From Octopus vulgaris (taxonomy: Eukaryota), in the NCBI GenBank assembly GCA_951406725.2, contig OX597834.1, positions 13,950,001 to 14,014,000 on the forward strand: a stretch of 64,000 bases of DNA, in the 5' to 3' direction. The stretch's first letter is position 1; each line of letters starts with the position of its first letter. The position numbers were made by a program, and so were the translations under genes. The notes beneath the pieces were generated by a model. It was not told the origin of the DNA. It saw nothing but the letters and a program-made list of their open reading frames with translations, and made no database searches. Positions 1-64,000 of this stretch are shown here, piece by piece.

Positions 1-32
1 TACATTTTCACACGCACACACACACATACACA

Positions 33-74
<42 letters not shown>

Positions 75-594
75 CATTATAAACATACATAAATGGCAGT
101 TCATTTTATGCAGGAACTTATTGACGAGATGTATAGCCTTCACAAGAGTTCTAAAAATGGTGTCATTTTTGCAGTTAAAGTTACGTTTAAACTATAGCAA
201 TTCGATAAACGTAAGGAATATGTGATCAGAAGTAGATCTCTCTCAAACCGTTGTTGTGATTGAAATAGAATTAGAATTAATTTCATGGTATTCAATGTTA
301 TGGAGATCACTGGTGACCAGATGAATAACGAATAGTGAATGGCTGAACAAAATAGATACATAAAGAAACAGAAGGTATGGCGGACGAGATAGGAAAATTG
401 AGAAAGAAGAGCGACACCTGGATAATTGCTGTTGTTCCGCGGGTTCTGGTCTATGTCATGTGCGCTCACTTAATTTACTGAAAACTAAGTTGTATATGGA
501 GTGATTCTTTGACCGGGCCAAAACTAAGCAAAATTGCATTTTGAGACAATCATGTCTGAAGTTGTAGCAACCACGATACACACACACGCACTTC

Positions 595-727
<133 letters not shown>

Positions 728-850
728 CAGCAAAATTTAGATTCAAATGAATATGGTTCTTAAGTTAGATTCACCAGAATTCTGTATGGTGTTATCCATA
801 TAAATCCATGGGGTGATTATAAGCAAAATAAGCAACAATAATAACCTTGG

Positions 851-942
851 TAATTTGGTACGATCGTTTCGCACTACATCATTTTATTAAATGTTGTAAG
901 TATTACAACAGTTTAAAAATGCTGAGCACTCATCAGTCATTA
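851..942 (-). ncRNA. Type I hammerhead ribozyme motif (CUGAUGA core, long stem II) in a PLE-like relic
   Basis: Minus strand reads taatga-CTGATGA-gtgc...tgttgtaa tac ttacaaca...gtgc-GAAA-C GATC G-TA-ccaaatta. Canonical core, palindromic stem III (ACGATCGT) and GUA site; stem I is degenerate. Confidence 0.6.
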
Positions 943-1313
943 ATAGAGGTTTTCCATTAATACATAATTTTCAAATCATATTTATATATATGTGTGTGTG
1001 TATGTATGTATGTATAGGTGCATGAGAGAATATTTAATAGATAATAATTAAAGAGGAATGTGGAATATTCACAAATAAGTAAATACGTTTGTGCGTATGT
1101 GTGCCTGTATGTATGTGTATCATAAACACGCCTATATTGATAAAATTAAAACTTTCATTAGAAATACCTGAATATGAGTATTGAAAGGCTGGGTATGATA
1201 TTCATATCTGAGGAAAAAATTACAATATATTTATGAAATAACATTTACTTAAAAACATAGAGGAAATTCATATCTTAATATTTAAGTTGAATCTTACAAA
1301 CATGATGTATGCC

Positions 1314-1328
1314 ATAATAATAATAATG

Positions 1329-1419
<91 letters not shown>

Positions 1420-1455
1420 CAACAACAATAACAACCACAACGACAACAACAACAA
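1314..1455. repeat. (TAA)n/(CAA)n microsatellite
   Basis: Direct reading; lies at the 3' side of a minus-strand R4/Dong relic. Confidence 0.95.
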
Positions 1456-1464
1456 TAAGAAGAA

Positions 1465-2105
1465 TAAATTATCTTTATCCACTCATTTTCAGTTTCATTC
1501 ATTTTCAAGTGCTTCTACAGTTCTCTATCTTTGCAGTCTTCCATCCTATACAAACCTGACGTACTTACTTCAAATAATACAGCTTCTGTGCATTATTTTA
1601 CATACTGTACTTTGCTGTTTTCTTCTGCTCTAATGTTGTGTTCGCATCCAATCTTCTCCTTCGTGTTCTTATTACATACAGTTTCTCCGTGTCACATTTT
1701 GGACGGCGTAACCCATATCTGGTCAGCATCTTTCTGTCTAGGCTATTTAGTTCGTCTACCGTCCATGCAATTACCACTGATCCATATCTAAGTAGTGAAA
1801 CCACTCAGGTATTGATAGCGTCAATCTTATTCCGTCCATTTAATTTTGACTTAAGTATCAGTCTCAGTCTCTGCAAGTACTCCACCTTAAATTTTCCTGT
1901 CATTTCTTTCTCCATCAATTTATCTATTTACAATATCCCACACTACTTATATCCGTCTCTTCTATCTGCTTAATAACCGTGTTTTCCGTTCTATCTGATT
2001 CATAATCTCGCCAGACGGTATCGCTAGCTCGTCCATACATTTGATTTTGCCGCTCTTCAAGACTAATACACCACACTTTTTCAGTTCGAACTCCATTCGG
2101 AGTGT
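1465..2105 (-). mobile_element. Decayed R4/Dong-clade non-LTR retrotransposon, RT C-terminal part
   Basis: Minus-strand translation with stops: MEFELKKCGVLVLKSGK...GYK*CGIL...EYLQRLRLILKSKLNGRNKIDAINT*VVSLLRYGSVVIAWTVDELNSLDRK...PKCDTEKLYV. This matches R4/Dong motifs (FGxxKC, YKYLG, LNGxNxIxAINT, HPKSDVDRLY). Confidence 0.8.
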
Positions 2106-4405
2106 GTAAAACAATTATGTAAAGCCCCAGTCCAGCATTGGAGTTGAAGTAATCGACTACCAAACACCTCTAAAATCGTTAGCTTTGTGCCAGAATCGTT
2201 AGAGAGACTGCTTGGAGGCTTTACTTGTGATGTATTACGTACCGGATTCAAATCCATCAGGACCAAATCTGCATTGCATGACATCGATAAAATAAGATGC
2301 AAATTAGTTACTGGAGTGTCCATTAACGATACTCTAGCTTTAAACTACTGATATTTTGCCAAAATTTTAAACACTTTTTATACTTCATATTCTTTTTGTT
2401 TTTGTTGTTATTCAATTGGCTTTCAGAAGCCTGAAGTATTTCAAGTGTTAATGGAAAAAACAATTATCGTTCTGCTTCTTTTTTGTATGTGTATTGTGAA
2501 TTTTTATAACTAGATATCTAGAAATCTCACTCAGGAGTGAGATAATACAAGGTAGGATTTTTTTTTCATTAATTTCGTTTCATCGCTGTGGAAATCGAAT
2601 TCGATACTGACCTTCTGTTACATGCAGAAGAAGCAGGAAAAAAGCTTCAAAGTTGGTTTTTGAAATAGAAAATATATTACTCCCCGCAACCGCACCCCGA
2701 ATAAGGAATGGGAAAAACATACACGAATAATTTAGAAATGCGGAATATTTCTCATTGCTGCAATAAAAAAAAATATGCAAAATAAGTAAATAAATAAATA
2801 TATAAGTAAAACAAGTTACTTCATGAAAACCAGTGACATTCCAAAACGAAAGCTTAATCGTAACAACAATATCAAAACATCACCACCAGTACCACCACCG
2901 CCAACAACAACAACAGTATCAGGAACAATATCAACGTCCTTATTTGAAAAATACATATAGATCATGGACGAAAGCTTGATGCCTGTATTTTTCATGTTTT
3001 CGCAACCGCTGACATTTTCTTTATACAATAAACCTGGATATGAATCGCTTCACTATTAGAAAAAAATATCGTCTGTTACAAGTTTCTTGCTCCAATGGAT
3101 GTTACGAGCAACGATTACGTAATATATTTGTTACGACAATCTAAGGTCATATAATGTCCAAAGCAGATTTGGAGGAAGCACTCGTATGCAATACCATTGC
3201 TTGTGCAAATGTATGATTTGTTTTCCAGAACGAGAAACTGGTGAAGGAGAAAACTGGTCGTTTATTGGAATTCCTGATTCTAAACCAGTCGTACTATATT
3301 TCGGGCAGAGGTTATCGAACAAGATGTTGCTGTCGGCTCTTGTCTTCGTTGGTGGTGGATGACCAAGGCCGAACAGATATTCATTGACTTACGTTGAAGT
3401 CAGTGTTATCAGAAATAGAAATGTTGTCACTATCCCCAAGTGTAATTCTAGAATTGTGCACTGAAGTAGGCACTGATAAAATATTGATTGAATGATTATG
3501 TCATAAAGACCAGCGCTAAATTAACAACTAATTTCTTCAATGGCTTTTCTAGGAAAGCTTAACGGATGAAAAGTGAGTTGGCTGGACTTCAGTCATCCCC
3601 ATGCTCACAAGAGGGAACATATATAATTCCTTGTTCTCCTCTACAGTAGATGACAATAGAGTCTGTCATGAATACCATTACACGGCGCGAAATAGGATAG
3701 TCACAATGAGGAATATATATGACAGATAAGTGTGACAAAATACAGTAGAAATAGAGCGAGATCTAGAGAAATGCTATTGGATATACAAATTTTACATATT
3801 AAACACATTCCTGGAAGCTGTAGGGATACCGTATTTCGTTCTGCAACCATAATATACTATAAATTATATTAAACGGATTTATAAGACAACACTTCGTTCC
3901 ACTCTGTGTTAGCAGTGATATCACGTTACTTGTCGCTGATGTAATATTTTCACACTGCGCGAAAGATCATTAAAAGCGCAGTCAAAGCGTCACACTTTAT
4001 GATTCTATAAACCGACCGAAGTTAAAGCATACACCAGAGTATGAGGTTACGAAAGGAGATAGGCGTGAAATTATCACTTTGTGTTCCGCATCGTGCACAC
4101 GGTTATGACGATCAAGCAGGCAGTATTTGAGACGCATTTTCTTTCAACCCTTTCTCCCCACTCTCCCTCTTCTCACTCCATTCTTCTCACTCCATCCTTC
4201 TCACTCGATCTTCCTCTCTCAATTTCTCTTTCTGTCTCTCGCTGGATAAAATCCATGAACATATTTCTAAAGCACATAAAATGACTCTATCCTATGAGTC
4301 AAACACAGGTCAGTTTTCTCCGTTCGTGCACCTGAACAGACTTTTCTTTTCAAGAGAAAACATTTTTCTGGAGAATTTTCCCCAAAATTTTCCGACATTT
4401 GTTTT

Positions 4406-5331
4406 TACTCTTTTTTACTCTTTTTCTTTTACTTGTTTCACTCATTTGACTGCGGCCATGCTGGAGCACCGCTTTTAGTCGAGCAAACCGACCCCGGAAC
4501 TTATTCTTTGCGAACCCAGTACTTATTCTATCGGTGTCTTTTGCCGAACCGCTAGGTGACGGGGACGTAAACACACCAGATCGGTTGTCAAGCAATGCTG
4601 GGGGACAAACACACACACACATACACATATTCTTTGTGAGCCCAGTACTTATTCTATCGGTCTCTTTTGCCGAACCGCTAGGTGACGGCGACGTAAACAC
4701 ACCAGCATCGGTTGTCAAGCAATGCTGGGGGACAAACACACACACATACACATATTCTTTGTGAGCCCAGTACTTATTCTATCGGTCTCTTTTGCCGAAC
4801 CGCTAGGTGACGGGGACGTAAACACACCAGCATCGGTTGTCAAGCAATGCTGGGGGACAAACACACACACACATACACATATTCTTTGTGAACCCAGTAC
4901 TTATTCTATCGGTCTCTTTTGCCGAACCGCTAGGTGACGGGGACGTAAACACACCAGCATCGGTTGTCAAGCAATGCTGGGGGACAAACACACACACATA
5001 CACATATTCTTTGTGAGCCCAGTACTTATTCTATCGGTCTCTTTTGCCGAACCGCTAAGTGACGGCGACGTAAACACACCAGCATCGGTTGTCAAGCAAT
5101 GCTAGGGGGACAAACACACACACACAAACACATACACACACACACTTATATATATATATACATATATATGACATGCTTCTTCCAGTTTCCGTCTACCAAA
5201 TCCCCTCACAAGGCATTGGTCGGCCCGGAGCTATAGCAGAAGACACTTGCCCAAGATGCCACGCAGTGGGACTGAACCCGGAACCATGTGGTTGGTTAGC
5301 AAGCTACTTACCACACAGCCACTCCTGCGCC
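4406..5331 (-). mobile_element. CORE-type tRNA-derived SINE (family A) with internal tandem amplification
   Basis: Minus-strand head ggcgcaggagtggctgtgtggtaag (A box), ggttcagtccc (B box), CORE-like cttgggcaagtgtcttc, internal (TA)n(TG)n and (AAAGAGT)-like tail; five ~125-bp tandem units at 4502-5125. Confidence 0.9.
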
Positions 5332-6152
5332 TATCAAATGTTCAGTATCAATTTTTTCAATTTTAGCGACAGTTGTCGAAAACACTGCCTCTTATTACAC
5401 ATATTTCCCTCGTAAAGCGCTAACAAATTTCCGTGTCTTTCGATTTTAATTTTGTTGTTATCGCTTCTGTCAAGTGACGTTCTAACACCAATTGAACCGT
5501 TATAATATTTTGGACGGAAATATTCAAAGTTGTCCGCTGCTAAATGATGAGTTTACCTCTGCAAATCATTCACGTACTTAATATTCTGCTTCCTGTCAGC
5601 AACACCTTCTAAGCGTGTATGTATTTTTTGTGAATATTTACGCGTTTACTTGTCGCAACTGCGGTTAAAATTAACAAAAATTAGTTTTAAAAAATTTAAT
5701 AAATATCTTCTTGGGCGAAAATCAATTAAATTGCTTTAACTTGCAAAGGGAAAAAAAGGGTATATGACAAGGCAAGTAAAAATAGCGCGTAGTTTTTGAA
5801 GAAGTTGTTAATATCCAGCTTGGTGAAGATGGCCCACGCAAATTACGAAGTCTTCCCAAAATATTATTATCCAATTCTTCATAACATTTCTTCTTTTGTG
5901 TTTATGCTTTTACAAATGTCATAGTAATAGAAAATATGAAGTAAACCTTGCTCTCACTGAAAACTCGCGCGTGAAACGCTTATTCGATTCGTGTCAATGT
6001 ATTTAAAAAAAAAAAACGTGTCATTGGAGAGAGAATGATGGAGAGAAAGATGAAATGGCCGCTACTCATAACGCGTTGAGTTAATGAGAAAACACTGCAG
6101 CGAGAGAAGCGCCACCATCACTGATGTCGCCAATAATAATATAAATGAAAAT

Positions 6153-6510
6153 AGAAGAAGAAGAAGAAGAAGAAGAAGAAGAAAGGGGGGAGGAGAAGAA
6201 GAAGATAAAGAAGGAGGGGGAGAAGATGAAGAAGAAAAAGACAAAGAAGGAGGAGAAGAAGAAGAAGAAGGAGGAGGAGGAGGAGGAGGAGGAGGAGGAG
6301 GAGGAGAAGAAGATGAAGAAGTAGAAGACAAAGAAGGAGGAAGAGGAGGGGAGGAGAAGAGGAGATGAAGGAGAAGAAGAGAAAGAAGGAGGAGGTGGGG
6401 GAGGAGAGGAGAGGAGTGGAAGAAGAAGAACAACAACAACAAAAAACAACAAGGGGAAGAAGAAGGAGGAGGAGAAGGACAAGAAGAAGAAGAAGAAGAA
6501 GAAGAAGAAG
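6153..6510. repeat. (GAA)n/(GGA)n polypurine low-complexity tract
   Basis: Direct reading; explains the poly-S/L/F/E ORFs. Confidence 0.95.
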
Positions 6511-6565
6511 AGCGACTACAACAATTTCTATTAGGATACTTATTATCGCTGTTGTTGTTAATTGA

Positions 6566-6790
6566 TACTCTTTCACTCATTTCAGTCATTTGACTGCGGC
6601 CATGCTGGAACACCGCCTTTAGTCGAGCAAATCGACCCCAGCACTTATTCTTTGTAAGCCTAGTACTTATTCTATCGGTCTCGTTTGCCGAAACGCTAAG
6701 TTACAGGGACATAAACACACCAGCATCGGTTGTCAAGCGATGATGGTGTACAAACAGACACACAAACATACACACACACACACACATATA

Positions 6791-6874
<84 letters not shown>

Positions 6875-7053
6875 CATACATACATATATACGACGTGTTT
6901 CTTTCTGTTTCCGTCTACTAAATCCACTCACAAGGCTTTGGTCGGCCCGAGGCTATAGAAGAAGACACTTGCCCAACGTGCCATGCAGTGGGATTGACCC
7001 TGGAACCATGTGGTTCGTAAGCAAGCTGCTTGCCACACAGCCACTCCTGCGCC
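6566..7053 (-). mobile_element. CORE-type SINE family A, full length
   Basis: Colinear with the copies at 21446 and 48770; internal (CA)n(TA)n tract. Confidence 0.9.
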
Positions 7054-7114
7054 TATATGATGTTCATTTTCATTGGTTATATTTTTATCACGTGCTGTCA
7101 CTGCACAACTGGAT

Positions 7115-7830
7115 GCAGCTCTGTGTGCCTCGAGCATGAGCTATGGTTTTGTTACTGTTTTTTTTGTTTATAGTAATAACGAAGGATTTGTGGTGCGATA
7201 TTTTCCGTAAGTTATAATATATATTTGTAAATCTTTAAGGTTTAATTATGTATTTGAATATTTATTTATTTCAGTTTTCAGGCTCCATGTTCGAGTTATC
7301 TCCATTTCTAGATCTTTGAGTTTCTTATATTTTTCTAGCAATAAATTGGCATATGTGGGGACTCATATCTCGATTAGAAGGCATTTCTTGTTGGTGACTC
7401 TGACTAGAATATCTGGACCATGAGTCTTCACCTCGCTATTTGTGTGTGTTGGTATTTCTCAGATGACGGTTACTTCGTTATTTTCTGATGTTTACAGAGA
7501 CATACGTGTACCATATTATGATTGTAATTCCACAGCTTCCATTGTATATAGGTCCCAATTCCCTCGTGTCTGTAGATATATTCCATCTCAGTCATGACCG
7601 AGCAGCTAGAAATAATATGTTTAATTGTTTTTATTCCCCATCGCCGTATATTCTGCAGTTACTCATTGTATTTTCTTCATCGTGTGATTTTCGTGGCTAG
7701 TGGCGAGTGAGGCTTTTATGCCGCAGATAAGACTCTTCGGTCTCTGCTTTGAGTCACAATTTTCTTAAACATTGGTCATATTTCATTTTCTCTAGCTCTT
7801 TTTTTTTCTAACTTACCCCAGTATTTTCCA
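7115..7830 (-). mobile_element. Decayed R4/Dong LINE 3' part (zinc knuckle and restriction-like endonuclease)
   Basis: Minus strand: CRIYGDGE..TIKHIISSCSVMTEMEYIYRHEGIGTYIQWKLW...EVKTHGPDILVRVTNKKCLLIEI*VP...KDLEMEITRTWSLKTE (CCHC, RHD-like, PD..D, KYxDL motifs). Its 3' UTR motif ctctgtgtgcct is shared with 54232. Confidence 0.8.
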
Positions 7831-7860
7831 TGAGTGGGTTAGTAAAGGTACTAAAGATAT

Positions 7861-8035
7861 GTTAGTTAGTTAGTTAATTTTTTGGCTCAAAAAGCAAAAA
7901 GCAAGGCCATATAGGGGGGACATGAAGTTATGTACAGGGTGGTGTTCATATAAAGAGTTCAGGCCACTTGTGGCCAAGGGAGACTTTGAACCGATCGGTC
8001 GTCTGCATCTTCACTATCTCGTCCGGCTTTCTTGT
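7861..8035 (-). mobile_element. CR1-type LINE 3' end with (TAAC)n tail
   Basis: Minus strand ...PDEIVKMQTTDRFKVSLGHKWPELFI* (WNxLP..V...FK..LD-like ORF2 end), short UTR, then (TAAC)n. Confidence 0.6.
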
Positions 8036-8641
8036 ATTGCATATAAAGTCTCCACGCACACATATATTGCATACTCACAGCATAGACAGAGAAAATTAAG
8101 CAATAATATCCAACCATATGCTGCGAGAAGTAGTATTATATTTGCTTTGAAATTTACTGCCACTTTTCAGTTTTATTAGAGTCAGCGTAATTTTTGATTT
8201 GACCGTGAATAAAACACTTCCTACTTCTAAAACGTGTGAAAAGTTGCGTTGCAGATTTATTCGTTTTACTCTGTTTTGTAATGCTACACTAAATTTCTCT
8301 ACAGTTTTCATGTAGGAGGCATTTCTTTGGCTTCATGCATTTGCAAATGGAGATGAAGCAAAACAAAGCTGAAAATGCTAATGAAAAAAAAATTTTTTTT
8401 TTGGTTTGAAAAAACTAATTTTCGAAAATGGCTGAAATCAAATTGCCTTGTAAAATATATTCCCATAATAACTCAAACAAATAAAATTTAATCCGATTCG
8501 TTAACGAAAAAGAAATTCTTTGGCAAGTTATCCAAAAGATTTAAGCGAGAGTAAAAAATAAATATATTTTACGGTGATTACAAATATCAACAACACCAAA
8601 AACAACTAACCAAAATTCAAGAAACAACGATGAGAAAATAT

Positions 8642-9077
<436 letters not shown>

Positions 9078-9389
9078 TAACAACAAAATTAACAATAATA
9101 ACAACGTTTCAAAATACAACTTAGCTGTGTTATTTATTAATAATCCTACCCACCGTCTTAAAAATTAAATAAGGATCGGATATTTCCCTTACTTCTTAGT
9201 ATAGGTTTGCTCATTCAGAGTATACATTGGAATACATAAGAGCTACTAAAATATCAGCAAAACTCTAGTTTATCAGATTCATATTAATGCTGTACAGTAG
9301 AATCTGTAAGTTTGCTATGTCTTATAAGGGACGCACAGAGTCTAAAATACTGATATTGCCGTGAATATTATGCATTAAATATATTTTCT

Positions 9390-10018
9390 TATTTCTTTAT
9401 TGCCCACAGGGCGATAAATATAGAGGGGACAAACAAGGTATTAAGTCGAGCTGACAGAAACTTTAGCGCACCATCCGGAATGCTTATTTCGTCTGTCGCA
9501 ACGTTCTAAGTTCAAATTCCGCCGAGGTCGACTTTGCCTTTCATCGTTTCGGGGTCAATAAATTAAGTACCAGTTACTCACTGGGGTCGATGTAATCGAC
9601 TTAATACCTATGTCTGTCCTTGTTTGTCCCCTCTGTGTTTAGCCCCTTGTGGGCAATAATGAAATAGGTATTAAGTCGATTACATCGATCCCAGTGAGTA
9701 TCTGGTACCTATTTAATCGAACACGAAAGGATGAAAGGTAAAGTCGACCTCGGTAGAATGTGAGCTTAGAACGTAACGGCAGACGAAATACATATTTCTT
9801 TGCTACCCACAAGGGGCTACACACAGAGGGGACAAACAAGGACAAATACACGGATTAAATCGATTATATCGACCCTAGTGCGTAACTGGTAATTTTTTAA
9901 TCGGCCCCGAAAGGATGAAAGGCAAAGTCGACCTTGGCGGAATTTGAACTCAGAACGTAACGGCAGACGAAATACGGCTACGTATTTCGCCCGGCGTGCT
10001 AACGTTTCTGCCAGCTCG
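9390..10018. mobile_element. Cluster of tRNA-derived SINE family B copies in both orientations
   Basis: Family B: gagctggcagaaacgttagc...gagttcaaattcc (B box)...gtcgactttgcctttcatcctttcggggtcgataaattaagtaccag, resembling the Nin/Deu-type conserved SINE domain. Plus copy ~9450-9667, minus copies 9665-10018. Confidence 0.85.
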
Positions 10019-10165
10019 CAAACTATTCAATATATTTTCTTGCTGCTGTAAACACCGAAGTTGAAAGATAATGTATATAATTACACTGACTTACACACAA
10101 TAAAATTAGTCGTACATTACTACTACAAGGCATAGTATTTCGTCAGATTATTTATGCGTATATTA

Positions 10166-10375
10166 AGGCAGCGAACTGGCAGAATCGTCAACATGCCGGG
10201 CAAAATATGTTAGCCATGATTCATCCGTCCTCACGTTCTGAGTTCAATTTCCCCCGAAGGCGGCTTTCCTTTTCATGGTCGAAATAAATAATTACCACTG
10301 AAACGCTGAGGTTGATATAATGAGGCTAATACCTCCCGCCCAAAAATTGCTGGCCTTGTATCAAAATCTGAAACT
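10166..10375 (+). mobile_element. SINE family B, diverged
   Basis: ggcagcgaactggcagaatcgtc...gttctgagttcaatt...ttttcatggtcga. Confidence 0.7.
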
Positions 10376-10879
10376 GTTATTTATGTGGACATTAAACGTA
10401 ATTTTCGATTTATCTATATCTACACTCGCTCGGACATTGGTGTCTCGGACAAAATATTTCCTGGTAGTCAAGTACCGATTCTTATTTCCTGAGTTCTAAT
10501 GATGTCGGTGAATTATCGTCCTCAAACGTATATAATAAAGGGCAAATAATATTCAGTAACGGCTGGCTATTATATACACACATGCGCGTGCGCTGACTGA
10601 CAGACATATAGATAGATAGTGACATAAATAGATAGATATAATTATAATTTGGGTTCAGCAAAATTTGCTTCACTACATACCGAAATTTAGAAACAGCAGT
10701 TAAACTACTATTTTACTACCATAAGAAGATAGTATAAATAGATAGATAGAAACATTCATATACATACATATATGTTGAGATAAATACATCTGCATACATA
10801 AGTATGTAGGTAGGTAGACAAATAGAGAGATAGATAAATAGATATATAGATATATAGAAAGACAGATATGTAGGTAGGT

Positions 10880-10960
10880 AAGTAGGTAGGTAGGTAGGTA
10901 GATAGATAGGTAGATAGATATGTAGATAGACAGGTAGATAGATAGATAGATAGATAGATA

Positions 10961-10996
<36 letters not shown>

Positions 10997-11107
10997 TACG
11001 CAGTCGTCATAGGAGAGGAGGAAAAAATATCTTCATAGAAGAGGAGAAGAGGAAACAAATAGAGAGATATAGATACAGACAGAGAGACAGGTAGATAGAT
11101 AGATAGG

Positions 11108-11173
<66 letters not shown>
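10880..11173. repeat. (GATA)n/(GATT)n/(GGTA)n tetranucleotide tracts
   Basis: Direct reading. Confidence 0.9.
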
Positions 11174-11175
<2 letters not shown>

Positions 11176-11470
11176 ATCATTGATTGATTTACGTAGTCTT
11201 CATAGGAGAAGAGGAAACAATACCTGTTCTAATACGTTTATTTAATTCTCTCTTTTTTATGTGATGAGGCAGGCAGAGGGTGCACATGTAGAAGATTACA
11301 TACGCGACAATGTTCATTATATCCAAGATGAAGAGAGAAAAGATGTTAGATGCCGGTAAGATATAAACACCAAAGAAAAAAGAGAACGCAATTGAACTAT
11401 TTGACCGCCATTTTATTACTGCTGCCATACAGTCATTTGGTATATATTATAGATAGATAGTCATTTGGTC

Positions 11471-11619
<149 letters not shown>

Positions 11620-11729
11620 AAACAGATATAAGAAATAATGTTCACTCGGTGAAACTTGAACTTCTAAAGTACTTTGGCAGAAGTAACAAAGATATTATTC
11701 ATGCTAAAATATCGATGAATTCTCACGCA

Positions 11730-11796
<67 letters not shown>

Positions 11797-11887
11797 CGTT
11801 TGTGTATGTGTGTGTACACACATATATGTACATAAATGTGTATATATAACTACATGCGCTTCTGTATATGTAGTCATATTTATATTC

Positions 11888-11991
<104 letters not shown>

Positions 11992-12843
11992 GTTTTTATT
12001 TCGCATATATAACGCATATATATTTCATGTTATGTTTGGTCAATCCTAAAGAGAAAAACAAGGTGTGATAAGATTTCAATGAAATAATCTCATACATTTC
12101 TCCTCCGTATATTTCTTATCACCTTTGATTTCTTACTTGTTCCTGATTCGTTTATAAACTATTCAACTACATAAAAAGAGATTTTCTTTCTTTTTTTTCT
12201 TTCCCGTTTCTTTCTTCTTTTTTTTTTTTTTTGCTGTTATTTTGCTAAGTATATATATATTTCTTTTTTCATATATTTTTCTTTTTCATTATTTGCGCAA
12301 TGCAGCTTTGTATTGAAATATCTTTCATCCTCTTCCGTTATTTTTTTTTATAACTTTTTTTCTTTTTACTGATTAATTGTGCGCAAAATTGTTAGTAAAG
12401 ATAAACGGGATGGAGATGGTAGGGAAATATCTTGGCAAATTCATTAATAAAAGCAGTGCAAAATGTAATATTTGCTGGTTTAATATGTCGTAGCTACAAA
12501 GTAACACAAAGTGTGTCCGATGATTAAAAGTGCATTTTGCCTGGAATATATATATATATATATATACATACAATTGCTTATTTTGTGCAAGAAGATATAA
12601 CTGTATGCCCATATGTGGAGATAGAAATTCAAACATAGGTGTTAATATATATCTACATGCACAGCCACACATCCTCATAATTATATATCTATTTATGCAT
12701 GTATGTATATATATAAATGTGTGTGTTTGTGTGTGTATAGCTGTATATATTTGATAGTGTGTATTTGTATCTAACTATATTTATGTATATGAAGAGGCAT
12801 ATTGCGTATTTACATAAGTTGTACATACATCTCTCTCTTTCTT

Positions 12844-12874
<31 letters not shown>

Positions 12875-13540
12875 ATATATATGTATGTATATACATATAT
12901 ACACATATATATACATCTATGTACATATATATATATACATATTTATACATATATGTAAATGATTATATATATGTATATATAAATATGTATATATATATAT
13001 ATATGAGTATATATATATATATACTCACACGCACACTAGCACACAAACATAAACACACACGCACAAATATATATCTATGTATCCGTTCTATCTCTCACTC
13101 TCTGAATGTCTGTATGAATTTGGGTGTGTGCATGCATATTTTGCGGTGGGTATATATTAGTGTGTGTATAGAATTGCGTGTGTATATGTGTTTCTCTATG
13201 GGTGTGTGTGCAGGGATGGGTGTGTGTGCAGGGATGGGTGTGTTTACATTATTCCCCACATCTAATCTTATTATCATTACAGTAATTCATAGCCGCAGGT
13301 GAAACAATTTTCCGTTACATCTCCAAAAGAAGGTGACGGACATTCCAGTATTAATTTAGGTGGAGATAATTTGTGTTATTATAGTTTCCCTGCATATTTA
13401 TTTAGTTACCACATACATAAAACTTTTTCTTGCTTAATAACATTTACAAGTTAATTTGTGCAGGTTATTCCATTGCGTGCTACTACATAAATGTATAAGT
13501 ATGTATATGTATGCGTGCGGTTAATGCGCCTATATGGATG

Positions 13541-13658
<118 letters not shown>

Positions 13659-13676
13659 TATATAATATATACATAT

Positions 13677-13750
<74 letters not shown>

Positions 13751-13913
13751 GTATGTATGTAAGGAGACAAGAAATTGGAGATGTTTAGGTATGATTTTTT
13801 AACCATTACAGGTGTTTCATTTGCTGATAGGAATGACAAAATTTTGCATAAATGATAGATGTGTAAGGAACTTTCTATTAAGAATCTGTCAAGCAGAAGA
13901 ATTAAAGGATATT

Positions 13914-14098
<185 letters not shown>

Positions 14099-14104
14099 CA
14101 TATA

Positions 14105-14460
14105 TATAGTTCCAATTTACAGAAAACTAGAAACGAGGACAGGTGTAAGAAAAAGGAGCAGATGATTTAATTTGAAGCTTGGGAAGAATTAAAAAATTTT
14201 GTTAGGCATCGAACTTAAGTTCTTCACTAGAAAGGATTCAGAAGAAAAACAACAGAGTGAGATTGAAGCAAATGGAAAGAGAAAAAGATGAGTTCTAATT
14301 TACAGAAACCAAAAGATGAAAACAGGTGCAGGAACATAAGACATGCGTAGTAGTTTAACGCTGGGGATGAATGAAAAAAGGCATTTACGCTCGAGTTTTT
14401 GCACTTCGACATAAAAGGAGAAGGAATGAAAAAGACGGAGAAAGAAAACAAAAGTGAGTG
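14105..14460 (-). mobile_element. Two old tandem copies of the PLE-like repeat seen at 26270, 43310 and 44848
   Basis: ttacagaaa..caaaagatgaaaacaggtg...tttacgctcgag..gcacttcgaca aligns by eye with aaacaaaagacgaaggcaggtg...tttacgtttcgagcctacgctcttcgaca at 26290-26398. Confidence 0.5.
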
Positions 14461-14734
14461 CATCCCAAATTAATAGATTAATAGCGGATTGTCTCATATT
14501 ATTTTTGTTGCTGTTGTTATTATTATTATTACTATTACTATTATTTTTATAGGTAGAAGTAATGGCATTATTACTTTTAGTTTTTGTAGCCTTTAGGAAT
14601 TTTTAGGATTTAGTTTTCTTAGTTCGTAATTTGATGTTAAGTTTAATTCTTAATCCTTTAAATCGTATCAATTAATTGCTATTAAGCTTGAAATATATCT
14701 TTAAATATCTATTCTGACCAGGAAACTATTGTCC

Positions 14735-14932
14735 TTTGTGATCTTACCTCGATTGGCTCGCCACACACCTGTGAAATTTTAACGTAGGATCTCTCACACC
14801 GATGCAATAGGGACACATGTCTATCATTAAGTAAGTGTAATGATAGACATATGTCCGTATTGCATCGGTGCGAGAGGTCCTACGTTAAAATGTCACAAAT
14901 GTATGGTGAGCCAATCGAGGTAAGATCACAAA
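14735..14932. repeat. Imperfect inverted repeat (~94-bp arms, ~10-nt loop)
   Basis: tttgtgatcttacctcgattggctc...tgtctatcatta / taatgatagaca...gagccaatcgaggtaagatcacaaa; about 9 substitutions. Confidence 0.9.
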
Positions 14933-15054
14933 TATATACATACATACATATGTGTGTATATATGTATCGTCGCCTTTTTCAAGCCTAGCCAGGCTCATGG
15001 ACGCGGTTTCCGGTTTCTATTGCGTATGTGTTCCCCAGTCCATCGCAGCGTTAC

Positions 15055-15232
15055 TCAAGTAACAGGAATAGAGAGTGTGAGTACAACAGGGCTCACCACC
15101 CCACTCTGCCGCAGATTCGTGGAGCTTTTGGGTCTTTGGCACTCAATAAACACACACAAAGTATGGGAATCAAAACCGCGATCCTCCGAGCGCGAGTTCG
15201 CTGCCCTAACCACTGGGCCATTGCACTTCCAC
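15055..15232 (-). mobile_element. tRNA-derived SINE family C
   Basis: Minus strand ggaagtgcaatggcccagtggttagggcagcgaactcgcg...gatcgcggttttgattccc...tgtttattgagt; homologous to 19231. Confidence 0.75.
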
Positions 15233-15244
15233 GTATGTATAATG

Positions 15245-15665
15245 TTTTACTTGTTACAGTCATTTGACTGCGGCCATGCTGTAGCACTGCCCTTAGTCGA
15301 GCAAATTGACCCCAAGTCTTACTTTTTGTAAGCCTATTCTTATTCTATGAGTGTTTTGCCGAACCACTAAGTTAGAGAGAGGTAAACACACCAGCATCGG
15401 TTGTAAAGCGATGTTGGTGTACAAACAGACACACGAACATATACACGCACACACACACACATGTATTCTCTCACTCTCTCATACACACACATATATATAT
15501 ACGACGGGCTTCTTTCAGTTTCCGTCTAGCAAATCCACTAACAATGCTTTGGTCGGCCCGAGAATATAGTAGAAGACACATGCCCAAGGTGCCATGCAGT
15601 GGGATTGAACCTGGAACCATGTGGCTGGTTAGCAAGCTACTTACCACACAGCCATTTCTGCGCCT
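15245..15665 (-). mobile_element. CORE-type SINE family A
   Basis: Colinear with the other family A copies. Confidence 0.85.
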
Positions 15666-15690
15666 ATATGCACACAGCCACTTCTGCGCC

Positions 15691-15728
<38 letters not shown>

Positions 15729-15750
15729 TCACACATGCATGCAAGTATAT

Positions 15751-15802
<52 letters not shown>

Positions 15803-16102
15803 GGGAGACCATGAAGACGTACTTCGCCAATCTTAAGGAGAAAACAAGGAGCGATAACATTTCAAAGAAGTAATCTCGTACGCTCCTTCTCCATATATTT
15901 CTAATTTCTTATCACCTTTGATTTGTTACATCGTCATGATTCATTTGCAAACGATTCAATAACATGGGAAATGTCTTTCAGTATATAAATTCTCTCTTTT
16001 TTTCTCGAGTAATTGCGCAATGCAGCTTAGTATTGAAACATCTATTCTAGTCTTTGATAATTTTATTTCATTATATCCGGGCTTCTGCTGAATATATGAC
16101 CA

Positions 16103-16163
<61 letters not shown>

Positions 16164-16260
16164 AATATATATATATATATATACATACATGCATACATAC
16201 ATACATACATGCATGCATGCATACACACATACACGCACACACACACACACACACACGCAC

Positions 16261-16317
<57 letters not shown>

Positions 16318-16322
16318 CATAT

Positions 16323-16362
<40 letters not shown>

Positions 16363-16366
16363 TCTA

Positions 16367-16403
<37 letters not shown>

Positions 16404-17299
16404 TTCAAACAGCCTTAGGGGAAAACAGTCTTATGTATAAATTTTATGAAATGTATACAATGTTAGAACTGCTCTGCCTGTAATATTCCAATACAACGGA
16501 TACTCGCTATGCTTATGCAAAATACAGATCACTGCCGAGAAATATGTAGGATTGCCACACGAAGACTAAGTCCTTTTATCGTCAAATCCAACACGAATTA
16601 CCTTGCTATCAGAACCTAAACCGAAAATATTTGTTTCTATATGCACATCATTAAACGAAACAGGAACTCCTTCTACGAATATTCTTCAGCGTAGAATGTA
16701 AGTTATATACGCAATTGAAAGATCTTAAGTTTAAAATGCCAGGATTTATAATACTCATATTATGTATGTCAACCAGGAATTTCTCTTGCTGTATTTCTTT
16801 GTCTTCGAGATACTTTTGAAAAATTCTTCTGGACAAAATCATGTATTTACGCACACACGGCATTTTGAGCTTATTTGCTCTAAGATATTCTAAGTCCGGA
16901 CGAAAATATATAGAACAAATCATGGTCTGGTGGATTCAAAATCCACGAACAGATACGGGTAGTCAAAACCGTTTCGACACTTTAATACACAACCTTCCAG
17001 CCCATGTCCGCCAAAATCCGTGGTTACTTTGGCTGACTTAATGATACGCTTGCTGTCAAAAAGTTACTATCCATATTTCCAACCAAACAGTACCCCGAAT
17101 GGTACGACATTGTATTCAGCGTAGACTACAATGCATTTGCTTCAGATGTGAAGTGTAAGAGTAAGATTGCAAATAGAATAAATGATTGTTGTTTTCTTCC
17201 GAAAGCCATATTTTCGTCTCCAGTATTTGAAATTAAAGGCCAACCAGCAGGAATAAGGGTTTCAAATTTTTAAACAAAATTTTGGAGAAGGGATTAGGC

Positions 17300-18167
17300 C
17301 TGTTATACTGACTCCAAAATGATGAATGGCAAATTCAACCTCGGTGGAATTTTGATCTCAGAACATAGCGGTTGACGAAATACCTGTTTCTTTATGATCC
17401 ACAAGGAGCTAAACACAGAGGAGACAAACAAGGACAGACAAACGGATTAAGTCGATTACATCGACACCAGTGTGCAACTGGTACTTAATATATCGGCCTC
17501 AAAATGATGAAAGGCAAAGTCGACCTTGGCGGAATTTGATCTCAGAACATAGCGGTTGACGAAATACCTGTTTCTTTATGATCCACAAGGAGCTAAAAAC
17601 AGAAGGGACGAACAAGGACAGACAAAGGTATTAAGTCGATTATATTGACTCCAGTGCGTAACTGGTACTTATTTAATCGACCCTGAAATATGAAAGGCAA
17701 AGTCGACCTCGGCGGAATTTGAACTCAGAACGTAGCGGCAGACGAAATACCTATTTCTTTACTACCCACAAGGGGCTAAACACAGAGGCGACAAACAAGT
17801 ACAGACAAAGGTATTATGTCGATTACATCGACACCAGTGTGTAACTGGTACTTAATATATCGACCTCAAAATGATGAAAGGCAAAGTCGACCTTGGCGGA
17901 ATTTGATCTCAGAACATAGCGGTTGACGAAATACCTGTTTCTTTACTACCCACAAGGAGCTAAACACAGAGGAGACAAACAAGGACAGACAAACGGCTTA
18001 AGTCGATTATATTGACTCCAGTGTGTAACTGGTACTTATTTAATCGACCCCCAAAAGGATGAAAGGCAAAGTCGACCTCGGCGGAATTTGAACTCAGAAC
18101 GTAACGGCAGACGAAATACCGCAAAGCATTTCGCCCGGGGTGCTAACATTTCTGTCAGCTCGCCGCC
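17300..18167 (-). mobile_element. SINE family B multimer: one head followed by ~4.5 tandem ~181-185-bp headless units
   Basis: Units start near 17316, 17501, 17685, 17868 and 18051; only the rightmost carries the ggcggcgagctg head (ends 18167). Confidence 0.9.
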
Positions 18168-19230
18168 TTCAGCAAGCAGGAATTATGACGGCAATCCACT
18201 TCTCCAAAGCACTAAAAATTTTCAAGTTATTAAACCCTGTGAATTTACATACGGATGTGTAGATATTGCCCATTTTATTAATTGTTTAAGATGTTAATTA
18301 AAAGACTCTCATAACATAGTTTTATCGTGCTGAATATTATGGTTATAAGGTAAATTATTGTGTGTGTGTTTTGATTTCTATGGTGCACGTTAGAAATTAT
18401 TTGATTTTGTCATAGATTTTCGGACAAAGTTTTGGTTAGATTTTCGATTGCTTTATTATGTGGTACGGCTTTCAAGCGAAACATTCGAATTGGATTCGTG
18501 ATGTTAAAAACTTACGACTATGTGTTCAAATAATTTTTACATTGTTACATTAGCTGATGGCGCAACGCTCCACCACATATGACGGAGTGAATAAAATAAT
18601 AGGTGAAATATATACGTTATTAGGCTAAATCAGAGACGTTTGTAATTAGTTATAAGATGATTTGAAATCAGCTAACATTTACTTTAGATCTCTATGCTTA
18701 CAGGTTCTTAAAAAGGATGTTCATCAGCCAGGTAATTTAACGTTGGATACGGGCGTACATTCAACGAATATTTATGACTATAATCGAAGGTTAGAAATCG
18801 TATGTAGAATCAGTAGAGCAGAAAAGAGAATACCTTGTGAAATACATTTACGTGCCATTGAGTTCTGAGATCTGTGGCCTAGAGATTCGAGATTTTCTTT
18901 CATCTGTTCCACGGTCGATAAAATATGTACCGGCCAAGCACTTTCAATGATCTAATAAACCATACGCTTCCACAGATTCCGGATATACATGATTGCAGTG
19001 AATGTGTAGGTATTAGGAGTATCGTTGTGGTACTGTATTGAAAAACTTACGCTAATGTTTCCGGATCTCTGTGTAATAAGATCAAATCCCGATTAGTACA
19101 AATTCCATATAGGCAGTATCGTTATTTCCCTGTGTAACAGAAACTTACGTAAGGAATCCGCATCTCTGTGCAATAACATCAAATCTCGCTTAGGACAGGT
19201 TTGCGTTTTAGGGGTGTATAAATAAAATGT

Positions 19231-19540
19231 GGAGGCGCAATGACCCAGTGGTTAGAGCAGTGGACTCGCGGTCATAGGATCGCGGTTTCGATTCCCAGAC
19301 TGGGCGTTGTGAGTGTTTATTGAGCGAAAACACCTAAAGCTCCACGAGGCTCCAACCAGGGGGTAGTGGCGATCTCTGCTGTACTCTTTCGCCACAACTT
19401 TCTCTCAATCTTTCTTTTGTTGGCCTGCTCGGTTAGCCAGCGGGGTGGCGTCATTTGAAGGCTAAAACAATGCGAAGTGCATTGTGACCAGCGATGGGTA
19501 GCAACATCTGATAGCCTGGTTTGACACGGTGACACGGTGA
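19231..19540 (+). mobile_element. tRNA-derived SINE family C, full length
   Basis: ggaggcgcaatgacccagtggttagagc (A box), ggtttcgattccc (B box), tail ending (cacggtga)2. Confidence 0.8.
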
Positions 19541-20019
19541 TAAATAACATATTCGTAAAAGTTGCTGTTGTGAAGAAACATTACTTACGAATAAACACTA
19601 AAAAAATGTATTCCAATGCTCCAGAAAACAAGGTGGACTTCGTTTCCACTATAACAAATGAAGTCCAAACTGAAAATATCTTGATTACTGAACATGAATT
19701 TAGTAAAGAGAAATACTGCGGATGCAGAATCAGGGACGAATATAAACTTGATCAGCGCAAGTGTAGATCTATTTCGTTTAATTTCATCGTGCATATTTTT
19801 CTTTTTTTTAATTTCGTGTAAATATTTGTGTGTCATAAATATTCAGTATCAAAAGAAATACATGTATTTTAATTCTATATAATTTCCAGGATTTGTGGTG
19901 ATAATGGATTGTCCATCCTTATTGTTAAGTTCTCTAGTTGCCAGATTTGTTAGAGAGTTGCTAAAATACTTTATTCCGATGGTTCATATGCTGATATCAA
20001 AACCTCTTGTATGCATAAC

Positions 20020-20420
20020 CAGTGCGTAACTGGTACTTAATTTATTGACCCCGAAAGGATGAAAGGCAAAGTCGACCTCGTCGGAATTTGAACTCAGAAC
20101 GTAACGGCAGACGAAATACTGCTAAGCATTTCGCCCGATGTGCCATTGTTTCTGCCAGCTCCAGGCCTTAACAAAATGTAATACATTGATATCATTATTT
20201 AAGTCGGCGTGATGTTAGCGATCTCGCAGACACGTTAGCACGCTGAACGAGATGATTAGCGGTGTTTCACCCGTCGCTCCGTTCTGAGTTCAAATTCCTC
20301 CCGAAGTCGACTTTGCCTTTCATCCTTTCGGGGTCGATTAAATAAGTACTAGTTGAACACTTGGATCGATCTAATTGATTCATCTCCTCCCCCAAAATTG
20401 CTGCCGCTGTGGCAAAATTT
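20020..20420. mobile_element. Divergent pair of SINE family B copies (minus 20020-20165, plus ~20225-20420)
   Basis: Both carry the gtcgactttgcctttcatcctttcggggtc domain, in opposite orientations. Confidence 0.8.
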
Positions 20421-20544
20421 GAAGCAAATTTATCAAAGTCATAACACTGATTTTTAAAAAATGTATCTGTGTAGGAGAAAATTCTTCTCAAAAGGAAGCC
20501 AAGAAAACATTTTAGAATTACAGTTAGATTTTTAGTTAGATGGG

Positions 20545-20880
20545 GGATTTAAGATGTTCCTTGGACAATTGTCTTCTACTATAGTATAGGGCCGACGAAA
20601 GCCTTGTGAGTGGATTCGGCAGATGGAAACTGAAAAGAAGACAATCGTATAATTATATTTAAATTCATATGTGTGAGTGAGTGTGTGTGTGTGTTCGACC
20701 TCGCGCCATCGATTGACAAAAGTTATTGGAGTGCTACGTGACCGCAACTTAGCGGTTCGGCAAATATACCAAGAAAATGAGTACTAGGATTACAAAAAAA
20801 AATCCAGAGGTGGGTTGGTTTTTTCGTATAAAGGCGGTGCTCCAGCATGACTGTATTCACACGAGAAACACAAGTAAAAA
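20545..20880 (+). mobile_element. CORE-type SINE family A, diverged and 5'-damaged
   Basis: ccttggacaattgtcttctactatag...agccttgtgagtggatt...ggtgctccagcatg. Confidence 0.7.
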
Positions 20881-21445
20881 TAATAAAAGAACACTCCCAG
20901 TTCACCATGCAGCGATCTCAAAGCTGCCAAGTTTCGAGATAACTGAAAGATGTAATTTATGGGAAACTTTTTTGGCATTTATTCTTTCAAGCATTTCATT
21001 CAGTTTTGCTAATTAAATGAAGAACAAGGAACGATTCCGCAAAAACATAACAGCAAGCTAACATCCTGCCTATGATACTTAAGATGAAATGAGCAATGTA
21101 ATGTGTAATACTTTAATATTTTAACCAAGATCTGAAGAAAATTACTTCACGTTGAACGATCTGGTTCCCTCTACAAAGCCTGCTTCAGTAGAGAATGTCA
21201 TCACTTCAAGGGACATTCTCGTATTCCAAAATCAAAGGACAGGAACAGGAGAGGTTTCTTCTATCATGTTACAACTATTCAGTTAAAGGCTCATCGCGTA
21301 TTGCAGCGAAATTTCCCGTTCACGCTTTTACGGCGGATATTTGAGACAAAGCGACAAACAAAGCCACGTTGAAAGACTCAAAGAAAAGATAACCAGTTGC
21401 CGATAATATAATGCAGAGTTGTTTCATGCATGTGAGAATAATATA

Positions 21446-21613
21446 GGCGCAGGAGTGGCTGTGTGGTAAGTAGCTTGCTAACCAACCACATGGTTCCGGG
21501 TTCAGTCCCACTGCGTGGCACCTTGGGCAAGTGTCTTCTACTATAGCCTCGGACCGACCAAAGCCTTGTGAGTGGATTTGGTAGACGGAAACTGAAAAGA
21601 CGCCCGTCGTATA

Positions 21614-21711
<98 letters not shown>

Positions 21712-21933
21712 TTTGTGTGTGTGTGTTTGTACCCCTAGCATTGCTTGACAACCGATGCCGGTGTGTTTATGTCCCCGTTACTTAGCGGGTCGACAAAAGA
21801 GACCGAGAGAATAAGTACTAGGTTTACAAAAGAATAAGTCTCGGGGTCGAGTTGCTCGATTAAAGGCGGTTCTCCAGCATGGCCGCAGTTAAATGACTGA
21901 AACAAGTAAAAGAGTAAAAGAGTAAAAGAGAGT
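21446..21933 (+). mobile_element. CORE-type SINE family A, full length
   Basis: A and B boxes, ccttgggcaagtgtcttc, (TA)n(TG)n centre, (AAAGAGT)n tail; a further partial copy at 21988-22120. Confidence 0.9.
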
Positions 21934-22122
21934 AAGAAACAAATTTAAGTTATGTCTCCACAATGACAAAATGTAATATATATATATAGCTTGCTTACCA
22001 ACCACATGGTCCGGGTTCATTCTCACTGCGGGGCACCTTGGGCAAGTGTCTTCTACTATAGCTTCGAGCCGACCAAAGCATTGTGAGTGGATTTGGTAGA
22101 GGAAAACTGAAAGAAACTCGTA

Positions 22123-22201
<79 letters not shown>

Positions 22202-22385
22202 ATATATATATATATACATACATATATATATACATATATGACAACAACAAGTAAATGAGTAAAATACTATATATATATATATATATATACATAAAGGATA
22301 AATTTATCTCAATTGATATGTCATGTAGAAGTGCTCAGTTAGACTAAGCTATAGAAAAATTGAGAAATACTAAGGAGAGATTATT

Positions 22386-22505
22386 GATAAGCTATCATAC
22401 TGTATCCAGTTTTCAAGTCATATGCACCAGATTACGTTCTAAATATATCTAAATATATATAAAAACATATATATATATATATATGTTATAAATATATATA
22501 GATAC

Positions 22506-22572
<67 letters not shown>

Positions 22573-22583
22573 ATATATATATA

Positions 22584-22630
<47 letters not shown>

Positions 22631-23057
22631 GTATATATATATATAATATTTTTGAAATGCATTAAAAATAAATAGATATCAATATATATTAAAATATATA
22701 TAAAAACTTTACGAAAATATATACACATAATATTATAGTAGGAAATTAAAATATTTCATTGTAAATCCAAAAGATTTGTAACTTGCTTATTATCTAGGTA
22801 TATAAAAATAAATATATATCATACTTCCAAATGGATTTATTTTTATATACACACATTTTTGGATTTGCAATATGTTATGTTCTCATTTCCTATTTTAATA
22901 TCGTTTTTTAAAGCGTGACTATATATTTTCGTACAGTTTTAATATATAGTAATATATATTTATATCTATATATTTTAAATGTATTTTATATGTAATTTTT
23001 TTAGCACATAATCTGGTGCATATGATTTTAAAACGGAATATATTTTGATAAATTATC
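22386..23057. repeat. Old degenerate fold-back (~670 bp)
   Basis: Nested inverted blocks: 22418-22434/23009-23025 (17 bp perfect), 22710-22723/22920-22933, 22759-22772/22857-22870, 22798-22812/22836-22850. Confidence 0.8.
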
Positions 23058-23118
23058 CTTTGTCATTCTATTTCTCTATCCCTCTCCTTAACTCACTCAT
23101 TCTCTCTCTCTCTCATAC

Positions 23119-23198
<80 letters not shown>

Positions 23199-23334
23199 CT
23201 TACAAATACCAATAATAATAATAATAATAATAAAATAAATTGTTTATGAAGTAGCATACCATTGTGTTTAATTCCTATATATACATATATATAATTAAAT
23301 ATATATTAAATTTAATTATATATATATAATATAC

Positions 23335-23378
<44 letters not shown>

Positions 23379-25093
23379 GGTATGTAGAAAAATACAACAT
23401 GGACAAGAACGTATAACTCTTAGAAGACGATACAATAAACACGGACAGGACATTCGAAACCCTCAGTCTTCAGTCAAGAACCGGATCATCGTAGTAATTT
23501 CGGCTGATATATATGTGTGTGTGTGTTTGTATATATATATATGTGTGTGTATGTGTGTGTGCCTGTGTGTATATATATACACATGTGGTTATATTTCTCT
23601 CATCTAGCGGTTCGGTAACCGGAACGATAGAATATGTCCTTTGCTGAAAAAAGAATAAGAACAGAACAAAATTTCTCCAACTAAAACCCTTCAAGGTAGT
23701 GCTACATTGCCGAAGAATTATCATTTTTATTTTTTTTTCCATTGGTTTATATAACTGCTCATATGAAGATTCTAGAAGTTTCGAAAAAAAATGTTTGTCC
23801 TGAATTTCGATTCTTTTTGGTCAGGTTGAGCAGTTATAAAAACCTTCGATTTGGGGAGAGACTTTACTGTTCGTTGGTGTCACTTAACTCCATGTCACTC
23901 ACTCTTTTGGAGATATCGGTAAATTTTATGCCACGTCCAAGTTAATCACAAATCTATTTTGCTTTGTTGGTTAACGTATTAGATAGAAAGAAGAAATTAG
24001 CTAAGGAAATTATAGTCGTTTTTCTTCACGTCTAAGTTATCTTTCTTCTTGTAAATAATATGAAATGTTATATATTTTAAATTAAAAGGAAATGTGTCTC
24101 TTCACGTTTGTTTTTCAACTGAGCATAGATAAATATGCATTTCCGTAATCTTTGATTTATGTTTCTTATAGCGGTTTAAAGGACACGATTAAAATACTCA
24201 ACGTACATTGTCGTTGATGTAGCGTTCCATGCGAATATGTCTATATGACGTTATAACTGTAGTTAGGGTTTTAGAGATAATTATAACACTTGAGTATAAG
24301 TGACGTTGAATCATTATATTCTCCCTTACTCAGAGAAAAGACAAAATAAATAATATAACCTAAGAGAAAGCTTAAGGTAGAATAAACCGAAAACCGCCGT
24401 AATATATATATATATATATACACGAATACACATATATTAGAAAGTGTTTTGCCATATAAATGAGCGCGTTTGTGAAATTACTTTTGCATAAACTCCTCAC
24501 ACACGTATGCAAACACATTAGATATGTTCATACGTCTGCGCGATTTTGAAGAGGAAAATTAAGGCAACAGTAAAAGAGAAAAATAAAGAGATATAGCGTA
24601 TATGGGAGCTTCATTTAACCCTAGACCTTCTTCAATGATGAAATAATATAAATGTATTCATGCGACTATAAAATATGTTTGCATGAGAAAATCCTATTAC
24701 TTTACTTCATATATATATATACATATATATATATGAAGGAAATGTTTAGGCCAAGAAATTTTCTGAAGCTCGATATTGCATTATGAGAACTATAAGACTC
24801 GGCAGATTCGCTTTGATACAGTAAATGATACGGACAATCGTGTTTCATCATGTTTGCTTTGCTGTTACGTCTTTGAAAGCTTTCAACTCATCGACCATAA
24901 TTCAGTTTACGACGAAGAATCTGCTGCCAAATGGGAATACACCACAAGCTGCAAAGTTATGCGTGGGTTTTACGTTTTAGATATCTGCAATAATTATCGC
25001 ACCTTCTGTCTGTTTCTCTCACTGTATTTCTCTGTCTGTGAATGTGTGTCTCACTCCGTCCGTCGCACATCTTTTCCATGCATTCATACATAC

Positions 25094-25149
<56 letters not shown>

Positions 25150-25160
25150 TATGTTATATA

Positions 25161-25570
25161 CTCTTTTCTCTTTTACTCTTTTACTTGTTTCAGTTATTTG
25201 GCTGCGGCCATGCTGGAGCACCACCTTTTAGTCGAGCAAATCGACCCCACGACTTATTCTTTGTAAGCCCAGTACTTATTCTATCAGTCTCTTTTGCCGA
25301 AGCGCTAAGTGACGGGGACGTAAACACACAAGCATCGGTTGTCAAGCAATGCTAGGGGGACAAACATACACACATATATACACACATATATATATATATA
25401 CATATATACCACAGGCTTCTTCTCAGTTTCCGTCTACCAAATCCACTCACAAGGCACTGGTCGGCCAGGGGCTATAGCAGAAGACACTTGCCCAAGATGC
25501 CACGCAGTGGGACTGAACCCGGAACGATGTGGTTGGTTAGCAAGCTACCTACCACACAGCCACTCCTGCG
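25161..25570 (-). mobile_element. CORE-type SINE family A with target-site duplication
   Basis: Flanked by the direct repeat tatatcgtatgttatata (~25143-25160 and ~25578-25595). Confidence 0.9.
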
Positions 25571-25597
25571 ATATATATATATCGTATGTTATATATG

Positions 25598-25640
<43 letters not shown>

Positions 25641-25852
25641 TTGAAATAGAAAGATGAATTTTCTTGTAACAGATTATTCAAAGGTTTAACCGATACCTGG
25701 GTAGCAAAAATCACAGCGGAAAACAGCACGGTTGGAGATAAGACCATTTGGTGTTGCAACCGTGCGTTGGAGCGGATAATTGAAGTTTAATATTATTAGT
25801 GAATGGAATAAATGGAGTTGAACGAAGATTGTACAGAATACCTTTTATTACA

Positions 25853-25932
25853 TTCTACACATGTTTCGAAGGCCACAAATTTCCAAATTCTGTTTAAATA
25901 AGGGTACCATATTGCGGCTTTCTCTTCAGGAA
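25853..25932 (-). ncRNA. Minimal type I hammerhead motif (left arm)
   Basis: ttc-CTGAAGA-gaaagccgcaa...ttgtggccttc-GAAA-C ATGT G-TA-gaa; the loop region contains the palindrome ACATGT. Confidence 0.7.
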
Positions 25933-26099
25933 AAAAAACAGGAATTCCGTTGACAGGACAAAACAAAACAGAGACACAGCAATTCGAACGAAGATGCTCC
26001 CAGAGCCCATGGCTGAACTCATGGGCTCCTAAGGAGCATCTTCGTTCGAATTGCTGTGCCTCTGTTTTGTTTTGTCCTGTCAACGGAATTCCTGTTTTT

Positions 26100-26179
26100 T
26101 TCCTGAAGAGAAAGCCGCAATATGGTACCCTTATTTAAACAGAATTTGGAAATTTGTGGCCTTCGAAACATTTGTAGAA
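26100..26179 (+). ncRNA. Minimal type I hammerhead motif (right arm)
   Basis: CTGAAGA 26103-26109, GAAA 26165-26168, C ATTT G TA, stem I ttc/gaa, AATAAA 26183-26188. Confidence 0.65.
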
Positions 26180-26236
26180 TGTAATAAAAGGTATTCTGTA
26201 CAATCTTCGTTCAACTCCATTTATTCCATTCACTAA

Positions 26237-26269
<33 letters not shown>

Positions 26270-26465
26270 ACGGGAAAGTTTACGAAGTTAAACAAAAGAC
26301 GAAGGCAGGTGGAGTACAAACAACGAAATGTATTAGTATAGTGTTCAGGAATAGAAATAGAAAAAGTCTTTTACGTTTCGAGCCTACGCTCTTCGACAGA
26401 AAGATACACAGAAAAAAACAAGGAGAGAAAAAAATGCGTGTAGGAGTTAACGGTCTATCATGGCA
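26270..26465 (-). mobile_element. PLE-like short repeat carrying an HHR-like motif (26367-26404)
   Basis: tcttt-CTGTCGA-A-gagc gtag gctc-GAAA-CG-TA-aaaga; flanked by (TA)n on both sides; homologues at 43310 and 44848. Confidence 0.6.
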
Positions 26466-26601
26466 TATATATATATAGAGGGAAAATAGTAAAAAGTGAA
26501 AAAACTACAGAAGGCTTGTTTTAAAAGGTTAAAAAATATATATTTGAGTCATTATGTCTGAAGAATGTTATAAATTTTTTTCAACAATGACATAGTTTTT
26601 G

Positions 26602-26641
26602 AAGAAATGACCGGTTTCGCGTTCAGCTTTTCAAATTTCTT
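26602..26641 (-). ncRNA. Minimal type I hammerhead motif, U3-A8 variant
   Basis: aagaaat-TTGAAAA-gc tgaac gc-GAAA-CCGG-TC-atttctt: 7-bp stem I, GUC site, palindromic ACCGGT stem III. Confidence 0.75.
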
Positions 26642-26686
26642 ACATCGTTATGTTTTCGTTGAGAAGTGTAAAGAAAAGTTCCAGAT

Positions 26687-26723
<37 letters not shown>

Positions 26724-27034
26724 AATTATATGTAGCAACAAGCAACACAGATTTGGTATGAAAATGTATAAGAAATAAATAATGACATACAGAGCGTTTG
26801 CCATCAAAGTGTCTCGATATCACTTATTATACATTTCTGTGAAATGCTCTAAATTAAAGTCATTTTTCAGTAATCTGTGACTGAATAATTTGTTTGACGT
26901 CACTGAGAGGTGTCTGACGTCGCTGAATATTATTCAATAAAACTAATTACGATAGAGACTGTTGAGTATATATTTATGTATGTCTTCTCTATTTAGCTAA
27001 GCACGTCTGGCTATCTTTTATCGTCTATCTTTAT

Positions 27035-27755
27035 CGTTTCATTCATTATACTGCCGCCATAATGGACCGTCACCTTGAATTTTTAGTCGAATGAATATAC
27101 TATAGTACTTATTCCTTAAGCCTGGTATATATTCTACCAGTCTCTTTGCCGAACAGCTAAGTTACCTGGAACGCAAACGCACCAGCGTCGATGGTCAAGT
27201 TGTGTTGAGTCGACAAACATACACACACAGACACACAGACACACACAGACACACAGACACACATACAAACACACACACAAACACACACACACACACACAT
27301 ATATACACACACATATACATAAGGCGGCGAGCAGGCAGAAACGTTAGCACGCCGGGTGAAATACGTAGCCGTATTTCGTCTGCCGTTACGTTCTGGGTTC
27401 AAATTCCGCCGAGGTCGACTTTGCCTTTCGTCCTTTCGGGGTCGATAAATTAAGTACCAGTTACGCACTGGGGTAGTTGTAATCGACTTAATCCGTTTCT
27501 CTGTCCGTCTGTGTTTATCCCCTTGTGGGTAGTAAAGAAATATATATTATACACACACACACAGGCACACAGATATTTCAATATACATATATATCCGACG
27601 GGCTTCTTTTCAGTTTCTGTCTACCAATCCATTCCGAAGGATTTGGTCGACCCGAGGTTACAGTAAAATCACTTGCCAAGTGTCCACGCAGTGGGACTAA
27701 ACATGGAACCATGTGTTTGAGACTCAAGCTTTGTACCACACAACCACGCCTTCGG
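27035..27755 (-). mobile_element. Diverged SINE family A interrupted by a plus-strand SINE family B (27323-27540)
   Basis: 3' half 27035-27240 and 5' half 27595-27755; the B copy sits in the internal (CA)n tract. Confidence 0.8.
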
Positions 27756-28030
27756 CTATGTGGCAATATATGTCTCTTCCATTATGTGCTACATGTAGCC
27801 TACCATTCATGCTATTCGTTGATATGTCTACATATTTTTTATAACAGGTAGAAGCATGTATGTAACTAGTCATGTAGTAGCGATACGTGGTCAGAAGTTT
27901 GCTTCCGAACAAAATGGTTCCATGTTCTGTCCTAGTGTGACACCTTGGACTAGAATCTTCTACAATAGCTTTGGTCTGACCAAGGCCTTGTGAGTGGATA
28001 TGGTAGAAATGAAACTGAAAGAAGCCCGTC

Positions 28031-28074
<44 letters not shown>

Positions 28075-28104
28075 CTATGTATGTATATATATATATATAT
28101 ATAT

Positions 28105-28157
<53 letters not shown>

Positions 28158-28619
28158 TATATATGTATATATATATGAATATATATGTATATATATATAT
28201 GTATATATATATATATGAGTATATTTGTATATGTATATATATATATGTATATATATATACATATACATATATATTTATATACATGTACATATATATATAT
28301 TATATATATGTACATATATATATATGTACATATATATATATACATATATATATGTACATATATATATATATTATATATATTATATATATATATTATATAT
28401 GTATATATATATATATGTACATGTCTCAGTGGTTTCATTTTGTGTTCTTGAGTAAGACACTTTATTTGACGTTGCTCCAGTTCACACACCTGTAGAAATA
28501 GGTTGTTACATCATCGGTGTGCTTGGATAACCTGCTCTCGCCTTAGAAGCCTTACAAGTTGAACAGAGAATCTGCATCAAATGTTGACAAGAGCTTGGCG
28601 ATAGCTGTTCTAGGTCTAC

Positions 28620-29456
28620 GCCAAGTTTTGAAGGAGTTTGCATCGTTGTCGACACAGTCAAGGAGATTTTGTCTCTATAATTGAAACCTGAGTGTTTTTC
28701 TGGTCAGCTGAAAGCGGTTCTTGTTCAAACTTGGCAGACATGCATTATTTTATCCTAATCTTCAATGATAATGGATTGAACTGAACCTTATCTAATCTAC
28801 ACACCTTCTGATAACAGGTTTACGCACATCTGGCGGCGAGCTGGCAGAAACGTTAGCACGCCGAGCGAAATGCGTAGCCGTATTTCGTCTGCCGTTACGT
28901 TCTGAGTTCAAATTCCGCCGTGGTCGACTTTGCCTTTCATCCTTTCGGGGTCAATAAATTAAGTGCCAGTTACGCACTGGGGTCGATGTAATCGACTTAA
29001 TCCGTTTGTCTGTCCTTGTTTGTCCCCTCTGTGTGTAGCCCCTTGTGGGCAGTAAAGAAATAGGTGTACACACATCTGCAATGTTTTCCCTCAGTTCTGT
29101 TGGTTGCATGTTTCCCCGGAATTTCGTCACTATCGACATTTTTTCGATCATCTTGAAAACGTCTGAACCTTTGGTACACTTGTTTGCGGCCCATACACTC
29201 CTCTCCATACACTTTCTACAAATTTGAGTTGGACCCAGAGCAGGTATCGCCATGGCAACTTTCTCTGCCCTGGTCATTGCGACGATCAAACGTTACACGC
29301 GTTATTTCGAAACACTGCGGTAAACAACGGAAGTAATCTAGACCTTCTGCTGCGCAGCAGAGGTCACGGTTGGTCCGTGGCAAGTGGCTTTTCTCTGCGT
29401 TCTTTTCGCGTCATTTCAATGGCAGCCGTCCTGATACTTCTTGATCAGACTTCATA
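28620..29456 (-). mobile_element. Decayed mariner 5' half, interrupted by a SINE
   Basis: TIR-like tatgaagtctgatcaagaagtatcagg at the right end; HTH relic YGEECMGRKQVYQRFRRFQDDRKNVDSDE; continues left of the SINE as ..SAKFEQEPLSADQKNTQVSI. Confidence 0.75.
28832..29062 (+). mobile_element. SINE family B, full length, with ~15-bp TSD
   Basis: ggtttacgcacatct (28817-28831) / ggtgtacacacatct (29063-29077). Confidence 0.9.
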
Positions 29457-29682
29457 TTCTGTAGAATATAGTTTAATGTAGCTAGCATTTTGCGATCAGT
29501 CATTTGCTAATGCTGATGAATTAATGCTGAGGCAACGTAATACATGTAATGTGTTCATTATATAATAATATTTCGGCAATTATTTGTTGGTAAACGGGAG
29601 AATGAATCCATTGTTTTATTATACAAAAAGTGTGTTCTCTAAGTCCATCTTTTCTGTTTGCAGATTATATATATATACACAC

Positions 29683-29742
<60 letters not shown>

Positions 29743-29848
29743 ATACTTACACAATAGACACACACGCATACACACACATGTACGTATGCATGTACAAATA
29801 TATATGTGATTGTGTGTTTTTATATATTTATATCATATATATATATAT

Positions 29849-29884
<36 letters not shown>

Positions 29885-29974
29885 ATATATATGTATATTT
29901 ATATATGTATATATGTATACATATATATATATTGATATATATGTATATTTATATATGTATGTATGTATACATAC

Positions 29975-30009
<35 letters not shown>

Positions 30010-30023
30010 TGTATATATATAAA

Positions 30024-30069
<46 letters not shown>

Positions 30070-30619
30070 AACTCACACGCACACACACAAACACACACAC
30101 ACATGTATGTATATATATGTAGGTATGTATGTTTTATTTGTTTAATACAAAATTCTTCATTGTTAGCGTAAAATTACGTTGTAATAGGCGAAGACATAAT
30201 GGATATCAATTTCATAAAACTTTAATAAGTCCATTATGAAAATTTAAATACAATGGCAACTTGACTAAAATTCTTTAGGTACATTATACGTATCTAGATA
30301 ATATTTTCATTAAAAATCCACAAGTAGTAATTCTTTGAATTATAATTAACGTGATATACATAATGGTAACAAATAAGTGTTGTACTAGCATTATGATGGC
30401 ATGATTATGTAGAAATAAAACGTTGTGTCAACAAATACCATCACAATTGAAAGACTGACGTACGTTATTCATAAAACACAAATTTTCTCGTAAGTAAAGA
30501 AGAAATGAAGCGAGGAAATTCTCTTTCTCCCTCTCTCACACTCTCACTCTCGCTCTCTTTTTGTCTTTGTCTTGCTCTTACATTTTCTCTCTCTCCTTCC
30601 TTTTCTCTATCTCTCCCTT

Positions 30620-30766
<147 letters not shown>

Positions 30767-30865
30767 TCAAACATGAGGGTGAAAAATTAGATATTAATTT
30801 AATAATACCCTTATCTTAACACCAAGCGACCTAGCACATAACAAACCAGGGAGACGATACATATT

Positions 30866-31033
30866 TATCCGTAAATATAAGAGAGTTAACGTTAAATAGG
30901 TTAACTCTAGTGCTAGAAATAGCTAGGGTATTGCTATTTCTATGTGGAGGTAACGTCAGCGATTGTACCGGAGGACCTATTTCTAGCACTAGAGTTAATC
31001 TATTTAACGTTAACTCCCTTATATTTACGGATA
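30866..31033. repeat. Inverted repeat, 57-bp arms, 54-bp spacer
   Basis: tatccgtaaatataag...tgctagaaatag (30866-30922) / ctatttctagca...cttatatttacggata (30977-31033); two mismatches. Confidence 0.9.
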
Positions 31034-31176
31034 TATATATATATATATATATATATTCAAACGTTTAAGGGATGGTTATAATACGACATCCGACTCACTA
31101 GATAGAGCAGCTAAACTCCAAACCACTAATAGTTGTAATTCTGAAATGGAAAGAGAAATAAAAACGTTTACCTTCT

Positions 31177-31278
31177 CCTTTCTGGACTATGCATTGTTTC
31201 GGCAATCTTTAGTAAATACATTAAATTAAATTAAATTAAATTTATTTACCACTGGCGTTGCACTCATCAGGAGAAAAG
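31177..31278 (-). ncRNA. Type I hammerhead motif (CUGAUGA core, long stem II)
   Basis: cttttctc-CTGATGA-gtgcaa...ggtaaata..tatttact...ttgcc-GAAA-C aATGCATa G-TC-cagaaagg; same architecture as 851-942; C.C mismatch at the base of stem I. Confidence 0.65.
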
Positions 31279-31531
31279 CCAAGGTCTACCATATATTCAC
31301 GAGGCGATAACGAGAATGCCTCGAGTCTATATGCTATATATATATATAAATATTAGAAGAGTTGAGGTACCATCCGAATTTCAGAGTACTTCAATTCTTC
31401 TAATATAAAATACCTGTACATCATCTCCAAACCTTCTAATGTATATATATATATATATATAAAGTGTGAGAGAGAGAGAGAGAAACAGAGAGAGAGAGAG
31501 AGAGATGCATAGATATAGATATAAGTATGTG

Positions 31532-31890
31532 CAAGGAGGTACCCAAAGGAAACCGGAATTTTGCAATATTAATTTATTCCCTTAGCTTTTATCGCATTGT
31601 AATTATTCTCCACTTCGAGAAAAGATTCAGTCCAGGCGTGTTTTCCACTGTCCTAAGCAGTCTTGACACGCTTGCGAAATGATGCCTTTAAACGCATCCA
31701 TCGTTTCTTCCTTCACCTCTTCCACATAAGTAAAAGTTTTCTTGCAAGGACGTTTCACATTCGGAGGAACAAAATAAGTCGCTGTGTGTAAGATCGGGTC
31801 AGTCGATTCGGGGATAAGAGGGGTCATGCGCAGGTGCATTTTCGTAGTGAACCTACCACTTTCCCCTTTGCCATATGTCGGGATTTATAT
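31532..31890 (-). mobile_element. Decayed mariner 3' end
   Basis: PDL.. then KTFTYVEEVKEETMDAFKGIISQACQDCLGQWKTRLD (mariner C-terminus); TIR-like caaggaggtacccaaaggaaaccggaat at the left end. Confidence 0.7.
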
Positions 31891-32430
31891 ATCTTACCAG
31901 CAGTCGCTAATGTATATCAGCCTCTGCTTCCCACGCCAACGACGCTATCGAAGGGAAAAAGCAAAGGCCGATACAGTTTGGCACCAGTGACGTCGCAGCA
32001 TATTTCTACAGCTGAGTGACCTGGAGCAACGCAAAATAAAGTGTTTTGCTCAAGAACGCAACACACATCCCTGTTTCGGAATCGAACACATTACTTCATG
32101 ATTGTGAGCCGTGTGCCTTGACCATCTGCAATGCTATTTCACAGTGTATTAGATGACTTACATATTTTAATCAAGGTTCTTGTCAAGCCTATTTTACGTA
32201 TCTGGAAGCACTCGCCATGTGTTTTAGAGATACACACTTCACATTTCATTTCTCGAACACTTCTCCGTATATTTAGGATGGAAAATACAGGTGTGATATA
32301 TTTCCACACTGTCAAAGACCCAGCCTAACAATCTCTTAACTAAAATTTATGCTAGTTCGATATTTACTAAAATATCGTATCAACTCAGGAATTTGAAAAC
32401 CAAAGGCATTAGCATCGCGGGACCGAAGCT

Positions 32431-32453
32431 TAGTAGTAGTAGTAGTAGTAGTC

Positions 32454-32502
<49 letters not shown>

Positions 32503-32567
32503 CAGTAGTAGTAGTATTAGCAGCAGCAGTAGTTGCAGTAGTAGTAGTATTAGCAGCAGCAGTAGTT

Positions 32568-32666
<99 letters not shown>

Positions 32667-32706
32667 TAGTAGTAGTGGTAGTAGTAGTTGTAGTAGTAGT
32701 AGTAGT
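32431..32706. repeat. (TAG)n microsatellite
   Basis: Direct reading. Confidence 0.95.
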
Positions 32707-33474
32707 TATCGGCGTAGCAGCAGTAACAGACAACAGTAGCAGCAGATGTGGTTGTAATTTCGCCCTCATCAGGATCAGCGATACCTGCAGCAGCGTCGGT
32801 ATATTTAACTGCTTCCATGGGAGTGCATTGGTGTTGCTGTTGTAGATCTTGTTGTTCCGCAAGATTCCCATAATTTCTTGCGCCATATAAAAGCGTTCGC
32901 CATATTGTCTTTTAAATGGATATCTTAATATATACCATCATATGACATCGTGCGCGAGATTACTTTATTTTATTTATTTACATTGTTTTTCTGTTAGTCA
33001 AGAGAAAATATTATAGATTTCAATCACAGCCAAACACATTTCACACCGATTGTCATATGAAGAATTTCCTGCGTCGGTTTAGTTCTAAGAACCGTAGATA
33101 ATAAGCAAACAAACGATTGCAACGAGCATTGGACTAATTTACGAACACATTCAAGTGTTTATATTTGCGTTGCATTCCAACGATCAGAAGAATATTTGAA
33201 GATATTGACAATCTCTGCGATCAGTAATTCGTAGCATTTCTTCTACAAAACTGCATTTCTCATTCAGAGCAATTCATATGATTCAGTGACTAATTTTGCT
33301 ATCCATTTATTTTTTTTACCGATATTGTAAATATTTTTCTTGTTAATTTCCAGGTCTTAAGAGTGTAGTGGATGGCCGAATGTGGAATAATATCACAATA
33401 GTTTGTATACACCCCGAATCAATTTCTGCGAAACCCATACAATTGTCTTTTTCTACATCTAAGATTACTTTATG

Positions 33475-33557
<83 letters not shown>

Positions 33558-33650
33558 TAAATAGTATATATATATATATATGCATATATACATACGTATA
33601 ACTGTATACTTACATATATACGTGTATATATATATATATATGCATATGTG

Positions 33651-33735
<85 letters not shown>

Positions 33736-33918
33736 GTGTGTGTTTGTGTGTGTATGTATATATATATATACACAACGACCTCGAATCCACAAGAGTGAAC
33801 AAGAGAGACAGAGAAAGGCAGAAACAAGGAAAATGCCACTTATATTTGAACACTATACAAATATTCTTTTAAAAAAACTTTTCTTTTAATTTTTCTAATT
33901 TTAATTATTTAATCGTTA

Positions 33919-33956
33919 CAGTTGAAAAGGTCTCAAAATGACTGAAACCGGTACTG
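33919..33956 (+). ncRNA. Minimal type I hammerhead motif, U3-A8 variant
   Basis: cag-TTGAAAA-ggtc tcaaaat gact-GAAA-CCGG-TA-ctg; G-U at the base of stem II. Confidence 0.65.
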
Positions 33957-34317
33957 AAATGTTCTTTATAAAATTATTTTAGCATTTTCTATTTTGACTT
34001 ATTTTTTCATATATATATATATTAAATAAGTATTATTACCGTCATTTAATAATATTAATAATGATACTAATAAGGAAGCTAATAATAATAATAGTGAATA
34101 ACTGGTGGTTTTCGAACGATGGCTCTAATTACATCAAGTGGTATTTAAATACTCTATAGTATTTCAATTCAGTATCTGTGTGTGTGTGCGTATGTGTGTG
34201 TGCGTATGTGTGTGTGCATGTGTGTGTGTGCATGTGTGTGTGTGTGCGTATCTATAAAAGAAAAATAGATATAGAATCAACAAGAAAAGTGAGTACGATT
34301 CGACATATGTTTAATAG

Positions 34318-34427
34318 CCACTACATATGTTTCGATAGAACATAGGTCTACATAAATACAAGATTTAAATTTAAATTTTGTAACGCTTTACCTGTATAAT
34401 AGGACCTAGTTTTATCGTTACAGGTGA
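34318..34427 (-). ncRNA. Degenerate hammerhead-like motif with long stem II
   Basis: tcac-CTGTAAC-gataaaactaggtc...gacctatgttctatc-GAAA-C ATAT G-TA-gtgg, then ATTAAA; 5' core strand deviates from CUGANGA. Confidence 0.45.
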
Positions 34428-34582
34428 TATATAATCATTTTCTCCGTAAGTAAAAGCCTAAGCCTGGAATTGGTTGTACAACATAATATTGCCGCTTATT
34501 TGGTAATTCTAAGATGAACGAGCTCCATTTTCTACTTGAATACGTCCCTAACGGAATACACTTGAACTAACTAAATATATAA

Positions 34583-34639
<57 letters not shown>

Positions 34640-34640
<1 letters not shown>

Positions 34641-35033
34641 TAGCAGTATCGCCCGGCGTTGCTCGGGTTTGTAGGGGAAATAACTATATAAGCATTTTTA
34701 GAGATGTAAAGTATAATAGCCATCTCAATATGGCTAAGCACAAAGGGGGGTGTTACTGTAGCTTTTTACGTTCTGAGATTTAATAATACATTTTTAGAGA
34801 ATTACGTCCCTTATATAATAGCAAAAAAATGCTTTAAAAATGGGAAAAAATGATGGTAATATTTTTTTAAATCGTAGACTCATCGTAGACGCGCGCTAAT
34901 ACCCAGAAGGGCTCGATATGAATCACGACTATTAGATACCCGCTTTTGGTTACACTGCACCGCAAAATGTGGGAGTAGTTAGGAATTTAAATCGTAGGAG
35001 ACAGACACACAACTTCACTTTTATATATAATGA
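34640..35033 (-). mobile_element. Non-autonomous Helitron, complete (394 bp)
   Basis: Minus strand begins TC(attatatataaaag), ends with hairpin cccgagcaacgccggg then ...CTAG, and is inserted between A and T with no TSD. Confidence 0.85.
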
Positions 35034-35265
35034 TATACAACCTTGCTATTATGCTAAAGGGTCATTCAATGCCCGAAATGAGGAGTAGAGAGACAGCCGG
35101 AAATTGACGAAGGGTTCTTTCTCTGTGCTAACGTACCCTGATTACCATATTTCTTCTCGTTCTTTACGTATTTCATGTCATTTGCGCCGTTGGTGACGTC
35201 CTGCACCTATATGAGAATGTGCATACATATTATTATATAATTGAACGCGATGCACCCATTTCCAA

Positions 35266-35318
<53 letters not shown>

Positions 35319-35568
35319 TTAATTATCAATACTTTATAAGCTTCAACCTTATAAAATATTATTGCTATTATTTACAGATTGCAAATTCAGTACCACTTAC
35401 CCAATACCTGCACAACACGTATATATATATATGTGTGTGTGTGTACTGTATACTCTCCCAATCCCACTCTCTCTCTCTCCATATATGTATATATATATAT
35501 ACATACATACACACATATATATATATGTATATAGGTACATATAATTATGTATATATATATATAAAATT

Positions 35569-35602
<34 letters not shown>

Positions 35603-35614
35603 GGTACATATAAT

Positions 35615-35686
<72 letters not shown>

Positions 35687-37714
35687 ATGCGTTAATACAT
35701 ACACATATATACGCAAACGTACGTTGTGGAAATATGGTTATATTCGCCTCTCTGTGTATGGCTTCGTGTATGTGTGCGCAGACGGCACCTGTATTATTAA
35801 ACTTATCCATTTGAGAAAGTGTTTTATTTACTTAGCTTCTATGAATTCATTTCATTTAGTGATGAAGGTGAAACTGCCATTTTTTTCCTCACATCTGTTC
35901 CTGTGTCATGTCAACCAAACATTACAAGTATCGCTATTCATTTCCTGTCTTTTGAGAGGAATCGATCGATCACACGTTCTTAATGGAAATTCCAACAGTT
36001 ACACATCTCACGAACATATTTCTACTCAACGATTAAATCTTATTTTTCATCATACCGCGTGACGTTTGTCTACGTGTTTATCCAGTTCGGAACAATGCTG
36101 GAAGTGTTTTCTCGTTTGGTTTCTTAATAACCCAAATTTCTCATGTGTATGGAGACATTTATGCATGCTGGCACGTTTATATATATTTGTAGGAGGCGTA
36201 TGACCTTTACAGGCGCATGCAAAGCTGTCTGGTAAGAAGCTTGCTTCACTACCAAACGGTACTCGGTTCAGTCGAACTGCATAGCAACATGGGCAAGTGT
36301 TTTATACCATACACTCATGCCGAAAAAGAGTGGATTTGGGAGGCGGAAACTGAAAGAAGCCTGTTGTGTGTATATATATACAAATTGAGATAGGGGTTGT
36401 AAATGCAACCCTCCAGGGGATAACATATATATAACATATATATATATATATATATTTGTATGTGTGTCTGTGTTTGTACGCCCATTATCGCAGGACAACC
36501 GATGTTGGTGAGTTTACGTCACCGCAACCCAACTGTCACGCCACAGATAATTATACATGTATATACATATGGATATATATGTGTATATCTATATATATAT
36601 GTGTGTGTGTGTGTATGTATGTATGTATATAATAGTAATGTATAATAGCCAACCAAGTGTGGCATCATATACATGACAATGCTACTGACGTTTTTAACCA
36701 CAGGTTGACATCTCCTCCAGCTGGTTAATTACACACTTTCTGTGTACGATAAGTAGTTGCGAAGGAAGGTCATCGCTGCCAACTATAGCCTTACAGGATA
36801 AACACGGACTCGAGTTTCTAAGTCGTTAGCTGTTTTCAGCTTGTGCTAATCTAGGGGGATCAGACTGAAGGACGAAAACGCGGAGAAATTTCCCAGCAAC
36901 ATTAGCAAAACATTATTAAAAACCAACATCTGATGCAGAGTCTGAACTGTTTTGGGTAATTGTTCAAATGTCCAGGGTTCCAGAGAAAATAACTCGTGAG
37001 AATTATTATGTAACATAGACGGCAGGGATGACGATTGGAAAAATGACGATTGAGGCTGAAAAGATGACCTGTTTATATAATGCTAATCGAACCAAATGTC
37101 TTCTTGAAATGAATTGTAAATGAATTATGTGGCTGATCGACAGGAAAACTGGAAGTAAAATAATAAACGATTCTGAGCTCACTTGATGAAATGAAAGGGT
37201 CCATTGAGTAACATCGTTTTGAGAAACTTAAAAATCGTGTAAGAGCATTATCTGTTATTAAACTTTTAATACTTTTGATATATATTTAAAATAAAAATAA
37301 AAAAAAATTAATTAATAAAATAATATATAAATATAAAAATATACATACATACATATATATATATATTTGTATATATATATATAATTTATAAGTTTAAATT
37401 ATTTAAATAATATTTTTTTTAATTTTATATTTTTAAATTAATTTTATGTATTGGCTTATGTTTTTCACTGTTTGATTTGCCTAATAGTGGTTTTATCTCT
37501 AATTTAATATAATATATATATATATAAATATATATATATTTACACCCACACGTACACACCAGTGGTCAGTGACAGAGTGAGGTGATTCTTCTTCTCTTCT
37601 TCTTCTCCTATTTCTTTTTCCTCTCCTCCTCGTCCTGCTCCTCCTTCTTCTTCTTCTTGAACGTCGTCGTTTCATCATCATCATTATTATTGTTGTTGTT
37701 GTTGTTGCTTTCTT

Positions 37715-37793
<79 letters not shown>

Positions 37794-38555
37794 TTATTAT
37801 TATCATTACTATTATTATTATTATTGCTGTGTTTGTTGTTGTCGTTATTTAATATTTTGATTTTAGATGATATTCTATATGAATAATTACTGCTGATAGG
37901 AAAAAAATCATTGCAGAGGAGGAATTATTAATCAATCTAGTATTTAATTGCTAGGTATAATTAGGTTTCTAATTGTCACATTAGAAAATACACATAACTT
38001 GATTAACATCGAAACGGAGGCTGTTATTTTTGTTCGTAGAAACTATCAGCTTAATGAGTATCATCGCTCTAATTATCATTGGCATCATTTATCATTATCA
38101 AAAATTTAATTAGTACTATTTATGTTGTTGCTGCTTTTGATGATGATGATGGTGCTGATGATGTTCTTGTCGTTATTAATGTCCTAGATTTACATTGCTC
38201 AGTTATTAAGTGTTCCAGCCCTAAACCGCGATTAAGAAATAAACGATCGGTAAAGAAACCCTCAACGGGAGTTTATATACGACGGAGCCTCAATTCGTTT
38301 GTATGTTCTTCTTCTTGTTAGTGTTGTTTGTTTCTGCATTCTATGGTTGCTTATATGAAACTTGACTGAGTTGACCTACGATCGAACGTGCCGTAACTAT
38401 TACCACCTTTTAAAACTACCCTTGCTGTGGAAGTAGAGTTCCTGTGTAAAGTCTCACACCCATACATGTTATCAACGTATCAACGGCCGTTTCGTGCCTT
38501 CATTCCAGTATTACATCATTAAATACGACTCTGAACTGTACAGTTAAATGATATG

Positions 38556-38778
38556 CTGGCAGAAACGTTAGCATGCCGGGCGAAATGCGTAGCCGTATTT
38601 CGTCTGCCGTTACGTTCTGAGTTCAAATTCCGCCAAGGTCGACTTTGCCTTTCATCCATTCGAAATCGATAAATTAAGTACCAGTTATGCACTGGGGTCG
38701 ATGTAATCGACTTTATCCGTTTGTCTGTCCTTGTTTGTCTCCTCTGCGGTTAGCCCCTTGTGGGTAGTAAAGAAATAG
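38556..38778 (+). mobile_element. SINE family B
   Basis: Near-consensus copy. Confidence 0.9.
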
Positions 38779-38985
38779 ATATGTGTGCGTATGTGTATCC
38801 GTACACGCACATACACACATACACACACATCACTGGCTGTGTGGTAGGTAGCTTGCTTACCAGCCACATGGTTCTAGGTTCATTCGCACTGAGTGGCACC
38901 TTGGGCAAATGTCTTCTAATATAGCCTCGGACCAACCAAAGCCTTATGAGTGGCTTTCTTAGACGGAAACTGAAAGAAGCCCGTC

Positions 38986-39035
<50 letters not shown>

Positions 39036-39045
39036 CAGCACGGAC

Positions 39046-39095
39046 TTTGTCAGTGAACAGGTCGCGGATTTTAGCGACGGAAATATTTTGACAAA
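39046..39095 (+). ncRNA. Hammerhead-like motif, G3-C8 variant, in a ~200-bp PLE-like repeat (39031-39236)
   Basis: tttgtca-GTGAACA-G-gtcgc ggatttta gcgac-GGAA-ATAT-TT-tgacaaa then ATTAAA: 7-bp stem I and 5-bp stem II; GAAA reads GGAA in this copy. Confidence 0.55.
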
Positions 39096-39231
39096 TTAAA
39101 CTTAAATGTTGAAGTGAATCGAACGGCTTTTGTGTGTTTCTTAAATGGCTTATAAACACCTTCCACGCTGCAATTGTTTTCGTTTCAGCACACGATCTCA
39201 GATCAAATTACTTGCTATGCGAGTACATCTC

Positions 39232-39690
39232 CGTAAAAGTAAATATTTGTAGAAATTGAACTCTCCGTGAAGAAATATGGACCCATTATTCGACTGCAGC
39301 AATGATTCGATCCTACACCAGACAGTTACCTTTGTTCTATCTCTGTGAAATTCCATAGAGACATGGGGGTGTTCTGATCCCCAAATCCTCACATTACGGG
39401 TGTTCAGTTTCCCTGAAACATGAGAGGTTGCCTCATCGTTTAAACAATCTCGGGTGAGGAATGCTGCATCCTCAGACGTAAGTTTCAACATGATAACTGC
39501 AAACTCATTTCGTCTTAGTTTCAAATTTCGTTGGAGTACCTGTAAAAATTTCACCTTGTAAGCATACAATCACAAGTTCTTTTGTAGGACTTTGTGTACT
39601 GTATAACGTGGTAGCTGTGAGTGTCTGACAGCAGCACTTATAGACTTTGTAGGAGACCTAGCAAAGGCTTGTCTCACACAAAGTTCCTTA

Positions 39691-39694
<4 letters not shown>
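39232..39694 (-). repeat. 463-bp inverted duplicate of 40555-41017 (internal transposase segment)
   Basis: Reverse complement matches; ORFs 39198..39569(-) and 40680..41051(+) are identical up to the breakpoint. Confidence 0.95.
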
Positions 39695-39750
<56 letters not shown>

Positions 39751-40182
39751 TAGTGTGTGTGTTTGTCTGTTCCCGCGACATCGTTTGACAACCGATGCTG
39801 GTGTGCCTACGTCCTTTTAACTTGGAGGTTTAGCAAAGAGGCCGATAGAATATGAACTAGGCTTACAAAGAATAAGTCCTGGGATCGATTTGCTCGACTA
39901 TAGGCTATGCTCCAGCATGGCCGCAGTCAAACGTCTGAAACGTGTAAAACAGTAAAAGAGTATATATATATATATATATATATATATTAATATTCTTTCG
40001 CTTAGGAATAACGAGATTAACAACCTAGTGTAGGACCCAATATACTTATGCTTCAGAACACAAGAGTATAAACGAGAAGTCTACTGAATGTTATAGTAAA
40101 GTTGCCATGCAGTGAGACTGAACCTGGGATGGTGCGATTGGGAAACAAACTTTTACCACACAGTCACACTTGTGATTATATA

Positions 40183-41514
40183 CAAGATGTCCATAAAGTC
40201 TCTTTAAAATGTCAAAGAGGTATTACAAAGGCAATCGTTTAGATATGTTTGTCAGATTTATGCTATCTACTCAGTGGTTGTCAGAGTTTTTATCCTCATT
40301 GAATTTGTATGTTTCCCAGGTACCATGTAGAGGGAAAAGTTTCTGTTAAATGGAACCCTAAAAATGTGGTTCTTCCTCAAGAAAAGGCACGATGTGTATC
40401 CTGTTTTACTAGCACAAAATTGGACACGCAAACCAAGCGAAGCCTTAGGATTAAATATGGAATATATCCACAGTCACGTCCGTCAATTTGTGCATATCAC
40501 AAGAAGTGTATAGCAACAAGAGAAGTGTTGGCTGACCAAATTTATCTGAGGAACATATTAAGGAACTTTGTGTGAGACAAGCCTTTGCTAGGTCTCCTAC
40601 AAAGTCTATAAGTGCTGCTGTCAGACACTCACAGCTACCACGTTATACAGTACACAAAGTCCTACAAAAGAACTTGTGATTGTATGCTTACAAGGTGAAA
40701 TTTTTACAGGTACTCCAACGAAATTTGAAACTAAGACGAAATGAGTTTGCAGTTATCATGTTGAAACTTACGTCTGAGGATGCAGCATTCCTCACCCGAG
40801 ATTGTTTAAACGATGAGGCAACCTCTCATGTTTCAGGGAAACTGAACACCCGTAATGTGAGGATTTGGGGATCAGAACACCCCCATGTCTCTATGGAATT
40901 TCACAGAGATAGAACAAAGGTAACTGTCTGGTGTAGGATCGAATCATTGCTGCAGTCGAATAATGGGTCCATATTTCTTCACGGAGAGTTCAATTTCTAC
41001 AAATATTTACTTTTACGTTTTGACCGAATAAGTGGCACCACAAGTGGATAACGTTCAATCTACCATCATTTTCCATCAAGATGGTGCACCACCATATTGG
41101 GGACTGCATGTTAGTGGGTTACTAAATTAAACATTTCCTGACCGGTGGATTCGAAGGGATGGCCCAATTCCCTGGCCACCCTGTTCACCTGATATCACTC
41201 CAAGAGCTTTTATTCTATGGGGTTATGATAAAGACATCGTGTATCGAACAAATGTACGGGAACTCAAGTACCTGGATCACTGATGCATTGCTACTATTGA
41301 TAAGGCCATTCTACACCAAATATGGCATGAAACTGATTATCGTTTTGGTGTGCTTCGAACACCTCACTGTGCTCATATAGACATGTATTAAATGAGGCAA
41401 AAAAAAAACCTTCAATGTCTCCTCCTCGTTTTGTAATAATTTGCACAGATTTATCTATTCATTTGCTTTTATAATAAATTATTGAAATTATATAGAGGCT
41501 ATATGGACACTCTA
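40183..41514 (+). mobile_element. Near full-length decayed Tc1/mariner element, DD41D (rosa-like) type
   Basis: TA-flanked TIRs caagatgtccataaagtctc / gaggctatatggacactcta; N-terminal PQEKARCVSCF..SRPSICAYHKK (DUF4817-like HTH); DEATSHVSGKLNTRNVRIWGSEHP; QDGAPPYW...WPPCSPDITPRAF with 41 residues between D2 and the D3 position (mutated to A); stops and frameshifts. Confidence 0.85.
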
Positions 41515-42325
41515 TATATCGATTACATCAGACACCATTGCTCCACACCGAAAGTTTGGAGGACATGGTTGAGCTCGGCTGAATTTTATATCCGAAAGTA
41601 GACTCAGACGAAATACAGCTATGCAATTAGTCTGACACTACAAAGATTCTGCCAGCTCGCTGACTTCCGTATCTCATTAACAAGTTTCAATTAACATAAT
41701 TACCATCAGGTTTTATAAGCAACATGTGTTTTTTTCTCATCCTCGTCTATTCTTTCATTGCTCATTGTTGCATTTTCGGTTCACAATTTCTCCATTCAGA
41801 TTTTTTGCTTTAAACTTAAATATATTTCATTTATTCTGTGTGTGATGATTCGAACTGAGCAACATTTTCACACACATTTTGCTGTTTCGAATAGCACTAC
41901 TGAAGATAAAAGCACAATCTAAACTATATTTCGTTGTGAAATTTCATTTACTTTCATTTTATATCCTGCTCCAAATTCAGCAATTTATAATGTTTTTATT
42001 AAAGAGATTTCGTCTTATCTGTGTCCCTACAGTTTTCTTTATCAACTTTCTTTTGAAACAGCCAGCGCTAAGGAATGTGCGTTTTTTCCTAATCTGACTT
42101 ATAGTTTTTGACGTTTTTTTATTGATATTATTCTCTTATCTCTTCTCGTTCTAGAAGCAACTTATGTAAGCCATCCTTCATATTTACCCTGCTTTTGTCT
42201 AATTCTTCATCACACTTCTGTCTTTCGTTTGTAATTACTTGATATATGCATATATATCGATCTATATATATATACATACATATATATGTATGTGTGTGTG
42301 CATGCGTGTGTATGTGCATGTATGC

Positions 42326-42432
<107 letters not shown>

Positions 42433-43137
42433 ATGCATGTATTTATATATTATAATAGAGAAAAAGAAAAACGGAAATGAAGGCAGGATGCGTATCTCAA
42501 TTCATTTATGCACACACACACGTATATGTATGTGTATATATATATGTGTGTGTGTGTGTGTATATATATATGTGTATATATATATATATATATATACACA
42601 TATATATGTGTATGTGTGTGTGTGTGTATGTGTATACAGTTATAGGTGTGTATGCTTGTGCAAATGTTTGAGAATAGATTTTTCTTTTTGGGCTTTCGTG
42701 AATGACTGTGTTGGAACAATGCTAGAATATAGCAAAAACACTCGAAAATAAATATAGGTTATCCAAAATATATACGCAATTTAATATCCGTGCGTTTTTC
42801 TCGGAACAGATATTTATTTTCCAGATAATCTCAAGTGTGGAATATAACTTATGATAGATAATGGTAAGTAATAAGTGTAATATACCGTGTATTAAAACGG
42901 TAGAATCGGAAGATATAAGCAGAGCAGAAATATCACTAAATATTTTATCATATTTCATGTAATACATTCTGTAATCCTCGAAATTAATTATGAAAATGTT
43001 ATTGAAATCTAGCAGAGATTAACGTGTTGTTATATTAATAAAAAATAATGAAATTTTCATAAACATATAGAATGAATTATCGAGTTACATGTGTTTGCAG
43101 AACACTCAATGAAAATGAAAATTTATTTATATATAAT

Positions 43138-44297
43138 GGGTGCAAGTGTAGCTGTGTGGTAAGAAGCTTGTTTCCCAACCACATGCTTCTAGGTTCGGTC
43201 CCACTGCATGGTACCTTGAGCAAGTGTCTTCTACGATAGTCTCAGGCCGAACAAAGCCTTGTGAGTGGATTTGGTAGCCGGAAACTGAAAGAAACCCGTC
43301 GTTTGTTTTAGCCACTACACACATTGTTTTCTCTCCTTGCTTTTTTCTGTGTACCTTTCTGTAGAAGAGCGTATTCTCGAAACGTAAAAGACTTCTATTC
43401 CTGAGCGTTATACTAATACATCTGTTTGTTTTGTACACCACCTGTCTTCGTCTTCTGTTTTTTTCGTAAGCTCTCCCTATATATATATATATATATTACC
43501 TTACTGTCTCTCCCTCTCTCTCTCTCACTCTTTCTGGTTTCCTCACAACCATTCCCTTTTTTCTCTCCCTTTCTCTTGCTCCTTCGCCATTCTCAAAAAT
43601 AGCGTTCGTAACACCTTATCTCGTTCGGCTTAACAGACCTTCTTGTCTTGTTATTCTCCTTGTCCTGTCTTTTACTGTTTATATTTTGTACTGTCATTAC
43701 TGTCCTGTTTTTGTTACCATTCTTACCTCTCCGCAAAAAGATCTCAAATTTTATTTAATTTGCTTTTCGCGGGAAGGAAAGTTTCTATCGAAGATGCGTA
43801 TCGCCTTCACCTTCGAAACGCAGAGTAGATGAAACCATGGCGACTGAAGAAGGGAATTTTCCTTGTGGTATTTGTCTTGTACTCTATTTTTTTGTTGTTT
43901 AAGAAAAATGTCCAGTTCCTTGGTTTTGTGTTTATGTTTTCGTTTCTCATTGTGTTCGACGTTTTTTTTTGTGTCCTGTACCCATATATGCATGTATATA
44001 TACATGTAAAGGTAGGTATGTACATATATGTATATATGCATATGTTTCATTTATTAATTTATATATATATATATATATGTATGTGTATGTGTGTGTGTCT
44101 GTGTGTCTATTCGTTCCCCTACCATCTTGACAACCGATGTTGTTATGCTTACATCCCCGTAAATCAGCGGTTCGGCCAAAGAACGATAAAATAAGTACTA
44201 GGCTTACAAAGAGTAAGTCCTGGGGTCGATTTGTTCGACTAAATACCGTGCTGTAGCATGGCCACAGAGTAATAGCTGAGACAATAAAAGAATAAAA
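43138..44297 (+). mobile_element. SINE family A split by two PLE-like inserts (43310-43480 and ~43610-43995)
   Basis: 5' half 43138-43302, 3' half ~44110-44297; the first insert has the HHR-like motif cttt-CTGTAGA-A-gagc gtat tctc-GAAA-CG-TA-aaag (43355-43390). Confidence 0.75.
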
Positions 44298-44697
44298 GGA
44301 ATATTTTCATATACAGTATTTAATAATATATCTGCTTATGATGAAATCCTAAGTAGACATACTCCAGACAGAGTAGATGCATCACAGTGTTTAGATATTT
44401 GCCATTGATTCTACACTGTCTTGCCACACGTCTCTACATCTAAGCGGACATTACTCTTAACTCTTTCTCTTTCCTTTTTACTTTTTTTTTAGTATCCACC
44501 TGTTCACTCACTTTATTTTCTCTGTGATTTCTCTGTGTTTTATCGCCTCATTTGTATCTTGCATAGACGGTGCTCTGAGGAATAACTGACGACGCCATCC
44601 GTGCTACTGAAATCCGGCTAGAAAATAGCTCCAGTGTATGAAACTATTAGTAGTTCATAACTCTATATTGTGTACAATAAGCATATATATATGTATG

Positions 44698-44799
<102 letters not shown>

Positions 44800-44847
44800 T
44801 ATGCTTATTGTAGCGTTTATATATATATATATATATATGCTTATATA

Positions 44848-44963
44848 TAGAAGAGCGTAGGCTCGAAACGTAAAAGATTTTTTCTATTCCTGAGCGTTAT
44901 ACTAATACATCTGTTTGTTTTGTACACCACCTGTATTCGTCTTTTGTTTTTCTCTTAAACTCT

Positions 44964-44968
<5 letters not shown>
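44848..44968 (+). mobile_element. 5'-truncated copy of the 26270/43310 PLE-like repeat, between (TA)n tracts
   Basis: tagaagagcgtaggctcgaaacgtaaaaga...ctctccctatata. Confidence 0.8.
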
Positions 44969-45014
<46 letters not shown>

Positions 45015-46092
45015 GTGCATATATATATATATATGTGTGTGTATATATATACACACATTTGTGTATGTGTGTGTGTGTGTGTAAAATTATGTTTGCATGT
45101 ATATATGTTTCCAATATAATATATGTTGCTATTTCTTGCATTATGTTATTATTTTATTATGTAAATTTTACAATATATACGATAGCAGTTCTGAAACATT
45201 ATCACTAGATAAATCAGAAAAGCAGAGAAAATACATCGATAGCAAACGTGGACACAATATTGTCGTTACTGATCGTTATCACAGTCTGTATCAAGTCGTA
45301 GATCAGAGAGATCAATAAGTATGATTAATATAATTTTGTTAATGATTATCTTTGTTGATTGTTATTGTTTTAGTTTCTCTGGCAGCGTCGTGTTAGTAAA
45401 AGTTTTATGATTTTAGAATTGACGAAGGTCAAATTTCTATTGTTCCTGGCTGCGTAGGAAGAGATGGCAATCATATTCACGTGAGTAAGTGTTATGATTG
45501 TAGAGGGATATAAGCTAAATAAATCATGAAACGTATTTTTTAACAATTATACGTATGATGTGTGAATGCTCATGGCTTAGTGGTTAGAGACATCGTATGC
45601 TGATCGTAATATTGCAGGTTCGATTTCTGGAGCGGACGATGCGTTGTATTCCTGAGCAAAACACTTCAGTATACGTTCCTTCAGTCAACCCTTTTAGTAA
45701 AATGGAGTAATCTCTGTGACGGTCCAGAGAGGCGCGTATACGCTCAGGGAAAGCAGGAAACCGTCCTAAACTCCTCACGGTAAAATATGGTTTAACCATC
45801 CGTACAACATATATGTCCACGCACAGACGCACTCGACTTAATCCATTTGTCTCTCCTTGCTTGTCCCCTCTATGTTTTACCCCTTGTGGGCAGTAAATAA
45901 ATAGGTATTTCGTCTACCGCTATGTTCTGGGTCGACTTTGCCTTTCATCTTTCGGGAGTCGATAATTTGAAAAACATTTGCGTACTGGGGTCGATCTCAT
46001 CGACTGGCCGCCTCCCAAAAATTTCGGACCTTGTGCCTAGAGTAAAAAAGAATGTTACTCTTCAACTCCATCTCGCTCTCTTCACTATAATT

Positions 46093-46331
46093 AAGGTTTA
46101 TATCAAGGTTATATCAAAGTTTATATCAGGCTTATATCAAGCTTTATATCAAGGTTTATATCAAGTTTATATCAAGGTTTATATCAAGCTTTATATCAAG
46201 GTTTATATCAAGCTTATATCAAGGTTTATATCAAGGTTATATCAAGGTTTATATCAAGCTTATATCAAGCTTTATATCAAGATTTATATCAAGCTTATAT
46301 CGAGGTTTATATCAAGCTTATATCAAGGTTC
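46093..46331. repeat. 12-13-bp minisatellite (TTTATATCAAGG/C), about 18 units
   Basis: Direct reading. Confidence 0.9.
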
Positions 46332-46991
46332 ATTTTTATTCATTATATAACATGTTTCTCAACATGTTTATTAGCTGAAATTTTACACAGATTAGGTGTT
46401 ATTATCGTACGCTGTTTCTCTCCAGATTTCCTAACATCCTCTTTTCATATACTCTTTTATTTATGAAATTATTCTTACACTCATTCATACATCTATTCAT
46501 TTTTCTTGTTTATCCTTTCTTTTACGCGCTCAATTAATTTTCCTACTTACAAATTAATTAATTAACGGATTAATCTAACTCTAATTTAACAATTAACTGA
46601 AGTTCTATGCTCTTCTTATGACCCCCACATAGCTCTGAAATCCGTCTCCACTTCATTCGCTCTTACACACTTTTACAACTATCAAATAGGCTGATAATTA
46701 AACTGATCATTAAGTTAATTAAATGGCGACATCACCTAGTTATTAAGCTCATTTCTCCGTCGGCCATGTGCTCCACTCCGTCACACAGTTCTACATTTCA
46801 GGGCATATCAAAGACTGGGAGACTGTCTCGCTCAGACAACCACATTTCTCTATTCCTTTTATATGAATCACGTATTAATACGCTCCTTTCTATAATCTCG
46901 TCCCAACTTCTTCTTACTCTGTCAGTCAAAAGCGGTTCTATCTACATATTGACTGACGTAATACAACAAAACAAATCTTCGAAGAATAAGC

Positions 46992-47024
<33 letters not shown>

Positions 47025-47027
<3 letters not shown>

Positions 47028-47199
47028 CGGAGATGTACTCGTAGAGCAAGTGATTTGATCTGAGATCGCGTGCTGAAACAATTGCAGCGTGGAAGGTGTT
47101 TGTAAGCCATTTAAGAAACACACAAAAGCCGTTTGATTCACTTCAGCATTTAAGTTTAAACTTTTGTGGCTTACAAACACCTTCCACGCTGCAATTGTT
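47025..47199 (-). mobile_element. Truncated copy of the 39031 PLE-like repeat with terminal fold-back
   Basis: Reverse-complement match to ~39095-39236; perfect ~33-bp inverted repeat 47077-47109/47167-47199; (TA)n on both sides. Confidence 0.85.
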
Positions 47200-47797
47200 A
47201 TATATATATATTCTTTTTTTCTTTTGTTTGTTTCAGTCTCCGATTTTAGTCGAGCAAATCGACCCCAGTACTTATTCTTTGTAAGCCTGGTACTTATTAT
47301 ATCGGGTCCTTTTGCCGAAACACTAAGTTACGGGGACGTAAACACACCAGTACCGGTTGTCAAATAGTAATAGCCCTTAATACAATGTATTTATGTTTAA
47401 AGGAAAAATTATATATTTGCATGTATATATATATATAAATATATACATAAGTGTGTGTGTATCTGTGTGTGGGGATTGTTATGTTGATCCATCTTCAAAG
47501 ATGATTATCCTATCTTCCTTGATCTTTCTTTTTCGCATTTACATTTCTGACTTTCCATCCATGGCATTACAGATGACCAGTCACTCCCTTTGTTAATCTG
47601 TATAGTTTGAAGCATTGGTTTCAGACAAAAGTTATAGATTTCTGCACGCTTTCTACTGGCTAGTCTTTCACGCGTCAGCACTTCTGTTGCTATAGGAATT
47701 TTATTACATGTTTATATCTCGTTCAGAGATTTATTATTGTTTTCAGACAGTTTTTCTACATCAGTGACAGTAGTTACTGTGAAAAACCTTATCTATG

Positions 47798-47926
47798 TTG
47801 CCTGTAGAGGGAATCCTTCAGCGAAGAGCGGTACTTACCATACGTTGATAAGAGGCAATGACCTCGAAACCGGTCCGTATGTAGTATCCGTATCTTCGAG
47901 GGAGGATGACCTCCCTTTACAGGCAA
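47798..47926 (+). ncRNA. Type I hammerhead (U3-A8) capping a long imperfect stem I
   Basis: catacg-TTGATAA-gagg caatga cctc-GAAA-CCGG-TC-cgtatg (47839-47881); outer helices cgaaga/tcttcg, atccttc/ggaggat, ttgcctgtagaggga/tccctttacaggcaa. Confidence 0.8.
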
Positions 47927-48307
47927 ACAAGGACACTGATATGGTGTCAGTCCTTCTGGTGACGTTGATGATCGCCTGGGGCTAAAAGCATCAGTAACAC
48001 CCCCACCACACCGCCCTGTCCCTAGCCACATTCAGATGGCTGATCCCCCTTACGTTACAATGATAAAGATGTTCACAAGAAAAGAATCATCTGTACGTCA
48101 TTCTGTCTGATTCGTACCTAACCTTTAAACATAATCTGGCTGTGTGGCTCCAGTTCGGAACTGCCAGTGTATTCCGGAGTGTGGAATCACATCTTAGACA
48201 CAATTTGCTCTCGTTTCTATTCTGACACGGAGCATTATCTCCATTCAGGTATAGGTAAACGATCACATATTATGACATTATATGTGATATGACATATTAT
48301 GACAAAG

Positions 48308-48538
48308 TCGGCGAGCTGGCAGAAACGTTAGCACGCCGGGCGAACTGCTTAGGGGTATTGCGTCCGCCGCTGCGTTCTGAGTTCAAATTCCGCCGAGGTC
48401 GACTTTACCTTTCATCCTTTCGGGGTCGATAAATTAAGTACCAGTTGCGCACTGGGGTTGATGGAATCGACTTAATCCGTTTTTCTATCCTTGTTTGTCC
48501 CCTCTGTGTTTAGCCCCTTTTGTGTAGTAAAGAAATAG
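48308..48538 (+). mobile_element. SINE family B with 19-bp TSD
   Basis: gatcacatattatgacatt at 48261-48279 and 48538-48556. Confidence 0.9.
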
Positions 48539-48769
48539 ATCACATATTATGACATTCCATCAGGGAATAAGGAAGTAGCCTCTACATCCGTTGGTGTCAT
48601 GACCCGCAATAAAAACTCCTAGGAATGGAGACCCATATTGGGGTCGACACATTAAGTACCAGTTGCGCACTGCGGTCGATCTGATCGACTGGCCCCACCC
48701 CAAAAATTTGGGGCCGTGTGCCTAGAGTAAAAACGAATACATTAGCTACTTTGCTATCCGATCTTAAAT

Positions 48770-49193
48770 TACTCTCTCTTTACTCTTTTACTCTTATACT
48801 TGTTTCAGTCATTTGACTGCGGCCATGCAGGAGCACCACCTTTACTCGAGCAAATCGACCCCGGGACTTATTCTTTGTAAGCACAGTACTTATCCTAACG
48901 GTCTCTTTTGCCGAACCACTAAGTGACCGGGACGTAAACACACCAGCATCGGTTGCCAAGCAATGCTAGGGGGACAAACACATACACACAAGCACACACA
49001 CACATACATATATATATATATACATATATACGACAGGCTTCTTTTAGTTTCCGTCTACCAAATCCACTCACAAGGCATTGGTCGGCCCGGGGCTATAGCA
49101 GAAGACACTTGCCCAAGATGCCACGCAGTGGGACTGAACCCGGAACCAGGTGGTTGGTTAGCAAGCTACTTACCACACAGCCACTCCTGCGCC
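48770..49193 (-). mobile_element. CORE-type SINE family A, full length
   Basis: Colinear with the 21446 copy. Confidence 0.9.
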
Positions 49194-49740
49194 TATTACG
49201 TAATATTAACTAAAGAAAAACATTGTTCATATTACAAGAATCTTCTTTCTTAATATAGTACAATCTCGTAACCTATTAATATTATACGACGTTATGTAGA
49301 TTTAGTTTAAAATTCCAGTCATTAATAATTCGGTTAAGCTATTTCCGAAAAAAGTTCAAAATTTATTTTTAGATTAAGACTCATAAATAGAAGCAAAATT
49401 TGTAGATGCAAAAATAAATGTATTTAGATATAAGAAAAGAAAGAATTATAAAAAGAAGAAAGAAAATGATGGCGAATGAATGAATCAACATGTCTCATAT
49501 ATAGCATTCATTGCCACAAATTTTGAATAGCTGTATTTGTTATTACAGAAGATTTTGACGAATAACCTGTGCACACACTCGTACACGTAGACACACACAA
49601 GCACACATACAAAGACGCGCGGGCACACACAACAAACACATATATATTTATACACGCATATGAATATATACACTCATGAACACATTTATCCCCCCGCATA
49701 ATTATGTGTCAATATTGAAAAGTGTCGTGGGGCGCGATTG

Positions 49741-49787
<47 letters not shown>

Positions 49788-49853
49788 CTATATATAATAT
49801 ATATATATATATGTTCATTATATACATATATATGTATGTATTATATCTATCCA

Positions 49854-49889
<36 letters not shown>

Positions 49890-50041
49890 GTGTGTGTGTG
49901 TGTGGAGAGAGAAAGAGAGAGATTGATAGATCAATAGATTAGATTAAATAGATAGATAGAAAAATAGATAGCTAGGTAGACGTAAATAGCGAGACACGAA
50001 TACGTACGCTCACTAATAAGTTTGTGTATGTATGTATGTGA

Positions 50042-50089
<48 letters not shown>

Positions 50090-50489
50090 TTATGTATGTA
50101 TGTATGTATGTATGCATGTATGTATGTATGCATGTATGTATGTATGTATGTATGTATGTATGTATGTATGCATGTGCGTATATTCATATATATCTTTATT
50201 AAAGAAGAGTGTGTGAAATTTAGGTAATTACTTATCTGACAACCTAAGAAACCTTCAAGTTACTCTAAATCCCTCAAGTCCTGCCATGTAGTATCACTCA
50301 TTTTGATATTGTGTATCATCAGGATGTCTCGAGATAATGAAGGGCGAAGGTCATTAATGTTCAATATACTTGTCAGACTTCCAGACTCAAATTACATTTG
50401 CGAACAAGTTTATTTTGGTCATTTACCTCCAACACCCACCTCTCCTTGCTGCTCTCTTTCTCACTCTCTTATTCAGTCATTCACTTATG

Positions 50490-50520
<31 letters not shown>

Positions 50521-51666
50521 CTGTCTGTCTATCACTCTTCCTTATTCTCTCGTCCTTTCTCCGTCTCTCTCCTGATACCATTGACAACGCAACGACAAAA
50601 GATAAGTCCATATTTAGTCTGTTGATTTCCTGTCTCTTTTAGGCAGCTGATTACGAATGAGATTTTATATCTAGAATAGAGAATTTGAAGTGCAGTTCGT
50701 CCGTGTTAAACAAGCTATTCATGAAAGCATTCTCTGTTCAAAAATTTTTATTAAAACTAAATTACCTAACACAAACACTAAATCAACCATATTATAATAG
50801 CTACACAGTAGTAGATTGCCTATATTAGATATTGGATTTAGAATACAAAGAACATTAACTATTAAGGGTTCCTTATACAGGTTCAAGTTGTAACAATTTT
50901 AGGAACGCACCGTATCGGATCGATTGTATTTTGTATGAAGAGCGAAGATATTACCTTCCGTCTTAGGGGTTTACAGTATTAAGACCAATAGAAGTGGTAA
51001 GTTAGTTAGAAAATTACTATTTTTAAATCTCACAATGAGAGATATTCAGCAACAGTACTTTGGAGTAAAGATTTTCGCCAACACAACATGGCAGTCCTTT
51101 ACTGCATCAGAATACGTTAGTATTATGCACCGAATTATACGCTTAATATATAATACTTTATTTGTATTGTAGTAGGAGGTTTGCAGTGTCAGGAATCTAA
51201 TTCTGTTAATTCAGGTATTTGTGACTAATACTGGAGAAGAATGCAGTTTGAATTTAAGTATTTGGCGCAAATAATTGAAGAATATACTTCACGAAATTTA
51301 TCTAATATGTCAGCTATTGTTGTCAAACGGAATAATCGATTAACCTCACAGGGAATAGTTGAATTTGAAATGGAAACATTAAAAGGATGAAGTAATGCAA
51401 GGAATCTGATTTTTTTGTTGTTGTTCTTGATACTTCTCTGCTGCAGCGAGATGGCACATATCTTATTGACCCAAGGAAGATGAAATCGAAATATGAACAG
51501 AACGTGATAAGAACTCGGACACTTGCAATAAATAAAAAAAAAACGAATGCCATTTAATATGACGCCCTATCCACTACGCAAATTGGCCATTTTTAATCAA
51601 TTCAATCGAAATCAAATCAATATATATATGTGTGTGTGTGTATGTATGTATGTATCTATCTATCTA

Positions 51667-51717
<51 letters not shown>

Positions 51718-51719
51718 CT

Positions 51720-52110
51720 TTTATCTTTTATCATTTACTTGTTTCGGTCAGTAGCCTGCGGTCATGCTGGGGCACCGCCTGGATAATTTAGACGAATAAT
51801 TCCACCCAGTCCTTTTCTTTTAAGCTTGGCACTTACTTTATCGGTGTGTTTTGGCGAATCGCTAAGTTACTGGGATACAGTCATGCCAAAATCGGTTGTC
51901 AAATGGGTTAGGACGGGGGACAGAAAGACACACAGGCACAAATATGCATGCATGTATACATCTGGCTTCTTTAACTTCTGATCAACCAAATTCACTCTCA
52001 AGGCTTTGGTCGTCCCGAGGCTATAGTAGAAGACACCTGCCTAAGTTTCCAGTAGTGAGACTGAAGCTAGAAATTTGTATCTGCCAAGTAAGCTTCTTAA
52101 CACACATCCA
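51720..52110 (-). mobile_element. SINE family A, diverged
   Basis: tttacttgtttc...ctgcggtcatgctggggcaccgcc...aggctttggtcg...agaagacac. Confidence 0.7.
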
Positions 52111-53296
52111 CGTCTGGACGGTCCTTAAATCAAGTTAAAGGATTTTGCTGTGTCTAGGGACATACATTACGCCAGTATATATAACTCACGCACTGGGTCA
52201 ATTCCACTCCTTTATTATTAGTCAACTGATTAGATATTTATACAACTAATTGATTTTTTGCTTAAGTTGTTGGCTAAACAATCAGTAGTTTTTTCGTCAA
52301 GCACTTTGGTTGCTATTTGCACCGTTTTCAGTGACATAAAGAGAAATGAAGTAAAATCGGCTCATAAAAGAATATCGTTCTTTTAATTCTTTCAGATCGT
52401 AATCTCTGTCGACGCTTGAACATCACTTCTATTATGGACACTCATCAGAAAGTGTCCTAATACGCTCTCACTTTTACATATATTGTAAGGAAATGATATT
52501 GCGAACGGAGAAGAGAGAGACATCTAGGTATTCATATAAATATTATTATCAAAAGACTGGAACAAACATCTACACAACTATCTATACCTACTTAGTGGTA
52601 AAAGCCCTTTCTTAAATCTCTAGTATTCTATGGAGATTATTCCTATACATAATTATAAGAAAGAGACCCGCGATGTTAAAAAAAATGGAGTTTATTGAGT
52701 TTACATTTATTATATTACAACAAACGCTATTCTCTGTTGTAGGTAGATCTTTTTGTTGTATTGGGACTATATCATAATGGAATTAGTTTACCGTAATGCA
52801 CTGCCAAAATAAGCTTCCAGGCATGTACCATAATTAGATATGAAACAAAAGATATATACTGACAATGCTAATATAAATTCTGCTAGTCTAGTAATATAAT
52901 ACAAATGTATGCATACAAATTAGTATAAAATTCTCCGTATTCGCATTAAAATAAAGAAGAAGAAAATTACACGCAGACATCTCGAAAATCTGAAATGGCC
53001 TACTTGAATATCGTGTGCTGAACCTATAAGTCATTCACCTCTCTGGGAGAAATACTTGCTCTATTTTCTTCTAAAATCAGTGGTCTTTTAGAATGTGAAG
53101 TAGTCTCTTTCAGTGCAAAGAGAACGACAACCTGGTGTATCAAAACTGATACAAGGAAGGTCAGATCGCTTCTAGCCTTTGACATCTGACTTCAAAATAG
53201 ATAGCCTTTTGTACACCAAATCAAACAAGCCCTGCAGGAAAAGTAATCCGAGGAAGTCCAATGGAGCAAAGGAAACTTTATAACATTATAATGCTT

Positions 53297-53520
53297 AGCT
53301 GGCAGAATGATAAACACGCCAGGCGAAATGCTTAGCGTTATTTCGTCTGCCTCAACGTTCTGAGTTCAAATTCCGCCGAGGTCGACATTGCCATTCATCC
53401 TTTCGGGGGTCGATAAATTCAGTACCAGTTACGCATTGGAGTCGATGCAATCGGCTTAATCCCTTTGTCTGTCCTTGTTTGTGCCCTCTATGTTTAGACC
53501 TCTGTGAGCAATAAAGAAAT
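53297..53520 (+). mobile_element. SINE family B
   Basis: agctggcagaatg...gagttcaaattccgccgaggtcgac...aaagaaat. Confidence 0.85.
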
Positions 53521-53741
53521 CAAAATGCGTATTATAAATTTGGGACAATTTGAAATCATCGTCATTATCATCATCATTTTCTTTCTTCCCCTTCTTCTTC
53601 TTCTTCTTCTTCTTCTTCTTCTTCTTCTTCTTCTTCTTCTTCTTCTTCTTCTTCTCCTTCTTCTTCTTCTTCTTCTTCTTCTTCTCCTTCTTCTTCTTCT
53701 TCTTCTTCTTCTTCTTCTTCTTCTTCTTCTTCTCCTTTTTT

Positions 53742-54048
53742 ACGCTTGCAACCCTTCTGCACATGTGGTAGGACTCCACTTTTCCCAGATCTTCTTACAT
53801 TGACTTTGCGACTAATTGAGTCATTAATTTCCACATAATTGGCATGCACAATGTCGGCATGTAATTCTCTACCGTATTGCATTTTTCGATGTTTTTCAAG
53901 CACAACACTCTCCTGCCCATTGTCAACCACTCTGGTCTTACTTTTTAATAAAGTGATTAACAGTGCAGCTATATGTGCAAGACATTCACCAAATCTTTTG
54001 ATCCAGGAACGTTGAACTCCATCTGGTCTCGGACCTTCCAGTAGCTCG
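53742..54048 (-). mobile_element. R4/Dong LINE RT N-terminal relic between (CTT)n and (TTA)n tracts
   Basis: GPRPDGVQRSWIKRF; shifted frame TTGRRVLCLKNIEKCNTVENYMPTLCMPIMWKLMT; LPHVQKGCKR (PGPDG, NYRPI, QxG motifs). Confidence 0.8.
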
Positions 54049-54050
54049 TA

Positions 54051-54155
<105 letters not shown>

Positions 54156-54199
54156 CATTATTATTATTATTATTATTATTATCCAATACTCTTAATTCT

Positions 54200-54495
54200 A
54201 TTGCGTGCTTTCACTTCACTACCGAGCGCAGCTCTGTGTGCCTTGGGTATGAGCTCAGATTTTCTGTGATGCTCTGATGATTACTGTACTGAAAGTGTTT
54301 TGTGTAGGATGTGGGCAGTGCCCATTTGTGCAATTTTCTGTATGTTATATATATTTGTAAGTCCTGATGTTTTGTTATGTATTAGTATGAATATTTTTTA
54401 TCATACCTAATTCGCCTACTATGATAGGAATTGTGTCTGTTTTTAGATTCCACATTCGAGTTACCTCTATTTCCAGGTCCTTGTATTTTGAAAGT
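54200..54495 (-). mobile_element. R4/Dong LINE extreme 3' end followed by (TAA)n
   Basis: KYKDLEIEVTRMWNLKTDTIPIIVGELGMIK...IQKIAQMGTAHILHKTLS, short UTR, then (TAA)n at 54051-54182. Confidence 0.85.
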
Positions 54496-54538
54496 CACGT
54501 TGCCATCTACTGGTATTGATACATCAATTAGAAAGCAT

Positions 54539-54620
<82 letters not shown>

Positions 54621-55530
54621 TGTTGTTGTTGTTGTTGTTGTTGTTATTATTATTGTTGTTGTTGTTGTTATTATTATTGTTGTTGTTGTTGTTGTCATTA
54701 TTATTATTATTATTGTTGTTTTTATAATTATTATTATTTTTATTAGTATTATTATTAGTATTATTATTATTATATCAAATTGACCATAAAAAATATGACT
54801 CTACATACTCAAGTGACTCTCGGCTTGCAGATGATATTGCATTTCGTAGTTTCCCGGTTTATAGCCTTAACAAGTACACACACGCCAATTTCATTGCATA
54901 CCTCTCCATACAGGCACACATACACACATATTACAAGAACAGAAAAAAAAATCTCTGGAAACAAATCCAAAAATCATGAATATTGAGAATTTACCTTAAC
55001 CTTACTTCATAAGATATAAAGAATTCTACTGAATGAAAGAAACTTTTCTAGATAGTAAAATGCCGAATATGCAGTCGTTTTATTATTATGAAAATGTATA
55101 TAAAAACTGCCTTGCCAAATATGTTGATAAAGCGAATTACGAATAAAATGCTATTGGATATTGAAATATTCGTATCAGAAATCAATATAACGCTTGAGTA
55201 AATGTTATGCCGTATTTTGAAAGGCTTTTAAAATATTTTGATTTGAAATTCCAATGGGATTGACGTTGACTTCTATTCACCTGAGACGAATGAGATTGTG
55301 TGTGTCTGTGAACGTGAATATAATGGTATGTATGTATGTATGTATGTATGTATGTATGTATGTATGTATGTATGTATGTATGTATGTATGTATGCATGCA
55401 TGTGTCAATGTTTGTTTTTGTATGTGTATATATCCAAGCTCACACAAACAAATACACATTTATAAATAGGCGTATACATAAAACATTTACATATATACAT
55501 GAAGAAACAAATATATATATATATACATAG

Positions 55531-55608
<78 letters not shown>

Positions 55609-56074
55609 TATATATATACATATAATTCATATGCGTGCGTAAGTATGTATATAAGTATGGATGTATATATGCAATTCAGGCTTATTTCTCGATTACTTGC
55701 CAATGGAGAAAGATTTGGTTTCCAACCTGGATTAACGTATCTATTCGAATTCTAAACAGTATTAACACAGAACTTGGGCAAAATTGTGCATACTAAGGTC
55801 ATTTGTCGTGCATGTGCATATGCAGATTTGTAGGTCTTTTTCTGATGTGTGTATACACAGTGAGTATATTTTGGGTACAATTTTGGATTTCGTGGATTTA
55901 CTAATCGTATGAATTACTTATTTCTACATAGTATAACGTAAATCAGTAGATATAGTATCCATTAGAAGTGACATACCAAAGTTTCAATACAATTGAGTAA
56001 TATGTTATTGCTCCGCATTGACTGTAACGAAAACGGGTGTGTGACCATGTCTCTAGTGCCAGTGAAAGTGTCGT

Positions 56075-56780
56075 TGCGTGTGGAAGTACGTCGTGCGTGT
56101 GGAGGTACGTCGTACGTGTGGAAGTACGTCGTTCGTGTGGAAGTACGTCGTGCGTGTGGAAGTACGTCGTGCGTGTGAAGGTACGTCGTGCGTGTGGAAG
56201 TACGTCGTGCGCGTGGAAGTACGTCGTGCGTGTGGATGTACGTCGTGCGTGTGGAAGTACGTCGTGCGTGTGGAGGTACGTCGTGCGTGTGGAAGTACGT
56301 CGTGCGTGTGGAGGTACGTCATGCGCGTGGAGGTAGTCGTGCGTGTGGAGATACGTCATGCGTGTAGAAGTACGTCGTGCGTGTGGAGGTACGTCATGCG
56401 CGTGGAGGTAGTCGTGCGTGTGGAAGTACGTCGTGCGTGTGGAAGTACGTCGTGCCTGTGGAGGTACGTCATGCGCGTGGAGGTAGTCGTGCGTGTGGAA
56501 GTACGTCGTGCGTGTGGAAGTACGTCGTGCCTGTGGAGGTACGTCGTGCGTGTGGAAGTACGTCGTGCGTGTGAAAGTACGTCGTGCCTGTGGAGGTACG
56601 TCATGCGCGTGGAGGTAGTCGTGCGTGTGGAAGTACGTCGTGCGTGTGGAAGTACGTCGTGCCTGTGGAGGTACGTCGTGCGTGTGGAAGTACGTCGTGC
56701 GTGTGAAAGTACGTCGTGCGTGTGGAGGTACGCCCTGCGTGTGGAGGTACGTCGTGCGTGTGGAAGTACGCCGTGCGTGT
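56075..56780. repeat. CpG-rich 19-bp minisatellite (GTGGAAGTACGTCGTGCGT), about 37 units
   Basis: Direct reading; variant units recur in ordered blocks. Confidence 0.95.
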
Positions 56781-57200
56781 ATGACAGTTTCTGCTTTGAA
56801 CCTTGACTTTCGGCCATTGTATTAAATTTGATGCTGTTGATATTTAGTAATGACTCATCAGCCTACAACGAATCATAATATTGAATGCCCAATATTTGGT
56901 ACTCTCTGGGATCTTAGCAAACGAGTTTGCCAAATTACACGGGCGTTCTAAGATGTGTTTTATTTGAACGAGAAAAAGAAACGAAATTAGTTAAGAAAGA
57001 TTATTCAATTGAACAATATGTCGTGATTGTAGAAGGATCTCATAGTTTTATTGCTTTTTCATTTGTCTTTCTCAATTACGTTTTGGTAGTTTTGCAAAGT
57101 TTTTCTTGAAAACATTTCTTGGTGGTAAGACCATCGCGGATCTATTTCTAGCATAAAGGTTTCCACATAGTGGTTTCCGTCTAATATGTATATATGTATT

Positions 57201-57237
<37 letters not shown>

Positions 57238-57248
57238 TTATATATATA

Positions 57249-57308
<60 letters not shown>

Positions 57309-57333
57309 CATACACACATATATATATATATAC

Positions 57334-57371
<38 letters not shown>

Positions 57372-57492
57372 GCAGACTATTATGGCCCTTTCACAGAACA
57401 CCACACCATCGCGTGTTTAAACATTTACAGCTGGAAATCCAAGACTATATCTTGCGATCGTGAGCACAAAGCCCTAGCCACAGGATTGATGG

Positions 57493-57524
<32 letters not shown>

Positions 57525-58702
57525 ATAGGTAGATAGTTATAGAGATAGATATATACATACATGCATAGATACATCCATATATAGATACATAGGTATGTAC
57601 ATAAATACATACATGCAGACAGACAGTCTTGTTATTCATAAGTTCCAACGGATACGTGCTATATTATAACGCCTTCTTCACCCCTTGTCATTTAAGTTTT
57701 TATATAGAAAATTTTCAACCATTTAATAATTCTCCTTCAAGAATTTTGCATATATTAAATTTCATATATATTTTATATATAATTCATAGGTTTTCTTACA
57801 TATTTCTTTACATTAACAGTAAATATTGTTCCTTCATATATTTAACCTTCCTGTATGTGGTACGATTTCATATATTCATTTTTCTTTTAGATTTAATATC
57901 AAATATTAAATATCAGTCACTTTCTCCTAACCTTCTACATCCTACGTCTAGCTTGCAACATATTCTGTTTTTATCAGTTACTCCCCGCTTTACATAAATA
58001 TTTAGGTTATTCAAAATTACACAATTGTACGCTAAGTCTCTTATTCGAAATATGAAATCAAATCTTAACTAATAAATATTTAATAGCCATCATGAAATTT
58101 TAGTTATATCAAAGCAAATTAATAGCAATTTTATTTAATTGTTGAATAACATACTTTCCCAACTTAAGCCTAATCTACTTAATACAAATCTTATTTTTCA
58201 TGAACACTTAGCCTGCGATACACATAAGCCACTAGACGTCGCAAACAATGTGTCACGTTTGTTTGTATTACTTTAGATACAGACTCAACATGGCGTCGAC
58301 TCCTATTGATATTTAAGTAACATTCAACAATCAAATACCACACCTCTCAATTGGTTACAATTAATTGCCTTAATCCATTTCTTCAGCGATGAGTTACACG
58401 TTTATAAGTTACTTTTAATTCTAATTACATTTCCTAAATATTAGATTTGTTTTGATATTGCATCTTCGATAAATAGAATGTAATGTTATTTTCTCACATT
58501 TCGCGTTACTGAAGATTGATCTCAATACAAATGTCACCGATCTTTTCCCAGGCTACATCTCACACTGTCTATTATTTTCAGATAAATATCATCTTGCCAA
58601 CAGATGAAAAGTGTAGCTTTTGAGTGATGAACAAAATTACGCGCCCTCGAGCACACACACGCACCAGCAAGCACGCACACACGCGAACGTATGTATGTAT
58701 AC

Positions 58703-58763
<61 letters not shown>

Positions 58764-59022
58764 CATATCTATATATATGTGTATATATATATATGTATGT
58801 ATATATATATATTTAATAAATAAATATATATATATAAATACATACATATATATATATGCATATCTACATATATGTATATATATACACATATTTATGTATA
58901 TGTATGTAGAAATAGACGAATTTATATAAATACATACATATACATGTATGTATATATATATATAAATAAATATATATATATATATATTTATATATATGTA
59001 TATATGTTTATATATATGTATA

Positions 59023-59058
<36 letters not shown>

Positions 59059-59655
59059 CTTACATATATATTTTCTTTACATGTATTATATGTATAAATA
59101 TATATATATATATATAGATATACACATATATATGTAAATATACATAAGTATATGTATATCTGCATTCATATGTATATTTTTGTATGTGCGTGTGTGTGTA
59201 CGCGCCTAATGTATGCATGTATGTATAACTGTAATGTTCATCCGTACTGTAGGTTATGCGTTATGAATGAAACAGTGAATAAAACCCAACTAGAAATCGA
59301 AGTCATATCGTGAACTCAGCTCAAAATATTCTGTTACGTATATATTAATGTTATCTTACACTTGAAAGTAAAAGGGTTTGTATACCAGGGGAAAATGGAG
59401 ATAGCGTCCAACGACAATCCAAACAGACTGCATGTTATCGTAGGGTCCACACATGTATAAATTATATTACTGACTCACGTACCAAGACATATTATTCGTA
59501 TTCAGAGATATGAATTTATATATTCAGAGACGTATGTCTTATATATGTGAGTATGTTTGTGTATTCCTAAAATATATACGTATATATATATACATATATA
59601 TGTGTGTGTGCGTGCATTTATGTCTGCGTGTGTCTATACACATATCTTCTTAAGC

Positions 59656-59702
<47 letters not shown>

Positions 59703-59753
59703 TGCATACTTAAATATATACAAATACAAAGATACATATATATATGCATATAA

Positions 59754-59785
<32 letters not shown>

Positions 59786-59818
59786 GAGCATACATATTTT
59801 GCGTTCCTGCGCCTGTAT

Positions 59819-59919
<101 letters not shown>

Positions 59920-59953
59920 GTATGTATTTATATATATATATAGAGAGAGAGAG

Positions 59954-60026
<73 letters not shown>

Positions 60027-60585
60027 TAGATATATCTAAATATATAATACCATTATATTTTATATAAGAATCATAACATCTTTTACGAAAAAAAAATATA
60101 TATATAGAAGTGTAAGCAAAATATATTTTACTCTAAGATAGGAAATTTACTGACAAAAAAAGTAACAAAAATAAAACGAAATATTTATAAATGCGGTTTT
60201 TGCTCCCAAACTGTAAAATATATTGATTTGTGAAGTTTTTTTAAGGAAGAAGGAAGAATGTTATCTTACACGTATAAATATTTTGAATATCTTGTAGATA
60301 TAAATCTTGAAAAAAACTTATTAGTAAATGCTAGACTGAAACAAATAAAGGTCGATTGAATTTTCCGACTAAATAATGAATGTTTGTGTAAAATGGGTTA
60401 GAATTACTGACACAGCATTAAATAGATATATATTTGTCTGCAAACTGGTGACGTTATTTGTGTGTGTATATACATATATATATACATACACGTGCACACA
60501 TATATGTATATATATGTAAGTATATAAAGTTATGCATATCTATATACAGGCATACATACATACACTTGTGTGTTTATGTGTGTAT

Positions 60586-60621
<36 letters not shown>

Positions 60622-60623
<2 letters not shown>

Positions 60624-61060
60624 CTTTTACTCCTTTACTTGTGTCAGTCATTTGACTGTGGCCATGCTGGTCCAAGGTCTTTAATCGAGCACCTCGACCT
60701 CAGGACTTATTGTTGGTCAGCCTAGTATTTATTCTATCGCTCTCTTTTGCAGAACTAGTAAGTTACAGGGACGTAAACACACTAGCGTCAGTTGTGAAGC
60801 GATGTTGGGGGGACGAATAGAGACACACAAACATATACACACACACACACACATACACGCACACACGCACCCCCCCACACACACATATATATATATATAT
60901 ATATACATATATACGACGAGCGCCTTTCAATTTCCGTTTACCAAATCATCTCACAAGATTTTGGTCGACCCGAGGCTATAATAGAAGACACTTGCCCAAG
61001 GTGCCACGCAGTGGGACAGAACCAGGAACATTGTGGTTCGTAAGCAAGCTACTTACCGCA
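60622..61060 (-). mobile_element. CORE-type SINE family A
   Basis: Colinear with the other family A copies. Confidence 0.85.
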
Positions 61061-62823
61061 TATATAACGATGGTTTATAATATTTGTCCACGATGAGCAC
61101 TAACAAATCACTGGTTGCCCAGTGAATTTAGTAGAAGACACTTGTCAAGCATCCCGCTCACTAACACTCGGTTTCGAAGTGAAAGCCTTTAACGTACAAC
61201 GGATCAATTTAATATTCTTATTCTTCGGTGTCTACTTTTCTGTAAATCAGTAGAAATATGTGCCTGAATTTAATTATAGATTTGTTTTGAAGTTGAATAC
61301 AAATTGTTATTATAAATGAGAATACTCTGTTCGAACCTCGTAACCGATTTATGCATGTAGCATTTCATTGCCACTACATATACAGTTTGTATGGATTTGT
61401 GATGTTCCCTGTATTCTTCATCGGTAGCAGTCAAAATATAATTCATACATACACATGTCCGGTTGTGGCTGAGTATCTATGTGTGTCTCGACAATTTTGT
61501 GCGTGTTTCACTATAATCTAATATTTTTAGACGGTAGATTTGCAGAAGTCAATCTTTACTTATTTTTATTATTTCTCTCCATAGATAATCCCCAAATGTT
61601 TGTCTTCAATACTATCCTGTGTTTGAGACCAATTACTTGATGTATGCAAAATCCAGCTATCGATCGATTATGACAGAAAGCATTTAAGAAAATTCCTTGG
61701 TGAGAGAGCTAAGCCTGTTTGCAGTCATGGGACGCAAGACTCGAGAGGATTTTTTTGTCGTTTTGTATTTCCTTGGAAAATTTTATGGAAAAACCAGTAA
61801 CGTAAACTAGAAAACAAATAAGATTTCGAGTAGACACGGACATAGGTATGTACGAAGCACCGGAAGAACTATAGAAAAATATTACCAGTCTATATAAACA
61901 AATGTGGTTTACGCATTTGTCTATGTATTTATCTATCTGTGTTAGTGTACATATATTTGTATATTTTTTTGGTAATTCTGCTTCGCTCCTTATTTTACAT
62001 ATAATAACTGTGCACCGATACACTCATACATAGAGACTCAAGCACACATAGACAGATATTTAAAAGTATGTGTAAGTGAGCAGTATATAAACGCATACAC
62101 ATATGAATATATGCATATGTATGTATGTGTGAATGCGTGTGTTTGTGTTTGTTTGTGTTTGTTTGTGCGCTGCTGTGTATTGGACCACAGACTTGACCAT
62201 CTATATAATACATCTACCTATATTTATCATCCATTAGAAATAATTTGGAATGTTAAAGCGATGCCCCTTTCCTAACACCGAATTACATTCGCACTAACAT
62301 ATTCTAGAATGATCGCTTGTTTTTCGTGAATTTGGCGATCAGTTGGGAGTTGTAAAACGATGCTTTTGGGAGAAATTAATTTTAATAATGGAAACAAATT
62401 CAAGTTTCCTGCATGGTAACCGACCTTCAACGGTGAGAGAAAGGTCAGCGAATGGATTCCTTGTTTGGCAACCCAACCATGACTTGTTTGTTATATGTGG
62501 GTGCTTGTATTTTGCGCGTACATATTTCTTATGATCATTGCACGGTGATCTACGAGTGTCTATATAATATGAGAAATAGTTTAACGATAATGATTTGCAA
62601 GATATATCTTTTACAAGTGTTCAACTCACAAAATTTCAGCAATGCTAAGTTTCCTTATAACGACATAAGTCTGAAGCAATTTAAATCATTGTGTAACCAA
62701 AGTTATAATTGCAGTCATAAATATTCCGTGTAAAACAAATATATAAACAATATAAATATTTAGCATAAAACAAAACATGAACGAATATACACGCATAGAA
62801 ACATACGTACATACATATATATA

Positions 62824-62969
<146 letters not shown>

Positions 62970-63162
62970 TATATATATATACGTGTTTATGATTGTGGAT
63001 ATTTGACATTTACTTATGTATGGAAGTATGCATGTATGTATGTATGCATGTATATATGTATGTATGTATGTATGTATGTAGGCAAGGGGTTTGTTTGCGT
63101 ATGTATTTATTTATGTTTGTAAAAAACAAACATGTAAATATAAGCATATAAACAATACATTA

Positions 63163-63205
<43 letters not shown>

Positions 63206-64000
63206 CTGCAAACGGCATGAATATAAAGAAAAACGCTGCGTGAAATAAAAGAAAAAAACAAATCGAGAACATATGCAACAAATTACCTCTGTTATGATCT
63301 TTTTAAGAATAAAATAAAAACGAGGTAATCTAAATAAAACGTGAAATGAACCTAATAGCTCAAATACAGTGAATAGAAAAAAACATTCTAAAATTACAAG
63401 TTTTTTCATGTTGTTTTTCTCATGTCGCCTGATCTATTTGATATATACATTAATTTCCTGTACTTTCTTCTTCGCTCGTTCACACATTACGATTTATAAT
63501 AAACTAAATTCTAAAGCAGGAAAAAAAATCGCATTATGAAAACAACAATATGCAAAGAAAGCATATGAAATATATAAAACATACAAACATATGAAGAACA
63601 GTGGCTTTTTTTGTATTTGTATTGGTTAAATGAGCCCAAGACTTTTGAGACATTACACGAACCGAATACAACAGAGCGGATGTTTTCAGTAACGAAAAAA
63701 AAAACAATAAAAAGATTTAGATTAAAATCACATAGAAATACAAATAAGAACAATTAATATCATCTCCATACTGCCAAGAAACACCTAAAGACATTCGAGA
63801 AAAATTACATAATTCTAATCAAAAACAAGACCAACTACTTCTTAGTATTTGGTCCATATTTTTGTTCGAACTTTATATTTTTATTTTTTTCCCACACATT
63901 GCCAGCATCATGATTGTCGTCCATTTAGTGGCGCCACCACTAACGGATTTATAGTTATTACTGTAGACCTTGATATTTCGGTGTCACACTACAAGCCTAC

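What the first reader, a model, noticed from the sequence alone, without database searches (positions are those of the whole stretch)
47798..48042. Highly structured ~250-nt element with a hammerhead capping a ~45-bp stem: candidate retrozyme-like RNA
Seen: the cleanest HHR in the window (U3-A8 core, 4-bp stem II, GUC at 47873-47875). Its stem I continues through bulged helices to a 15-bp closing helix (47798-47812/47912-47926). Three more hairpins follow: aagg..actgata/tgtcagt.cctt (47929-47955), tgatg/catca (~47959-48000) and tagcca/tggctg. It is GC-richer than the pLTR-like relics and has no adjacent AATAAA or (TA)n. Established: metazoan non-LTR retrozymes are short structured repeats with type I HHRs that give circular RNAs, and some LINEs use 5' ribozymes. 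Inference: a distinct ribozyme element, either a retrozyme monomer or a self-cleaving retrotransposon leader.
Basis: partly seen in the sequence, partly recalled or inferred. Interest (0 to 1): 0.75.

Follow-up and report, generated by a model that had tools for sequence, protein, structure and literature searches.

The report
Retrozyme copy with Penelope insertion footprint
This is one solitary copy of a small, protein-less jumping repeat that carries a predicted self-cutting RNA motif; the kind (a retrozyme) is already known, and the way its sister copies sit in the genome suggests they are likely pasted in by Penelope-type retrotransposon enzymes.

Summary
The hammerhead is real: a canonical metazoan type I motif (6-bp stem I, 4-bp stem II, 2-bp palindromic stem III, U3-A8 core, predicted cut after 47875). 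The element is larger than reported: 47704-48057 is one 354-bp copy of a 360-361-bp non-coding unit (57 exact core matches genome-wide). At least six related subfamilies exist; one forms 360-bp arrays of up to 22 units. Across subfamilies the hammerhead, its 3-8 core pair and the extended stem covary. In 47 loci, 63 of 72 free 3' ends fall at two fixed sites about 46 nt apart, 46 of them at (TA)n, none at the cut site; 22 loci have inverted arms. This is the Penelope-like (PLE) insertion signature, also shown by two young autonomous PLE families here, but no sequence-related partner was found. A U2-promoter-like motif predicts a start near 47820. This copy is solitary, has one ribozyme and cannot itself yield a circle. 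No LINE link. Cleavage and circular RNA are untested. Verdict: new member of the known non-LTR retrozymes; this scan noted the same system before on other DNA.

The parts
47704..48057 (+). Solitary copy of a 360-361-bp non-coding retrozyme unit (subfamily A); lacks only the 8-9-nt junction, has no tail, no inverted arm, no TSD; 5' edge 47704-47709
   Evidence: Genome search: copies align over query 5-358; closest other copy 98.8% over 343 nt; junctions; no shared word over 5 nt between the flanks
47709..47742 (+). Segment that forms the 3' 'tail' in other copies; the best conserved part of the superfamily
   Evidence: 20 of 72 free 3' ends stop here; 1252 exact matches of a 29-nt motif, control 0
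47754..47769 (+). Motif resembling the element at -57 to -61 of U2 snRNA genes of this genome (predicted proximal sequence element)
   Evidence: 13 of 15 U2 loci carry it; best matrix hit falls at this homologous place in 15 of 15 units
47817..47821 (+). Predicted transcription start (most likely A47820); inferred from spacing only
   Evidence: 57-61 nt after the motif, as in U2 genes
47798..47926 (+). Long bulged stem (36 pairs beyond stem I) carrying the hammerhead; the outer 22 pairs need sequence upstream of the predicted start, so would form only in multimers or circles
   Evidence: inner 14 pairs 86.5% paired with 8 two-sided changes, outer 15-bp helix only 65.6% in the alignment
47839..47881 (+). 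Canonical type I hammerhead motif: stem I 6 bp, U3-A8 core, stem II 4 bp with 6-nt loop, stem III 2 bp in a palindromic hexamer (47869-47874)
   Evidence: matches the canonical metazoan layout described in PMC4209133
47875..47875 (+). C17, predicted self-cleavage site (cut 3' of this base); untested
   Evidence: position in the hammerhead consensus
47932..47948 (+). Conserved hairpin
   Evidence: 96.7% of cells paired in 15 units
47958..47976 (+). Conserved hairpin
   Evidence: 84.4% paired, 4 of 6 pairs with two-sided changes
48023..48042 (+). Conserved hairpin just before the unit end
   Evidence: 91.1% paired; probability 0.55-1.0 in the finding's span
48052..48057 (+). Fixed 3' end of the unit, inferred main start site of reverse transcription
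   Evidence: 43 of 72 free 3' ends

Best explanation
47704-48057 is a solitary copy of a 360-361-bp non-coding repeat with a canonical type I hammerhead motif, a non-LTR retrozyme that is likely transcribed from its own snRNA-type promoter, predicted to be cut out of tandem transcripts by the ribozyme, and likely pasted back by Penelope-like (PLE) reverse transcriptase/GIY-YIG enzymes in trans. Shown by sequence: the motif, the unit, tandem arrays in the superfamily, covariation, two fixed 3' ends, variable 5' ends, inverted arms, (TA)n targets, and intact young PLE ORFs in the same genome. Inferred cycle: (1) Pol II starts near 47820, 55 nt before the cut site, and reads through tandem units; (2) two hammerheads pair their palindromic stems III and cut at each C17, releasing a ~360-nt monomer that a host ligase would close, as shown for coral, mussel and axolotl; (3) a PLE protein nicks (TA)n and primes internally at one of two sites about 180 and 225 nt downstream of C17, often on both strands, giving two arms with and without the tail; it must copy across C17, so the template is a circle or an uncut multimer, never the linear cut monomer alone. 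This copy is a one-armed product primed at the tail-less site; with one ribozyme it could at most be cut once and is likely a dead end.
For: Unit and copies: (57 exact core matches, control 0). 55 of 56 hammerheads found in 47 subfamily-A loci keep U3-A8; 2 of 47 loci hold two intact motifs 359-360 bp apart. Sister subfamily C: 1300 motif matches, 360-bp arrays, one with 22 near-full units in two arms. Covariation in 15 units of 6 subfamilies: 82.1% cells paired against 33-49% for slid controls, 25 of 79 pairs with two-sided changes (shuffled mean 16.2, 0 of 500); pair 3-8 is C-G 7, U-A 4, U-G 3, unpaired 1; stem III closing pairs invariant in 15 of 15. Ends: 43 at the unit end, 20 at the tail end, 9 elsewhere, of 72; (TA)4 within 24 nt for 46 of 63 against 512 of 9400 random places; nearest end to C17 is 18 nt away. 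In the 20 loci picked on the core motif alone, 18 hammerhead-bearing segments run to the unit end while their 5' starts range over unit positions 1-126. 22 of 47 loci have both orientations. These are the PLE features listed in PMC8557442 and explained in vitro in PMC11167929 (two internal RT starts bracket the tail; both strands cut and extended; AT-rich targets). Autonomous PLEs: RT plus GIY-YIG ORFs of 775 and 781 aa; 149 of 149 scored copies of one are 100% identical over 255 aa; its 9 free 3' ends split 4 without and 5 with a 30-35-nt tail, all at (TA)n. Promoter motif.
Against: Nothing here shows transcription, cleavage or circles. No autonomous PLE related in sequence was found: none in 46 GIY-YIG loci (only 150 of 6136 candidates were scored), and the 775-aa family's end scores 35 against subfamily C, within shuffles (max 39). 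In subfamily A the units of one insertion are not closer to each other than to the nearest other locus, share few rare variants (25 shared, 16 of them in one locus, against 117 unshared), and the two arms of L011 differ by 5.4% against 2.0% to another locus: a single circle for both arms is not shown there and is contradicted in some loci. Circular folding z-scores (-2.1 to -5.2, 6 units) are not strand-specific (antisense -0.9 to -4.2). The promoter matrix rests on 5 distinct sites and was anchored after I had seen the match; p was 0.02 or less in only 10 of 15 units and 0.18 in subfamily C. The tail (about 46 nt) is longer than the 30-40 bp in print. In the Xenopus preprint only 1 of 9 predicted dimers cleaved in vitro, and PAc used uncut RNA in vitro. 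This copy lacks (TA)n, tail and inversion.
Confidence: 0.82

Rival explanations
1. The unit is a non-autonomous mini-PLE that is copied from uncut linear tandem transcripts; the hammerhead is kept for another purpose (trimming the capped 5' end or read-through RNA, stability) and circles play no part in spreading.
For: PAc uses unprocessed RNA and ribozyme mutants do not change insertion in vitro (PMC11167929). No 3' end at C17. Stem III is unstable in the monomer. Subfamily A arms can come from different templates. The youngest subfamily has a U4C core, a change reported to lower activity in vitro (PMC3088659).
Against: Core, stem I and 3-8 pair are kept with compensation over 57-97% identical subfamilies. 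In subfamily C, arrays of up to 22 units are almost invariant and L153 carries one private base in all 7 units covering the site, in both arms, as expected if one monomer was read repeatedly. Canonical-type retrozymes of coral, mussel and axolotl do give circles (PMC7229834).
Confidence: 0.3
2. The sequence is the 5'-truncated pseudo-LTR of an autonomous PLE whose coding copies were missed.
For: Same insertion signature as PLEs; U3-A8 cores occur in PLE pLTRs (PMC4209133; the 781-aa family here); the GIY-YIG search was far from exhaustive.
Against: Wherever the sequence continues past the tail it continues into the next unit, with no ORF. PLE protein matches in 3 of 47 loci are decayed fragments; the two I read are separated from the unit by (TA)n.
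Confidence: 0.06
3. The hammerhead is the self-cleaving 5' leader of a LINE.
Against: No ORF of 300 aa or more of normal composition within 4 kb of 20 loci; the 18 ORFs of 150 aa or more found in 47 loci are unrelated to one another or belong to neighbouring repeats; the 10 segments starting at unit positions 95-135 are preceded by an inverted arm or flank, not a LINE tail.
Confidence: 0.02

Closest known systems
Metazoan non-LTR retrozymes of coral, mussel and axolotl (Cervera and de la Pena 2020, PMC7229834; parts 2-4 of 6 read: methods end, results, discussion; supplement not opened)
   Same: Type I hammerhead in a non-coding unit of 150-450 bp (mussel 350-390), GC under 50%, tandem copies, self-paired predicted circle, weak palindromic stem III suited to dimers; PLEs proposed as mobiliser
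   Different: Cephalopods are not mentioned in its main text (0 hits); U3-A8 and U4C cores; here a PLE footprint (two fixed ends, tail, inverted arms, (TA)n) replaces the TSDs it mentions; expression and circles shown there, untested here
Vertebrate retrozymes as PLE derivatives (Li, Clavereau, Pollet, bioRxiv 10.64898/2026.07.22.740005; parts 1-3 of 5 read; supplements closed and may bear on insertion structure)
   Same: Monomers, dimers and multimers; argues for non-autonomous PLE derivatives
   Different: Its evidence is co-occurrence and pLTR homology; mine is insertion anatomy, and no pLTR homology was found; this copy fails its 'active' criterion of two consecutive intact units
EN+ Penelope-like elements, e.g. 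Poseidon PAc (PMC11167929, parts 1-2 of 4 read; PMC8557442 and PMC4209133, passages)
   Same: 5' truncation, partial tandems, inverted 5' copy, tail at one end, AT-rich/(TA)n targets, internal RT starts, hammerhead upstream of the ends, U3-A8 variant
   Different: No ORF; canonical rather than minimal hammerhead; tail about 46 nt; unit 360 bp rather than 3-4 kb
Newt satellite 2 (seen only as a citing passage in PMC2220036, and in PMC7229834; the original paper was not held)
   Same: About 330-bp hammerhead repeat transcribed from an internal snRNA-type promoter
   Different: Promoter here is only predicted from a motif shared with this genome's U2 genes

Membership tests
Metazoan non-LTR retrozyme | Type I hammerhead motif in each unit | tested here: met
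   (56 motifs in 47 loci), covariation
Metazoan non-LTR retrozyme | Short unit of about 150-450 bp, GC under 50%, non-coding | tested here: met
   346-361 bp; 45.8% GC; tandem units abut with no ORF
Metazoan non-LTR retrozyme | Tandem copies with two or more intact ribozymes | tested here: met
   Met by the family (2 of 47 subfamily-A loci; arrays in subfamily C); the window copy itself is solitary
Metazoan non-LTR retrozyme | No LTR, PBS or PPT | tested here: inconclusive
   No LTR-type architecture in 47 loci; PBS and PPT were not searched
Metazoan non-LTR retrozyme | Highly self-paired predicted circle | tested here: met
   63-66% paired, z -2.1 to -5.2 in 6 units, 40 shuffles each; antisense similar
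Metazoan non-LTR retrozyme | Self-cleavage in vitro | not testable with these tools
   needs bench assay
Metazoan non-LTR retrozyme | Accumulation as linear and circular monomer RNA | not testable with these tools
   only contigs of runs not on record as RNA were available
Canonical metazoan type I hammerhead | Helix I 6 bp, helix II 4 bp, helix III 1-2 bp with 2-4-nt palindromic loop, conserved core with a 3-8 pair | tested here: met
   definition from PMC4209133
Canonical metazoan type I hammerhead | Loop 1-loop 2 tertiary contact | not tested
   an internal loop follows stem I and loop 2 has 6 nt, but the contact was not modelled
Autonomous EN+ Penelope-like element | ORF with RT and GIY-YIG between the repeats | tested here: not met
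Autonomous EN+ Penelope-like element | Insertion signature: 5' truncation, partial tandem, inverted copy, tail, microsatellite targets | tested here: met
   (works like a PLE insertion; not a member)
LINE with a 5' self-cleaving ribozyme | Ribozyme directly upstream of ORF1/ORF2, polyA end, TSD | tested here: not met
snRNA-promoter repeat (newt satellite 2 type) | Internal PSE-like element driving transcription | tested here: inconclusive
   motif and spacing match U2 genes; no start-site or reporter data

The most novel reading that the evidence does not exclude
This superfamily records the whole proposed retrozyme cycle in its insertions: an snRNA-type promoter makes multimers, paired hammerheads with swappable cores (C3-G8, U3-A8, U3-G8, U4C) release a 360-nt circle, and a currently expanding PLE primes at two fixed internal sites on both target strands and rolls round that circle, so that a viroid-sized host RNA is copied by an enzyme with which it shares structure, not sequence.
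Probability: 0.4. Interest if true: 0.62.

Novelty: new member of a known kind. Interest (0 to 1): 0.36.

Why it matters
How retrozyme RNAs get back into genomes is proposed but not shown: PMC7229834 names PLEs as a candidate and the 2026 preprint says the mechanism remains to be elucidated. Here the two priming sites, the target and two young intact PLE proteins are all identifiable, so the step can be tested with the published in vitro PLE assay. The subfamilies also form a natural series of hammerhead core variants. The window copy itself adds little: it is one solitary member of a minor subfamily, and the same system has been noted many times in this scan. Searches for 'retrozyme + octopus' and 'hammerhead ribozyme + octopus' and for retrozyme insertion anatomy listed no paper that describes it, judged from listings; the library lacks most subscription journals and Repbase/Dfam could not be checked.

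Tried and rejected
Rfam gathering scan: 0 matches, not informative for short-stem III hammerheads. Expression: no RNA holder listed. Contigs of four runs only guessed to be RNA cover parts of the unit and its junction, and two runs hold a 390-nt contig partly matching it (360 + 30 would fit a circle or a genomic array alike); not used as evidence, only as the lead to subfamily C. A second laying on subfamily C gave no result, so that question stays open. Partner search: a tail match next to a PLE in L090 proved to be a separate insertion of subfamily B; same-strand tail pairs 1.6 kb and 119 bp apart are local duplications; PLE fragments beside L035 and L039 are separated by (TA)n. Single-template test failed to support one circle per insertion in subfamily A. 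No pile-up of 5' ends at the predicted start or at C17 among 62 segment starts (by inspection). TSD search for the window copy negative. No PLE protein match in the window. Rows dropped: 3 of 50 subfamily-A loci were duplicates of others; 3 of the 9 'other' ends are alignment breaks inside continuing tandems, and 1 'unit end' (L045) runs on into a short tail. The first 30 loci were chosen by best full-length match, which biases their ends; the 20 chosen on the core motif do not share that bias. No earlier finding matched by sequence.

Full report
Observation. The sequence holds a type I hammerhead at 47839-47881 on the + strand: stem I of 6 bp, core with U3 and A8, stem II of 4 bp with a 6-nt loop, stem III of 2 bp inside a palindromic hexamer, and C17 at 47875. 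This is the canonical metazoan layout as defined in PMC4209133 (passages), which also reports the U3-A8 covariant in a PLE family; PMC3088659 (passages) states that 3-8 covariants are active in vitro. The reported span folds far better than shuffles (z -5.27, 0 of 200). Stem I, stem II, the extension and the 15-bp closing helix have pair probabilities mostly above 0.95, whereas stem III has 0.00 in the monomer, so efficient cutting would need two motifs pairing their palindromes (duplex -8.3 kcal/mol), as known for newt-type hammerheads. Of the three further hairpins, one holds, one is in another register and one is unlikely. Rfam gave no match.

The element. A genome search with 47700-48150 gave 102 matches from 40 scored of 2077 candidates, with a shared span of 47704-48057; 57 places match a 30-nt core pattern exactly, control 0. 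Tandem copies are joined by 8-9 nt, giving a unit of 360-361 bp with no ORF. The window copy is solitary, 98.8% identical to the closest other copy, and has neither tail, inversion, TSD nor (TA)n. The host is probably an octopus; I infer this from recalled resemblance of its SINE-like repeats and from earlier scan notes, not from a test.

Relatives. Following a tail match and a loose end led to further subfamilies. 142 full units (42 distinct) fell into 17 clusters at 95%; one cluster is a local 119-bp duplication, the others are 57-97% identical to the window copy. Subfamily C has 1300 motif matches in 360-bp arrays, one with 22 near-full units in two opposed arms; the shared tail motif has 1252 exact matches. 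On an alignment of 15 units (one per cluster for 14 of the 16 retrozyme clusters plus the window copy), the 79 pairs read from the window copy are 82.1% paired against 33-49% when slid, with 25 pairs changed on both sides (0 of 500 shuffles); stem I is 95.6% paired, the inner extension 86.5% with 8 two-sided changes, pair 3-8 is C-G 7, U-A 4, U-G 3, unpaired 1; the closing helix is weakest (65.6%), partly from register slips. The structure was taken from one of the rows and the rows are related, so these numbers lean in its favour. Folded as circles, 6 units give z -2.1 to -5.2, antisense -0.9 to -4.2.

How copies are inserted. In 47 subfamily-A loci, 72 free 3' ends lie at the unit end (43), about 46 nt further at a tail end (20) or elsewhere (9); 46 of the 63 are followed by (TA)4 within 24 nt against 5.4% of random places, and none lies at C17. 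In the 20 loci chosen on the core alone, 18 hammerhead-bearing segments reach the unit end while their 5' starts vary. 22 of 47 loci have both orientations and 12 a single segment. PMC8557442 (passages) lists these as PLE features, and PMC11167929 (parts 1-2) shows that a PLE protein cuts AT-rich DNA on both strands and starts reverse transcription at two internal sites that bracket the tail. The genome has young autonomous PLEs: 148 GIY-YIG matches from 150 scored, ORFs of 775 and 781 aa with RT and GIY-YIG domains (the RT scores lie just under Pfam's cut-off), 149 of 149 scored copies of one identical over 255 aa, with the same two-ended, (TA)n-bound anatomy and hammerheads with U3-A8 or U4C cores. 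No sequence link between these PLEs and the unit was found, so the partner is inferred, not identified.

Template. Since inserted copies run across C17 from a start about 180 or 225 nt downstream of it, the template must be a circle or an uncut multimer. Subfamily C leans to a re-read monomer: in 10 loci examined, units within an array are nearly invariant and L153 has a private base in all 7 units covering the site, in both arms; a source array with that base was not excluded. Subfamily A does not show this: 25 rare variants shared within loci against 117 unshared, and the arms of L011 come from different subtypes.

Promoter. Earlier scan notes suggested a U-snRNA-type promoter, which I tested. 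13 of 15 U2 loci carry a motif at -57 to -61 in three unlike upstream classes; a matrix from 5 distinct sites finds its best hit at the same homologous place in 15 of 15 units, at 47754-47769 in the window (0 of 200 shuffles), weaker in subfamily C. The anchor was chosen after seeing the match, so this is suggestive. A snRNA-type promoter is reported for newt satellite 2 (citing passage only).

LINE leader. Not supported: no long ORF follows the ribozyme, and the PLE fragments near L035 and L039 are separate insertions at (TA)n.

Comparison and verdict. It works like the retrozymes of coral, mussel and axolotl (PMC7229834) and meets every sequence-level feature tested; cleavage and circular RNA were not testable. 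PLE mobilisation is proposed there and in bioRxiv 10.64898/2026.07.22.740005; in the parts read, neither uses tails or inverted arms as evidence, and their supplements were not seen. Earlier agents of this scan reached the same reading on other DNA of this and other genomes; these notes are not independent support. New member of a known kind; the window copy is likely a dead-end insertion. Interest 0.36.

Noticed in passing
L138, L151-L155 (subfamily C); L090:4806 and L167-L174 (775-aa PLE): The youngest retrozyme subfamily and the currently expanding PLE both have a U4C hammerhead core; a natural U4C is noted for a viroid in PMC3088659. Shared variant without other sequence likeness.
   Followed up: partly
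L154:576-2355 (-): One variant alternates between successive units (absent, present, absent, present, absent), as from a two-unit template or a later dimer duplication.
   Followed up: no
window 34641-35000: A repeat inserted at (TA)n, found also in L038 and L124, carries a 62-nt antisense piece 88.7% identical to subfamily F of the retrozyme (34704-34764). Its start resembles Helitron-type elements (recalled).
   Followed up: partly
window 36679-36851 (-): Decayed relic of subfamily B, about 72% identical, hammerhead core lost.
   Followed up: partly
window 33922 (+) and 26634 (-): Two other U3-A8 hammerhead-like motifs with the same palindromic stem III hexamer; 33781-34010 is a repeat also in L163, L092 and L047.
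   Followed up: partly
L091:1437-1990: An unrelated unit with a 360-bp period and a U3-A8 canonical-type hammerhead, inserted next to a PLE end; probably another retrozyme family.
   Followed up: no
L084, L168-L174: Both young PLE families have an extra upstream ORF of about 450-480 codons overlapping the RT-endonuclease ORF in another frame, unlike the single ORF given for canonical PLEs.
   Followed up: no
window 39198-39569 (-) and 40680-41051 (-): Two near-identical 123-aa frames that look like a transposase fragment (recalled resemblance), in a local duplication.
   Followed up: no
window 55943-56862: G+C-rich minisatellite giving long repetitive open frames.
   Followed up: no
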